A stretch of DNA of 44,033 bases. It comes from a virus. The notes beneath the pieces are model-generated. The model was not told the DNA's origin, did no database searches, and saw only the letters and a program-made list of their open reading frames with translations. Positions 1-44,033 of this stretch are shown piece after piece. How positions within the stretch are numbered: position 1 is the stretch's first letter; the number at the start of each line of letters is the position of its first letter. The stretch lies in the UHGV virus genome UHGV-0039449. One strand, 5' to 3'. A program made the translations under genes and the position numbers.

Positions 1-49
1 AAGGTATACTCTCATACCGTCATGAAAATGGTTTCTATACGGGTGAATT

Positions 50-1300
50 GTGCTTACCGATACAAAATTAAAAAACCTCAAGCCGCAGGACAAACTGTAC
101 AAGGTCTCCGATCGTGACGGGCTGTATGTAGCTGTGCTTACGTCAGGCACGGTCTCGTTTCGCTATGACTACCGTATCAACGGTCGCCGCGAAACACTGG
201 TAATCGGGCAGTATGGGCGTGACGGTATCAGTCTAGCAGAAGCTCGAGAAGAACTGATTGCTGCAAAGAAGCTGCTTAAAGCAGGCCAGTCGCCGGCTGC
301 GGCTAAACGTGACGGTATCAAAAAGATTCGTGGTGCCGAGACGTTTGCGGTACATACCGACAGTTATATGAAACACGTCATCCTGGCTGACAGTACCCGC
401 GCAATGAAGCAGGCGGTGATCGACCGTGACATACTTCCGGTTCTTGGCAACAAAATGATGGCTGAAATTACCACATCGATGGTTCGTGATTTGTGTGACC
501 GGATTGTCGAACGCGGTGGTCGGGCAACAGCAGTACAGGCCAGGGAGATCATCAGCAGCGTATACCGTCACGCCAATGACCGTGGTCATGGTTTGTTTAA
601 TCCTGCGGCTGACATTAAACCTTCGTCTATCGCCATATTTAAACCACGAGAGCGAACACTGACACCAGAAGAAATTGGCCTGTTCTTCCGCACGTTGGAT
701 GCCATTGGTGCTATGGGCACTATGAAAATGGCTTTAAAACTGGTGCTTATCACTATGGTTCGTAAGGGCGAATTCACCAATGCAACGTGGGATGAAATAG
801 ATTTTAAAAAATGGACATGGACAATTCCTTCAGACCGCATGAAGGGAAGCCGGGCGCATGTTATTTACCTGCCTAAACAGGCTCAGGATATATTGGTCGG
901 GTTGCAGATGTGCGCTGGTGGAAGTGAATATCTGGTTCCTGGTCGTTACAATTTCAGGAAGCCATTATCTAATGCCGCGCTGAACTCTCTGATCGACAGA
1001 ACGGTGAAAATAATAAATGAAGATGGTGAGCATATTCAGGACTTCACCGTACACGATATGCGCCGTACAGCCAGTACGTTGTTGCATGAGGCTGGTTATC
1101 CTTCAGACTGGATTGAAAAGGCTCTGGCACATGAGCAGAAAGGTGTGCGCGCCGTATATAACAAAGCGGAATACGCCAGGCAGCGCGCCTACATGTTGCA
1201 GCAGTGGTCCGATATGATTGATTCCTGGATTAACGGGGAGCATACGGATCTGATTCCGTTCTCCCCGTCGAAGTTTGAGAAGTGGATGGCGGGGGAATAG
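50..1300 (+). CDS. int: Tyrosine recombinase / integrase, P4-type
   Basis: 416-aa ORF. N-terminus (LKNLKP...DGLYV...FRYDYRINGRR) resembles the P4-family arm-binding domain; C-terminal catalytic region with VHDMRRT...AVYNKAEY. Sits at the left edge of the phage block. Confidence 0.9.
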   Translation: MLTDTKLKNLKPQDKLYKVSDRDGLYVAVLTSGTVSFRYDYRINGRRETLVIGQYGRDGISLAEAREELIAAKKLLKAGQSPAAAKRDGIKKIRGAETFAVHTDSYMKHVILADSTRAMKQAVIDRDILPVLGNKMMAEITTSMVRDLCDRIVERGGRATAVQAREIISSVYRHANDRGHGLFNPAADIKPSSIAIFKPRERTLTPEEIGLFFRTLDAIGAMGTMKMALKLVLITMVRKGEFTNATWDEIDFKKWTWTIPSDRMKGSRAHVIYLPKQAQDILVGLQMCAGGSEYLVPGRYNFRKPLSNAALNSLIDRTVKIINEDGEHIQDFTVHDMRRTASTLLHEAGYPSDWIEKALAHEQKGVRAVYNKAEYARQRAYMLQQWSDMIDSWINGEHTDLIPFSPSKFEKWMAGE

Positions 1301-1303
1301 CGT

Positions 1304-1498
1304 TTAATAGTTCTGCTGATTTTCTTCCATCTCTGCTTCTGCTGCCAGTGATTCAATTTTGTTTTCGAATATTGCTGACAGTGTTGCAAATTCAGCATCA
1401 GTGACAGCGGGAATTGGAACAAACCTGATCCCGCTGTGTGCAAGCATGTTTGCAGTTTCAAGGCATTTCCTTAAATCTGCTGGTGATGCCCTGTTCAT
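1304..1498 (-). CDS. Hypothetical small protein (64 aa), translationally coupled to the methyltransferase
   Basis: Its ATG overlaps the methyltransferase stop in an ATGA motif (plus-strand tcat at 1495-1498); last gene of the leftward early operon. No recognisable domain. Confidence 0.35.
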   Translation of the reverse strand: MNRASPADLRKCLETANMLAHSGIRFVPIPAVTDAEFATLSAIFENKIESLAAEAEMEENQQNY

Positions 1499-2145
1499 GC
1501 TGCACGCTCCCGCCCCTGGTTGTCTGTTGGTGACAGCGGAGCATTGCTGAATGCATTTGTTAATCTGGCAATATCCAACGCGTATCCAGGGTGTAGTTGC
1601 ACTGCCGGGTCTTCGCACTGATTACCCCAAACATCGAAGCCATGAGACGACTGGCGGGCGAACAGTTCAATGCGAGAAACATCGCCTAACAATTGCACAA
1701 GTTTTTCACGAACGACATCTGGTTTTCTTGAATGCTCAAGCCGCGGTGCGGTAAATGACTGAACGATCCCTGCATTAATGCGCGGAGGTAGTTTTCCCTT
1801 TACTGCAAACAGGCAATCTTCACTATTGGCGCGAGTCATGTGACCCATACCCATAACCAGTTTATCTGGTTGTCGACTACCACATTTTATCCACGTGAAT
1901 CCCTTCATGGTCATCAGACGGAATCCCCAGGCTTCAACAACTTTTAGTGCTTCGAGTGGTTGTGTTGGCACCCACCACATGGCCAACAGACAGTTTTCAT
2001 CGGCCAAATCCCACACAGGAAGGCGGCAGATATCCAGCACACTCATAACCGGATATTTAAAACCGGCACCGCGATTACCATCTGCGGCTTTGTCCCGGTA
2101 TACCCAGGGTGGATCTGCATAGATTAGTGTGTATTTCTTAGTCAT
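1495..2145 (-). CDS. DNA N6-adenine methyltransferase, MT-A70 family (phage Dam-like)
   Basis: Motif IYADPPW near the N-terminus and ...ELFARQSSHGFDVWGNQ near the C-terminus, as in MT-A70 methylases. Start is ATG 2145 or GTG 2157. Confidence 0.8.
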   Translation of the reverse strand: MTKKYTLIYADPPWVYRDKAADGNRGAGFKYPVMSVLDICRLPVWDLADENCLLAMWWVPTQPLEALKVVEAWGFRLMTMKGFTWIKCGSRQPDKLVMGMGHMTRANSEDCLFAVKGKLPPRINAGIVQSFTAPRLEHSRKPDVVREKLVQLLGDVSRIELFARQSSHGFDVWGNQCEDPAVQLHPGYALDIARLTNAFSNAPLSPTDNQGRERAA

Positions 2146-2389
2146 AAACCACCCCACAACATCCTATGCCGCTATAGTCGCCACGGCGAAGGCCGTTACC
2201 TTTTGTGATACATTGGTCCCTGCGAACCGCGATCCTTGCACGTTCAACATCACCAGAAGCAACATCCATACACTGAAGCCAAAGGTGAGCGGTAATGCGG
2301 AACTGCCCTTTTTTCTCTCTTTCAATCGCGCGTTTTTCGATCTCTATCGCCGCAGGAGTAACGGCGACAATCTTTGACTGACTGCGCAT
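2138..2389 (-). CDS. Hypothetical protein
   Basis: ORF in the leftward operon; AAGG Shine-Dalgarno 5 nt before the ATG at 2389; overlaps the methylase start by a few nt. No recognisable domain. Confidence 0.35.
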   Translation of the reverse strand: MRSQSKIVAVTPAAIEIEKRAIEREKKGQFRITAHLWLQCMDVASGDVERARIAVRRDQCITKGNGLRRGDYSGIGCCGVVYD

Positions 2390-2546
2390 TGAAACCTTAT
2401 TCATGTGATATTTTTCAAGTCGGCTTAACTTTCTCACTTAATCCAACCCTCTCTGAAAATTAATGCCAGCAGATAAAGCCATGCTGAAACAGAGGCCAGG
2501 AATAAGTACCATCCTGACCATTTGCTCCAGTGCCTTAGCAGCGCAC

Positions 2547-2795
2547 TCATGCAGCGTTGCTCACGGGACGATATACACGTTGCTGAACAGGAGGTTTTTT
2601 ACCCTGGAACTCTGCCGGGCTTGCTGCCTGACGTTCATCAAGCCAACGCTCAACTTCGTCACGGTTCCATGCGCAGCGTTTGTCAGTGATATACCAGCGT
2701 TTAGGAAATTCCCCTGCGCGCTCCATACGGTCGATAGTGCTCCATGACAGTGGCACCACCGCCAGGAGTTCCTTCTTACCTAATGCACCTTTCAT
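2547..2795 (-). CDS. AlpA-family HTH transcriptional regulator / excisionase-like
   Basis: 82 aa; LSWSTIDRMERAGEFPKRWYITDKRCAWNRDEVERWLDER matches the AlpA/Xis-type winged HTH; GAGG RBS 6 nt upstream. Confidence 0.75.
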   Translation of the reverse strand: MKGALGKKELLAVVPLSWSTIDRMERAGEFPKRWYITDKRCAWNRDEVERWLDERQAASPAEFQGKKPPVQQRVYRPVSNAA

Positions 2796-2844
2796 AAATA
2801 CCTCTCTTGGTTGCAGTGCGGCGCGTGTGGCGGCGCGGTGGTGG

Positions 2845-3786
2845 TTACATAGATGTTTCGTTTAATTCTTCCCGACGAACGCTGTAAACGTCGGTGGCTT
2901 TTGCCAGCAGTTCGTCATCATCTGAAAGTTTTTGTGCAATGTATTTGTAAGCCTTATCCAGTTCGGAGACAGTGCTGTAATTCATCGCTGCGCTGGTAAA
3001 GGCCATCAGCATTTCTTCTGGATCACGGCTATCCGCTTTACGAGTTTGCTCATCAGGCTTTTTCACTGGTTTAGCGTTGATCAGACTGTTCATTCCCGCA
3101 GCAGTAGTTGTTTGCGGAGTAATGTCTCGCTCAACGCGCGGTGCCGTTTCCTGTAATTCGTCTGGTGTGTAGACGCCCATGATTACGTCAGGACAGTGCA
3201 AGCGAGACCAGCGTTTTGTCGCAAGGTATGCGAGTTGTTGTTTCGGATCACTGGCCCAAAGTGTGGAGTTTCTTACCTGTGCTTGAGACAGCATTAACTC
3301 AAGCACTCGAGGTTGATCCTCGCCCTTCATGGTTGCCCATACGCGAACACCGCAGCCTTCTTCGTCTTTTAGAGTCCAGCCTGGTGCGATATATGGATTG
3401 CCGTTTTTGGATGTTTTCTCAACAAACTTACCGATCACGCGTTCCCACGGCCCGAACCACTCGTAGTTGATGCGATCTTTTGTTGGCGACATCGTTGAGA
3501 TAACTGCGTTTACTAATTGGGCTTCATAACCTAGCGTGCCGTTCACAACATGGGTTTTCTGAGCAACGGCAAACGGGTTCATTCCCCACTGCGCAGCCTG
3601 CATTGCCACGGCCATGCAATCAGCTGGTTTCCCGGCGAGGTGCGCCGGTACCGTTACGCGGCTTTGCGCCATTACCTCGGCGAATTTCATCAGTTGGTTC
3701 AAGCCGTCTGGGCTGAAAATAGTTGCAGCAGTTCCAGCGATTGCTGTGTCTACTGGTGCGTTGATGTTTGCGATGTCGTTGCTCAT
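2845..3786 (-). CDS. recT: RecT-family single-strand annealing recombinase
   Basis: About 313 aa with RecT-like core (GMNPFAV...AYLATKRW). ATG overlaps the stop of the upstream exonuclease gene (ATGA). Confidence 0.8.
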   Translation of the reverse strand: MSNDIANINAPVDTAIAGTAATIFSPDGLNQLMKFAEVMAQSRVTVPAHLAGKPADCMAVAMQAAQWGMNPFAVAQKTHVVNGTLGYEAQLVNAVISTMSPTKDRINYEWFGPWERVIGKFVEKTSKNGNPYIAPGWTLKDEEGCGVRVWATMKGEDQPRVLELMLSQAQVRNSTLWASDPKQQLAYLATKRWSRLHCPDVIMGVYTPDELQETAPRVERDITPQTTTAAGMNSLINAKPVKKPDEQTRKADSRDPEEMLMAFTSAAMNYSTVSELDKAYKYIAQKLSDDDELLAKATDVYSVRREELNETSM

Positions 3787-4604
3787 ATGTACATATCCTG
3801 TTTGCGTGCCCACTCAGGGCGTTTAATGATTTCCACACCGCCCCATTCATCATTGATGCGGCATTCGTGATAGGTATTCAGATCCCGGCGGAACAGAGCG
3901 TGCCCGGCATCGACATCCTGCGCATCCAGCTCGAACACGCGTACCGGATACCGACCACAATCAATGCTTTCGCTCACGGCAAGAAAGAAAAAACCATGCG
4001 GCTGACCAGTAACCCTCATTGCGCCTTCGCGGTACATTGCGTCCTGCACGTGGTAGCGGAATTCTTCGATGTGGCGTGCAAAACGGTCCATATCTGCAAC
4101 CTTTTTCACGTCGACGATCACGTTGTGCTCGTTCAGCCATTTGTCTGGACGAATGCGGCACAACTCACCAGTCTCTTCATCGTTCCAGTACATTGATGCT
4201 TCGCAGTAACCAGGTGCTTCCAGCATCCAGCGTGCCGCCGGGTGAGCCATTGCGCTATCACGCATCAGCTCCAGTTTCCGCCACTGCTCGGCATCAAGTA
4301 CCGCAATCCCCATATCCGCTACATCACGAAGAAATGCTTCTTCGTCAGCTTTACCTTGTTTCGTCCGACGATCGAACTTTGGTGAAACAATGAAGCGTTT
4401 GTCGAATTCTCCAGGTTCAAGAAGCAGACAGTGCAATGCAGTTCCCATATCTAGTGCAGACTTTTTCTCTTCGTCTTCTGGTGCTGCCTGAACCCATTTA
4501 AGAAGCGCCGGATTCTTGGCAACCATGTCCAGTTGCGACTTACTCACGCCGTCACCGGCGTGGTAGTCCTCATTGCTGATGTCGAAATAGATGCCAGTAT
4601 TCAT
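3783..4604 (-). CDS. RecE-like PD-(D/E)xK exonuclease (exonuclease VIII-type)
   Basis: 273 aa; N-terminus GIYFDISNEDYHAGDGVSKSQL and IVDVKK motif typical of the RecE C-terminal nuclease fold; paired with RecT. Confidence 0.75.
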   Translation of the reverse strand: MNTGIYFDISNEDYHAGDGVSKSQLDMVAKNPALLKWVQAAPEDEEKKSALDMGTALHCLLLEPGEFDKRFIVSPKFDRRTKQGKADEEAFLRDVADMGIAVLDAEQWRKLELMRDSAMAHPAARWMLEAPGYCEASMYWNDEETGELCRIRPDKWLNEHNVIVDVKKVADMDRFARHIEEFRYHVQDAMYREGAMRVTGQPHGFFFLAVSESIDCGRYPVRVFELDAQDVDAGHALFRRDLNTYHECRINDEWGGVEIIKRPEWARKQDMYI

Positions 4605-4807
4605 AACTTAACCTTGTATTCGTTCTGCTTGTTGGAACGGGTTCCATCGTGGAAATATATTGCGCTCCTGGTTACCTCTACCCATTTGCGACGTTCAAGC
4701 TCAGCGATGAACCAAGAAACCTTCGATCTTGAGATACCAAGAATCTTTGCCATATCTCGGATGCTGTGTTTTCCACCTCGCAGCAATGAGATGAGTGTTG
4801 GTTTCAT
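4601..4807 (-). CDS. Small HTH DNA-binding protein
   Basis: 68 aa; SIRDMAKILGISRSKVSWFIAELERRKWV is HTH-like; overlaps both neighbours by 4 nt. Confidence 0.5.
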   Translation of the reverse strand: MKPTLISLLRGGKHSIRDMAKILGISRSKVSWFIAELERRKWVEVTRSAIYFHDGTRSNKQNEYKVKL

Positions 4808-5103
4808 GCCGCGTCCCTCTGTCCATCAAGCTGATCCGCCAGATCCCAGCGGGCGATAATTGCCATTGCCTCTCGCCGATAGGCATCCATCAGTTCTTCG
4901 AACTCAGGGCTGTCTTTAGCAGCCTCCAGTACTTCCTGGCGAACGCCTTTGCCTGTTACAACGTCGAAAGTTGAGGACAGTTGATGAATTCGGATGCTCT
5001 CAATCAGTTCAACTTGTCGGTCATATAGCTGTTCTGACAGGCGGTAGTCCTTGTCGAATGCCAGCATGATTTTTTGAAGATTTTTCTGCTGATTAACGTT
5101 CAT
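4804..5103 (-). CDS. Hypothetical protein
   Basis: 99 aa from ATG 5103, with GGGAGGG RBS 6 nt upstream. No recognisable domain. Confidence 0.45.
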   Translation of the reverse strand: MNVNQQKNLQKIMLAFDKDYRLSEQLYDRQVELIESIRIHQLSSTFDVVTGKGVRQEVLEAAKDSPEFEELMDAYRREAMAIIARWDLADQLDGQRDAA

Positions 5104-5105
5104 TA

Positions 5106-5258
5106 TCAGCCCTCCCATATCTCGTTATCGTTGGCCACATCGCGAGCTTCTTTGCTGACGAAAGCCCACTTAATGCCTTCCTGTAAGGTGCGGAACTTCC
5201 AGCTCATGAATCCGCATGCAGTAACGCAGTACCAACCGTTGATGATTTTCCACTGCAT
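5106..5258 (-). CDS. Hypothetical small protein (50 aa), first gene of the leftward operon
   Basis: Hand-translated MQWKIINGWYCVTACGFMSWKFRTLQEGIKWAFVSKEARDVANDNEIWEG; not in the ORF track because it is under 60 aa. Stop is 2 nt before the next start. Confidence 0.3.
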   Translation of the reverse strand: MQWKIINGWYCVTACGFMSWKFRTLQEGIKWAFVSKEARDVANDNEIWEG

Positions 5259-5340
5259 AACTTGTTACCTCGGTCTGTTACCGTTGAGGTAATAATTATG
5301 CGTATCTGGTTTGATGTCAATAGATATGAGTTAAAAAAAA

Positions 5341-5355
5341 TTACCCAAAAGGTAA
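5341..5355. promoter_or_regulatory. Palindromic site TTACC-CAAAA-GGTAA (candidate operator at the leftward early promoter)
   Basis: Perfect 5+5+5 palindrome between the repressor terminator and the start of the leftward operon. Confidence 0.55.
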
Positions 5356-5365
5356 TCTAACAGGC

Positions 5366-5390
5366 AATAAAAAAGCCGCCATGAGGCGGC
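5366..5390 (-). terminator. Rho-independent terminator after the repressor gene
   Basis: Minus strand GCCGCC-TCAT-GGCGGC followed by TTTTTTATT. Confidence 0.6.
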
Positions 5391-5412
5391 TTACTTGCTG
5401 AAAACTATAGTT

Positions 5413-5997
5413 TTATTGTTTGTTTTTTTCGTTCTGGTTGATGACAAATTCAATGTAACTTTCGATCTTTGCTTTCTCGGTTTCGGGTAACAATGCGTAG
5501 CGCGAGCGGTCATAGTTGATAGTCGCAGGGTCGTGCGGGTGAATCAGTAATTCATAGCCATGACGCCCGAATGCGGATGCAACATTCTCCAGGGTGGAAA
5601 TGGAAACGCTGACCTCATTGTTTAACAGGCGGCTGATTGTCACCTGGGCGACGCCGGATGCGCGGTGAAGTTTTCCCTGCGTTGAAAGGTCGCGGCTTTC
5701 GCTCATCCAGCGTTCCAGGTTGTGAGCCGCCAGCTGACCAATGTCGCTTGGGCCGACAGGCTGAAAACCTTCCTGAGAAAGCGAGCGATCGATATCAAGC
5801 CAGTTACGGGGTTTATTGGCGGCAGCTTCAATTTTTCGTGCAACCTGGTCGCCGATAACCTTCTTGCCAAGAGCCCAGCGGTTTACCAGATTTGCCTGAG
5901 TTCCAAGTTTTTCTGCCATCCGCGTCTGAACACCATTGAATTCACGGTCGATCAAGTCGTTGAGATTTTGCCTGCGGACGTCCTGGATACTTTTCAT
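5413..5997 (-). CDS. Putative prophage repressor with tandem XRE-type HTH domains
   Basis: 194 aa with two HTH-like segments (MAEKLGTQANLVNRWALGKK... and VAQVTISRLLNNEVSVSISTLENVASAF). Divergent from the Cro-like gene, with three palindromic sites between them. No S24 peptidase motif seen. Confidence 0.6.
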   Translation of the reverse strand: MKSIQDVRRQNLNDLIDREFNGVQTRMAEKLGTQANLVNRWALGKKVIGDQVARKIEAAANKPRNWLDIDRSLSQEGFQPVGPSDIGQLAAHNLERWMSESRDLSTQGKLHRASGVAQVTISRLLNNEVSVSISTLENVASAFGRHGYELLIHPHDPATINYDRSRYALLPETEKAKIESYIEFVINQNEKNKQ

Positions 5998-6052
5998 TTT
6001 CTGGAAAATCGCCTCATATATGAATCAGTAGATGATTCAATTTAAAGCAATA

Positions 6053-6115
6053 TTACCCAACAGGTAAATGCACCTCATGGGTAACTATCCTTGATTTTTG
6101 TTACCTTATGGGTGA
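6053..6115. promoter_or_regulatory. Three clustered palindromic sites between repressor and cro-like genes
   Basis: 6053-6067 TTACC-CAACA-GGTAA (perfect); 6070-6084 GCACC-TCATG-GGTAA (degenerate); 6101-6115 TTACC-TTATG-GGTGA (one mismatch). Confidence 0.6.
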
Positions 6116-6151
6116 ATATTTATTATCTGAAATAAATATCAGGCAATAGCT

Positions 6152-6382
6152 ATGAGCGATAACGGACATTTCGATTTCAAAAAGCACTGGCTTGCACTTA
6201 CTCCGGATGAGCGTGAAGCCTTCGCACAGGAAGCCGGAACGACGAGTCACTATATCCAGACTCACTTAACAGGTAAGCGCAAAATGCCAGGTAAAGTATT
6301 GATGAATGGGCTTTTTAAAGCCTGTAAAACAAGACAATGGCTGCGCTCAAAAGCAGAACTGGCATACTTCTTCTACTCATGA
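6152..6382 (+). CDS. Cro-like small HTH regulator
   Basis: 76 aa, divergent from the repressor; FAQEAGTTSHYIQTHLTGKRKMPGK is HTH-like; followed by a terminator. Confidence 0.5.
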   Translation: MSDNGHFDFKKHWLALTPDEREAFAQEAGTTSHYIQTHLTGKRKMPGKVLMNGLFKACKTRQWLRSKAELAYFFYS

Positions 6383-6404
6383 TATCCAGCTACAACCCTC
6401 TGTA

Positions 6405-6429
6405 GACCGCCACCCGGCGGTCTTTTCAT
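6405..6429 (+). terminator. Rho-independent terminator after the cro-like gene
   Basis: GACCGCC-ACCC-GGCGGTC followed by TTTTCAT. Confidence 0.6.
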
Positions 6430-6437
6430 ATCTATTC

Positions 6438-6452
6438 GTACCTCAAAGGTAA
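6438..6452. promoter_or_regulatory. Palindromic site GTACC-TCAAA-GGTAA
   Basis: Directly after the terminator downstream of cro, ahead of the replication operon. Confidence 0.45.
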
Positions 6453-6532
6453 TAAATAACCAAATCTGGTTGATCTTTTTTTTGTGTCAGCACAAAATAA
6501 CCGTAATCCCAATACTAATAACAGGTCTTACC

Positions 6533-6733
6533 ATGGAAATCATTACACGTATTGATGCCGCAAAGCGCGGACTTAAACGCTACTACACCGGAAAAACATG
6601 TAAGCACGGACATGACAGTGAACGCTGGGTTTACAACGGACACTGTGTTGAGTGCACCATGGAATCAAACCGTCGTATCAGGGCAGAGATTAAGCAGATC
6701 ATGATTAATTCCTCCCCACAACATTCAAGCTGA
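6533..6733 (+). CDS. Hypothetical Cys/His-rich small protein
   Basis: 66 aa MEIITRIDAAKRGLKRYYTGKTCKHGHDSERWVYNGHCVEC...; sits between the early terminator and the O-like gene. Confidence 0.4.
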   Translation: MEIITRIDAAKRGLKRYYTGKTCKHGHDSERWVYNGHCVECTMESNRRIRAEIKQIMINSSPQHSS

Positions 6734-6748
6734 TAGCGGAGATTAATC

Positions 6749-7564
6749 ATGAGCAGACATGCAACAGATTGGGCCTGGGAGACAGATCCAGGTAGCTCGT
6801 CATTAAAGCTCATACTGCTCTCGATGGCTGACAGAGCCGATGAATATAACCTCTGCTACCCCAGCATAGAACGCCTCGTTAAAGACACTTGCCTGAATAA
6901 AAAAACCGTGCAGGCCGGACTTATATCGCTCATGAAAATGGGGCTTATTTCAGATACCGGAGAGAGAAAGGGAGCGACGAAAAGAGTGCGGGTTTTCTCT
7001 CTTAATATAACCAAAAACGGGAACATTAAAGGCAACCGGGAAGGGGATAATGAACCCGAAAACGGTAATGTTACCGAAAACGGGAATATACCCAAAAACG
7101 GGATGTTGAATGATCCCAAAAACGGGATGTTGAATGATCCCAAAAACGGGATCCAGAACCAGTCATATAACCAGTCATTTAACCAAGAGAGGGAGAGCAG
7201 GACAAAAACCGGGGATTCTGTGCCTCATGACCCCGGCGCAAACAACGCCGTGATGAATAACTTTGTTCCTCCTGGTGGGCCAGGGCAATTAGGCAAATTT
7301 GTCATGCATGAACAATGGCACCCATCAGATGACTTTCTTCGGAAAAGCTCATTGCAGGGGATCTACCTGGACAGTCTGCCAACGGCACAGGAACTTGCAG
7401 AGTTCAGAATTTACTGGATGGCTGAGGGTAAGGCATACCATCAGGCACAGTGGGAGCAGAAGCTGGCAAGGCGGCTGCAGATTAGCAGACAGAAGCAATC
7501 AACATTACCTGATAACAACGTTCCGCACTGGAACAGCCCTGAAGCGTGGGAGGATTTCTTGTGA
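6749..7564 (+). CDS. Replication initiator (lambda O-like; N-terminal HTH, iterons inside the gene)
   Basis: 271 aa; N-terminal HTH-like domain; the central NG-rich peptide repeats are encoded by the DNA iterons; immediately upstream of the P-like gene. Confidence 0.7.
   Translation: MSRHATDWAWETDPGSSSLKLILLSMADRADEYNLCYPSIERLVKDTCLNKKTVQAGLISLMKMGLISDTGERKGATKRVRVFSLNITKNGNIKGNREGDNEPENGNVTENGNIPKNGMLNDPKNGMLNDPKNGIQNQSYNQSFNQERESRTKTGDSVPHDPGANNAVMNNFVPPGGPGQLGKFVMHEQWHPSDDFLRKSSLQGIYLDSLPTAQELAEFRIYWMAEGKAYHQAQWEQKLARRLQISRQKQSTLPDNNVPHWNSPEAWEDFL
7011..7156. repeat. Six iterons (core CCnAAAACGG), candidate replication origin inside the O-like gene
   Basis: Copies start at 7011, 7055, 7073, 7091, 7115 and 7139; copies 4 and 5 are identical 24-mers CCCAAAAACGGGATGTTGAATGAT; copy 2 reads GGTAA where the others read GGGAA/GGGAT. 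Confidence 0.65.
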
Positions 7565-8346
7565 ACAACGTTTTTACCGCGATACAAAACCGTGACGGAG
7601 AAGCCCTTTCTCGCATGTCAGGTTATGAGCATCAGTACGTCAACAATGACAATGTGGTGAACATGTCAGCAGAGAGGCTTGTTGATGCCCTTTTCAAACA
7701 GCTGAAACAACTGTTTCCGGCGGCAGTGGTAACCAACCTGAAGACGCCAGAGCAGGAAGTTGCTGCAAAACAGCAGTGGATTGCTGCGTTTGCCGAAGGG
7801 GGAATACGTACCCGTGAACAGGTTTCTGCTGGTATGCGCCACGCCCGCGCCAGTGAATCTCCGTTCTGGCCGTCGCCAGGGCAATTCATCAAGTGGTGTA
7901 AAGACAGCAAGATGGTTCTTGGCGTCACCATTGACGATGTGATGGCGGAGTTTCACCGGTACAGCAAGGAAAAAAGTTTATATCCTGGTGGTCCCGAAAG
8001 ATTCCCGTGGCGACATCCGGTTATGTACTGGGTCGTATGTGATACCCGCCGTGCAATGTATCAGCGCCAGCTTAGCGAGATTGAGGTTGAGAAACACGCG
8101 CGCAGGCTGCTCGATGATTGGGCGAAAAAGGTGGCTTCCGGACAGCAGATACCCGATCCGGTGATCAGCATACAGGCAAAGCCAGAACCCATGAGTACAC
8201 CTCCGGACACAGGGAGAGACGTTTACCATCCACCAGGGCGAAGTTTCGGGTGCATGCCTAACGCCGCCACCCTTGGGGGAATAACACCAGCGCAGTGGCT
8301 GATGGAGGAATACAAGCGGGGAAAGGCGGCAGGATTTATCAAGTAA
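7561..8346 (+). CDS. Replication protein P-like helicase loader
   Basis: From my recollection of lambda P, the segment WIAAFAEGGIRTREQVSAGMRHARASESPFWPSPGQFIKWC...YPGGPERFPWRHPVMYWVV aligns to it. GTG start at 7561 with GGGAGG RBS, overlapping the O-like stop. Confidence 0.75.
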   Translation: MNNVFTAIQNRDGEALSRMSGYEHQYVNNDNVVNMSAERLVDALFKQLKQLFPAAVVTNLKTPEQEVAAKQQWIAAFAEGGIRTREQVSAGMRHARASESPFWPSPGQFIKWCKDSKMVLGVTIDDVMAEFHRYSKEKSLYPGGPERFPWRHPVMYWVVCDTRRAMYQRQLSEIEVEKHARRLLDDWAKKVASGQQIPDPVISIQAKPEPMSTPPDTGRDVYHPPGRSFGCMPNAATLGGITPAQWLMEEYKRGKAAGFIK

Positions 8347-8351
8347 TACCA

Positions 8352-8372
8352 GCGCGATAGCGCATTTTTTTA
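8352..8372 (+). terminator. Weak terminator-like hairpin plus T-run after the P-like gene
   Basis: GCGC-GATA-GCGC followed by ATTTTTTTA; short stem. Confidence 0.35.
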
Positions 8373-8383
8373 CGTCTCAACAA

Positions 8384-8460
8384 TTACCTATCAGGTAATA
8401 AAATATTCTAAACTCTATTGATTTCGTGTCTTATGTGGTTTTTAATTACCTTAGAGGTAA
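8384..8460. promoter_or_regulatory. Two perfect palindromic sites flanking a putative promoter
   Basis: 8384-8398 TTACC-TATCA-GGTAA and 8446-8460 TTACC-TTAGA-GGTAA (ends 4 nt before ATG 8464); TTGATT-N17-TTTAAT between them. Confidence 0.5.
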
Positions 8461-8463
8461 ATC

Positions 8464-8808
8464 ATGAGAAAACAGATACAGGCTCTTGGTCGACTCAAAA
8501 CAGGCCAGATGAACAAAACAGAATCTGCGTATTGCCAGCACCTTGAGCTGCGTAAACGTGCAGGGGAAATCGCCTGGTATCGATTCGAGGGTATCAAGCT
8601 GCGGTTAGCTGACAACACGTTCTATACGCCCGATTTTGCTGTGATGCTCGCCACCGGCGAGATGGAACTGCACGAAGTGAAAGGTTTCTGGACCGACGAC
8701 GCCAGGGTGAAAACCAAAGTCGCCGCAGATCAGTATCCGTTCCGAATCATCGGGGTAACGGTTAAGCCAAAGAAAGCAGGTGGTGGCTGGAACATCGAAG
8801 AGTTCTGA
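8464..8808 (+). CDS. DUF1064-like phage protein (possible PD-(D/E)xK fold)
   Basis: 114 aa; FYTPDFAVMLATGEMELHEVKGFWTDDARVKTK pattern; first gene of an operon preceded by two palindromic sites. Confidence 0.5.
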   Translation: MRKQIQALGRLKTGQMNKTESAYCQHLELRKRAGEIAWYRFEGIKLRLADNTFYTPDFAVMLATGEMELHEVKGFWTDDARVKTKVAADQYPFRIIGVTVKPKKAGGGWNIEEF

Positions 8809-8869
8809 ATCGACGATCTTTTTAGTTATCAATGTAATCAATAAGTTATGTGGATAAGCGAGGGTAAAG

Positions 8870-9319
8870 ATGGAAAGTAATATCAAAGGGTTAGTTGCCG
8901 CCGGGCATGAGATGGCTTCGGAACTGAAAGCAGAATGTGGTGCCGTTGATATGCGTAGTGTGGCAAAACTGATCAGCGATTTGGCAACGCAACTGGAAGT
9001 GCAACTGGTGCGTGCTAATGCGCTGGCGGCGGAGAATGCGGGGCTGAATAAATTTATCGTACAGAGTTGCTACGTGTTTGATGGCGAGCAGGATGAACTA
9101 TCTGATGCGTATATCTGCGCAACAGACGGAGGTATGCCGCAAACCCCGGCTACAGATGCTTTCCTGGCTGATGTACGGGCGGTGGCGTTTGACGAGCTTC
9201 GCGCGGCGTTTGTCAGGCACGCAAAAGTTGCAGGACTGGATGATGCCGATACCGTAACGCTTAAGGAAGTGACAGAAGCATTGTTGCATTGTGCGGAACA
9301 GATTCGCTCGCCTGAATAA
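8870..9319 (+). CDS. Hypothetical protein
   Basis: 149-aa ORF in the nin-like region; no recognisable domain. Confidence 0.45.
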   Translation: MESNIKGLVAAGHEMASELKAECGAVDMRSVAKLISDLATQLEVQLVRANALAAENAGLNKFIVQSCYVFDGEQDELSDAYICATDGGMPQTPATDAFLADVRAVAFDELRAAFVRHAKVAGLDDADTVTLKEVTEALLHCAEQIRSPE

Positions 9320-9413
9320 TTAAATTTAGTGTTGCAAATAAAATTTAATCCTTAACCGGAGGGATTCCTACACCCTCAGAACATCAGGAGGCCGCCCGAA
9401 AGGGCGGTAATGA

Positions 9414-9632
9414 ATGGTCACATTATTCAGAAAAAAATATCCACGAAAGAGTAGAACAACAGAATTTCTGTTTCTCATTCTGTTTATCGTGTTGATGATA
9501 CCGATATCCCCGCTAATTTTTGTCTGGGCAATCGGGAAAATAATTGAGCCAGTTATTGAATTGTATAACGACGTGGTATGGGCGTCGTTCAACACACTGC
9601 ACAATAAAATTAATCCGTATAAGGAAGGTTGA
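9414..9632 (+). CDS. Small hydrophobic membrane protein (moron-like)
   Basis: 72 aa with hydrophobic core FLFLILFIVLMIPISPLIFVWAIG; AT-rich; a GC hairpin (GCCGCCCGAAAGGGCGG) lies just upstream. Confidence 0.35.
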   Translation: MVTLFRKKYPRKSRTTEFLFLILFIVLMIPISPLIFVWAIGKIIEPVIELYNDVVWASFNTLHNKINPYKEG

Positions 9633-9633
9633 A

Positions 9634-9921
9634 ATGGCAACTTTGCAGGAATTAATCGACCTGACGCCAGAACAGGAAAAAGCGTGGAATCGCCTTGTGA
9701 AGGCTGTAAAGGATTTCAGAGCAGCCGGAGGAAAGTTTTATAGTGTCCTGGACACGCTGAGCGCATACAACGGCGAGCACGTTGCCAGCATTGATAACGA
9801 TAAGGGCTACCACACTGCAAGCGTCTATATGCCTAGCATTGATGCGCCAGGGCTAACCAGTTGGGCTGATGATTGGCACGGTATCACGCTGAAAGATGGC
9901 GTTGAAGTGGATGAGGACTAA
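9634..9921 (+). CDS. Hypothetical protein
   Basis: 95 aa from ATG 9634, AAGGAAGG RBS upstream. Confidence 0.45.
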   Translation: MATLQELIDLTPEQEKAWNRLVKAVKDFRAAGGKFYSVLDTLSAYNGEHVASIDNDKGYHTASVYMPSIDAPGLTSWADDWHGITLKDGVEVDED

Positions 9922-9924
9922 CAC

Positions 9925-10791
9925 ATGACCACTATTACCAAAGAACGCGCGGAGATTAAATCATTCATCACTGGTTTCCTGAGCGACCCGGCGCACGATA
10001 ACCAATCCTCAGACAGCCTGCTTGCCAATGTGTTTCGTATCGCCCTGGCATCACTGGAAGCAGAACCAGTGGCAGTAAACGACGACATGGCTTACGCATT
10101 CCATCATGCACTGTCAGATTCATCTCCAGGTGCTGATGAGGTAGAGGAAATTAAGGCCGGGTTGCGTGCAGCCTTTGCCAATGTCACCACCCAACCAGCA
10201 CCAGTAGTGCCGGAATTTGAAACATGGTTTAACAGCCAGGAGTCAGGGAGGAGTATATGCAGCACACAGATTCGTCGTTCCCTTCAGGAAATTTCATGGA
10301 ACGCCTGCCGCGCCGCCATGCTTCATGCCGGAAACTTTCGGGAAATCTCGGAAACGTCAACCAACTCTCCGGTAACTCCGACTCTTTTGCCTGGTGGTTT
10401 CACCGTTGAGGATGCGAAGGAGTTACATGAAGACTTGGTGCGCAGCCACATAAGCCAGGCTTTAAGTGGCGAAAAGATGAAAAAGAAAGATCGCGATGCT
10501 GATTTGCGCTGGATTCATGGCGTAATAGTTCAGGCTGCGTGGTTTGTAAAGGCATCACTGGAGCAGAATGCACTATCGGGCAACTCTCCGGGAACTCCGG
10601 ATGGTTGGATAAGCTGTAGTGAGCGAATGCCCGCTCAAGATGATTGGATTTTAATTTATTCAAAGCACGGCGAGTATATGGCAGGACAGGTACAAGGGGA
10701 ATACGTGGAGTTGAGCGACGGCACTTTATCGTGGTTAGGGAACGCCTTGTACTGGATGCCGTTACCAGAACCGCCGCAGGAGGTGAAGTGA
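9925..10791 (+). CDS. Phage protein with C-terminal DUF551-like domain
   Basis: 288 aa; C-terminus WISCSERMPAQDDWILIY...WMPLPEPP resembles DUF551. Confidence 0.5.
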   Translation: MTTITKERAEIKSFITGFLSDPAHDNQSSDSLLANVFRIALASLEAEPVAVNDDMAYAFHHALSDSSPGADEVEEIKAGLRAAFANVTTQPAPVVPEFETWFNSQESGRSICSTQIRRSLQEISWNACRAAMLHAGNFREISETSTNSPVTPTLLPGGFTVEDAKELHEDLVRSHISQALSGEKMKKKDRDADLRWIHGVIVQAAWFVKASLEQNALSGNSPGTPDGWISCSERMPAQDDWILIYSKHGEYMAGQVQGEYVELSDGTLSWLGNALYWMPLPEPPQEVK

Positions 10792-10913
10792 TGGACAAGT
10801 GCAACGCTCTGCTTTATGCCATGGTGATTGGTTTCGGCCTGGCTGCTGGTATCCGGGTTTATATTACCTGGGAGTCATTAATCAATCTGGCGTGGAGTGC
10901 GATTCGTGGCTAA
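10791..10913 (+). CDS. Very small hydrophobic protein (40 aa)
   Basis: MDKCNALLYAMVIGFGLAAGIRVYITWESLINLAWSAIRG; ATG overlaps the upstream stop (TGATG). Confidence 0.3.
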   Translation: MDKCNALLYAMVIGFGLAAGIRVYITWESLINLAWSAIRG

Positions 10914-11244
10914 ATCCCCCGCAGAGCGCAAAGCCGCTCAGAGAGCCAGACAAGCTGCATCTGGTGTGCGTAAGCTGGAAATTGTGCTTGATGCTCAGGA
11001 AATTGAAATGCTGGAGCGTAACTGTGCCACGCGTCGCCCCGGGCGTGCGCCTTACGAATTTGGTGAGTATATAGCGTTACTGATCCGCCAGGATGATGCA
11101 CGCGTGCGCGGGCGTATAAAATCGATCAGCAGAAAACGTTGCGGTAAGTGCGGCGAGAGAGTTCCAGTTAATTCATGCCCGTGTAATGGTGACTCGCAAT
11201 GCTGGGTGACTAAAGGCTGGCATGAAACGAAATTAATAGTGTGA
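10897..11244 (+). CDS. Cys-rich (zinc-ribbon-like) basic protein, possible late-gene regulator
   Basis: 115 aa; KRCGKCGERVPVNSCPCNG cysteine cluster; GTG start; last gene before the terminator that precedes terS. Confidence 0.4.
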   Translation: MRFVAKSPAERKAAQRARQAASGVRKLEIVLDAQEIEMLERNCATRRPGRAPYEFGEYIALLIRQDDARVRGRIKSISRKRCGKCGERVPVNSCPCNGDSQCWVTKGWHETKLIV

Positions 11245-11254
11245 CATGTCACGA
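11240..11254. promoter_or_regulatory. Palindromic element TGTGACATGTCACGA (copy 1)
   Basis: 12-bp perfect palindrome GTGACATGTCAC overlapping the TGA stop of the Cys-rich gene, about 40 nt before a terminator and about 110 nt before terS. Confidence 0.4.
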
Positions 11255-11292
11255 GTAGATTATGCATGATGAATTTGATGGTTTTGAATACT

Positions 11293-11318
11293 GCCGCCAA
11301 CTATGGCGGCTTTATTTT
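11293..11318 (+). terminator. Rho-independent terminator just upstream of terS
   Basis: GCCGCC-AACTAT-GGCGGC followed by TTTATTTT; followed by a direct repeat CTATTACCAC-N6-CTATTACCAC. Confidence 0.55.
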
Positions 11319-11361
11319 GCATGGTACTATTACCACAACGGTAACTATTACCACGGTGGTT

Positions 11362-11958
11362 ATGATGCCTGCTGAACCTAAAACCTATAAACGCAAATCA
11401 ACGCAATTTAAGCCACTAACAGCAATGCAGGAGGCTTATTGCCAGTCATACATCAAAACGCCTGAAAACCAGACTCAGGCAGCGATTAACGCAGGATTCT
11501 CCCCAAATACAGCGGCAGTTAAAGCCAGTGTCATGATGCGCGATGAACGCATTCAAAAACGGATTGCCGAGTTGATGGAGGAGCGCAACAAACGAATGCG
11601 CGTCAGTGCTGATTACGTTCTCATGCGCCTGGTGGAGATCGACCAGATGGACGTGATCGACATCCTCAACGACGATGGGAGCCTTAAGCCAATCCGCGAG
11701 TGGCCGAAAATCTGGCGCACTACGCTTAGTGGCTTTGATCTGTCATCGACCATCATGAACATGAACGAGGATTCGATAGAGACAATCCTCAAAAAAATTA
11801 AATGGCCTGACAAGGTGAAGAACCTCGAACTGATTGGTAAGCATGTTGATGTCAACGCGTTCAAAGAACGTCTGGATGTTAATGTGAATGTGACAATTGC
11901 TGATCGCATAGCAGCAGCCAGGAAGCGACTCAAAGAACGTCAGGATGGTAATCAGTGA
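11362..11958 (+). CDS. terS: Terminase small subunit
   Basis: Lies directly upstream of, and overlapping, the large terminase gene; basic N-terminus MMPAEPKTYKRKSTQFKPLTAMQEAYCQ. Start placed at ATG 11362 rather than the hydrophobic extension from 11266. Confidence 0.7.
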   Translation: MMPAEPKTYKRKSTQFKPLTAMQEAYCQSYIKTPENQTQAAINAGFSPNTAAVKASVMMRDERIQKRIAELMEERNKRMRVSADYVLMRLVEIDQMDVIDILNDDGSLKPIREWPKIWRTTLSGFDLSSTIMNMNEDSIETILKKIKWPDKVKNLELIGKHVDVNAFKERLDVNVNVTIADRIAAARKRLKERQDGNQ

Positions 11959-13430
11959 AAGATACAGCGTTATCTCCTGAAGAGCAGTTGATCGAGGATA
12001 TTGCAGGGTTCACTCACGATCCGCTTGGTTATGCCCTCTATGCGTTCCCGTGGGGGGAAGAGGGGACTGAACTGGCACATGCCACCGGTCCACGTCAGTG
12101 GCAGGCCGATGCGTTCCGAGAGATACGTGATCACCTGCAGAATCCAGAGACGCGCTATCAGCCGCTTATGCTGGCACGCGCTTCTGGTCACGGTATTGGT
12201 AAATCCGCATTCATCTCAATGCTGATCAACTGGGGCATGTCCACTTGCGAGGATTGTAAGGTCGTGGTGACCGCCAACACCGACAACCAGCTACGAACGA
12301 AGACCTGGCCGGAAATTATCAAGTGGTCGAACCTTGCTATCACGAAAGACTGGTTTACCTGTACCGCTACCGCGATGTACAGCAATGACCTAGGGCACGA
12401 CAAGCGGTGGCGGGCTGACGCAATACCCTGGTCTGAGCACAACACCGAGGCATTCGCCGGACTACACAACGAGCGCAAACGCATCATCGTGGTGTTTGAT
12501 GAAGCGTCGAACATTGCGGATCTGGTGTGGGAAGTTGCCGAGGGTGCGCTTACGGACGAAGACACTGAGATTATTTGGGTGGCGTTCGGAAACCCTACAC
12601 GTAACACCGGGCGTTTTCGCGAATGTTTCCGCAAATATAAACACCGCTGGAAAACTGCGCAGATTGACAGCCGGACGGTGGAAGGCACTAACAAACAGCA
12701 GTTGCAGAAATGGGTTGATGACTACGGGGAAGACAGCGACTTCGTTAAAATCCGTGTGCGCGGTATATTCCCGGATGCATCTGAATTGCAGTTTATCCCT
12801 ACCGGCCTTACTGACGAGGCAATGAAACGGGTGGTAACCGCTGCGCAGGTTGCACATGCTCCGGTGATAATCGGCGTTGACCCGGCATACTCCGGCGTTG
12901 ATGACGCTGTGATATACCTGCGGCAGGGGCTGCACAGTAAGGTGCTGTGGACCGGCAACAAGACCACTGACGATCTGATTATGGCAAAGCGTATCGCTGA
13001 CTTTGAAGACCAGTATCAGGCTGACGCGGTGTTCATCGACTTCGGTTACGGTACCGGGCTGAAGTCAATCGGTGACGGTTGGGGGCGCACATGGCAACTT
13101 GTTCCGTTCGGTGGCGCGTCTACTGACCCGCAGATGCTCAACAAGCGTGGGGAGATGTTCAACTCATGCAAGACATGGCTGAGGCTGGGCGGCATGCTGG
13201 ATGACCAGGAAACAGCGGACGACCTGTCGGCGGCAGAGTACAAAGTTCGCGTGGACGGTAAAATCGTTATCGAACCGAAGGAAGATATCAAAGAGCGGCT
13301 TGGGCGTTCTCCTGGTAAAGGCGATGCGCTACTGCTGACGTTTGCGTTCCCTGTGTCGAAGCGTCTGCGAATTCCCGGGCAGCAGAACCAGCAAGGCAAG
13401 GCGCTTACCGAGTACGATCCATATGCTTAG
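11955..13430 (+). CDS. terL: Terminase large subunit
   Basis: 491 aa; Walker A-like ARASGHGIGKS; Walker B-like IIVVFDEAS; C-terminal nuclease-like region; GTG start overlapping the terS stop. Confidence 0.85.
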   Translation: MKDTALSPEEQLIEDIAGFTHDPLGYALYAFPWGEEGTELAHATGPRQWQADAFREIRDHLQNPETRYQPLMLARASGHGIGKSAFISMLINWGMSTCEDCKVVVTANTDNQLRTKTWPEIIKWSNLAITKDWFTCTATAMYSNDLGHDKRWRADAIPWSEHNTEAFAGLHNERKRIIVVFDEASNIADLVWEVAEGALTDEDTEIIWVAFGNPTRNTGRFRECFRKYKHRWKTAQIDSRTVEGTNKQQLQKWVDDYGEDSDFVKIRVRGIFPDASELQFIPTGLTDEAMKRVVTAAQVAHAPVIIGVDPAYSGVDDAVIYLRQGLHSKVLWTGNKTTDDLIMAKRIADFEDQYQADAVFIDFGYGTGLKSIGDGWGRTWQLVPFGGASTDPQMLNKRGEMFNSCKTWLRLGGMLDDQETADDLSAAEYKVRVDGKIVIEPKEDIKERLGRSPGKGDALLLTFAFPVSKRLRIPGQQNQQGKALTEYDPYA

Positions 13431-14245
13431 TCTTTATTTTTATCATCGAAACCTGATAATCCAGATAGAACACCAAAGTTATTAAAAACGTTTGGCTTAC
13501 CAGATTTTAATCCGGATAAGTTGTGTTGCTCCAAAAAGTTGCTAATTGTTTGGCCGTTGCCAAGTGCAAGGCTTTTTATTTGAGATTTTTCAGGGTATTT
13601 GAGTTTGTATTCGTCGAAATCATTTTGGAGGGTCTTATATGCCTCATTCATTCTTCCCAGAGTTTCCGATATCTCTTTTAATGAATGATTTAGAGCTGCT
13701 AACTGAGCACTGGCGGATCTCAATTCGTCATCTTTAGCTTTCAACTCGGCAGTCAATTCCCCCATACTATTCTTTGATCGAATAATCTCTTCTTTCATCT
13801 CTTGGATGTCTTTTTCCGCGCCAGTCTTAACTTTGTCGTATGTAACATCTTTTTTAGCCAATAACCTCTGCAGTCTGGTTTCACGCTGGATTTTTCTTGC
13901 CTTCAGGTGATTTTCGATTGAGTCATTATTATCAAGAGGCTTTGCTTGCCATACGTTAATGATATTGTTTACCCATGGTAATAGGCAGCAGATAGCAATT
14001 ACAGATAAGCATGGATAAAACATAACAGTTTTCCATGTGCTGTTATCTGAGATATATGAAATTTTATCTATTATGTTTGATTTGCTAAAAAATAGATAAA
14101 GAATTGATTTCCAGTTGAAGGCGCACCAGGACATAACAAAAGCACCAAGCACAGGGTTTTTGGCTCGATTCACGGCAGTATTGGCAGTAGATAAAAACAG
14201 CTCTTTAAACGATTCAAACATGCTAATTACCTTGAAGTTTTTCAT
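13427..14245 (-). CDS. Membrane-anchored coiled-coil protein of unknown function (moron)
   Basis: 272 aa from ATG 14245; two predicted TM segments followed by a long coiled coil; about 30% GC against the phage background; antisense insertion between terL and the portal gene; TATAAT directly abuts the start codon. Confidence 0.5.
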   Translation of the reverse strand: MKNFKVISMFESFKELFLSTANTAVNRAKNPVLGAFVMSWCAFNWKSILYLFFSKSNIIDKISYISDNSTWKTVMFYPCLSVIAICCLLPWVNNIINVWQAKPLDNNDSIENHLKARKIQRETRLQRLLAKKDVTYDKVKTGAEKDIQEMKEEIIRSKNSMGELTAELKAKDDELRSASAQLAALNHSLKEISETLGRMNEAYKTLQNDFDEYKLKYPEKSQIKSLALGNGQTISNFLEQHNLSGLKSGKPNVFNNFGVLSGLSGFDDKNKD

Positions 14246-14249
14246 GATT

Positions 14250-14264
14250 ATACCTTTAAGGTAA
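14250..14264. promoter_or_regulatory. Palindromic site ATACC-TTTAA-GGTAA at the start of the membrane coiled-coil moron
   Basis: Overlaps the TATAAT that abuts the minus-strand ATG at 14245. Confidence 0.4.
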
Positions 14265-14280
14265 TTTGCGGTCATCAAGC

Positions 14281-14304
14281 AAAAAAATGCCCGGCGAACC
14301 GGGC
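14281..14304 (-). terminator. Rho-independent terminator closing the tRNA transcription unit
   Basis: Minus strand GCCCGG-TTCG-CCGGGC followed by TTTTTTT. Confidence 0.6.
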
Positions 14305-14380
14305 GAACTGGAAGCAATGAGTTATGCCTTCCGTGGCTGTACGGGTTTACAGCATGAAGTCATCGCAATGGCGTCCTGCT

Positions 14381-14424
14381 GTAAAAAGGGCGGTGATAGT
14401 CCTTCAAGGGAAACCATCACCGCC
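14381..14424 (-). terminator. Stem-loop with T-run immediately 3' of the tRNA
   Basis: Minus strand GGCGGTGAT-(18-nt loop)-ATCACCGCC followed by CTTTTTAC. Confidence 0.45.
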
Positions 14425-14467
14425 AAGCCCCTGGAACTTCTGGCATCACGGTCCTTAGGCGTGATTC

Positions 14468-14544
14468 TGGCGCGGCATGCAGGATTCGAACCTGCGACCA
14501 ACCGCTTAGAAGGCGGTTGCTCTGTCCAACTGAGCTAATGCCAC
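14468..14544 (-). tRNA. tRNA-Arg (anticodon UCU), phage-encoded
   Basis: 77-nt cloverleaf folded by hand from the minus strand: acceptor GTGGCAT/ATGCCGC, D-arm GCTC/GAGC, anticodon stem ACCGC/GCGGT with loop CTTCTAA, T-arm GCAGG-TTCGAAT-CCTGC, encoded CCA. Confidence 0.8.
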
Positions 14545-14866
14545 AACGCTGAGAGCACTTAGCCTGTTAAGGCACCACACTTTGTCGCGGCTCCATAAAT
14601 GCTCTCATCGTTGCACCCTCGTCTCTTCCGAGGTGTCACACCGAATCGCCGGGATGGTGAATCCCCGTGCGCGGAATAAAACCGCTCGACTTGCACATTC
14701 CGGCTACCTGGTTCGTTTGCCCGAGCAAGGGAGGGTGCCACTTAAACGTATCCAGACCGCTATCGGCGCATGTGCCATACACCGTACTGCTCAAAATAAA
14801 AGCTCACCCCACCTGTTCAATTTAACGACAAGCCAGTCAGGTTAATAACCGGAATGAACTCTTTGC

Positions 14867-14881
14867 TTACCTGAAAGGTAA
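14867..14881. promoter_or_regulatory. Palindromic site TTACC-TGAAA-GGTAA upstream of the portal operon
   Basis: Perfect site about 90 nt upstream of ATG 14972. Confidence 0.5.
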
Positions 14882-14971
14882 TAATTAGTGCGTTAAATGT
14901 CAAGTGTCTACGATAAATAAATCACATGTGGTTAAATTGGTAATAATTTAATTGCGTACGGAGTCATTGAT

Positions 14972-15178
14972 ATGTGCATGGGTAGCTCACCATCAGTGCC
15001 TGCAACACCAGAAGTTCAGGCAGCACCACAGGAGCAGGATGCCGCCGTTGTTGATGCCCGCGACGAAGAAACTCGTCGCCGTCGCGCTGCTGCTGGTCGT
15101 AGTTCTACGCTGCTTACCGGTTCTCAGGGCGACACATCAACCGCTAATACCAGCGGTAAAACGCTGCTTGGTCAGTAA
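14972..15178 (+). CDS. Hypothetical small acidic protein preceding the portal gene
   Basis: 68 aa; its RBS context CGGAGTCATTGATATG is duplicated before the portal gene (CGGAGTCATTGAAATG). Confidence 0.4.
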   Translation: MCMGSSPSVPATPEVQAAPQEQDAAVVDARDEETRRRRAAAGRSSTLLTGSQGDTSTANTSGKTLLGQ

Positions 15179-15192
15179 CCGGAGTCATTGAA

Positions 15193-16872
15193 ATGGCGGA
15201 AACAACTAAAGAGCGATTGAACAAACAGTTCGCACAACTTGAAAGCGAGCGTCAGTCGTTCGAGCCGCACTGGCGCGAGTTGAGTGATTACATCAACCCG
15301 CGTGGTTCCCGCTTTCTGACTTCTGAGGTCAACCGTAACGATCGACGCAATACACGCATTATTGATTCGACCGGGACTATGGCGGCGCGCACTCTCGCCA
15401 GCGGCATGATGTCAGGCATCACAAGCCCCGCGCGTCCGTGGTTTCGCCTGGCTACGCCAGATCCTGAAATGATGGATTATGGCCCTGTTAAGTTGTGGCT
15501 TGAGGCGGTGCAGAACCGCATGAACGATATGTTCAATAAGTCGAATCTCTACCAGTCTCTTCCGCAGTTATACGGAAGCCTCGGCACATACAGCACTGGT
15601 GCAATGGCGGTGCTGGAGGATGACGAGGACATCATTCGCACAATGCCATTCCCGATAGGCAGTTACTACCTGGCTAACTCACCTCGTGGCAGTGTGGACA
15701 CCTGTTTTCGCAAGTTCTCTATGACTGTTCGTCAGCTTGTTCAGGAGTTCGGGCTAAATAACGTCAGCGAATCCGTAAAAAGCATGTGGGAAAGCGGCAC
15801 CTACGAGAAGTGGATTGAAGTGATGCATTCGGTTTACCCGAACATTGACCGCGATACATCGAAGCTGGATAGCAAGAACAAGCCATTCAAATCGGTTTAT
15901 TACGAGGTTGGTGGCGATAACGACAAGTTGTTGCGTGAGTCCGGATTCGATGAGTTTCCAATTATGGCTCCGCGCTGGGAAGTTAACGGCGAAGATGTTT
16001 ATGGATCATCATGCCCGGGTATGCTGGCGCTTGGACCTGTTAAGGCATTGCAGCTTCTCCAGAAGCGCAAGTCGCAGTTGATTGATAAAGCCACCAATCC
16101 GCCGATGGTTGCTCCGACTTCCCTCAAGAATCAGCGCGCCTCCCTTCTTCCTGGCGACATCACGTATATCGATCAGATTACTGGTCAGGATGGTTTCAGG
16201 CCTGCTTATCTGGTTAACCCCAGTACAGCAGATCTGGTAGCAGACATTCAGGACACCCGCCAAATCATTAACAGCGCCTACTTTGTCGATCTGTTCATGA
16301 TGTTGCAGAACATCAATACCCGCTCGATGCCTGTTGAAGCGGTGATCGAAATGAAAGAAGAAAAACTTCTGATGTTGGGGCCGGTTCTGGAGCGTCTGAA
16401 CGACGAATGTCTTAATCCTCTCATTGACCGCGCTTTCTCGATGATGGTGCGTAAAAACATGCTGCCGCCACCGCCTGACGCGATGGAAGGTATGCCCCTG
16501 AAGGTCGAATACATTTCTGTCATGGCTCAGGCGCAGAAGTCTATCGGCCTGTCCAGTCTGGCGTCCACGGTTAACTTCATTGGTCAACTTGCGCAAGCGA
16601 AACCAGAAGCTCTCGACAAACTCAACGTTGATCAGGCGATCGATGCATTCGCTGATATGTCCGGAGTGTCTCCAACCGTCATTGTTCCGCAGGAACAGGT
16701 TGAGCAGGCTCGCCAGCAACGGGCACAGCAACAACAGCAGCAACAAATGATGGCGATGGGGATGGCGGCGGCACAGGGTGCCAAGACGCTAAGCGAAGCT
16801 AAAACTTCGGATCCGAGTGTTTTGTCAGCTATGGCGAATGCAGTTAGTGGTCAGGGTGGGCAATCACAATGA
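15193..16872 (+). CDS. Portal protein
   Basis: 559 aa, directly downstream of the terminase region; size and position fit a podovirus portal; Q-rich C-terminus. Confidence 0.75.
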   Translation: MAETTKERLNKQFAQLESERQSFEPHWRELSDYINPRGSRFLTSEVNRNDRRNTRIIDSTGTMAARTLASGMMSGITSPARPWFRLATPDPEMMDYGPVKLWLEAVQNRMNDMFNKSNLYQSLPQLYGSLGTYSTGAMAVLEDDEDIIRTMPFPIGSYYLANSPRGSVDTCFRKFSMTVRQLVQEFGLNNVSESVKSMWESGTYEKWIEVMHSVYPNIDRDTSKLDSKNKPFKSVYYEVGGDNDKLLRESGFDEFPIMAPRWEVNGEDVYGSSCPGMLALGPVKALQLLQKRKSQLIDKATNPPMVAPTSLKNQRASLLPGDITYIDQITGQDGFRPAYLVNPSTADLVADIQDTRQIINSAYFVDLFMMLQNINTRSMPVEAVIEMKEEKLLMLGPVLERLNDECLNPLIDRAFSMMVRKNMLPPPPDAMEGMPLKVEYISVMAQAQKSIGLSSLASTVNFIGQLAQAKPEALDKLNVDQAIDAFADMSGVSPTVIVPQEQVEQARQQRAQQQQQQQMMAMGMAAAQGAKTLSEAKTSDPSVLSAMANAVSGQGGQSQ

Positions 16873-17165
16873 CAGATTACGAAGATGATCAACTGAAAGA
16901 AGAAAACGCCCGTAAGCAACGTGACATGGCACAGCGTGAAATTGATGACATTCGCTTTGTCATGAGCAGTGAACAGGGGCGTCGCGTTGTCTGGTCTGTG
17001 CTGGAGAAAGGCCGGGTGTTTTCCGCTATCTCACCGATGGACGCTATGGCAATGGCATTTAATGAGGGGCAACGCAATCTGGCGCTGGAACTGTTTCAGC
17101 GCGTTATGGCGCATTGCCCTGAACAGTATTTGAAGATGGCCAAAGAGGCCAGTGAACAGGAGTGA
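16869..17165 (+). CDS. Hypothetical head-assembly protein
   Basis: 98 aa, overlap-coupled to the portal gene (ATGA). Confidence 0.45.
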   Translation: MTDYEDDQLKEENARKQRDMAQREIDDIRFVMSSEQGRRVVWSVLEKGRVFSAISPMDAMAMAFNEGQRNLALELFQRVMAHCPEQYLKMAKEASEQE

Positions 17166-17167
17166 TC

Positions 17168-17863
17168 ATGAATTTATTTGAGCGTTTGCTGTATCGCCGT
17201 CTTTGCGATGAGCAACCAGTCGATGGTGGAGCAGCTCCGGCTGCGTCAGAACCGTCAGCGCCTGCAGGTGATAACCCTGCTCCAGTTGGTGATCCATCAC
17301 AACAGGAAGGTGATAAGCCACAACCTGTTGCTGATGGCGATAAACCTGCTGATGACAAAAAGCCTGAAAACGATAAGCAGGATGAAAAAAAGGACGGCGA
17401 TAAACCAGAGGGTGCGCCTGAGAAGTACGAGTTTCAGGCTGCCGAAGGCGTAGAGCTGGATACAGAAGCGTTGAAGGAGTTCGAGCCGGTGGCGCGAGAA
17501 CTTAACCTGACCAACGAGCAAGCGCAAAAGCTGGTTGATGCTTATCCGAAGATTCTGGCAGGTGTGCAGCAGCGCCAGGCAGAAGCCTGGCAGAAAACAA
17601 CCGAGCAGTGGGCTGCTGATGTAAAAGCTGACAAAGAAATCGGTGGCGACAAGTTGATTTCTAACCTTAGCGCCGCACAGCGTGCGCTTGACCAGTTCGG
17701 GACACCTGAACTCAAAGAATATCTGAACACCACCGGGCTGGGTAATCACCCTGATCTGGTCAAAACGTTCGTGAAAATCGGAAAGGCGATGTCTGAAGAT
17801 GGCATGGTCACCGGTGGTAATGAAGGCCAGCGTAGTGCGGCCGAAGTGCTCTATGGCAAATAA
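17168..17863 (+). CDS. Scaffolding protein (acidic, coiled-coil)
   Basis: Low-complexity acidic N-terminus (PAPVGDPSQQEGDKPQPVADGDKPADDKKPENDKQDEKKDGDK) followed by helical region; lies between portal and capsid genes. Confidence 0.6.
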   Translation: MNLFERLLYRRLCDEQPVDGGAAPAASEPSAPAGDNPAPVGDPSQQEGDKPQPVADGDKPADDKKPENDKQDEKKDGDKPEGAPEKYEFQAAEGVELDTEALKEFEPVARELNLTNEQAQKLVDAYPKILAGVQQRQAEAWQKTTEQWAADVKADKEIGGDKLISNLSAAQRALDQFGTPELKEYLNTTGLGNHPDLVKTFVKIGKAMSEDGMVTGGNEGQRSAAEVLYGK

Positions 17864-17877
17864 GAGAGGAAATGACA

Positions 17878-18864
17878 ATGGCTGTTAAAGGCTTAACTGC
17901 GCTAACGCTGGCTGACTGGGGTAAGCGCGTCGATCCAAACGGGAAAGTCGATAAGATTATCGAGCTTCTCGGTCAAACTAACCCGATCCTTCAGGATATG
18001 CCTTTTGTCGAAGGGAACCTTCCTACCGGACACCGAACCACCATTCGTTCTGGTTTACCTTCAGCTACCTGGCGTTTGCTGAACTATGGCGTACAGCCAA
18101 GCAAATCAACCACAGTGCAGGTAACCGATTCCGTTGGCATGCTGGAAACCTATGCTGAAGTCGATAAGTCACTGGCTGATCTGAACGGCAATACCGCCGA
18201 ATTCCGCCTGTCTGAAGACCGCGCATTTATTGAAGCGATGAATCAGCAGATGGCGCAGACGCTGTTTTATGGTGATTCCAGCGTTAACCCTCAGCAGTTT
18301 ATGGGACTGTCCTCCCGCTATTCCAGCCTGTCTGCAGGTAATGCTCAGAACATCATTGATGCTGGTGGCACGGGTACAGATAACACCTCAATCTGGTTAG
18401 TGGTGTGGGGCGAAAACACCGTGCATGGCATCTTCCCGAAAGGGCAGAAGGCTGGCATTCAGATGGAAGATAAAGGCCAGGTGACACTGGAAGATGCTAA
18501 TGGCGGCAAGTACGAAGGCTACCGTACCCATTACAAATGGGACAACGGACTTGCTCTGCGTGACTGGCGTTATGTTGTTCGCATTGCAAACATCGATGTC
18601 AGCAATCTTTCAGAACCTTCCTCTGCCGCAAATATTGCGAAGTTGATGGTTAAAGCACTGCATCGCATTCCAAACCGTGGCATGGGTCGCCCGGTGTTCT
18701 ACATGAACCGCACTGTAGGCCAGGCTCTTGATTTGCAGTCTCTGGAGAAAACATCTCTGGCGATTAGCGTAAAAGAGACTGAAGGCGAGTGGTGGACGTC
18801 ATTCCGTGGTGTACCAATCCGTGAAACTGATGCGCTTCTGGAAACAGAAGCCCGCGTGGTGTAA
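17878..18864 (+). CDS. Major capsid protein
   Basis: About 329 aa directly after the scaffold gene; strong GAGAGGA RBS; called from size and position in the head module. Confidence 0.75.
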   Translation: MAVKGLTALTLADWGKRVDPNGKVDKIIELLGQTNPILQDMPFVEGNLPTGHRTTIRSGLPSATWRLLNYGVQPSKSTTVQVTDSVGMLETYAEVDKSLADLNGNTAEFRLSEDRAFIEAMNQQMAQTLFYGDSSVNPQQFMGLSSRYSSLSAGNAQNIIDAGGTGTDNTSIWLVVWGENTVHGIFPKGQKAGIQMEDKGQVTLEDANGGKYEGYRTHYKWDNGLALRDWRYVVRIANIDVSNLSEPSSAANIAKLMVKALHRIPNRGMGRPVFYMNRTVGQALDLQSLEKTSLAISVKETEGEWWTSFRGVPIRETDALLETEARVV

Positions 18865-18915
18865 CGCCTGTTATTAACCTGTGGGTCGTAACAGACCCAC
18901 TAATGGAGAAAGAAG

Positions 18916-19353
18916 ATGATCACCGACAAACTGTTGATGTTCTCCGAAGCTCAGGCGGTTACGAATACCGCGGCTTCTACTGACGTAATCGATCTCGGTC
19001 CAATTGATGGAAACCGTCGCGATATCGGCGTGGGTTATCCGCTTGAGTTTTGGGTGCTGGTTAACGAAGCCGCCACGGCAAGTGGTGAGGCAACTGTAAA
19101 CATCCAGTTGCAGACGAGTGAGAATAACAGCTCATGGTCCACTATTTATGATAGTGGCGCACTGGCAAAGGCTACCCTGACAGCAGGTAAACGAGTTGTT
19201 TCTGCAAAGGTGCCTGCCGGTGTTCAGCGATATCTGCGTGTTAACTACTCCGTCGCAACTGGCCCACTAACGGCTGGCGAATTCACTGCTGGTATCAGTC
19301 TTGATGTTGATGCCAATACGCCGTATCCGATCCGCTCAAAAGTAACTGGTTAA
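18916..19353 (+). CDS. Hypothetical virion protein
   Basis: 145 aa downstream of the capsid gene; beta-rich. Confidence 0.45.
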   Translation: MITDKLLMFSEAQAVTNTAASTDVIDLGPIDGNRRDIGVGYPLEFWVLVNEAATASGEATVNIQLQTSENNSSWSTIYDSGALAKATLTAGKRVVSAKVPAGVQRYLRVNYSVATGPLTAGEFTAGISLDVDANTPYPIRSKVTG

Positions 19354-19363
19354 GGTGATATCG

Positions 19364-19699
19364 ATGTCAGGTGAGAAACCAAGATACCGCGTTCTGCGCC
19401 TCTCTCATATCCATAACACTCTGTGGCCGGAGGGGGCAGAAATCGAATACGAAGGTGAGCCTGGTAGCGCACTGGAACCTGTTAACGATGCAGCCAGACA
19501 GGCAAAAGCAAAAGTTGCAGGAAAAGTGTCAATGGCAGCAACCAGCACCAAAATCATCAACGATGTGTCAGATGATGGTGAACTGGATAAGCTCCGTGAA
19601 GAGTACGAATTGCTCTTTAACGAGAAGCCACACCATAACGCCAAAGCCGAAACGCTCCGCGAGAAGATCGCAGATAAGCGTAAAGAACTGGGCGTGTAA
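19364..19699 (+). CDS. Hypothetical protein
   Basis: ATG 19364 with AAGGTG RBS; charged helical C-terminus. Confidence 0.4.
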   Translation: MSGEKPRYRVLRLSHIHNTLWPEGAEIEYEGEPGSALEPVNDAARQAKAKVAGKVSMAATSTKIINDVSDDGELDKLREEYELLFNEKPHHNAKAETLREKIADKRKELGV

Positions 19700-19749
19700 G
19701 CCTCGCGGATCAGACAAGGGGCTTCGGCCCCTTTATTGCAGGAGTGTAT

Positions 19750-20073
19750 ATGGAACTCGTAAACCTCAAAACCGGCACTGACAGCTACCAGGATGAGAGC
19801 GGAGAAACCAGAACTCGCGATGAATACCCGTGGGGGCTGTGCATCACTCTTAATAACGACACATTGAATAAGCTGAAGGCGCAACCTCAGGGCGTCGGAA
19901 CAGAAGTGATGATAACTGCAAAGGCTGTTATTCGAGGCCTGTCTGCCAGAGAAACTGACGATGGTGTTAATCGCAGCGCCGATCTGCAGATCACTGATAT
20001 GGCGATCGCTCCTGTTTCCGGGGATGTAGAAAAATCAGCGGCTGAAACCCTGTACGGCAATGGGGGTGAGTAA
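19750..20073 (+). CDS. Hypothetical virion protein
   Basis: ATG 19750 with AGGAG RBS 6 nt upstream. Confidence 0.4.
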   Translation: MELVNLKTGTDSYQDESGETRTRDEYPWGLCITLNNDTLNKLKAQPQGVGTEVMITAKAVIRGLSARETDDGVNRSADLQITDMAIAPVSGDVEKSAAETLYGNGGE

Positions 20074-20678
20074 TGGCCTCTGTAGTAGAGATCTGCAATC
20101 GTGCGCTGTCCAATATTGGCAATAGCCGCAGCATTAACAGCCTGACGGAAGCCAGCAAGGAAGCGGGGGAATGTTCACTGCACTTTGAGGCCTGCCGTGA
20201 TGCTGTGCTTTCTGATTTTGACTGGAACTTTGCTACCAAACGCGTGGTGCTTGCAGATACGAACAATCCACCGCCTGACTGGGAATATGCGTACCAGTAC
20301 CCGTCCGATTGTCTGCGCATTACTGAAATTATGCTTCCTGGTGTACGCAATCCAACAGCAGCAATGCGCGTTCAGTACGAAGTAGGTGTAGACACCAACG
20401 GAACAGGAAAGTTGATCTACACAGACCAGCCTCAGGCATGGCTCAAGTATGTCTCTCGCGTTACAGATGTGAACATGTTTGATGCCATTTTTATGGAGGC
20501 GTTGGCCTGGCGTCTTGCGGCAGCTATTAACATGGCGCTGACTGGGAATGCAGACCTCGGTACGTTTGCCCTCAATATGTACAATCGCGTGATTCTTAGT
20601 GCTGGCTCGCATAGCCAGAATGAATCACAGGAACCTCAGCCACCGGTTGATGAGTTTACCATTGCGAGGTTGTCCTGA
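20073..20678 (+). CDS. Tail tubular protein A-like (gatekeeper/adaptor)
   Basis: 201 aa immediately before an 823-aa protein, mirroring the size and order of podovirus tail tube proteins A and B; call is from synteny only. Confidence 0.45.
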   Translation: MASVVEICNRALSNIGNSRSINSLTEASKEAGECSLHFEACRDAVLSDFDWNFATKRVVLADTNNPPPDWEYAYQYPSDCLRITEIMLPGVRNPTAAMRVQYEVGVDTNGTGKLIYTDQPQAWLKYVSRVTDVNMFDAIFMEALAWRLAAAINMALTGNADLGTFALNMYNRVILSAGSHSQNESQEPQPPVDEFTIARLS

Positions 20679-23149
20679 TGGCTATCAGTTGGATCCAGCC
20701 CAGCTTTGCTGGTGGTGAGATTGGACCGTCGTTGTACGGACGTATCGACATGGCGAAGTACCAGGTGGCATTGCGCAAGTGCGATAACTTTATCGTGCGG
20801 CAGTATGGCGGCGTTGAGAATCGACCTGGTACGCGTTTTGTCGGTGCCGCCAAATACCCAAATCGGAAATGCCGCCTGATCCCGTTCCAGTTCTCGACGG
20901 TTCAGACTTATGCTCTGGAGTTCGGACACCAGTACATGCGCGTTATCAAAGATGGTGCGTTGGTGCTGAACAGCAGCAATGTTATTTATGAAATTGCCAC
21001 GCCATATACTGAAGCCGATCTGTTCCGAATTAAATTCACGCAAAGCGCCGACGTGCTTACGCTGGTTCACCCGGCATACCCGCCGAAAGAGTTGCGCCGA
21101 TATGCTCATGACAACTGGCAACTGGTTGATGTGGTAACGAAGAACGGGCCATTTGAAGATATCAATATTGACGAGTCAGTGACGGTTTATGCCAGCGCCA
21201 GCACCGGGACAATTACGTTAACGGCAAGCGCCTCTATTTTTGGCGCGGAGCAGGTAGGCAAATTGTTCTATCTGGAACAGCCTGCAGTGGATTCAGTACC
21301 GGTATGGGAAACCAGTAAGAGTACGTCGATTGGCGATATTCGCCGTGCAGATAGTAACTACTATCGCGCCGTTACAGCAGGCAAAACAGGTACTTTGCGC
21401 CCTTCGCATACAGAAGGCACATCATGGGATGGCTGGGGCGGATCCGGTGATGATGATACTGGCATTGAGTGGGAGTATCTGCACAGTGGTTTTGGCATTG
21501 CCCGTATCACTGCTGCAAATGGCACTACTGCAACTGCTGAGGTGATTTCCTATATCCCTTCGCAGGTCGTTGGCGAGGATAATGCCAGCTATAAATGGGC
21601 TAAATATGCCTGGAACAGTGTTAATGGTTATCCTGGCACTGTTGTTTATTATCAACAACGTCTTTACTTCGCCGCATCGACTGCGTTCCCTCAGACTATC
21701 TGGGCCAGCCGTACCGGGGATTATAAGGATTTTGGCAAAAGCAATCCTACGCAGGATGACGACAGAATTATCTACACCTATGCCGGGCGTCAGGTTAATG
21801 AGATCCGCCACCTGATTGATGTCGGTTCTCTGGTGGCACTGACTTCCGGAGGTGAGTACGTCATCACCGGCGATCAGAACAAAGTGTTAACCCCATCATC
21901 ATTTGCATTCAGCTCTCAGGGATCAAATGGCTCGAGCAATGTCCCACCAATTGCCGTGGCGAATATTGCTCTGTTCGTCCAGGAGAAAGGCAGTGTTGTC
22001 CGTGATCTGGCCTACTCATTCGATGTTGACGGCTATCAGGGGAACGACCTGACCATCCTTGCCAATCATCTTTTTCAGAAGCACAGCATTGTTGACTGGT
22101 GCTTCTCTATTGTCCCTTACTCCAGCGCCTTCTGCATTCGTGATGACGGTAAATTACTGGTGATGACCTATTTGCGTGATCAGCAGGTTTTTGCATGGGC
22201 ACCACAATCCAGTACCGGAAAATATGAAAGCACATGCAGTATCAGCGAAGGCAATGAAGATGCGGTGTATTTCGTCGTTAACCGAACCGTTAACGGGCAA
22301 AAAGTGAGATACATCGAGCGGCTGTCCAGCCGTTTATTTACCAGCGATGAAGATGCTTTCTTTGTTGATTCTGGCCTTAGCTATGATGGAAGAAATACGT
22401 CTGACAGAACGATGACCATCAGTGGTGGTTCTGGTGAATGGGATTACCGTGCGGAATATACAATCAGTGTTTCTGGTGGTGCGTACTTCACCAGTAGTGA
22501 TGTCTGCGCGCAACTACAGTTCCCTTATACCGGAACTGATCCTGATACTGGCGATGAAGTGTCAAAAGAATTACGTTGCGACATTATTTCTGTAACCAGC
22601 AATACCGCTGTAGTGGTTCGTGCTAACAGGAACGTCCCGCCATCCCTCAGGAATGTGGCCACCACGAACTGGCAGATGGCGCGCCGGACATTTGGAGGCC
22701 TGTCTCATCTTGAAGGCCAGACCGTAAACATTCTCTCTGATGCGAACGTGGAACCACAGAAAGTAGTTTCCGGAGGTGCCGTCACGCTGGAATCTCCGGG
22801 GGCTGTAGTGCACATCGGCCTGCCAATAACTGCTGAATTCGAAACACTGGATATCAACATTAACGGACAGGAAACGCTGCTGGACAAAAAACAGGTGATC
22901 CCATCCGTTACTCTGGTTGTGAATGCCAGTCGCGGCATCTGGGCGACTACGCCTGGCGGTAAATGGTACGAATATCCACAGCGTGAATTCGAGTTCTACG
23001 ATGATCCTGTTGATGATGCTACCGGAAAAGTAGAAGTGAAACTGGACAGTAACTGGGGCAAAAACGGACGTGTAAAAATCCGTCAGCTTGACCCGTTGCC
23101 GCTGTCTGTTCTTGCCGTTATTCCTCGCCTTACTGTTGGGGGGTTCTGA
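20678..23149 (+). CDS. Tail tubular protein B-like (nozzle)
   Basis: 823 aa, overlap-coupled to the upstream gene; call is from size and synteny. Confidence 0.5.
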   Translation: MAISWIQPSFAGGEIGPSLYGRIDMAKYQVALRKCDNFIVRQYGGVENRPGTRFVGAAKYPNRKCRLIPFQFSTVQTYALEFGHQYMRVIKDGALVLNSSNVIYEIATPYTEADLFRIKFTQSADVLTLVHPAYPPKELRRYAHDNWQLVDVVTKNGPFEDINIDESVTVYASASTGTITLTASASIFGAEQVGKLFYLEQPAVDSVPVWETSKSTSIGDIRRADSNYYRAVTAGKTGTLRPSHTEGTSWDGWGGSGDDDTGIEWEYLHSGFGIARITAANGTTATAEVISYIPSQVVGEDNASYKWAKYAWNSVNGYPGTVVYYQQRLYFAASTAFPQTIWASRTGDYKDFGKSNPTQDDDRIIYTYAGRQVNEIRHLIDVGSLVALTSGGEYVITGDQNKVLTPSSFAFSSQGSNGSSNVPPIAVANIALFVQEKGSVVRDLAYSFDVDGYQGNDLTILANHLFQKHSIVDWCFSIVPYSSAFCIRDDGKLLVMTYLRDQQVFAWAPQSSTGKYESTCSISEGNEDAVYFVVNRTVNGQKVRYIERLSSRLFTSDEDAFFVDSGLSYDGRNTSDRTMTISGGSGEWDYRAEYTISVSGGAYFTSSDVCAQLQFPYTGTDPDTGDEVSKELRCDIISVTSNTAVVVRANRNVPPSLRNVATTNWQMARRTFGGLSHLEGQTVNILSDANVEPQKVVSGGAVTLESPGAVVHIGLPITAEFETLDININGQETLLDKKQVIPSVTLVVNASRGIWATTPGGKWYEYPQREFEFYDDPVDDATGKVEVKLDSNWGKNGRVKIRQLDPLPLSVLAVIPRLTVGGF

Positions 23150-23613
23150 TGATCGATGTTCAAATTATTCCCGCAACCGAAGAGCATCTTCAGATGATTT
23201 TGCCGGATGTTCGTCAGGCTGATATTGACGAACTGTATGCGGTATCGCTGATGACTACCGAAGATGCGCTGCGTGTTGGTCTGCGTACTGCGACTATGGC
23301 CTGGTCAGGATTTGCGAACGGAGAACTGGTAACCATGTTTGGCGTATCTCCGGCGTCAATGATCGGTGGCAATGGTACGCCCTGGCTGGTCGGAACCAGC
23401 CGTATCGAAAAATATCAGAAGACATTTCTTCGCCACTGCCGCCCTGTATTGCAGCAGATGCTGGCAGTTTATCCGCGCCTGGAAAACTACGTCGACGAGC
23501 GAAACCACGTTGCCAAAGCATGGCTGCACTGGCTTGGATTCAGGCTTGAAGAAGCCGCGCCTTATGGTGCTCTTGGTCTTAATTTCCACAGATTTCACAT
23601 GGAGAGAAAATAA
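23149..23613 (+). CDS. Hypothetical virion-associated protein
   Basis: 154 aa, overlap-coupled on both sides. Confidence 0.45.
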   Translation: MIDVQIIPATEEHLQMILPDVRQADIDELYAVSLMTTEDALRVGLRTATMAWSGFANGELVTMFGVSPASMIGGNGTPWLVGTSRIEKYQKTFLRHCRPVLQQMLAVYPRLENYVDERNHVAKAWLHWLGFRLEEAAPYGALGLNFHRFHMERK

Positions 23614-24152
23614 TGTGTAACCCAGCCATCGCTTTGGTTGCCGTCACAGTGGCATCCACAGCCGCGTCAATGTACAGCCAGAGCAAGCAGGCAAAATACC
23701 AGTCAGCCATAGCTGATCGGAATGCTGAAATTGCTGAAGCTCAGGCACAGGATTCAATCAATCGTGGGAATATTGAAGCGGATCAGCGTCGTCGTGAAAT
23801 GCGTCAACGCTCAGGCACTGCGGCGGCCACTATGGGGGCTACCGGTGCGGAATTAAGTAGCGGAACAGCTCTTGACGTTTTTGCGGATAATGCTCAGTTC
23901 GGCACTCTTGATGCGTTAACGACAGTGAATAACGCTCAGCGTGAGGCATATGGGTATCAGGTTCAGGGAATGAATGCTCGGGCACAGGGGGCTGCTGCTC
24001 AGTCGGCTGCTAAATCATCGATGACCAGCACTTTGTTAACGGCACCACTAAAAGCATACGGTGCATACCAGATGGGCGGAGGAACGTGGAGCCCGTTCTC
24101 TCAGAAGGCTGCGCCGATTTCTGCTGCTGTTGGCACTCCAACCGGTCGATAA
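23613..24152 (+). CDS. Internal virion protein (small, Ala/Gln-rich)
   Basis: 179 aa with hydrophobic N-terminus and low-complexity A/Q-rich body, preceding the large internal proteins. Confidence 0.5.
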   Translation: MCNPAIALVAVTVASTAASMYSQSKQAKYQSAIADRNAEIAEAQAQDSINRGNIEADQRRREMRQRSGTAAATMGATGAELSSGTALDVFADNAQFGTLDALTTVNNAQREAYGYQVQGMNARAQGAAAQSAAKSSMTSTLLTAPLKAYGAYQMGGGTWSPFSQKAAPISAAVGTPTGR

Positions 24153-24164
24153 GGGGATAATAAG

Positions 24165-26678
24165 ATGCCAGTTGTACCAACAACATCGGGCCGTCAGGTT
24201 CAGAGCAGAGGGATTTCGACGCAGGGATTCTCATCGTTTCAGACACTAAATGTCGGTGATGTACTTGGCGATGTTGCAGAGCAATATGCAGGTATTATTG
24301 CGCAGGCAAAACAGCGTGCGAATGTTGCTATGGCTCAGGATGCTTCTCTTAGCTTAAGCCAGATAAGCAGCGATCTGCTGAATAATCCTGAAACAGGATT
24401 GCTTAACCTGAAAGGGAAAAATGCTATTGGAAAAGGTCAGGAGTATACGCAGCAGTTTGATGCTCAGGTCGAACAACTGGCTATGTCGCTGCCGGATGAA
24501 CAGGCTCGTAATGCTTTCATGCAGCAGGCGCAGCAGCAGCGCATTCAGTTCACTACGCAGGCAGGGCGGCACGAGATAGGGCAAATAAATGCCTACGAAG
24601 AAGGCCAGTTTCAGGCTGCGCTGCTGAACAATGGTAAAAATGCCGCAGCATTGTATGGCGACAACGCCGCATACGTATTGGCTAATAAGCAAACTTTCCA
24701 GCAAATTGAGGATTACGGCATTGCACATGGCTGGAGTGACGAGCAAATCCAGGCCAAGAAAATCGAGTTTAAAGAGAAGGTTGCTGATGCTGCATTGTCC
24801 CAGTGGTCGGCAAACAATGCGACCGCATTCATCCAAAGTAATGGCGAGTTAAGTGATACTGCTGCTGGAGCTCGCCGTGCTGTAGCAGATAGTGACTCTT
24901 CCGAGCGTGCCCGTGGCATACGCAACAATAACCCAGGAAATCTCGAATACAGCAAAACTAATCCGTGGGTAGGCCAGACCGGTGATGATGGTCGATTTGC
25001 TAAATTCGAAACACCTGAACACGGGATTCGTGCATTAGGGCGGAACCTGATGTCGTATCAGCGGCAGGGTATTGATACAGTCAGCGAGATAATTAATCGC
25101 TGGGCACCGCCTACTGATAAAAATGACACTATGTCGTATATCAAAGCAGTGTGCGAACAACTTGGCGTTTCTGCTGATGAGCCTCTCGATGCATCAAATC
25201 CTGATACCCTGAAGGCGCTTTGTGCAGCCATTATCCATCATGAGAACGGTAGCCAGCCATACAGTGATCAGCAGTTAACTGCTGGTGTCAGTGCAGCACT
25301 TGGTTTATCAACAATTCCAACCAACACCAAACGCTATACCGGTAATGCAGCATTCGATGCGGCATCTCCTGAGGCGCAGGCAAGTTATATGCGACAGGCG
25401 GATCAACTGCGTCGGCAGCAGCAGGCTGAATATAAAACGATGATTGACAGCCAGGTTCGCGATGCGACGGCTGCGTATATGCGTGGCGTTGAATTTCCTA
25501 ATCCACCTGGTGAGGCTGATTTTATTGCAGCTTATGGCGTCAGAGAAGGAAACCTGCGATATACCGAGTTCAGAAATACGCAGATCGCCGGACAGTATAT
25601 AGGCTCTTTCCGCAACATGCCGACAAGCAGCATTACAGCATATGTTGAGCAATTACGCCCGGATACTGGTGAGACAGGGGAGGGGTATGCGGCACGCGCA
25701 GCTCTTTATGACAACGTTGTTTCGGCTGCAAATCAGGTGATAAAGCAGCGGCAGTCGGATCCTGTGCAGTTCTCTCTTGCCGCCGGACAGGCAAAGCCTA
25801 TCGACATGAGCAATAAGGATAACTTTGGACAGAGCGTTGCCTTGCGTGCCGCTCAGGTCAGTGACCTTGCCAAGTCATATGGCACTCCACTGACGTTCTT
25901 TTCCAAAGACGAGGCCAATCAGATCGGTGTTTTCTTTCGTGATGCGCCCGTTTCCCAACAGGCAGCATATCTCGATACCATCAGGCAAAGCACTGGTGGT
26001 GGGCAGGTGTATATGTCAGCACTACAGCAGATCAGTGCCAACGCTCCATCTGCTGCCGTTGCCGGGATACTGATGGATAAACCTGGTGGTATTTTGGCAG
26101 AAAAAAACTGGTTTAATCCGGATGTTTCCGTGTCACCTGAAACCGCTGCGCAGACAATTCTTGCTGGCGCGGCGGCTCGTAAAGGTACTGATGATGCGAA
26201 AGGTATTCCGATGCCTAAAGATGCTGATCTTCGCCTTGAGTTTTCTGACATGGTGAAGGATGCATTTGCTGGTGATGCTCAGGGGGCATCAATGGCATAC
26301 GAGATCGCAAAGGACTATTACGCTGGTGTGATGGCGAAAAAAGGCGTGGTATCAGGCGAAATTGACAATGATATCTGGAAACAGGCTGTTAACGTAGCTA
26401 CAGGTGGCGTGCATGACTATAACGGAATGGGGAATGTCCTTTTGCCGTGGGGAATGTCTGCAGAGCAATTCGATAAGCAGGTTAATCAGGCTTGGAATGA
26501 ACAAGTTGTCGGCACAGGGATAAAAACACCGCCTGGTCAGTATGGTTTGCAAAGTTACGGCGATAGTCAGTACCTGGTAAAACTTGGGACTGGATATCTG
26601 CTGAAGGATGATGGTTCTCCTGTTGTTCTTGATCTGACACAGAAGCGTCAGAGATTCTCCGGAGATATTCCGCAATGA
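24165..26678 (+). CDS. Internal virion / ejection protein
   Basis: 837 aa; conserved-looking central block ERARGIRNNNPGNLEYSKTNPWVGQTGDDGRFAKFETPEHGIRALG..., possibly a cell-wall-directed domain. Confidence 0.55.
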   Translation: MPVVPTTSGRQVQSRGISTQGFSSFQTLNVGDVLGDVAEQYAGIIAQAKQRANVAMAQDASLSLSQISSDLLNNPETGLLNLKGKNAIGKGQEYTQQFDAQVEQLAMSLPDEQARNAFMQQAQQQRIQFTTQAGRHEIGQINAYEEGQFQAALLNNGKNAAALYGDNAAYVLANKQTFQQIEDYGIAHGWSDEQIQAKKIEFKEKVADAALSQWSANNATAFIQSNGELSDTAAGARRAVADSDSSERARGIRNNNPGNLEYSKTNPWVGQTGDDGRFAKFETPEHGIRALGRNLMSYQRQGIDTVSEIINRWAPPTDKNDTMSYIKAVCEQLGVSADEPLDASNPDTLKALCAAIIHHENGSQPYSDQQLTAGVSAALGLSTIPTNTKRYTGNAAFDAASPEAQASYMRQADQLRRQQQAEYKTMIDSQVRDATAAYMRGVEFPNPPGEADFIAAYGVREGNLRYTEFRNTQIAGQYIGSFRNMPTSSITAYVEQLRPDTGETGEGYAARAALYDNVVSAANQVIKQRQSDPVQFSLAAGQAKPIDMSNKDNFGQSVALRAAQVSDLAKSYGTPLTFFSKDEANQIGVFFRDAPVSQQAAYLDTIRQSTGGGQVYMSALQQISANAPSAAVAGILMDKPGGILAEKNWFNPDVSVSPETAAQTILAGAAARKGTDDAKGIPMPKDADLRLEFSDMVKDAFAGDAQGASMAYEIAKDYYAGVMAKKGVVSGEIDNDIWKQAVNVATGGVHDYNGMGNVLLPWGMSAEQFDKQVNQAWNEQVVGTGIKTPPGQYGLQSYGDSQYLVKLGTGYLLKDDGSPVVLDLTQKRQRFSGDIPQ

Positions 26679-28477
26679 GTTACTTTGGCCTTAATCCAGT
26701 AAACCAGAATCAGCAGCTTGACGAAGCAGTATCAAATCCAGCTGGCTTTAACAGCGATGTTGGTTTTTTCGACAATGCTGTAGGAGCGGCATTGTCTGGT
26801 TTGTACTCCGGGCTGGTGGCAAAGCCAGATCAGTTGCTATGGGCAGGGATGGATAAAATCGTATCCCCGATTGCTCAGTTTGTTAACGAAAACACCTCGC
26901 TCAATGACACTTCAGTTTCATACATTGCCGAGCAGAGAAAACTAGCAGAGCAGCAGGTTAAGCGGCTGACGCCTGATGCCGCGACAACCGGAACCGCCGG
27001 GCAGGTTCTTTATGGGTTGTTCGATATGGGCGGGCAGGCTGTTGTCGGTACAACGCTCGGTGGTCCTGTCGGAGGTGCAGCGGCGGTAACTTCGCTACAG
27101 GGTTTTTCTGAGTTTGAACGGCTGACAGCACAGGGTGTTGATTTCAGGACAGCGCAGGAAGCGGGATTAGTGCAGGGCATTACTGCTGGGGCCGGGACAT
27201 TGATCCCTATGAGCCTCGGGTTACGTGCTGGTGGTGCGCTGGCGGAAGGTGTGGCGGCTCAGCTCGCGCGGACGGGTGAAAGTTCAGTACGACGCGCCGC
27301 AGCAACAGCAGTACGTGCAACGCCAGATATTGCCTATGCCGCAGGTACAAATATTGCGTTCGGTATGGCACAGCGTGGGCTTACTGCAAAAACGCTTCGT
27401 GATGGTGGCTATAGCGAAATGGCTAACCAGTATGATGTGTTGGATCGACAGGCAATTGCTATTGATGCTGTTCTTGGGGTGGCGTTTGGTGGTGTCGGCA
27501 GATTTATTAACTCTCGCGGCGAGTCTACAAACGCACCAAATTTTTCACCAGTTGATATCGATGCTGCACTGGCGGCGAATGCCGCTCATCATGCTGAAAT
27601 TGATATTGCGCCCGGCGTGCCGATCAACGTGCTTTCGCGCAATTCTCACATTCAGGCTCTGCGAAAAGCTATGTCTGATGTTAGCCAGGGGAGACCTGTA
27701 GACGTTGCCAGCATTGTTGAGTCTGCATCTTTCAGTGAAATTCCTGGGCGCAAGAGTCTGCTGTCTCAGGCAGTTAATGAGGCTCTGTCATCTGTAGATG
27801 ATGGAGTAACGGCGCGCGCTATAGAAAATCGGTTGCTTGAAGAACAGGCCGCGCAGCTTTTGCCGCGTGGAGATAGACAGGTTTACCAGTCTGAAATCGC
27901 TAATAGCCAACGAATTATTGAAAATCTCACTGAACAGCGTGCACAAATTCTTGCAGAAGAGCCAACCGGTAGCGGTAAAGCTTTGTCTCGTGCTCGATCA
28001 GATAAACAGGCCAGACTTCGCGATATTGATCAACGAATCCGGCAGGCACAAGAACGCCTGGAATTTTCCCGTAACGCGTTGGCACCGCACGAGCCTGGCG
28101 GTCAGCTTTTTGAAGCTCGAGCAGAACTGGCTCGGAGACAGCAGGCAGAAAGTGAACTTAATGCTCAGGCTGTTTCATTCTATAAAACAGCAGAGGTCAG
28201 GACGCCAGACGAAGTAGCTCCTTTTGAGCCTGATAAAATATTGCAACAGGCAGAACAAAAAATGATGTCAGATAAGGCAGGAGATATTGATCTGCGCATA
28301 GCTGAAGACTCGCTGCTTGAATCACCTGACATGATAATCACCGTGCTGGATGATGATGGTAATCCACAATCGCGCAGCGCGCGTGAAGTACTGGATGAAG
28401 CGAACAGGGAAAGTGAGCAGGCAATACAGGATTCCAGCCTGTTTGATGTCGCTGTGGCGTGTTTCTTGAGAGGTTAA
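26675..28477 (+). CDS. Internal virion / ejection protein
   Basis: 600 aa, Ala/Gly-rich N-terminal half and coiled-coil C-terminus; overlap-coupled. Confidence 0.55.
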   Translation: MSYFGLNPVNQNQQLDEAVSNPAGFNSDVGFFDNAVGAALSGLYSGLVAKPDQLLWAGMDKIVSPIAQFVNENTSLNDTSVSYIAEQRKLAEQQVKRLTPDAATTGTAGQVLYGLFDMGGQAVVGTTLGGPVGGAAAVTSLQGFSEFERLTAQGVDFRTAQEAGLVQGITAGAGTLIPMSLGLRAGGALAEGVAAQLARTGESSVRRAAATAVRATPDIAYAAGTNIAFGMAQRGLTAKTLRDGGYSEMANQYDVLDRQAIAIDAVLGVAFGGVGRFINSRGESTNAPNFSPVDIDAALAANAAHHAEIDIAPGVPINVLSRNSHIQALRKAMSDVSQGRPVDVASIVESASFSEIPGRKSLLSQAVNEALSSVDDGVTARAIENRLLEEQAAQLLPRGDRQVYQSEIANSQRIIENLTEQRAQILAEEPTGSGKALSRARSDKQARLRDIDQRIRQAQERLEFSRNALAPHEPGGQLFEARAELARRQQAESELNAQAVSFYKTAEVRTPDEVAPFEPDKILQQAEQKMMSDKAGDIDLRIAEDSLLESPDMIITVLDDDGNPQSRSAREVLDEANRESEQAIQDSSLFDVAVACFLRG

Positions 28478-28482
28478 ATTAA

Positions 28483-30957
28483 ATGAGACAGGAATGTATA
28501 CAAGCGGTCCAGCAGGCGGCGCAGCGCACGTTAACGGCGCGAGAAATACAGAACATTGAAGACCGCATTTATCGAAATATGCGCTCTATTGCTCGTGATG
28601 ACCCGATGTCGTGGAGACAACTTTCCGAATCAGAGCGGCTATATCGTGCAGCACAATTGGCATCTGAAGAATTACAGCGAGAAGCGGCATTAAAGAAACG
28701 TCGTGTGGCCCTCACTATAGCCGCACGTCAGAGATTGGATAAATTTATCAATAGCTATCAAGGGGCTGATGGGAAACTTGGCGCTCTTAACCGTACTATT
28801 GCTTTTAATGCAGACGGTAAATCGAATTTCCTCTCTGTTGAATCCAGAACAAAAGCCACCCGTGATTATGCATTGAGTCAATTGCAGGAGGCATTCGAAG
28901 CAGTTGATCCTCGCTTTTTTGGTCTGTTTGAAGATGAAGCTGGCGTACGTGACCTGGTATATGAAATGCGGGGGCAAAATACTGGCAATGCTAAAGCAAG
29001 AAAAGGTGCTAAGGCGTGGAGAGAAGTTACAGAGCTGCTGCGCCGCCGGTTTAATGATGCTGGTGGGGACATTGGCTATCTCGAAAACTGGGGGATCCCT
29101 CAACATCATTCTATGGAAAAGGTTGGGGCGGTATCAAAAGATAAATGGGTTAGCGATGTTATAGGTAAGCTGGATCGCAAATATTATACCCGAGCCGATG
29201 GACAACTGATGAACGATGCCGAGTTGTCTGCATTTCTTGGAGAGGCTTATAACACGATCGCTACTGGTGGGTTGAATAAGCTTACTGATACCGGAATGCG
29301 AATTTCCGGCGCACGTGCTAACCGTGGTAATGCATCACGACAGATACATTTCAAAGATGCAGATTCCTATCTTCAATATCAGCAACTTTATGGCGATCGC
29401 TCTCTATGGGAAATCATGGTCGGTCACCTGGAAGGTATCAGTAAAGATATTGCACTGGTGGAAACATATGGCCCAAACCCCGATCATGTTTTCCGCTCTC
29501 TTCTTGATCAGGTGAAGGCAGAAACGGCAACAGCTAACCCGAGTAAAACCGGTAAAGTCGAGCGGCTGGCGAACAACACAGAGAATCTGTACAACTTTAT
29601 TTCCGGAAAGACACAGCCTGTAGCGAATCCGCACATCGCGCGATGGTCTGACAATATCCGCAACTGGCTGGTTGCCAGCAGACTCGGATCCGCGTTGCTG
29701 TCATCGTTCTCTGATCTTGGAACCATGTATCTGTCTGCGAAGGTTACCAACCTTCCAATGAACCAGTTATTCCGCAACCAGCTTGAAGCTATGGACCCAA
29801 CGAACCGTACAGAACTTGCGCGGGCGCGCCGCGCTGGTCTGGCGATGGAATCTCTACTTGGCAGCGTTAACCGCTGGGCGATGGATAATATGGGGCCGTC
29901 TGTGTCTCGTTGGGCTGCAACGGCGGTAATGCGTGCCAGTGGGCTTACAGCATGGTCAGATGCGCACAAGCGCGCCTATGGCGTAACCATGATGGGAAGC
30001 TTGGGAGAAGTAGTGTCACGGACACCAGACCTTCGTAGCCTCGATGATTCTGATTTTCGTATCCTGAAAAGCAAAGGGATTACTGACACAGACTGGAGCG
30101 TATGGAAGCTGGCGCAACAGGAGGACTGGGGGAACGGCAATAATACGATGCTGACACCGGAAAGCATTATGCGTATCCCTGATTCAGCAGTTAAACATCT
30201 TGGTGAGCCTGAACGCGTGAAATTTGAGGCAATGCGTAAACTGCTCGGTGCCGTAACTGAAGAAGTTGATATGGCTGTTATTACACCGGGAGCACGTGAG
30301 CAACTGATAACCGGTTCTGGTATTCAGCGTGGAACATGGAAAGGTGAATTAACGAGAAGTGTTTTCCTGTTTAAATCGTTCCCTATCTCGGTGGTTATGC
30401 GTCACTGGTCACGCGCTATGGGTATGCCGTCTGCTGGTGGGCGTGCGGCATATATTGCGACGTTTATTGCCAGTACGACCATTCTTGGCGCTTTGTCGCA
30501 GCAACTTAACGACCTTGCGTCTGGTCGTAATCCTCGCGAGATGACAGGAGAAGATGCTGCTAAATTTTGGCTTGGTGCTCTACTGAAAGGTGGTGGTCTT
30601 GGCCTTTACGGTGACTTTTTATTGTCAGATCACACTAGGTACGGAAGCGGCGCGCTGGCGTCGATGCTTGGCCCGGTAGCTGGTCTGGTTGATGACGTAG
30701 TGAAGATTGCTCAGGGCATACCGTTAAATGCTGTGGAAGGGAAGAGTGAGCAGACTGGTGGTGATCTGGTGAAGCTGGGGAAAGGTTTGATGCCTGGTGC
30801 GAATCTCTGGTACTTGAAGGCGGCTCTCGATCACATGATCTTTAACCAGATGCAGGAGTATTTTTCACCAGGCTATTTGCGTAAAATGGAGCAACGTTCG
30901 AAGAAAGAGTTTAACCAGACATACTGGTGGCGACCACAGGATGTCACTCCGCAATAA
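28483..30957 (+). CDS. Internal virion / ejection protein (large)
   Basis: 824 aa; last gene of the late operon before an AT-rich moron segment. Confidence 0.55.
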   Translation: MRQECIQAVQQAAQRTLTAREIQNIEDRIYRNMRSIARDDPMSWRQLSESERLYRAAQLASEELQREAALKKRRVALTIAARQRLDKFINSYQGADGKLGALNRTIAFNADGKSNFLSVESRTKATRDYALSQLQEAFEAVDPRFFGLFEDEAGVRDLVYEMRGQNTGNAKARKGAKAWREVTELLRRRFNDAGGDIGYLENWGIPQHHSMEKVGAVSKDKWVSDVIGKLDRKYYTRADGQLMNDAELSAFLGEAYNTIATGGLNKLTDTGMRISGARANRGNASRQIHFKDADSYLQYQQLYGDRSLWEIMVGHLEGISKDIALVETYGPNPDHVFRSLLDQVKAETATANPSKTGKVERLANNTENLYNFISGKTQPVANPHIARWSDNIRNWLVASRLGSALLSSFSDLGTMYLSAKVTNLPMNQLFRNQLEAMDPTNRTELARARRAGLAMESLLGSVNRWAMDNMGPSVSRWAATAVMRASGLTAWSDAHKRAYGVTMMGSLGEVVSRTPDLRSLDDSDFRILKSKGITDTDWSVWKLAQQEDWGNGNNTMLTPESIMRIPDSAVKHLGEPERVKFEAMRKLLGAVTEEVDMAVITPGAREQLITGSGIQRGTWKGELTRSVFLFKSFPISVVMRHWSRAMGMPSAGGRAAYIATFIASTTILGALSQQLNDLASGRNPREMTGEDAAKFWLGALLKGGGLGLYGDFLLSDHTRYGSGALASMLGPVAGLVDDVVKIAQGIPLNAVEGKSEQTGGDLVKLGKGLMPGANLWYLKAALDHMIFNQMQEYFSPGYLRKMEQRSKKEFNQTYWWRPQDVTPQ

Positions 30958-30968
30958 AAGGAGATATG

Positions 30969-31091
30969 ATGGTTCAAATAACTTTTATTGTACTAATATG
31001 TGCAGCGTTTTTATGCTATTCATACATTTTGATAAAAATGGGTTTCAATTGGAATCTCTGTTGCGTGCAGCGGCATGGTTCGGCTTTGTAG
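30969..31091 (+). CDS. Small hydrophobic peptide (about 40 aa), tentative
   Basis: Hand-translated MVQITFIVLICAAFLCYSYILIKMGFNWNLCCVQRHGSAL; strong AAGGAG RBS 5 nt upstream; AT-rich. Confidence 0.3.
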   Translation: MVQITFIVLICAAFLCYSYILIKMGFNWNLCCVQRHGSAL

Positions 31092-31176
31092 TATTCGGAA
31101 TTGTATTGTTCGGAAGAATAATAAAATAACTAGTTAATTTGTGGATTGGTGCTGTTTTTCCATGATAGGGGTAATT

Positions 31177-31557
31177 ATGAGAAAAGTATTTTTGATTTTT
31201 GGATTTATGCTTCTCGTTGGATGCCAGTCAGCTGCACAGTTTGAAAGAAATATGCTTACGTGGCGCGGGCAGAGTATAGACGCAATGGTTCAGCAGTGGG
31301 GGTATCCTCAGGGAGAGCTTACATCTCCAGATGGAAACAGAGTGTATGTTTACTCAAGCTCTGGTAGTTATAACGTACCACAAACCACAACGTATAATAC
31401 TACGTCTAATCTAATTGGTAATACTATATATTCAAACACATACGCAACAACTGATGGCGGTTATACACTCCATTTCAGTTGCTCTGTTTACGTTGAGTTT
31501 GGTGCTGATAAGATTATTAAAAATGTTACATGGCGCGGTAATAATTGCGTTGCGTGA
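31177..31557 (+). CDS. Lipoprotein of unknown function (moron)
   Basis: 126 aa; signal peptide plus lipobox MRKVFLIFGFMLLVGC; S/T/N/Y-rich mature part; AT-rich; followed by a terminator. Confidence 0.55.
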   Translation: MRKVFLIFGFMLLVGCQSAAQFERNMLTWRGQSIDAMVQQWGYPQGELTSPDGNRVYVYSSSGSYNVPQTTTYNTTSNLIGNTIYSNTYATTDGGYTLHFSCSVYVEFGADKIIKNVTWRGNNCVA

Positions 31558-31566
31558 CATGTCACA
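31552..31566. promoter_or_regulatory. Palindromic element GCGTGACATGTCACA (copy 2, inverted)
   Basis: Same palindrome overlapping the TGA stop of the lipoprotein gene, directly followed by a terminator; reverse complement matches copy 1 at 14 of 15 positions. Confidence 0.4.
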
Positions 31567-31590
31567 GGCCGCTTTCGCGGCCTTGTTTTT
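31566..31590 (+). terminator. Rho-independent terminator after the lipoprotein gene
   Basis: AGGCCGC-TTTC-GCGGCCT followed by TGTTTTT. Confidence 0.65.
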
Positions 31591-31750
31591 AACGAATGCC
31601 ACCGCCACCCGGGCGGGAATCCGCAGAACGCCCACCGCAGCGGGAGCCGTCAGCAGCAGTGTCGCTGTCGTGCTGACAACGACCGGCAAAGGCCTGAGTT
31701 GAAGCTACCAGAGACAACAAAACGAACAGTGCAGCAAATGCTTTTTTCAT
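31589..31750 (-). CDS. Small secreted peptide, tentative
   Basis: MKKAFAALFVLLSLVASTQAFA signal-like N-terminus then a Gly/Arg-rich tail with two Cys; weak RBS. Confidence 0.25.
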   Translation of the reverse strand: MKKAFAALFVLLSLVASTQAFAGRCQHDSDTAADGSRCGGRSADSRPGGGGIR

Positions 31751-31822
31751 TGTGAAATTTCCATCTATAAGCCACCTCAATGTGGCGTCAATGAGTGTAG
31801 CACTGACTTTTGTTTCGTCCAC

Positions 31823-31843
31823 AAAAAAGCCCGCGCTGCGGGC
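31823..31843 (-). terminator. Rho-independent terminator after the 210-aa gene
   Basis: Minus strand GCCCGC-AGC-GCGGGC followed by TTTTTT. Confidence 0.65.
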
Positions 31844-31848
31844 TTCTA

Positions 31849-32481
31849 TTAATGCAGTTTATCTTTGCTTATAACCAGTAGTCTGTGGGTATGCACATCT
31901 TTATCACTGCCCCAACAGAAATCAGCCCACTGGCTATAGAAATCATCCCATGATGTCATGAAGCTAAGAGGTCTATCTTCTTCAGAGCCATCTGAAACGT
32001 ATACATTATATCCTGGGGTGTTTATAGCCCAAGAAATCATTCTTTCCCAGAATCTTCTCCCATCGATTGTTTGTTGCTCATCAGATACAACGATCGCATA
32101 TTGCTCTAGGAAGAACTGAAAAAAAATCTGAGGCAAACCATGAACAGCACGGTCATGAATAACATTAGGCGTACGCCATACCATGATCTGCGTACATGTT
32201 CTTTTGGCTTCGACGATATCTTCCCGAAAGATTAACTTAACCGCATACACCGTTTCTGGAGTATCGCTGGTAGTAATCATTCTGTAATGATCGCCATTAC
32301 AAGATTTTACAAGGCGATAACCATAAGGTGTTGTGAATCCCGGAAGAACGAAATCAACCACACCTTTCGCTAAGTAGCTTTCGGTGTGACTAGTGTTCTT
32401 CTCAGACATGTTCAGTTTTCTATCGAAATCTGCTTCTGGGATAATGTATGGCATCGCTTTTCTTGTTGTATTTGTTCTCAT
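31849..32481 (-). CDS. Hypothetical protein (210 aa) of unknown function
   Basis: GGGAGG RBS 5 nt upstream; perfect TTACC-N5-GGTAA site about 60 nt upstream; own terminator; no recognisable domain. Confidence 0.5.
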   Translation of the reverse strand: MRTNTTRKAMPYIIPEADFDRKLNMSEKNTSHTESYLAKGVVDFVLPGFTTPYGYRLVKSCNGDHYRMITTSDTPETVYAVKLIFREDIVEAKRTCTQIMVWRTPNVIHDRAVHGLPQIFFQFFLEQYAIVVSDEQQTIDGRRFWERMISWAINTPGYNVYVSDGSEEDRPLSFMTSWDDFYSQWADFCWGSDKDVHTHRLLVISKDKLH

Positions 32482-32539
32482 TTCGTCCTCCCATGTTTGG
32501 CTACAGGACGCGTTTTGAAGGGAAGATTAAAAATGCTTT

Positions 32540-32554
32540 CTTACCCTTGAGGTA
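32540..32554. promoter_or_regulatory. Palindromic site TTACC-CTTGA-GGTAA upstream of the 210-aa gene
   Basis: Perfect site about 60 nt upstream of the minus-strand start at 32481. Confidence 0.5.
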
Positions 32555-32627
32555 ATAGTACGCTATTCACCCCCAGTCTGCAATCTGTACAGAATTATTT
32601 AAAGGCACATCCCTGTGCCGCCGCCCG

Positions 32628-33284
32628 TCAGAAGAACCCTGCCTTGTCGTTGATGTACTCCGCGTGCGTCTGGATATCACGCAGGCATTTGCTCACACCA
32701 ACGATGTAGCAGAACATGGTGGTCAGCTCCGCCGCCGCGCCCGATACGTCGTGCCCGTCGTCCTGTAACTGGTTCAGCAGATTCATCAGCAGTGAGTTCT
32801 CCGTCAGGCCGAGAACACCAGACGGCGAGTGAATCAGGCTGCGGTAGCCGGGCTTCAGTGGGGCACTGTATTCTTTTTTGTCTTCCAGCTTGATCGCCTC
32901 CATAATGGCGGGCATGAAGCCTGACAAGACCTTCTCCACTTTTGTTTCTTGTTGTCTTAAACGTTTCTCGCATTCAATGAAGTAGCGTCGCACCTGGCGA
33001 CCTTTTTCGTTACGCTCGACCATCGCCAGCTCTTTGGCTGTATCAAGGGTGAGGTGGTACTCTTTGCGGTTGTGGCCGCCTCTACCAGATGTTTGCTTTC
33101 CCAAATTGGAAAGCAAAATATAGTCTTGATTTTCAATGAATTCGTATTCTGATATGCGATTTGTAATCCATGCTGCAAACACCTTTTTAACACCTAAAAA
33201 AGCGTGCAGATCGCGGGCATTACAAAGTAGGGCTGTTTCGTTAGATATAGTGCCGTTGAATACGGGGATGAGTTGAGCGTTCAT
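32628..33284 (-). CDS. Phage antirepressor (AntA-type N-terminal domain)
   Basis: 218 aa; [32 protein letters not shown]...[33 protein letters not shown] matches the AntA/AntB N-domain; GGAG RBS. Confidence 0.7.
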
Positions 33285-33442
33285 GATGGCGTCTCCACTT
33301 AGCGAATTACATCACCACCGCTGAGACCAATCAGATGGTGGTGAACTGAACGGAGTTGGTCTTACCGGCCTAAGTGGTACCGGCGTCCTTTCGGACCCCC
33401 ATTCAGCCCACCATAATTCTGGCATGACTGTGCTATACGCAT

Positions 33443-33465
33443 AAAAAAACCACGTCTGGCGTGGT
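33443..33465 (-). terminator. Terminator-like hairpin upstream of ant
   Basis: Minus strand ACCACGCC-AGA-CGTGGT region followed by TTTTTTTAT. Confidence 0.45.
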
Positions 33466-33555
33466 ATGCGCCACTTAGTAATCCGGGAGACCAATCCCGG
33501 CACTGGATTTTGCCAGTGCCCGATTACTATGGCACAAGAGGAGTGCGATGTAAAT

Positions 33556-33570
33556 TTACCGCAAAGGTAA
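33556..33570. promoter_or_regulatory. Palindromic site TTACC-GCAAA-GGTAA between the small Ant paralogue and ant
   Basis: Perfect site in the long leader region upstream of ant. Confidence 0.45.
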
Positions 33571-33601
33571 ATATAAGCACTCCATTTGGTAATTTCAAAC
33601 C

Positions 33602-33874
33602 TTATCTGGTTTGTTTTCGTAATTGTTCGGCACAATAGTCGAGATGTGTTTGCAGATCCTGCATAGACATCTGTGAGCTGGTGACGTAGTTAATCAGTGC
33701 AGTCAGTTCGGCAAGTGGGCCATCGACATTAAATCCATCCTTATCGAGATCCCGGAGTAATTTCATCAAGTGCGATCCCTCCACCAGTGACCTGACGCCT
33801 CCCGGCGTGTGAATCCTTTCGGTAAATCCCTCTTCCAGTGGATAGTGATACTGCTGCATCTTAATCTTCTCCAT
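33602..33874 (-). CDS. Small protein paralogous to the antirepressor C-terminal domain; candidate SOS-inducible antirepressor
   Basis: Aligns by eye to Ant residues about 150-210 (TPGGVRSLVEGSHLMKLLRDLDKDGFNVDGPLAELTALINYV vs [42 protein letters not shown]). Likely start is the second ATG at 33859; LexA-like box 33880-33899 just upstream. Confidence 0.5.
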   Translation of the reverse strand: MEKIKMQQYHYPLEEGFTERIHTPGGVRSLVEGSHLMKLLRDLDKDGFNVDGPLAELTALINYVTSSQMSMQDLQTHLDYCAEQLRKQTR

Positions 33875-33879
33875 GCAAT

Positions 33880-33899
33880 AACTGTATATTTATACAGTA
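33880..33899. promoter_or_regulatory. LexA (SOS) box-like sequence AACTGTATATTTATACAGTA
   Basis: CTGT-N8-ACAG with AT-rich spacer, 18 of 20 matches to the E. coli LexA consensus as I recall it; 20-40 nt upstream of the small Ant-paralogue start. Confidence 0.6.
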
Positions 33900-33936
33900 G
33901 CAAATAATTTGTTTGCTATCCAGCACGTTTTGCAAA

Positions 33937-33951
33937 TCACCTGAAAGGTAA
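33937..33951. promoter_or_regulatory. Palindromic site TCACC-TGAAA-GGTAA in the divergent region before the tailspike gene
   Basis: Four of five left-half matches, perfect right half; a further half-site GGTAA lies at 33997-34001. Confidence 0.4.
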
Positions 33952-34055
33952 TATCTATTCGAATTCACAGCCTTTCTATCCATATGTGGTTTTTCAGGTA
34001 ATAGAATAACCAGATATGCGGCGCAACGGGTGCTGCGATTATCTGGAGATTTAAC

Positions 34056-36425
34056 ATGACGGTCTCAACCGAAGTTGACCACAACGAATACACAGGTAAC
34101 GGCGTTACGACATCATTTCCGTATACCTTCCGTATTTTCAAAAAATCCGACCTGGTTGTTCAGGTGGTTGACCTTGATGAAAATATTGCTGTGCTGGCTC
34201 TTGATACTGATTACACAGTAACTGGTGCGGGAGGGTACAACGGCGGTAATGTAATTCTGTCGAAGGCGTTGGCTAACGGTTATCAGATTTCTATATCACG
34301 AGACCTCCCGGTTACGCAGGAAACTGATTTGCGTAATCAGGGTAAGTTCTTTGCAGAAGTGCATGAGGATGCTTTTGATAAGCTAACGATGCTGATTCAG
34401 CAGGTTCGAAGCTGGTTCCGGCTGGCGTTGTGTAAGCCATCCAGTATAGCGAATTGGTATGACGCACTTAATAACTATATTCGTAATCTGAAAGACCCAC
34501 GCGACCCTCAGGATGCAGCTACAAAAAACTATGTAGATACCATTGTATTCTCTAACCTTAGCCGAACTCTCCGAGTTCCTGAGCCAATAAATCAGTTACC
34601 TCCAGCAGCAGTTCGGCGGAATATGATGCCAGCATTTGATAATGATGGTAATGCGATTGTTGTTATTCCTCCATCTGGTTCAGCATCTGATGTGCTTATT
34701 CAGTTAGCAAGTTCTTCCGATGGAAAGGGGGATGCTTTAGTTGCAGTTAAACAACCTTATGCTAATTCTGTAACTATTACTCAACATCAGCACAACACCT
34801 ATCTTCTTACCCCTTACCACTTCGGAGCAAAGGGAGATGGTATTGCAGATGACACTCTTGCCCTAAACCGCTGGTCCAATTGCGGAGCTAAGGTACTCTA
34901 TTGGCCAGCAGGAAAATATCTGGTGAGCCCTACAAATGGTGTTTCTCTGGATATGGATAACTACCATACAGGGGATTCCGCACTGACGGCGTGCGTAACC
35001 GTTCCCTATGGCGTGAAAATTTATACGGCTGGGACAGAAACCCAGTTATGCGTGAAGGATGCTGACTCAGCATCGACCGTAGGTCTGGCCGTTAGCTACC
35101 CGGAGTCAAGTTATTCCCAGGGAGAAACCGACATCGGAAAATTCATGATTCGCCTGGAAAACGGAAATGGTCGGTACGGTATTCTTACTCCACTCAGGGA
35201 GGAAATGTTCACTGCGCACCGGGCGAAGTTCAAATTAGGAGCGCATTTCGGTCCTCAACAGGGGCGTGATGAACTGACGGTGCTACAGTATTCGTGGGTA
35301 AATGGCATGCTGATTGGCGACGCTTTTAGCGGCTCAGTGCATGTCACTGGATACGGCAGCTATAACGTGCAGCAGGTTGAAGGTACGCAATTCCAGTGCG
35401 TGGCCGTTAAGATGAAGTCCGTTCGAGGTAACGTAGGTGTAGACATCAGATTCAACACAAACAACTGGTGGAAGTTTGTCGAACTGAGTGACGGCGTTGA
35501 AGGGTTTGTTGTCAAGGACAGCGAAGGGCTTGGGGCATTTGTTGGAATCGACCTAACCAACCCAGCCAGCGAGCCAGGTGGATTTATCGATAACGTACAC
35601 GTCAACGTTAAGCAAAACGGAGTACGAGCCAGAAACAGGCCATCCCTGCAAATCGGAAACATTGAAGTCTATAAAAGTGATGGATTTGCCACTGACCTTG
35701 TTTACGATGCGGTGCTTCTGGTTGACTGCCAGGAAGTGACTATCAACTCTATTCACGCAATCGTCGGCAACTCAATCACAAATGCTCAGTCAGTAGTTAA
35801 CTCGACAAACAGCACATTCCGCCTGAACTCATACTTTGCGCAAAACATCAGGTTCGTCGATTTTGTGGTTAATAGCCCTGACTGCTATGTCGGAGAGGGG
35901 ACAATTAACCAGGTCGAGGCAGTTCACTCACTTTCTGGATCACAAAGCAACGACTTCCACGGTAGTGATGTTCTGGTTAGATCCTACAGAAACAACGTTC
36001 GCCCACTTTACGCAGTGATGGATTCCGCTTTCAACAGGGCAAGGGCGAGGTTTCCACAAAATACAAGCCTCCAGGTGAGAACCTTTCTCGACTACACTGT
36101 GGCAGCAGCTGGGACTTTAACAATAGAACCAAGGCTTGACCCCTCCAGGTACTACATCATCATGAGTGCTGGTACAAGTGCCTTCACCTATTCAATTGAG
36201 CTGGATAAAGTGTCTGCCGTAGTTGGTGATATTGTTTACATAAAGATAGCCGGGTCATCATCTGCTAACCCAACAGTTTTGGTTAAAAATGGTATTGGTG
36301 GGACAACGCTCAGCACATTCAATAATATCGGTCCGATTCGTTTGAATTGTGCTTACAGATTTAATGAGTCAGGTAACTGGGGGGCCTACTACATTACCCA
36401 AAGCGTTGAAACCTCTTATGGCTAA
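34056..36425 (+). CDS. Tailspike / tail fibre with beta-helix (pectate-lyase-like) domain
   Basis: 789 aa; N-terminus YTGNGVTTSFPYTFRIFKKSDLVV...DYTV typical of phage fibre anchor domains; HFGAKGDGIADDTLALNRW is a pectate-lyase-fold signature. Confidence 0.8.
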   Translation: MTVSTEVDHNEYTGNGVTTSFPYTFRIFKKSDLVVQVVDLDENIAVLALDTDYTVTGAGGYNGGNVILSKALANGYQISISRDLPVTQETDLRNQGKFFAEVHEDAFDKLTMLIQQVRSWFRLALCKPSSIANWYDALNNYIRNLKDPRDPQDAATKNYVDTIVFSNLSRTLRVPEPINQLPPAAVRRNMMPAFDNDGNAIVVIPPSGSASDVLIQLASSSDGKGDALVAVKQPYANSVTITQHQHNTYLLTPYHFGAKGDGIADDTLALNRWSNCGAKVLYWPAGKYLVSPTNGVSLDMDNYHTGDSALTACVTVPYGVKIYTAGTETQLCVKDADSASTVGLAVSYPESSYSQGETDIGKFMIRLENGNGRYGILTPLREEMFTAHRAKFKLGAHFGPQQGRDELTVLQYSWVNGMLIGDAFSGSVHVTGYGSYNVQQVEGTQFQCVAVKMKSVRGNVGVDIRFNTNNWWKFVELSDGVEGFVVKDSEGLGAFVGIDLTNPASEPGGFIDNVHVNVKQNGVRARNRPSLQIGNIEVYKSDGFATDLVYDAVLLVDCQEVTINSIHAIVGNSITNAQSVVNSTNSTFRLNSYFAQNIRFVDFVVNSPDCYVGEGTINQVEAVHSLSGSQSNDFHGSDVLVRSYRNNVRPLYAVMDSAFNRARARFPQNTSLQVRTFLDYTVAAAGTLTIEPRLDPSRYYIIMSAGTSAFTYSIELDKVSAVVGDIVYIKIAGSSSANPTVLVKNGIGGTTLSTFNNIGPIRLNCAYRFNESGNWGAYYITQSVETSYG

Positions 36426-36545
36426 TAGTCATTATCAATATCCTGCAGATGTGACCTAACGACAAGCGTCGCCACGATGACAACCACGGAAAGGATGCCG
36501 ATAACCCACCACATAACTTACCCGCGCAAAATGAATGGATAAAAA

Positions 36546-36755
36546 TCATCCGCTGATTGATCCTAATCTTTGCATATTTTTCGAAGATGTTACGTTTAGT
36601 TGGGCGAAAAAAGCAATTACAGCAATGCCACCTATCGACGTAAGTCCGAAAAAGCAAGGCTCAGGTCTGCCGCTAATTGGGTATTGATGGCTTACAAGGA
36701 CTACAAGTGATGCGATAAGCCTGATCACGTCAAAGCAATTATGTCTGTTATTCAT
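36546..36755 (-). pseudogene. Remnant of an acyltransferase-3 family gene (O-antigen acetylase-like)
   Basis: N-terminal 69 aa (FDVIRLIASLVVLVSHQYPISG) match the start of acyltransferase-3 membrane proteins, then a premature stop; the downstream frame is junk. Confidence 0.4.
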
Positions 36756-36792
36756 ATATCCATACTGTAGGAAATAGCGATACGAAACAATA

Positions 36793-36807
36793 TCACCTCA
36801 CGGGTAA
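36793..36807. promoter_or_regulatory. Palindromic site TCACC-TCACG-GGTAA upstream of the lysis cassette
   Basis: About 105 nt upstream of the putative holin start. Confidence 0.4.
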
Positions 36808-36911
36808 TTTAGAGATAGGTGGACTCATAAAATTTAATTCATATATGGTTTATGTGTATTATAAACCCAATAACCAATGGGGTGGATTATACACAGTAAT
36901 CGGCGGTCTTT

Positions 36912-37316
36912 ATGTCAGTTCAACTAACTAGTGAGTCTTTAAATCAGTGGCTTAGTATGAGTTCTCTTGCGGCAGTAATAGCTGGAGTACCTCCAGAAGT
37001 GGCGTTGGGTTCTTTGGCTGGTGCAGTAATTTTTGTTACCTCTGCTGTAGAATATCCAATCCGCCGCCGGGTGCTCCTGTCGATGCTCAGCTTTCTTTGC
37101 GGTCTTCTCTTTTACAAACCAGCAGCATCAATTCTTATCGGCATAGCCACCCTGATCCCTACCATCACACAGGACTCTTTTGAGAAAGGGATTGTTTTCT
37201 CTGCTGGTGCATTCGTGTCAGCAATCGTCGCAGTTCGAATTGGCATCTGGCTCTATCACCGTTCAGATAATCCACGCGAGTTAATTCCGGGGAGAAAAGA
37301 CGATGGTAACGCATGA
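36912..37316 (+). CDS. Putative holin / membrane protein
   Basis: 134 aa with several predicted TM helices, immediately upstream of the lysis genes; palindromic site 36793-36807 upstream. Confidence 0.45.
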   Translation: MSVQLTSESLNQWLSMSSLAAVIAGVPPEVALGSLAGAVIFVTSAVEYPIRRRVLLSMLSFLCGLLFYKPAASILIGIATLIPTITQDSFEKGIVFSAGAFVSAIVAVRIGIWLYHRSDNPRELIPGRKDDGNA

Positions 37317-37611
37317 GTTTTTTTTGCTTATCACCAATGCAGTTATTTGTACTGGTATAGCAATTCGTGTTGTCACATTCCGGCGTAACGGTTCACAACA
37401 CCGAAGATGGGGAGGGTGGCTTGCTTATTTCCTTATTGTTGCTGCGGCCAGTATTCCTGTTCGTGTCGTCTATGCAATCTGGTTACGCACGCCAATGGCT
37501 GTGGATTTATCTGAGGTCATTATCAACGCTGTCATGCTTGCTGCGGTTCTTAAAACTCGCGGTAACGTCGTTCAGATTTTCAAAATAACGAGGTCTAAAC
37601 ATGGAGATTAA
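37303..37611 (+). CDS. Putative holin or antiholin
   Basis: 102 aa, three predicted TM helices, overlapping the previous gene and ending just after the endolysin start. Confidence 0.45.
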
Positions 37612-38230
37612 ACAATTCCAGCGAGCTGCTGGTATTAGCGAGGCGCTGGCCGCACGCTGGTTCTCGCATATAACTTCTGCTATGAAAGAGTTTGGTATCA
37701 GCAAACCAGAAGATCAGGCAATGTTTATTGCTCAGGTCGGGCATGAGTCTGGGGGCTTCACCAGATTGGAGGAGAATTTCAACTACAGTGTCAGCGGACT
37801 GGCTAACTTCGTTCGGGCTGGGCGTCTCACTCAGGGGCAGGCTAATGCACTGGGGCGCCGTGCTGGTGAACCACCATTGCCACTTGAGCGCCAGCGCGCG
37901 ATCGCAAATCTGGTATACAGCAAACGCATGGGGAACAATGCCCCTGGTGATGGCTGGAATTACCGAGGGCGCGGACTTATCCAGATTACCGGTTTGAATA
38001 ACTATCGTGATTGCGGAAACGGTCTGAAGGTTGACCTGCTGGAGAGCCCTGAACTGCTGGCGCAGGACGAATATGCGGCTCGTAGCGCGGCGTGGTTCTT
38101 CGCCAGCAAAGGATGCATGAAGTATACCGGCGATATTGCACGTGTAACTCTGATTATCAATGGTGGCAGAAACGGTATCGACGACCGGCGTGCGCGGTAC
38201 ATCACAGCAAGTAAGGTACTGGCGGTATGA
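37601..38230 (+). CDS. Endolysin, glycoside hydrolase family 19-like
   Basis: 209 aa; motifs [12 protein letters not shown] and [16 protein letters not shown] typical of GH19 phage endolysins. Confidence 0.8.
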
Positions 38231-38724
38231 TCTGGGCATTTGTAAAAGCATACCGTAAACAGTTACTTATCGTGGCGATGCTTGCTGTTCTGGTCATATC
38301 AGGAGTTGTTGCCTGGAATGTGCACGGCATCCGTCAGTACGATGCCGGGTATGCGCAGGCGAAGGAAGATCAGAAACAGGCTGATGATAAGTTAAGGTCA
38401 CAGCGTGAGCAGGAGAAAACACAAATTGAACGTGAAGCACAATCCCGTATCGATGCGGCGCGTGCTGATGCTGAGTATGCTAATTCCGCTGCTGACAGCA
38501 TGCGCGCCGAGCTTGACAAAACCAGGCGGCTCGCCGAACACTATACCGGATCTTTCCCACCTGGCACGCCAGCCAGCAAGGTCATCGGTGTGCTCGCCGA
38601 CATGCTTGAAGAAAGCAACCGAGTTTACAACGCAACAGCAGCTGAGGCTGAAAAGTATCGTATCGCAGGGGAATTCTGCGAGCAGCAATACGATTCACTG
38701 AAGAAGCAAAAATCGTGGCACTGA
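38227..38724 (+). CDS. i-spanin (Rz-like)
   Basis: 165 aa; N-terminal TM helix then charged coiled coil; overlaps the endolysin stop. Confidence 0.7.
38453..38701 (+). CDS. o-spanin (Rz1-like lipoprotein) nested in the +1 frame of the i-spanin gene
   Basis: [17 protein letters not shown] signal plus lipobox, Pro-rich mature part, fully inside the i-spanin ORF. Confidence 0.55.
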   Translation: MRRVLMLSMLIPLLTACAPSLTKPGGSPNTIPDLSHLARQPARSSVCSPTCLKKATEFTTQQQLRLKSIVSQGNSASSNTIH

Positions 38725-38869
38725 TTTCCGGTGACGGTATATAAAACGGTACGGGAAAAGTTGAGGCTTGGAAAAGTGTTATCACTCAATTGTTTATGGT
38801 TGTCGTAAATAATTGAGTGGGAGTAGGACTGGCTATAAATAGTAAATTAAGCCTTTCCAACTAACTTTA

Positions 38870-38901
38870 ATGCCAGTCAGTTTGCTGACTGGCATTTTTT
38901 A
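38870..38901 (+). terminator. Rho-independent terminator after the lysis cassette
   Basis: ATGCCAGTCAG-TTTG-CTGACTGGCAT followed by TTTTTTA. Confidence 0.7.
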
Positions 38902-39120
38902 TTGGTTTTTCATTGAGTGTATGACTTCTATTTTTAAGGCCGTAACTCTATAACATCGGCTATGGCCTAAAGATAAAAGCCATTACCAACAAAATGGCGG
39001 TATTCCAAAACAGTCTAGCCGGAAGTGCTTACAATGAGATCGATCAAATCGACAAATGAGATACTGGCCGTTGTGAGCGCCCGGCAACCGTAGCCGTAGG
39101 GGGCGAATTTAATGGCTTTG

Positions 39121-39897
39121 TTATGAGCCATTGGTAATCGCACCCATGACAATTTGAAAGAGTTCTTCTGCTCGATTAGTGGAGCCAATTGCACCTCTTT
39201 CTCTCGCCATTCTCTTGTGCTCTGGTAGATCTGAGGACGCATAGATCATAAAAGGAGTTTTGTCTCCCATTGCGCGTAATCTTTCTAGTAAGACATAACC
39301 TTCTTGCGCCCCTTCTTTGCGATCCATATCCGAAATAATAGCTGCAAACTTATTTGTTTTTAACAATTCTAAGGCTTCGTCAGTTGAAAGAGCTAAAGCG
39401 AACTCTATTCCCTGTGCCTCAAATGCCTGTCTTTCGTAAACATTATTTTCTGGTCGATCATCCACCCATAAAATACGATTTCGCCATTTTTCATGCTTAC
39501 TCTGCCGTTTTGCATTGGATACAACGTTGACGATTTTTCGCAGTTGGCTTTCAGTGACCCCTGCACTATTTTCAGGCTGTTTTGCTGTGGCGGCGGTCAA
39601 TGATGCTGCTGTAGCTATTTGCGCTCTTAAAAAATTATTTTCATCTTTGAAATCTGACGGCCCGTAAAGCTTATTATGATGTTTCGCAACAAGCCAGAGA
39701 AAGCCAAGAAACACAATGACAGGAAAGAAAACCATGAAATAAATAAGGGGAGCTATATGCTCTGATAAGCCATTACCAAAGCCAACGACGAAAGAGGCAA
39801 ATCCATAAACGAGAACAATAAAGAGTGCAATGATACCAAGAGGGCTTTTGGTAAATCCTATTGCAGTTTCAGCAAATTTCTCTGGTTCCATATCCAT
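39121..39897 (-). CDS. Two-TM membrane protein with C-terminal CheY-like receiver (REC) domain; orphan
   Basis: 258 aa. Two hydrophobic helices, then REC-like hallmarks: ILWVDDRPENN (beta1 acidic pair), AAIISDMDR (beta3 Asp), PFMIYASS (beta4 Ser). Likely start is the third codon, ATG 39891 (GAGG 6 nt upstream). No histidine kinase in the window. Confidence 0.5.
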   Translation of the reverse strand: MDMEPEKFAETAIGFTKSPLGIIALFIVLVYGFASFVVGFGNGLSEHIAPLIYFMVFFPVIVFLGFLWLVAKHHNKLYGPSDFKDENNFLRAQIATAASLTAATAKQPENSAGVTESQLRKIVNVVSNAKRQSKHEKWRNRILWVDDRPENNVYERQAFEAQGIEFALALSTDEALELLKTNKFAAIISDMDRKEGAQEGYVLLERLRAMGDKTPFMIYASSDLPEHKRMARERGAIGSTNRAEELFQIVMGAITNGS

Positions 39898-39984
39898 CCT
39901 CAGTATTGCTCATAACACAGTTAAGTTGTATTAGATCAGACCTGATCTGACAATTACCGGCTATTTATAAAGGTATCTGTCAGA

Positions 39985-40380
39985 TTACATCTGGCTTAAG
40001 TTTTTCTCATCCCAGATGTGCTTTCCATCAAGTAACGTTTCCATCGGCGTTCGGCCACTGCACATTTTTCCCTGATGGGTTCGCTCATTATTATAGTGAA
40101 CCCGCCATTCATCAAGAACCGATTGTAATGCTTCAAGATCATCATATAACTTTTTGCGGAACGTCACCTGATAAAACTCGTTCAGTATCGTTTTATGGAA
40201 CTGCTCGCAGATACTATTGGTCTTAGATGACATTGCTTTCGTTTTCGTATGCTCAATATCATTTATCGCCAGATAAAGCTGGTAATCATGCTGCTCCACT
40301 TTACCGCAATCTCTTGGTGTATTGAGAGGCGGGTTATAAAATAAATACTGATACCATGAGGGCGGATCAATCGTGGTCAT
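39985..40380 (-). pseudogene. DDE transposase remnant (IS481/IS3-like integrase core, internally deleted)
   Basis: 131-aa ORF with no RBS; SKTNSICEQFHKTILNEF and DEWRVHYNNERTHQG resemble the C-terminal motifs of rve-type transposases; N-terminal HTH part missing. Confidence 0.4.
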
Positions 40381-40395
40381 AGTATCAGGTCATTC

Positions 40396-41910
40396 TCATG
40401 GGTTTATTGCGTCCCTGAAGATGACGTCGCTGACCATCTCTCCTCCAAGAAAATCGATCAACATATTCGAGTTTTCAAGGTCTTCTCTGGTCAATGCCCC
40501 GATTGCTTGTCCAACTACTACCTCCCAAGGTTTTTTACACTCAACAATAGCACAGACGAGTTGGCGGATTTTCTTGATCTTCTTGTGACGCAATCGGTCG
40601 TTCGATTCCATTAGTTTTGCAATCAACGCTATGTCGGAGTGTGTTTGATTATCCTCAACCCATTTTTTGGCTGCGTCTACAAATTCCACCCATGTAACAT
40701 TCATTACTGCAAGGCATGAATCAGTCAAAAGAACATTTTCGATAGCGTAGCATCGTAAGCGATAGCGTTTAAGAGGTAGGCGATGTTCAAGCGACTCGTT
40801 GATTACACCATCGCCATCACGAAGGGAAAAGGCGATTGGATTGTCATAGAGTGTACTAAGGAGGTCTACGCAAAAATCCTCAAGTTGACTCTGTTGATCT
40901 ACGCTACCTGCTAGTACGGGAAAGATTTTTATTCGACCCTGTGATGTTCTGGCCGCTTGTTGCCAGACTCGTTCGTCGTCCTCTCCTTCCAAAATTAATG
41001 CAGCGTCTTCGCTAAGAGAAAGCGATAGGGGGTGCCCGAAGAATGGTGCAATCTTTCGAAGTTCATCGCTGGCCGGTATCAATGAGATTTCATTCACTGC
41101 AAAGCTCTTCGTGCCGATTGATACATATGGGGAGGCGGCAAGAGAACAGACGAGCGGGGAACTATGGGTGGATAAGCATATGGCAATACTGTTCGCGTGT
41201 GTTCTAAATTCGTCGAGCATACTGATTATCAGCTTGCCCAGTCTAGCTTGGAGGTCGGGGTGCAGATGTACATCAGGCTCATCGAGGAGGAGTACGTTGA
41301 ATTTCTCCGGATCTATTGTGTCGAAGAAATAGATGATTTCCGCGGCTAATGCAACCGCTTCCGATTCACCGCTACTGATTTGGGCCGGATCAATAATCTG
41401 ACCATCTACAAGTGATCGAAACTCATAATCGACATTACCCATCTCGAGCGAAATGTTAGTGAGAAGCTGATTAATTTTACTTAATCGGTCTGTCTGAAAG
41501 TTTCGCGTTAGATCAGTTCGAATTTCCGGAGTATTGGCAAGTCGACGTAAGTAAAGCGTCTCGGCCTCGCGAAATAGCATAGCCGATGCAGCTTTGAAGT
41601 TGCTTGCCTGATTAACTGCCCGAGTGTGCCTCAGCCATTCGGGGTTGTCGCTCATATTTGTGAGGACGGTGCCATCACGCTTGAACGATCCTGCTCGCTC
41701 TGGACTTACATACCGGACATAAAATTGCTGCTTGTTCTGGCTGATTGTTTGTTCGATATCACGAAGGAAACGACTTTTTCCCGCACCGTTTCGGCCCATA
41801 ATTATGTTGATGTTGTTTAAGCCGTAAAGTCGGCCAATTTGGCTAGATAACTCGCTTACTTTCAAGATTGTAACTCCATTTTTTGTTGCCACATACGATA
41901 TCAAATACAC
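40396..41910 (-). CDS. OLD-family ABC-type ATPase fused to a Toprim/DUF4435-like nuclease domain (OLD / PARIS AriAB-like)
   Basis: Walker A GRNGAGKS; signature-like ISSGESE; Walker B/D-loop VLLLDEPDVHLHP; H-loop STHS; C-terminal LILEGEDDE ... LRDGDG ... CYAIENVLL as in Toprim/DUF4435. Start may be TTG 41865 (GGAG 8 nt upstream) rather than GTG 41910. Confidence 0.65.
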   Translation of the reverse strand: MYLISYVATKNGVTILKVSELSSQIGRLYGLNNINIIMGRNGAGKSRFLRDIEQTISQNKQQFYVRYVSPERAGSFKRDGTVLTNMSDNPEWLRHTRAVNQASNFKAASAMLFREAETLYLRRLANTPEIRTDLTRNFQTDRLSKINQLLTNISLEMGNVDYEFRSLVDGQIIDPAQISSGESEAVALAAEIIYFFDTIDPEKFNVLLLDEPDVHLHPDLQARLGKLIISMLDEFRTHANSIAICLSTHSSPLVCSLAASPYVSIGTKSFAVNEISLIPASDELRKIAPFFGHPLSLSLSEDAALILEGEDDERVWQQAARTSQGRIKIFPVLAGSVDQQSQLEDFCVDLLSTLYDNPIAFSLRDGDGVINESLEHRLPLKRYRLRCYAIENVLLTDSCLAVMNVTWVEFVDAAKKWVEDNQTHSDIALIAKLMESNDRLRHKKIKKIRQLVCAIVECKKPWEVVVGQAIGALTREDLENSNMLIDFLGGEMVSDVIFRDAINP

Positions 41911-42169
41911 TAACTGAATAGGTGCGTTGATGCCTCATTTTGTTCACATCTATGTTGAAATTAGTGATGTGACCGAGCTAAGGACTCTATTAGGAGTAGA
42001 GCGGCCATATTGTTCGTCTGAACAGCCTGTAGACAGCTCTATTATTGAGACATGGTATTTTTCGTGGTATCTGCTAAGTGGTTTGTTTCAATGCATTGAT
42101 TTATTTATATTTTATTTTCTCATTGATAGCTGAGTGGGAATGATTTTGATCCCTGCACTATGAATGAAC

Positions 42170-42199
42170 AAAACCCTCTGTTACTACAGAGGGTTTTTT
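42170..42199. terminator. Hairpin terminator at the island/host boundary, downstream of yfgI
   Basis: AAAACCCTCTG-TTACTACA-GAGGGTTTTTT, with A/T runs on both sides. Confidence 0.6.
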
Positions 42200-42237
42200 A
42201 TCTTCAAGAATTATAGGCTTGAAGTTACTTACATCGA

Positions 42238-42777
42238 TTAATTAAACCAGCTGTCCGATTTGTTCTCTTCTGCTTTACCCACGCTTTTCATCAGATCGCG
42301 ACCGCCTTCAGTCATATTTCTGTTTGCGTCAGCTTCAGATTGCACCACATCGGTTTGCGCAGCTTTGTGCTTCAGTTCCTGATCGATAAATTCGTTTTCG
42401 CGCTTGACGCGGGCTTCTTCTTTCGCCAGCGCCAGTTTTTGTTTCTGAATCTCTAAGCTACGTAGCTCATCTTCATAACTTTGATCGCGTTTTTTGTCCG
42501 CAGTGGCTTCGGCGTCCAGTTTATCCTGACGAGCTTTCTTATTCGCTGCTGCCGTTGCCGCTCTTTTATTAGCCGCGGCCTGGGCGTTTGCGCGACGTTG
42601 CTTCTCTTGCTGGATTTCCCTGTTGCGCTCCGCGACCCATTCGTCATGCTGCCTTTGCTCTTCATTTTTACCTTGCTGTTCCGCTTCTGCGACAGCCGAG
42701 AGTTGATCCTGCAATGATGAGGCGATAGCCGGATAGCTTAAGGAGGCTAAGATGGCGCAAAGAAAAACTTTCTTCAT
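42238..42777 (-). CDS. yfgI: Host periplasmic protein YfgI-like (signal peptide plus charged coiled coil)
   Basis: 179 aa with MKKVFLCAILASLSYPAIA signal; recognised from memory as E. coli YfgI; adjacent to YfgH- and YfgG-like genes in the same orientation. Confidence 0.55.
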   Translation of the reverse strand: MKKVFLCAILASLSYPAIASSLQDQLSAVAEAEQQGKNEEQRQHDEWVAERNREIQQEKQRRANAQAAANKRAATAAANKKARQDKLDAEATADKKRDQSYEDELRSLEIQKQKLALAKEEARVKRENEFIDQELKHKAAQTDVVQSEADANRNMTEGGRDLMKSVGKAEENKSDSWFN

Positions 42778-42792
42778 GACTCCTCCTGATTA

Positions 42793-43311
42793 TTAGCTCT
42801 TTTCAGGACATTTGGTATTTGGCTGAATACGCGTTTCGTTATACGTCGTGGTAATAACAACGGCTAAACCTGTCGTAAACTGGCACTCTTTACCCACCTG
42901 GGTGGAGGTATACACTTTGGTGCCTTCCTTATATGTTAAAGAAACACCTTCCACTAAGGTTTTATCATTCACCATAGAACCCGCTGCTGCGCCAACAGCT
43001 CCGCCGCCAACTGCACCTGCTGTCGTTCCGGAATTGCTGCCAGACCCGACGTTGTGGCCGATAACACCGCCAGCGACAGCGCCAATAAGCGCGCCGAAGG
43101 CTTGTGCGTTCCGTTTATTTTGGGCGTTGTCTACGGCAACTTTTGCGGGAAGAATGGAAATAATATTAACGGTTTTAGTTTCTTGTTTGGTATTCAGTTG
43201 ATCGGTTTGATAAACATCGGCGGCATGATCATCAGCATTTGACTGGCATCCTGCCAGAGTGAATGACGCTAACATTGCCACAGGCAGAAGACATTTTTTA
43301 AATTTCATCAC
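42793..43311 (-). CDS. yfgH: Host outer-membrane lipoprotein YfgH-like (glycine-zipper)
   Basis: 172 aa; lipobox LAGC; glycine-zipper GALIGAVAGGVIGHNVGSG. Confidence 0.55.
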   Translation of the reverse strand: MMKFKKCLLPVAMLASFTLAGCQSNADDHAADVYQTDQLNTKQETKTVNIISILPAKVAVDNAQNKRNAQAFGALIGAVAGGVIGHNVGSGSNSGTTAGAVGGGAVGAAAGSMVNDKTLVEGVSLTYKEGTKVYTSTQVGKECQFTTGLAVVITTTYNETRIQPNTKCPEKS

Positions 43312-43621
43312 TATTCCTTGTTATACACATTACGAAAAATGAGACATTTAAGATCATCAAAAGAGGAAAGTAAATGTATTGCGTATAAAGGAATAGATTA
43401 AATTTATTAAAATTCATGCGGGAAATAATTTATAAAAATACATCATCACAACATATGTATTAATGATGTATTTATTTCGCAGCCGAACAGGATGAACTTC
43501 AGTCAGAACAAAAACGTAAAATTTAAGATGAAAGAATATCTGCCGCTTTGATAATCTCAAAGAGCAAAAGCATCCGACAGCGAGGTGCCGTTATGTTCTG
43601 TGAGAGTGGAGAAGGTAACCG

Positions 43622-43813
43622 CTAACGTTGTACCGGTGATTCGACGGAGAGTGTGGATTGCTGAGCTTCTTTTTTGCTCTGATGGTGCTGCCAGGCACCG
43701 ACGGACGAGTAGATAAAACGGCCAAAGAAGAAGATAAAGCTGATGAGCAGTACGATACGGGTCATGCGACTGTTAAATCGGTGTCGTTTTCGCATACTGG
43801 TTGCCTGACTCAC
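43622..43813 (-). CDS. yfgG: Host small membrane protein YfgG-like
   Basis: 63 aa with a single TM helix (IVLLISFIFFFGRFIY); size and neighbourhood match YfgG as I recall it. Confidence 0.45.
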   Translation of the reverse strand: MSQATSMRKRHRFNSRMTRIVLLISFIFFFGRFIYSSVGAWQHHQSKKEAQQSTLSVESPVQR

Positions 43814-44033
43814 AAAAGGTTCCTTGAAGTATGTCCCACGCCGTGGACGGTACTTACATTAAGGCACAACAGGACAAAATGGTCAATTCTTCGTTATGTA
43901 AAAAAGCGTCAGTGGATACATATTTTAATGTTATGGAAGTTAATTTAATTATTTACAGTGATGATGTAATAATGATGAGTTAACATGATAAACGTAATAA
44001 TTCATTAATCAGGGTTATTTTATTTGATATATA

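Follow-up and report, generated by a model that had tools for sequence, protein, structure and literature searches.

The open reading frame at 39121..39897 raises the question of what a CheY-like receiver (REC) domain does at the end of a small membrane protein with no histidine kinase close by. The preliminary description, made from the window (the whole 44-kb stretch of DNA analysed), had read the product as two N-terminal transmembrane helices followed by a receiver. This architecture is borne out by Pfam, hydropathy, AlphaFold2 (AF2) and Foldseek, and we refer to the protein as 2TM-REC. The combination had not been recognised as a named one, and indeed no PADLOC model matches the protein.

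The 2TM-REC gene and its protein

The open frame reaches 39897 and so spans 258 amino acids, and residue numbers given here follow this 258-residue numbering. A Shine-Dalgarno-like GAGG is spaced 6 nt from the Met3 ATG as against 0 nt from Met1, and homologues begin at the Met3 position in the alignment. On these two grounds Met3 (39891) is the likely true start. RefSeq labels the corresponding interval (39121..39891) 'response regulator'. The gene and its flanking signals are as follows.

39121..39891, reverse strand: 2TM-REC coding sequence, 256 amino acids from Met3 (open reading frame list, RefSeq coding sequence WP_000433086.1, homologue starts)
39898..39901, reverse strand: Shine-Dalgarno-like GAGG, read directly from the sequence
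38979..38998, reverse strand: terminator-like hairpin about 120 nt 3' of the stop codon, from a consensus scan only; the region folds no better than shuffled sequences

The open reading frame is a real gene. Its homologues form 1,957 clusters at 90% identity and share 58–98% amino-acid identity across many phyla. Divergence among them shows pN of 0.07–0.23 against a saturated pS of 0.73–0.90, with dN/dS well below 0.1, and the homologues are under strong purifying selection. The setting was correctly described as AT-rich and next to an IS remnant: GC across the gene is 0.40–0.43 and a truncated rve_3 transposase fragment adjoins it.

The protein divides into four parts, the last of which carries an acidic pocket.

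39682..39843, reverse strand: transmembrane hairpin, residues 19–72 (TM1 19–41, a 5-residue periplasmic loop, TM2 47–72)
39631..39681, reverse strand: juxtamembrane motif HHNKLYGPSDFKDENNF, residues 73–89, defined by conservation
39478..39630, reverse strand: helical Ala-rich linker from the membrane module to the receiver, residues 90–140
39133..39477, reverse strand: atypical receiver domain, residues 141–255 (Pfam PF00072, Foldseek, PDB profiles)
39457–39462, reverse strand: acidic pocket residues D146/D147
39328–39330, reverse strand: acidic pocket residue D190

Using a Kyte-Doolittle scan (19-residue window, cut-off >1.6) we find two hydrophobic stretches centred on residues 20–36 and 53–65, and AF2 models helices at residues 19–40 and 45–72. 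Since the 5-residue loop is acidic and K/R-rich tails flank the hairpin on both sides, the topology is N-in/C-in. P19, G21, P59 and W68 are unchanged in 146 relatives. In the HxxKLYGPSDF motif that follows, H73, K76, L77, Y78, P80 and D82 are invariant or near-invariant, and AF2 assigns a pLDDT of <50 at residues 74–87. The linker, where AF2 places helices at 86–105 and 116–128, is variable in sequence in the homologue alignment. Searches with the hairpin at E up to 1 gave no Pfam or PADLOC match, including the SLATT, PycTM and other pore models; there is no NCBIfam model for it either, the sole match being a PHROG of unknown function.

The fold of the C-terminal domain had been left between REC, TIR-like and SLOG-like. 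Pfam, PDB profiles and Foldseek all lead to REC, and a TIR or SLOG fold is thereby ruled out. Pfam Response_reg (PF00072) covers residues 142–237 at E=1.8e-7 (31.7 bits, with the cut-off at 30.2 bits), and AF2 models the strands and helices of residues 141–255 with a pLDDT of 83–90. The best 50 Foldseek matches in the PDB are all receivers (6ont, PrrA, CheY4 and PhoP among them, with a target-normalised TM of ~0.8), and the viral structure library likewise yields generic receivers only.

Two of the three receiver hallmarks picked out in the preliminary description, the ILWVDD acidic pair (142–147) and the ISDMD aspartate (188–192), are present and near-invariant, D146 and D147 each being kept in 145 of 146 relatives and D190 in 144 of them. 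R193, within the DMGRxEG loop, is invariant. The third hallmark, YASS (219–222), stands as a motif but not as a conventional switch serine: PDB profile alignments put Ala220 at the Thr87 position, the conserved serine being S222, two residues on, and they put Arg242 at the Lys109 position. Position 220 is Ala in 119/146 relatives, with Thr or Ser in distant members only. Lys is found at position 242 in just 6/146, the Lys109 position otherwise being Arg or Asp. Judged from these residue patterns, the Mg2+/phospho-aspartate pocket is kept, whereas the canonical Lys has been lost in this receiver clade and the Thr also in the 2TM-REC subfamily. With canonical response regulators (CheY-like, PF00072) the domain has in common the (beta-alpha)5 fold, the acidic pocket and the acceptor Asp. 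Unlike them, 2TM-REC is membrane-anchored, has neither an output domain nor a cognate kinase, lacks the beta4-end Thr/Ser and the beta5-end Lys, and is the product of a sporadic accessory gene that has moved horizontally.

A mobile gene without fixed neighbours

The absence of a histidine kinase noted earlier extends beyond this locus: none is annotated in the window and none lies near 45 homologous loci, though an unlinked kinase is possible. All-against-all clustering of open reading frames from the 45 genome loci gave no neighbour family shared beyond local synteny, and no Pfam family, kinases included, recurs among 128 flanking proteins. Ten same-strand upstream neighbours are heterogeneous by Pfam (PDDEXK_3, peptidase S51, AMP-binding, Endonuclease_NS and patatin). 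Neither the clustering nor the Pfam searches on neighbours revealed a conserved neighbour gene or operon partner. Strong PADLOC matches are limited to roughly 10 of the 128 proteins; most immediate neighbours have housekeeping functions, and several of the homologous loci are simple insertions between core genes.

The borders of the mobile unit are narrow. Nucleotide similarity between loci ends within ~20 nt of the ORF borders, the gene has a lower GC than its flanks in most loci, and its distribution is sporadic and phylum-hopping. The 2TM-REC gene travels as a single-ORF cassette between bacterial phyla without a cognate kinase. In Vibrio cyclitrophicus it forms an integron cassette: one copy of a family of 121-nt attC-type repeats immediately follows the stop codon, and an integrase lies at the end of the array. 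The context in Agarilytica is cassette-array-like, making an integron cassette likely there too. Repeats flank the gene in Ancylomarina, Glaciecola and Winogradskyella, and in Dickeya it occupies the cargo end of a satellite-like AlpA/primase island between repeats. The integron cassette finds support in certain lineages rather than as a general explanation, since a repeat-based search picks up repeats of cassette type there only. Scans by strict attC pattern and by gapless inverted-repeat scoring both returned no attC, which says little because both detectors missed the genuine Vibrio attC as well. In the E. coli window no attC is detectable, and folding 3' of the gene, where a relic was sought, is no better than in shuffles.

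At the E. coli locus the gene belongs to an islet with three recognisable components, 2TM-REC itself and the two that are listed here below the islet.

38827..42237, no strand assigned: guaA-yfgI islet, 3.4 kb (prophage-free strain L001, K-12, junction, genome survey)
39985–40380: truncated IS transposase fragment (rve_3)
40396–41865: independent OLD/PARIS-like ATPase (AAA_15/AAA_21)

The gene had been placed between the lysis cassette and yfgI, but functionally this is not its setting, as the guaA-yfgI islet is chromosomal and occurs without the prophage (L001). The prophage/chromosome junction is at 38811/38812. K-12 has 92 bp at the guaA-yfgI site, and the islet is found in 28/5,426 E. coli genomes (0.5%), with or without the prophage. 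Prophage cargo is thus ruled out, both by the prophage-free carriers and by the junction. There are no phage-record matches to the protein, and viral contigs contribute ~8 loci of the family, including 4 copies of the E. coli islet that prophage prediction had picked up.

It had also been proposed that 2TM-REC is a partner of the neighbouring ATPase, the two halves of one system having been separated by the IS insertion. In E. coli, Klebsiella and Kluyvera the two genes are indeed adjacent with the IS fragment between them, and one Vibrio integron array has an AriA-like ATPase and a DUF4435 protein ~6 kb from the 2TM-REC gene. However, the two genes are paired only within a single near-identical islet (97.8–100% nucleotide identity), and no locus outside the E. 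coli/Klebsiella/Kluyvera islet has the ATPase. Each gene is found without the other elsewhere: the ATPase family stands solo beside guaA in P. aeruginosa and Enterobacter and occurs elsewhere in Sphingobium, never with 2TM-REC, and in Klebsiella the ATPase is disrupted by an IS while the receiver gene is intact. The two-gene OLD/PARIS-like reading is largely refuted by these distributions, and we consider it highly improbable.

The hairpin family and related receivers

By an exhaustive representative search we identified 1,306 clusters at 50% identity that carry the membrane module; a homologue search with the N-terminal 100 residues had returned short proteins or fragments only. The C-termini of the best 136 of the 1,306 clusters fall into 31 groups. 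Among these best 136 are 41 with a PD-(D/E)xK domain in which the E..D..ExK motif is intact, 31 with REC and 6 with pYEATS, and other partners of the hairpin are wHTH, TIR-like/Nuc_deoxyrib_tr, HamA and CBM-like domains. Whatever the type of C-terminal domain, the juxtamembrane motif is unchanged in the wider family. The hairpin with HxxKLYGPSDF is a large undescribed module that stays constant while its partners are exchanged. Against the TM+CARF, CARF_TM and PycTM models of PADLOC, a few members of the wider family give marginal matches (E ~1e-3). For the nuclease-bearing relatives, Shedu with an N-terminal transmembrane segment was considered and ruled out, the PADLOC SduA matches being marginal; membrane forms are not mentioned in the Shedu paper.

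The receiver has its own relatives. Over 117 residues it is 44% identical (E 2e-23) to residues 576–692 of a Rhizobium plasmid protein of 1,509 amino acids that is encoded beside MoxR and a VMAP protein, and a second MoxR-linked giant protein (L080) has the same receiver at its end. The receivers of these MoxR-vWA (VMAP) systems share WVDDxPxNN, DMGRxEG, IYA and G.TN..ELF with that of 2TM-REC, and both are kinase-less. They differ in context: the former lie inside proteins of >1,200 amino acids next to MoxR/VMAP genes, whereas the latter is fused to the hairpin and encoded solo, with no MoxR ATPase, vWA or VMAP neighbour in the window and none recurrent at the homologous loci. Receivers without a kinase figure in the published list of effector domains associated with vWA (Kaur, Burroughs, Iyer & Aravind 2020, PMC7159879). 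The same clade is also joined to an unrelated single-TM N-terminus (L070, L073, L076 and L077), and membrane anchoring of this receiver is therefore recurrent.

Receivers are already part of one anti-phage system, Detocs, which consists of the kinase DtcA, the buffer receiver DtcB and the receiver-effector DtcC (Rousset et al. 2023, 10.1101/2023.01.24.525353). A minority of its effectors are transmembrane (10.1101/2023.01.24.525353). The proposed likeness to 2TM-REC is that a receiver domain would control an effector in anti-phage defence. In contrast, Detocs is a three-gene operon with a sensor kinase and 2TM-REC has neither kinase nor buffer protein; the receiver is N-terminal in DtcC but C-terminal in 2TM-REC. 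Membership of Detocs finds no support at these loci, as there is no adjacent kinase, no second receiver gene and no PADLOC match to 2TM-REC.

Sensor-gated transmembrane effectors are also found in CBASS (Cap14/Cap15), Pycsar (PycTM) and type III CRISPR (Cam1/CARF-TM), as well as in SLATT proteins. Like 2TM-REC, they combine N-terminal transmembrane helices and a cytoplasmic sensor in one small protein, and the logic that may be shared is control of membrane integrity by the state of the sensor. The CBASS, Pycsar and type III CRISPR effectors have a cyclase or CRISPR partner, whereas 2TM-REC is solo; the sensor in the nucleotide-signalling effectors is a SAVED, CARF or cNMP-binding domain rather than a receiver, and the hairpin with HxxKLYGPSDF is a module distinct from the SLATT and PycTM profiles. 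The literature consulted does not mention WP_000433086, the guaA-yfgI island, pYEATS by name or membrane-anchored response regulators, and the sole mention of a receiver in DefensePredictor concerns a different predicted system.

Candidate functions

A conflict or defence role for 2TM-REC is plausible. Our preferred explanation, which we put forward tentatively, is that it may be a self-contained receiver-gated membrane effector of conflict or defence type. The hairpin, linker and cytoplasmic receiver make up one inner-membrane protein, in which the receiver would be the switch, set perhaps when a universal small phosphodonor (acetyl phosphate, for instance) phosphorylates it. Alternatively, the trigger could be loss of phosphorylation, or a ligand or invader protein bound in the acidic pocket. 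An altered state or dimerisation of the receiver would then be relayed through the linker to the hairpins, which would re-pack or oligomerise and so compromise the membrane, leading to growth arrest or abortive infection. Working analogues of such a mechanism would be the transmembrane effectors of CBASS, Pycsar and type III CRISPR (Cap14/15, PycTM, Cam1 and SLATT) and the receiver-controlled Detocs effectors.

Observations touching on this explanation lie on both sides. That the receiver clade is shared with a MoxR-vWA/VMAP conflict system is in keeping with a conflict role, as are the exchange of nuclease, pYEATS, TIR-like and HamA-like domains on the membrane module and the location of some homologues in integron cassette arrays or a satellite-like island. 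Against the receiver-gated effector are the lack of a PADLOC model, with only marginal matches in the wider family, as well as the housekeeping neighbours and the rarity on viral contigs. With Ala in place of Thr87 and Arg in place of Lys109, the receiver may not be phosphorylated at all. Immune sensors usually diversify, and the very strong conservation, at 65–88% amino-acid identity across phyla, therefore points to a universal cellular ligand or partner. Finally, the intact nuclease motif in the commonest sister architecture would equally fit a hairpin that anchors or senses and a C-terminal domain that is the output.

This opposite polarity, with the hairpin and juxtamembrane motif as anchor or sensor and the C-terminal domain as output, is the alternative that uses the same parts. 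The hairpin would sense disturbance of the envelope or membrane, or else hold the protein at entry sites of foreign DNA. Nuclease, TIR-like and HamA-like relatives would have a destructive output; that of the receiver form might be a phosphoryl sink, an activity of phosphatase type or a docking surface through which signalling of the host or the invader is disturbed. The largest sister group has an intact PD-(D/E)xK motif, TIR-like and HamA-like partners are classical effectors, receivers occupy the effector position of vWA proteins (Kaur et al., PMC7159879), and the hairpin is conserved far beyond the needs of a simple anchor. On the other hand, wHTH, pYEATS, CBM-like and receiver partners are not known as toxic outputs, a receiver as terminal effector is without known precedent, and in the 45 loci the gene has no linked downstream target. 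A constant effector with a variable sensor fits the family better, because all the partners can bind ligands and only some could be toxic. We regard the opposite polarity as unlikely. Somewhat less unlikely is that 2TM-REC has no part in defence and is an accessory signalling protein, an orphan membrane-tethered response regulator that acetyl phosphate or a host histidine kinase encoded elsewhere would phosphorylate. Such a protein might tune a membrane process such as transport, envelope stress or ion homeostasis and be cassette-borne because it is adaptive in some niches; integron cassettes carry many adaptive genes unrelated to defence. The RefSeq name, the near-invariant Asp triad and the many loci among housekeeping genes are consistent with this, and strong purifying selection across phyla would be in line with a protein that interacts with some component common to all cells. 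Yet the gene is low in GC, hops between phyla and occurs sporadically, in 0.5% of E. coli genomes for example. No kinase is linked in 45 loci, and reliance on a cognate kinase is hard to square with movement from phylum to phylum. Neither the canonical Lys nor the canonical Thr is present, and both the closest receiver relatives and the sister architectures are of conflict type.

A more far-reaching form of the receiver-gated effector would make 2TM-REC the first known case of a 'one-component' receiver switch that needs no kinase, reads a universal small phosphodonor or another conserved cue inside the cell and directly gates a two-helix membrane effector. It would make the HxxKLYGPSDF hairpins an unrecognised immune superfamily whose swappable domains couple different cues. 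We hold this to be doubtful. Were it true, each cytoplasmic domain in the hairpin family (~1,300 clusters) would couple another infection cue to one membrane output, and integron cassettes and small islets would be the vehicles by which the modules spread. Even the narrower receiver-gated effector, if correct, would mean that receiver domains can serve immunity with no kinase involved, extending the Detocs precedent to a single gene, and would suggest a function for the kinase-less receivers of MoxR-vWA conflict systems. It would also reveal that membrane-anchored modules encoded by single genes form a large family that has escaped annotation. The domain shuffling supplies natural chimeras for deciding which half senses and which acts, and the question is directly testable because the gene, 0.77 kb long and self-contained, occurs in clinical E. 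coli and Klebsiella. Should the protein turn out not to act in defence, an identity of ~70% between Proteobacteria and Bacteroidota in a sporadic cassette gene would still point to a universal interaction partner in the bacterial cell.

The E. coli site itself behaves as a variable hotspot with defence-like cargo, which includes the OLD/PARIS-like ATPase and, in Enterobacter, a HEPN-like protein.

The 2TM-REC gene and its atypical receiver domain

The gene described here is real and expressed-looking. As the preliminary description proposed, it encodes two N-terminal transmembrane (TM) helices and a C-terminal receiver (REC) domain, an architecture (2TM-REC) on which hydropathy, AlphaFold2, Pfam and Foldseek agree.

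39121-39897, minus strand: 2TM-REC ORF, 258 aa (ORF list)
39121-39891, minus strand: RefSeq CDS 'response regulator', WP_000433086.1, 256 aa, annotated in an identical E. coli chromosome

Since a GAGG box lies 6 nt ahead of the Met3 ATG, directly abutting Met1, and homologues start at the Met3 position in the alignment, the true start is most likely 39891 (Met3). Two hydrophobic segments, with a five-residue acidic loop between them and K/R-rich tails on either side, predict an N-in/C-in topology with the remainder of the protein cytoplasmic. In an AlphaFold2 model built on a 20-sequence alignment (mean pLDDT 71; 258-aa numbering), helices 19-40 and 45-72 are followed by disordered residues 74-87, linker helices 86-105 and 116-128, and, at 141-255, a (beta-alpha)5 fold whose block-mean pLDDT values are mostly 81-90.

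At its C-terminus the protein carries an atypical receiver. The domain matched Pfam Response_reg at 31.7 bits against a gathering score of 30.2, a PDB search with the family profile returned receiver domains only, and the best 50 Foldseek matches in the PDB were all receivers (target-normalised TM-score about 0.8); these matches exclude the TIR and SLOG folds. Counted over 146 relatives, D146, D147, D190 and R193, the last inside a DMGRxEG loop, are essentially invariant. At the position aligned with CheY Thr87, 119 of the 146 have Ala and only distant members Thr or Ser; the Lys109-aligned position is Arg or Asp, being Lys in just 6. The serine of the YASS motif, earlier read as a receiver hallmark, is indeed conserved (S222), but because the Thr87-aligned position is Ala it is not the canonical Thr/Ser.

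Right after the stop codon starts an imperfect 140-nt inverted repeat (AACAAAGCCATTA ... TAATGGCTTT; 38975-39120, minus strand). It folds no better than shuffled sequence (z = -0.38) and could be a terminator only, or possibly a decayed attC.

A chromosomal islet between guaA and yfgI

The window is E. coli chromosome containing a complete phiV10/epsilon15-like prophage.

50-1300: prophage integrase
38724: end of the prophage lysis genes
38811/38812: prophage/chromosome junction, within the last 15 nt of guaA
40396-41865, minus strand: compact OLD/PARIS-like ATPase, AAA_15/AAA_21 plus Toprim-like LILEGEDDE...LRDGDG

Prophage-free strains have the same order of guaA, REC gene, IS fragment, ATPase and yfgI, and merely 92 bp separate yfgI and guaA in K-12; the gene therefore belongs to a 3.4-kb chromosomal islet and we reject the idea that it is phage cargo. 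Of 5,426 complete E. coli genomes, 28 have the islet, each in one copy and with 99.7% identity or more; Klebsiella and Kluyvera have it too.

The neighbouring ATPase (489-504 aa) is of ABC type (AAA_15/AAA_21) with a weak DUF4435/Toprim region, and matched the PADLOC models AriA/AriAB (AriAB 2.6e-14) and PDC-M01A. It had been suggested as a partner of 2TM-REC, a pairing that we now consider essentially excluded, as each gene family is found without the other. The ATPase family is a conserved solo gene (66-94% identity) in Enterobacteria, Pseudomonas, Rhizobiales and sphingomonads; guaA is its neighbour in P. aeruginosa as well as in Enterobacter, Sphingobium has it elsewhere, and in none of the loci of these three genera is it accompanied by 2TM-REC. 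Conversely, ORF clustering of 45 genome loci encoding 2TM-REC or a relative revealed no common neighbour beyond local synteny, so that constant proximity to an OLD/DUF4435 ATPase does not hold, and in one Klebsiella an IS splits the ATPase while the REC gene is intact. Both are cargo of a variable site downstream of guaA and independent of each other.

The guaA 3' end is a multi-use insertion site (38713-38826 in the window; compared loci L060/L061 and L063:7309-8217), and three genera have the ATPase next to guaA (ATPase family compared at L062, L063 and L066). In P. aeruginosa, ATPase and guaA are separated by a conjugative element (TrbI, nSTAND NTPase), and the guaA-downstream site of Enterobacter encodes instead a 302-aa protein whose RNNVAH motif is HEPN-like.

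A shuffled membrane hairpin and single-gene mobility

The hairpin family to which 2TM-REC belongs is large and undescribed. Searched exhaustively, residues 1-100 gave 1,306 representative clusters at 50% identity, with 796 falling below 1e-10. The best 136 of the 1,306 share a constant hairpin and the motif H-x-x-K-L-Y-G/A-P-x-D-F, and their C-terminal parts form 31 unrelated groups: a PD-(D/E)xK domain in 41 (E..D..ExK signature intact, weak NERD matches), REC in 31 and a prokaryotic YEATS domain in 6. Further partners are winged-helix, Nuc_deoxyrib_tr/TIR-like (PADLOC TIR effector, 3e-8), HamA-like, CBM-like or unknown domains. Pfam, NCBIfam and PADLOC hold no model for the hairpin, which matches one phage orthologous group, phrog_26238, of unknown function. 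One nuclease-type member adjoins a Dam-like methylase and a HigB/HigA-like toxin-antitoxin pair.

L057:7974-8990: hairpin-family member, 338 aa, nuclease-like C-terminus, on a 45-kb IMG/VR viral contig

Full-length 2TM-REC relatives form 1,957 clusters (90% identity) in Proteobacteria, Bacteroidota, Chlorobi, Kiritimatiellae, Cloacimonadota, Acidobacteria and others, at 58-98% identity and with nearly invariant TM helices; on viral contigs the family is rare. Since pS between homologues is saturated (0.73-0.90) while pN is 0.07-0.23, the family is old and strongly constrained by purifying selection rather than just a product of recent spread.

The gene moves singly, also in integrons. Nucleotide similarity between loci ends about 20 nt or less from the ORF, which is usually of lower GC than its flanks. 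In Vibrio cyclitrophicus (L083-L086) it is a chromosomal integron cassette, its stop codon directly followed by a member of a family of 121-nt attC-type repeats (L084:8771-8891); the array also holds ParE/Phd and TacT/TacA toxin-antitoxin pairs, a HEPN_RiboL-PSP protein, a PARIS-like AriA (AAA_15 ATPase)/DUF4435 pair and several IS copies. The context in Agarilytica looks similar. In Glaciecola, Winogradskyella and Ancylomarina the gene lies between direct repeats of 51-125 nt, which suggests cassette-like units beyond classical Vibrio integrons.

L016:7724-7774 and about 8897-8947: flanking repeats
L031:6939-7045: flanking repeat
L019: flanking repeats, four copies

The repeat-flanked unit of Winogradskyella also contains a DNA/RNA non-specific endonuclease. 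In one Dickeya strain 98-nt repeats bound an AlpA/primase island with the gene at its cargo end, and in another strain it lies amid core genes; Buttiauxella and a metagenomic lineage have a plain insertion between housekeeping genes.

Neither a kinase gene nor a partner gene accompanies 2TM-REC. No histidine kinase is annotated within the window, in agreement with the preliminary description, and no Pfam family recurs among 128 immediate neighbours of homologues. Strong PADLOC matches occur in only about ten of these, a modest defence-neighbourhood signal.

Relation to conflict systems and possible function

The REC domain is akin to those of conflict systems. A translated plasmid search found it 44% identical (E 2e-23) to residues 576-692 of a giant Rhizobium protein, whose gene neighbours encode a VMAP protein with EAD5, VMAP-M4 and VMAP-C, a MoxR ATPase and a trypsin-like peptidase. 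When viral contigs were scanned for motifs of the same clade, a second giant protein emerged, preceded by a 329-aa ORF in the position of MoxR in the Rhizobium operon and, by size and position, a candidate MoxR. Both giants exemplify the kinase-less REC 'effector' position of VMAP (MoxR-vWA) ternary systems; Kaur et al. (PMC7159879) counted receivers, with no histidine kinase alongside, among the effector domains associated with vWA. Four small membrane proteins of this clade form a second family. Their N-terminus, unrelated to the hairpin, has one TM segment (..WP.(L/A)(I/V)V..) and, after it, a short strand motif of the type G-F-E-(L/I); no Pfam model covers any of it.

L058:5276-9805: 1,509-aa REC + SLOG protein, Rhizobium phaseoli plasmid, directly after the MoxR ATPase gene
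L080:7540-11175: 1,211-aa protein with the REC clade at its end, viral contig
L070:8042-8800, L073:35-904, L076:7138-7773, L077:9972-10832: small membrane REC proteins, IMG/VR contigs

We infer a conflict or defence role for 2TM-REC, a sensor-domain-plus-TM single-protein module with the receiver as putative sensor. It resembles several known systems in logic. Experiments on Detocs show that REC-controlled effectors, some of them transmembrane, can defend against phage (10.1101/2023.01.24.525353), but Detocs needs its own kinase and none is linked to 2TM-REC. 2TM-REC also departs from canonical response regulators in Lys, Thr and kinase, and lacks defining features of SLATT/PycTM-type effectors, VMAP systems and OLD/PARIS pairs.

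Tentatively, we favour a mechanism in which REC would act as switch and the hairpin as effector, because every alternative C-terminal partner could bind ligand, several (wHTH, pYEATS, CBM-like, REC) being implausible as toxins, and because the design mirrors Cap14/15, PycTM, Cam1 and SLATT proteins. The nuclease motif left intact in the commonest relatives speaks for the reverse polarity, a serious if rather unlikely rival. Extreme conservation and the many housekeeping contexts would fit a non-defence, accessory signalling role, another serious but rather unlikely rival. 2TM-REC is a well supported and easily tested candidate with a predicted role, and it opens a large family.

About 1 kb upstream of the Pseudomonas cavernicola homologue, amid unannotated ORFs, genes of the adenosine-deaminase family and of Ham1-like (ITPase) type overlap (L089:5553-6922), a pairing that recalls deaminase-based defence with a self-protection partner.

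Follow-up and report, generated by a model that had tools for sequence, protein, structure and literature searches.

The window analysed here is the whole 44,033-nucleotide stretch of virus genome UHGV-0039449, and all positions refer to it. An E. coli gene for a protein with an ABC ATPase domain and a Toprim domain lies on the minus strand at 40396..41865. It starts with TTG at 41865, ends with TGA at 40396-40398 and encodes 489 aa, in agreement with the RefSeq annotation of these coordinates (489 aa, WP_000868467.1, 'AAA family ATPase'). A longer ORF at the locus, 40396..41910 on the minus strand, begins at a GTG (start 41910) and would encode 504 aa. The TTG is preceded by GGAG and is kept in Klebsiella, Serratia and Pseudomonas; in the latter, an indel upstream of the TTG disrupts the reading frame. 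Since the TTG is conserved, the upstream frame is broken in Pseudomonas and the family members are uniformly about 485-490 aa long, the 489-aa TTG form was taken as the real product. The first-pass annotation had given a length of about 490-504 aa. The 504-aa GTG form was dropped, as it is not conserved in the relatives.

The gene sits in a 3.3-kb islet flanked by guaA 3'-end repeats. The left border, at the boundary between prophage and islet, is the attachment-site core, which duplicates the 3' end of guaA (ATTGAGTGGGAGTAG, 38812..38826, plus strand). The right border is a displaced guaA 3'-end remnant (TGAGTGGGAATGA, 42131..42143, plus strand), where homology to K-12 restarts. G+C is 0.42-0.46 near the gene compared to approximately 0.50 in the prophage. 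All further features of the islet are on the minus strand. The 1.8-kb module which contains the gene has a non-coding 5' leader (41866..42130), which is common to Klebsiella and Serratia (~92% identity) and to Pseudomonas (~74%) and probably holds the promoter and an attachment-site arm. A simple promoter scan of the leader gave no promoter-like site; the sole minus-strand match of the scan, 41828-41801, is within the coding sequence. The possibility that the leader, or another part of the islet, contains a structured RNA was rejected, given that no Rfam match better than E 0.15 was obtained for either and that a promoter together with an attachment-site arm explains the leader more simply. 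Downstream of the stop codon, a hairpin (CTGATACYATGA...TCATGGTATCAG) with a T-rich tail (40335..40388; -18.9 kcal/mol, z -3.6) is conserved in four genera and is likely the intrinsic terminator of the gene. The module ends at 40310, where it is cut off by an IS fragment that retains the C-terminal portion of an integrase core (rve_3; 39986..40309). The islet also contains a receiver (REC) gene (39121..39897), whose product has two predicted N-terminal membrane helices and a REC domain, but no output domain.

The first-pass annotation had placed the gene at a prophage-host junction, next to an IS fragment in AT-rich DNA, and had regarded it as defence cargo. The position, the rve_3 fragment and the lower G+C are all real. 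The association with the prophage did not hold: 22 of the 28 E. coli genomes carrying the gene have the islet without the adjoining prophage, which rules out prophage cargo. What remains of the cargo claim is a different element, i.e., the gene is leftover cargo of an older, decayed mobile element at the same guaA attachment site.

The membrane-anchored receiver protein and the ATPase could form a two-gene signalling and effector system, and both genes do occur together in the islet of E. coli and in that of Klebsiella aerogenes, which is 91.6% identical over its full 3.4 kb. This is very unlikely, as the receiver gene is not beside the ATPase gene in Serratia, Pseudomonas, Mesorhizobium, Sphingobium or Microvirga, a neighbour of this kind does not recur among 80 diverse loci, and the IS fragment and the likely terminator lie between the two genes. 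The response regulator, which is not conserved beside the ATPase gene, was therefore ruled out as a partner.

The ABC ATPase domain comprises residues 1-265 (41071..41865) and was matched by Pfam AAA_15 (53 bits) and AAA_21 (45 bits), in both cases above the Pfam cutoff. The PARIS detection rule of Rousset et al. sets cutoffs of 32 bits for AAA_15 and 27 bits for AAA_21, one of which must be passed, and asks for DUF4435 at ≥ 27 bits; the ATPase part of this rule applies to the protein, and the domain was matched in 67 of 67 relatives. Residue conservation was scored over these 67 relatives, whose identity goes down to 27%. In Walker A (G24-R-N-G-A-G-K30-S31, 41773..41796), K30 and S31 are invariant. 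The ABC signature (S164-S-G-E-S-E169, 41359..41376) has an invariant S164, and S165, G166, E167 and E169 are conserved in at least 90%. Walker B and the D-loop (residues 191-203, LLLDEPDVHLHPD, 41257..41295) include D195, E196, P197 and H200; this segment aligns to LIEEPEISLH of GajA and LIDEPEISLH of AriA. The H-loop (T233-H234-S235, 41161..41169) has invariant H234 and S235. The motif set for ATP binding and hydrolysis is complete. Profile searches of the PDB matched AriA, PtuA, GajA and OLD, the nearest solved relatives of the domain being AriA (E 5.6e-15), PtuA (2e-14), the retron Eco8 OLD (5e-12) and GajA (4.5e-11), all of which are defence ATPases. At the position of the AriA coiled-coil four-helix bundle, the protein has a short insertion only (approximately residues 57-135, partly of low confidence in the model). 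The counterpart of residues 107-237 is AriA 307-432; for the N-terminal region, the alignment extends over no more than AriA 24-143.

The Toprim core spans residues 286-380 (40726..41010) with the order strand 1 up to E293, helix, strand 2, helix, strand 3, D350-x-D352, strand 4 and E376-N377. The glutamate motif E293-G-E-D296-D297-E298 (40972..40989) has its E293 aligned with GajA E379. It is followed by the DxD motif R349-D350-G-D352-G (40807..40821) and by E376-N377 (40735..40740), the third conserved acidic position, which is 98-100% conserved and whose spacing fits AriB E122. All 67 relatives have E293, D350 and D352, and positions 296, 297 and 376 are acidic in 97-100% of them. The conservation of Toprim catalytic residues, which the earlier annotation had named as a check, was thus confirmed. 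The acidic metal-binding residues of AriB are E26, D30, D88, E90 and E122 (PMC11464382). E293, D296/D297, D350, D352 and E376 have AriB-like spacing, and the mapping of these residues on AriB is based on spacing, conservation and fold. Behind the core follows a C-terminal helical bundle (residues 381-489, 40399..40725) with an invariant K431 and conserved W447 and G452, which is shorter than the C-terminal helical domain of AriB.

The model of the C-terminal domain has a pLDDT of 84, and AriB was its sole notable Foldseek match (E 0.014). When the C-terminal domain alone was compared with 5,027 PADLOC models, only AriB and AriAB were matched. The C-terminal domain matched PADLOC AriB in 19 of 26 members (E. 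coli copy: E 7.5e-6), with the profile covered only at positions 4-99 of 236. These data point to an AriB-type Toprim fold with conserved acidic residues. Pfam DUF4435 (PF14491) gave 13.1-15.8 bits for the 489-aa protein (cutoff 27); the sub-threshold matches to this family in 17 of 26 members are weak (best E 3.6e-6), and no precomputed PF14491 call was present among the database relatives. Of the Toprim/DUF4435 pattern proposed before, the Toprim part was retained, with the DUF4435 relationship falling below the Pfam threshold. Pfam OLD-like_TOPRIM (PF20469) was matched only weakly, in 1 of 67 or 2 of 26 relatives. A profile search with the C-terminal alignment for true DUF4435 proteins returned just members of the same family and fragments. 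Three increasingly diverse C-terminal sequence profiles found no AriB or OLD chains in the PDB; only the sub-profile containing Walker B reached GajA. The link to AriB is weak at the sequence level. The alignment to GajA is co-linear from Walker B via the H-loop and the linker to the Toprim glutamate (E 8e-9, query positions 2-115) and places the EG of the 489-aa protein on GajA E379-G380, and the alignment to Eco8 OLD extends to the same Toprim-glutamate strand. The protein can thereby be aligned continuously with characterised OLD proteins, the Toprim glutamate included.

The ATPase and Toprim motifs named in the first-pass annotation are all present. In 24 close relatives, the motif set GRNGAGKS, SSGESE, LLDEPDVHLHP, THS, LEGEDDE, RDGDG and CYAIEN is invariant; this conservation and the Pfam scores far exceed chance. 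The gene product is a relative of the anti-phage proteins of the PARIS and OLD kind, made in one piece and unusually short.

Matches to SMC_N, Rad50 and SMC3 are weak and confined to the ATPase motifs (SMC_N: 21 bits, cutoff 40). Together with very strong conservation, they could speak for a housekeeping ATPase of the RecF/RecN/SMC type acting in DNA repair or chromosome maintenance, in which the C-terminal motifs are coincidental. This is extremely improbable. Only 28 of 5,426 E. coli genomes (0.5%) have the gene, which is patchily distributed and island-borne, has a G+C below that of its hosts, and encodes a C-terminal Toprim nuclease fold with invariant catalytic-type residues. A housekeeping ATPase would show a core-genome distribution and an SMC_N score above cutoff, whereas this is a rare accessory gene; the grouping with RecF/RecN, put forward earlier as a possible refutation, did not apply.

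The 1.8-kb module adjoins guaA or a guaA-end remnant in seven genera. Klebsiella, Serratia, Kluyvera, Vreelandella and Carnimonas carry it at guaA or close by. In Pseudomonas its neighbour is a remnant of the guaA end, and the module occupies the end of a conjugative element that has type IV secretion genes. In Sphingobium and Mesorhizobium the gene is located among ordinary genes, and it is usually outside recognisable defence islands. Across 80 loci from many phyla, no neighbour family was present in more than six loci. The two domains are always fused and there is no conserved partner gene; candidates for a split two-gene version of the family were rejected as copies broken within the ATPase domain. 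The family spans more than ten phyla, CPR bacteria included. It was not found in the phage and plasmid collections searched, unlike canonical PARIS. The dN/dS across bacterial classes is ≤ 0.05 with saturated dS, and the gene is under strong purifying selection. The E. coli protein shares approximately 80% identity with alphaproteobacterial homologues; recent horizontal transfer as the reason was ruled out between bacterial classes, as synonymous sites are saturated. Such very strong conservation is atypical for sensors tracking fast-evolving phage proteins.

The proximity to guaA could mean that the protein serves the mobile element rather than sensing phages, as an addiction, exclusion or competition module of guaA elements; in a variant, it would attack rival elements or incoming DNA at the same guaA site. 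In the gammaproteobacterial guaA elements the gene is always nearest to the attachment site and travels with the conserved non-coding arm, it is the last gene of the conjugative element in Pseudomonas, toxin-antitoxin genes adjoin it in Klebsiella and Serratia, and strong conservation would be in keeping with a cue that is itself conserved, whether cellular or borne by the element. We nevertheless consider a service to the element rather unlikely: in alphaproteobacteria and other phyla the gene is not associated with guaA and often has no recognisable mobile genes around it, it has no antitoxin-like partner, and its relatives of known function are all phage-defence proteins. By analogy to the latter, the 489-aa protein probably has a role in defence. 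The literature searched contained no experiment on this protein or on any fused PARIS-like protein.

The reading we favour, and which we think fairly probable, is that of an autonomous single-chain nuclease of the OLD/PARIS kind, gated in cis by its ATPase and carried as cargo by guaA-targeting elements. The mechanism is modelled on AriA-AriB, P2 Old and GajA (PMC11464382, PMC10802264, PMC12409363, PMC12445682). The protein would consist of a minimal ABC ATPase head (residues 1-265) and a Toprim nuclease similar to AriB with a short bundle of helices (residues 286-489), the two being joined by a conserved linker, APFFGHPLSL. An ATP-bound dimer of two ATPase heads may keep the attached nuclease inactive until the state of the ATPase is altered by a cue associated with infection. 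Structured nucleic acid would then be cut by two-metal catalysis in the Toprim domains, which would probably be paired in the dimer. The most likely target would be the anticodon stem of a host tRNA, which is what AriB and P2 Old cut; the alternative would be DNA, the substrate of GajA. Translation or replication would thereby be halted and the infection aborted. Since the nuclease is covalently tethered and the trigger-binding coiled coil of AriA is missing, activation would have to occur in cis through a conformational change; the route of two-protein PARIS, in which the nuclease is released and dimerises, would not be open to it. The gene would move as attachment-site-proximal cargo of elements integrating into the guaA 3' end, of which this E. 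coli keeps only the 3.3-kb remnant, a later prophage having taken the same site.

P2 Old senses the loss of RecBCD and may serve as a model for the sensing of host perturbation. A bolder proposal, which we hold as doubtful though conceivable, is that the ~485-aa family is a distinct, self-contained ATPase-Toprim immune class, neither PARIS nor class 1 OLD, which senses a conserved host perturbation and activates its own nuclease in cis. If true, this would explain the housekeeping-like conservation, the missing coiled-coil trigger region and the spread over more than ten phyla. No smaller ATPase-Toprim unit came up in this analysis, and the family offers a one-gene model for an ABC ATPase which gates a Toprim nuclease without scaffold, partner or release step. 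Its conservation and wide spread suggest a robust and portable module. Furthermore, a rare defence candidate is added to uropathogenic and avian-pathogenic E. coli lineages, and the guaA 3' end emerges as an integration hotspot common to several gammaproteobacterial genera.

Compared to known systems, the protein matches PARIS in its two modules and in their order, i.e., an AriA-type ATPase followed by an AriB-type Toprim domain. AriA is the best solved sequence match of the ATPase and AriB the best fold match of the nuclease. The PADLOC AriAB profile was matched across both domains (E 2.6e-14, 50.8 bits), and fused AriAB proteins have been reported (PMC9122126, PMC11464382). All this could indicate canonical PARIS in fused form, in which an AriA-like hexamer would detect Ocr and other anti-restriction proteins and tRNA-Lys would be cleaved by the Toprim domain. 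However, AriA (464 aa) and AriB (306 aa) together are much longer than 489 aa, and about 165-190 residues of the AriA coiled-coil region are without counterpart. In AriA, the coiled-coil four-helix bundle builds the hexamer and binds the Ocr trigger (PMC10802264); the 489-aa protein does not have this bundle. Moreover, two-protein PARIS releases its nuclease, which a fused chain physically cannot do; the AriAB match covers positions 220-523 of 694 (44% of the profile); and the AriB profile is unmatched past the Toprim core (positions 100-236). PARIS membership by the DUF4435 rule is borderline, because the DUF4435 score is below the Pfam threshold. Fused canonical PARIS is therefore quite unlikely. 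The 'compact variant' supposed in the first-pass annotation describes the protein well, with the coiled-coil residues missing and 489 aa set against the 694 positions of the profile, and its main claim of a single-polypeptide OLD/PARIS-like ABC ATPase-Toprim protein is borne out by the AAA_15 and AAA_21 scores together with the AriB and AriAB matches. A review of OLD proteins (PMC10568477) treats it as an open question whether fused AriAB proteins form a class of their own or follow a class 1 OLD-like mode. With class 1 OLD, the protein shares an ABC ATPase and a Toprim domain in one polypeptide encoded by a lone gene. It is, however, 40-100 aa shorter than P2 Old and the OLD protein of Thermus scotoductus, is missing an OLD-type dimerisation domain of comparable size and does not reach the PF20469 profile, its nuclease being closer to AriB than to OLD. 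GajA, the class 2 OLD protein of Gabija, was the top Foldseek match of the full-length predicted model, but the 489-aa protein is about 90 aa shorter and has neither a GajB-type helicase partner nor the Toprim helical insert (PMC10568477). The ATPase of PtuA (Septu, type I-A retrons) is nearly as similar as that of AriA (2e-14), and the NCBIfam PtuA match is weak. PtuA partners with a separate HNH nuclease, PtuB, whereas the predicted effector of the 489-aa protein is its own fused Toprim domain.

The ORF at 40396-41910, noted by the first-pass annotation, is present on the minus strand and reads as 504 aa from a GTG. The RefSeq product (WP_000868467.1, 489 aa, labelled ‘AAA family ATPase’) begins at a TTG at 41865, which is preceded by a GGAG Shine-Dalgarno sequence and is kept in Klebsiella, Serratia and Pseudomonas. 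In Pseudomonas, the reading frame upstream of this TTG is broken by an indel of one base, and relatives have a uniform length of ~485-490 aa. For these reasons, the 489-aa form is the true product, and the GTG form was discarded. The ATPase and C-terminal motifs were all recovered, each invariant in 24 close relatives: Walker A (GRNGAGKS), ABC signature (SSGESE), Walker B with D-loop (LLDEPDVHLHP), H-loop (THS) and the C-terminal motifs LEGEDDE, RDGDG and CYAIEN.

Pfam AAA_15 (53 bits) and AAA_21 (45 bits), the profiles proposed for checking the N-terminal half, both exceeded their cutoffs there and were matched by 67/67 diverse relatives. A profile built from these 67 relatives was compared with solved proteins. 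The closest was AriA, the ATPase of PARIS (5.6e-15), joined by retron and Septu PtuA (2e-14 to 3e-10), retron Eco8 OLD (5e-12), GajA of Gabija (4.5e-11) and Thermus OLD (3.4e-9); transport ABC proteins, Rad50 and SMC scored far poorer. The protein does not group with housekeeping ABC ATPases, and such a role is very unlikely. For the AlphaFold full-length model (pLDDT 76), GajA and Eco8 OLD were the best Foldseek matches. AriA 307-432 aligned with residues 107-237 and AriA 24-143 at most with the N-terminal region, so that ~165-190 AriA residues have no counterpart. In AriA, the unmatched region is a coiled-coil four-helix bundle, through which the hexamer assembles and Ocr is bound (PMC10802264). 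A few relatives are considerably longer. One (P0197, 885 aa) carries a ~400-aa insertion where AriA has its coiled coil, hence this position tolerates large inserts; another (P0161, 1153 aa) has an N-terminal extension of ~530 aa plus a C-terminal tail.

For the C-terminal half, a DUF4435 or OLD Toprim assignment had been suggested. DUF4435 reached 13-16 bits (cutoff 27); among 26 C-terminal domains from relatives, 17 matched it below the threshold (best 3.6e-6), and the OLD-like Toprim model was unmatched. When the C-terminal domain alone was scanned against 5,027 PADLOC models, AriB, the PARIS nuclease, and the fused AriAB were the only ones matched. AriB was found by 19/26 members (E. coli copy 7.5e-6), limited to profile positions 4-99 of 236 in the latter, and profiles of the domain retrieved no solved chain by sequence. 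The sequence evidence for this half is weak but specific. By Foldseek, AriB was the sole notable match (E 0.014; next 0.5). The comparisons listed for the C-terminal half gave PH0156 (7.2), Thermus class 1 OLD (6.8), Burkholderia class 2 OLD (6.6) and GajA (5.5), followed by a small Toprim protein, retron Ec67, DnaG primases and topoisomerases. A sub-profile that starts at Walker B and extends into the Toprim core was co-linear with GajA (E 8e-9), placing E293-G294 on GajA E379-G380. E379 is the catalytic Toprim glutamate of GajA. Among the 67 relatives, with identity down to 27%, E293, D350 and D352 are invariant, as is K431 of the helical part, and D296, D297 and E376 are 97-100% acidic. The spacing of the acidic residues agrees with E26, D30, D88, E90 and E122 of AriB (PMC11464382), and the conservation is consistent with a Toprim/AriB reading. 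In view of the domain matches, the conserved acidic residues and the GajA alignment, neither of the two outcomes named beforehand as refuting, absence of conserved Toprim residues and kinship with housekeeping ATPases, was borne out. The ATP-binding and hydrolysis site and the Toprim acidic cluster are intact, and the two domains are covalently fused.

The C-terminal domain delimits a discrete family, which in a set of 1.84 billion proteins amounts to 244 representative clusters, nearly all of one shared architecture (~480-500 aa), and occurs in at least 458 species-representative genomes of Pseudomonadota, Bacteroidota, Cyanobacteriota, Planctomycetota, Verrucomicrobiota, Actinomycetota, Gemmatimonadota, Fusobacteriales and CPR lineages. 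Clustering of every ORF that flanks the gene at 80 loci revealed no partner gene; the largest cluster, IS transposase-like, occurred in 6/80 loci at varying offsets. A split of the AriA/AriB type was rejected, as the short ‘C-terminal only’ proteins stem from genes that in some lineages are disrupted within the ATPase domain (211 + 271 aa and 221 + 251 aa; L097 3357-4816, L098 295-1754, L096 3295-4756). One of these disrupted copies occurs on 12 contigs, pointing to real pseudogenes and not to sequencing errors. Accordingly, the family consistently consists of one chain encoded by one gene. The subclade with the E. coli protein shares 72-81% identity across Enterobacterales, Pseudomonas, Halomonadaceae and alphaproteobacteria at saturated dS, dN 0.12-0.18 and dN/dS ≤ 0.05, and its GC3 follows that of the host, ranging from 0.46 to 0.68. 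The saturated synonymous sites rule out recent transfer as the source of the high identity between bacterial classes; the conservation is long-term purifying selection.

The gene was found in 28 of 5,426 complete E. coli genomes, chromosomal and single-copy in every one. The layout was taken from E. coli NZ_CP095086.1, which matches the window at 100% over the compared stretch: guaA; the prophage (~1-38811, ~39 kb) from its tyrosine integrase to its lysis genes; the attachment core (38812-38826); a membrane-anchored receiver protein; an IS fragment; the ATPase-Toprim gene; a guaA-end remnant (42131-42143); and yfgI. Imperfect direct repeats of the guaA terminus flank the 3.3-kb islet on both sides, and in K-12 the guaA-yfgI spacer measures 92 bp. 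Prophage and older islet stand in tandem, with guaA-terminus copies between them and at the border. Since a prophage adjoins the gene in only 6/28 carriers, the gene is not cargo of the present prophage. A ~1.83-kb module (42144-40310), consisting of guaA-end remnant, 265-nt conserved leader, ORF and conserved terminator hairpin (-18.9 kcal/mol, z -3.6), matches DNA of Klebsiella aerogenes, Serratia (92%) and Pseudomonas aeruginosa (74%). The remnant precedes the module in all three genera, and the gene has guaA close by in Klebsiella, Serratia, Kluyvera, Vreelandella and Carnimonas. In Pseudomonas it stands last in a conjugative element that carries TrbI, CagX, VirB8 and TrbL genes. On the simplest reading, the gene is the cargo nearest the attachment site of elements integrating in the guaA 3' end, and the islet in E. 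coli is what remains of such an element after decay, truncated at 40310 by an IS. A role serving the integrative element itself, to which this residence might point, is doubtful. The family was not found in the phage collection or on plasmids, the sole plasmid match being a mislabelled chromosome.

The guaA 3' end is an integration hotspot common to several genera (window, L002 ~7704, L008, L009, L016, L017 and L028). Downstream of guaA, with the ATPase gene, Klebsiella aerogenes holds a PhdYeFM-type antitoxin pair (L008 4999-5595) and Serratia a HipA-like kinase toxin module (L009 7780-9622). In Pseudomonas aeruginosa (L002-L004 9885-13910), the conjugative element also encodes, immediately downstream of the ATPase gene, a 1,341-aa protein with HTH and STAND NTPase domains, a further defence candidate. 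The receiver gene (39121-39897, minus strand), an orphan ‘response regulator’, encodes two predicted N-terminal membrane helices and a receiver domain (Response_reg, 31.7 bits) without output domain; a weak cREC_REC match suggests that it may be part of a conflict system. In E. coli and Klebsiella it accompanies the islet, and elsewhere it has no link to the ATPase; a two-gene system of both is very unlikely. The 131-aa ORF at 39985-40380 (minus strand) is a chimera, its first ~24 codons falling within the conserved terminator hairpin and the adjoining downstream sequence, both part of the ATPase module; only the rve_3 transposase fragment (39986-40309, minus strand) derives from the IS. The prophage further encodes an MT-A70 methyltransferase, a RecT and PD-(D/E)XK recombination pair, T7 gp14-type internal virion proteins, a family 19 glycoside hydrolase endolysin, a DUF2514 spanin-like protein and a tRNA-Arg (anticodon UCU; 14468-14544, minus strand). 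Phage tRNAs can stand in for host tRNAs that AriB, P2 Old and other Toprim nucleases have cleaved, and this tRNA could be relevant if the neighbouring nuclease targets tRNA.

The gene is autonomous, accessory and mobile, and under strong constraint. By analogy with characterised relatives, ATP-dependent head-to-head dimerisation would gate the nuclease, infection or foreign DNA would supply the cue that turns it on, and the Toprim site would cut structured nucleic acid, leading to growth arrest. The target would most likely be a tRNA anticodon stem, with DNA, as for GajA, the alternative; AriB cleaves tRNA-Lys and tRNA-Thr (PMC11464382, PMC12409363) and P2 Old takes off the anticodon arm (PMC12445682). 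With both domains in one chain and no coiled-coil region, the PARIS route of coiled-coil trigger binding, AriB release and dimerisation cannot apply literally.

The first-pass call of an OLD/PARIS-like ABC ATPase-Toprim protein is correct and the gene real; we infer that the protein works like an OLD/PARIS nuclease, being closest to PARIS in both halves. A canonical fused PARIS, which that closeness would favour, is nevertheless unlikely: PARIS is defined by the Pfam DUF4435 rule (PMC9122126), which the protein fails, and in contrast to AriA it has no coiled coil. Fused AriAB proteins are known and have been mentioned without study; a literature search found neither a publication on this protein nor experiments with a fused form. 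Whether fused AriAB is distinct from class 1 OLD is unclear according to a review of OLD proteins (PMC10568477), and from OLD the protein differs in not matching the OLD-like Toprim model.
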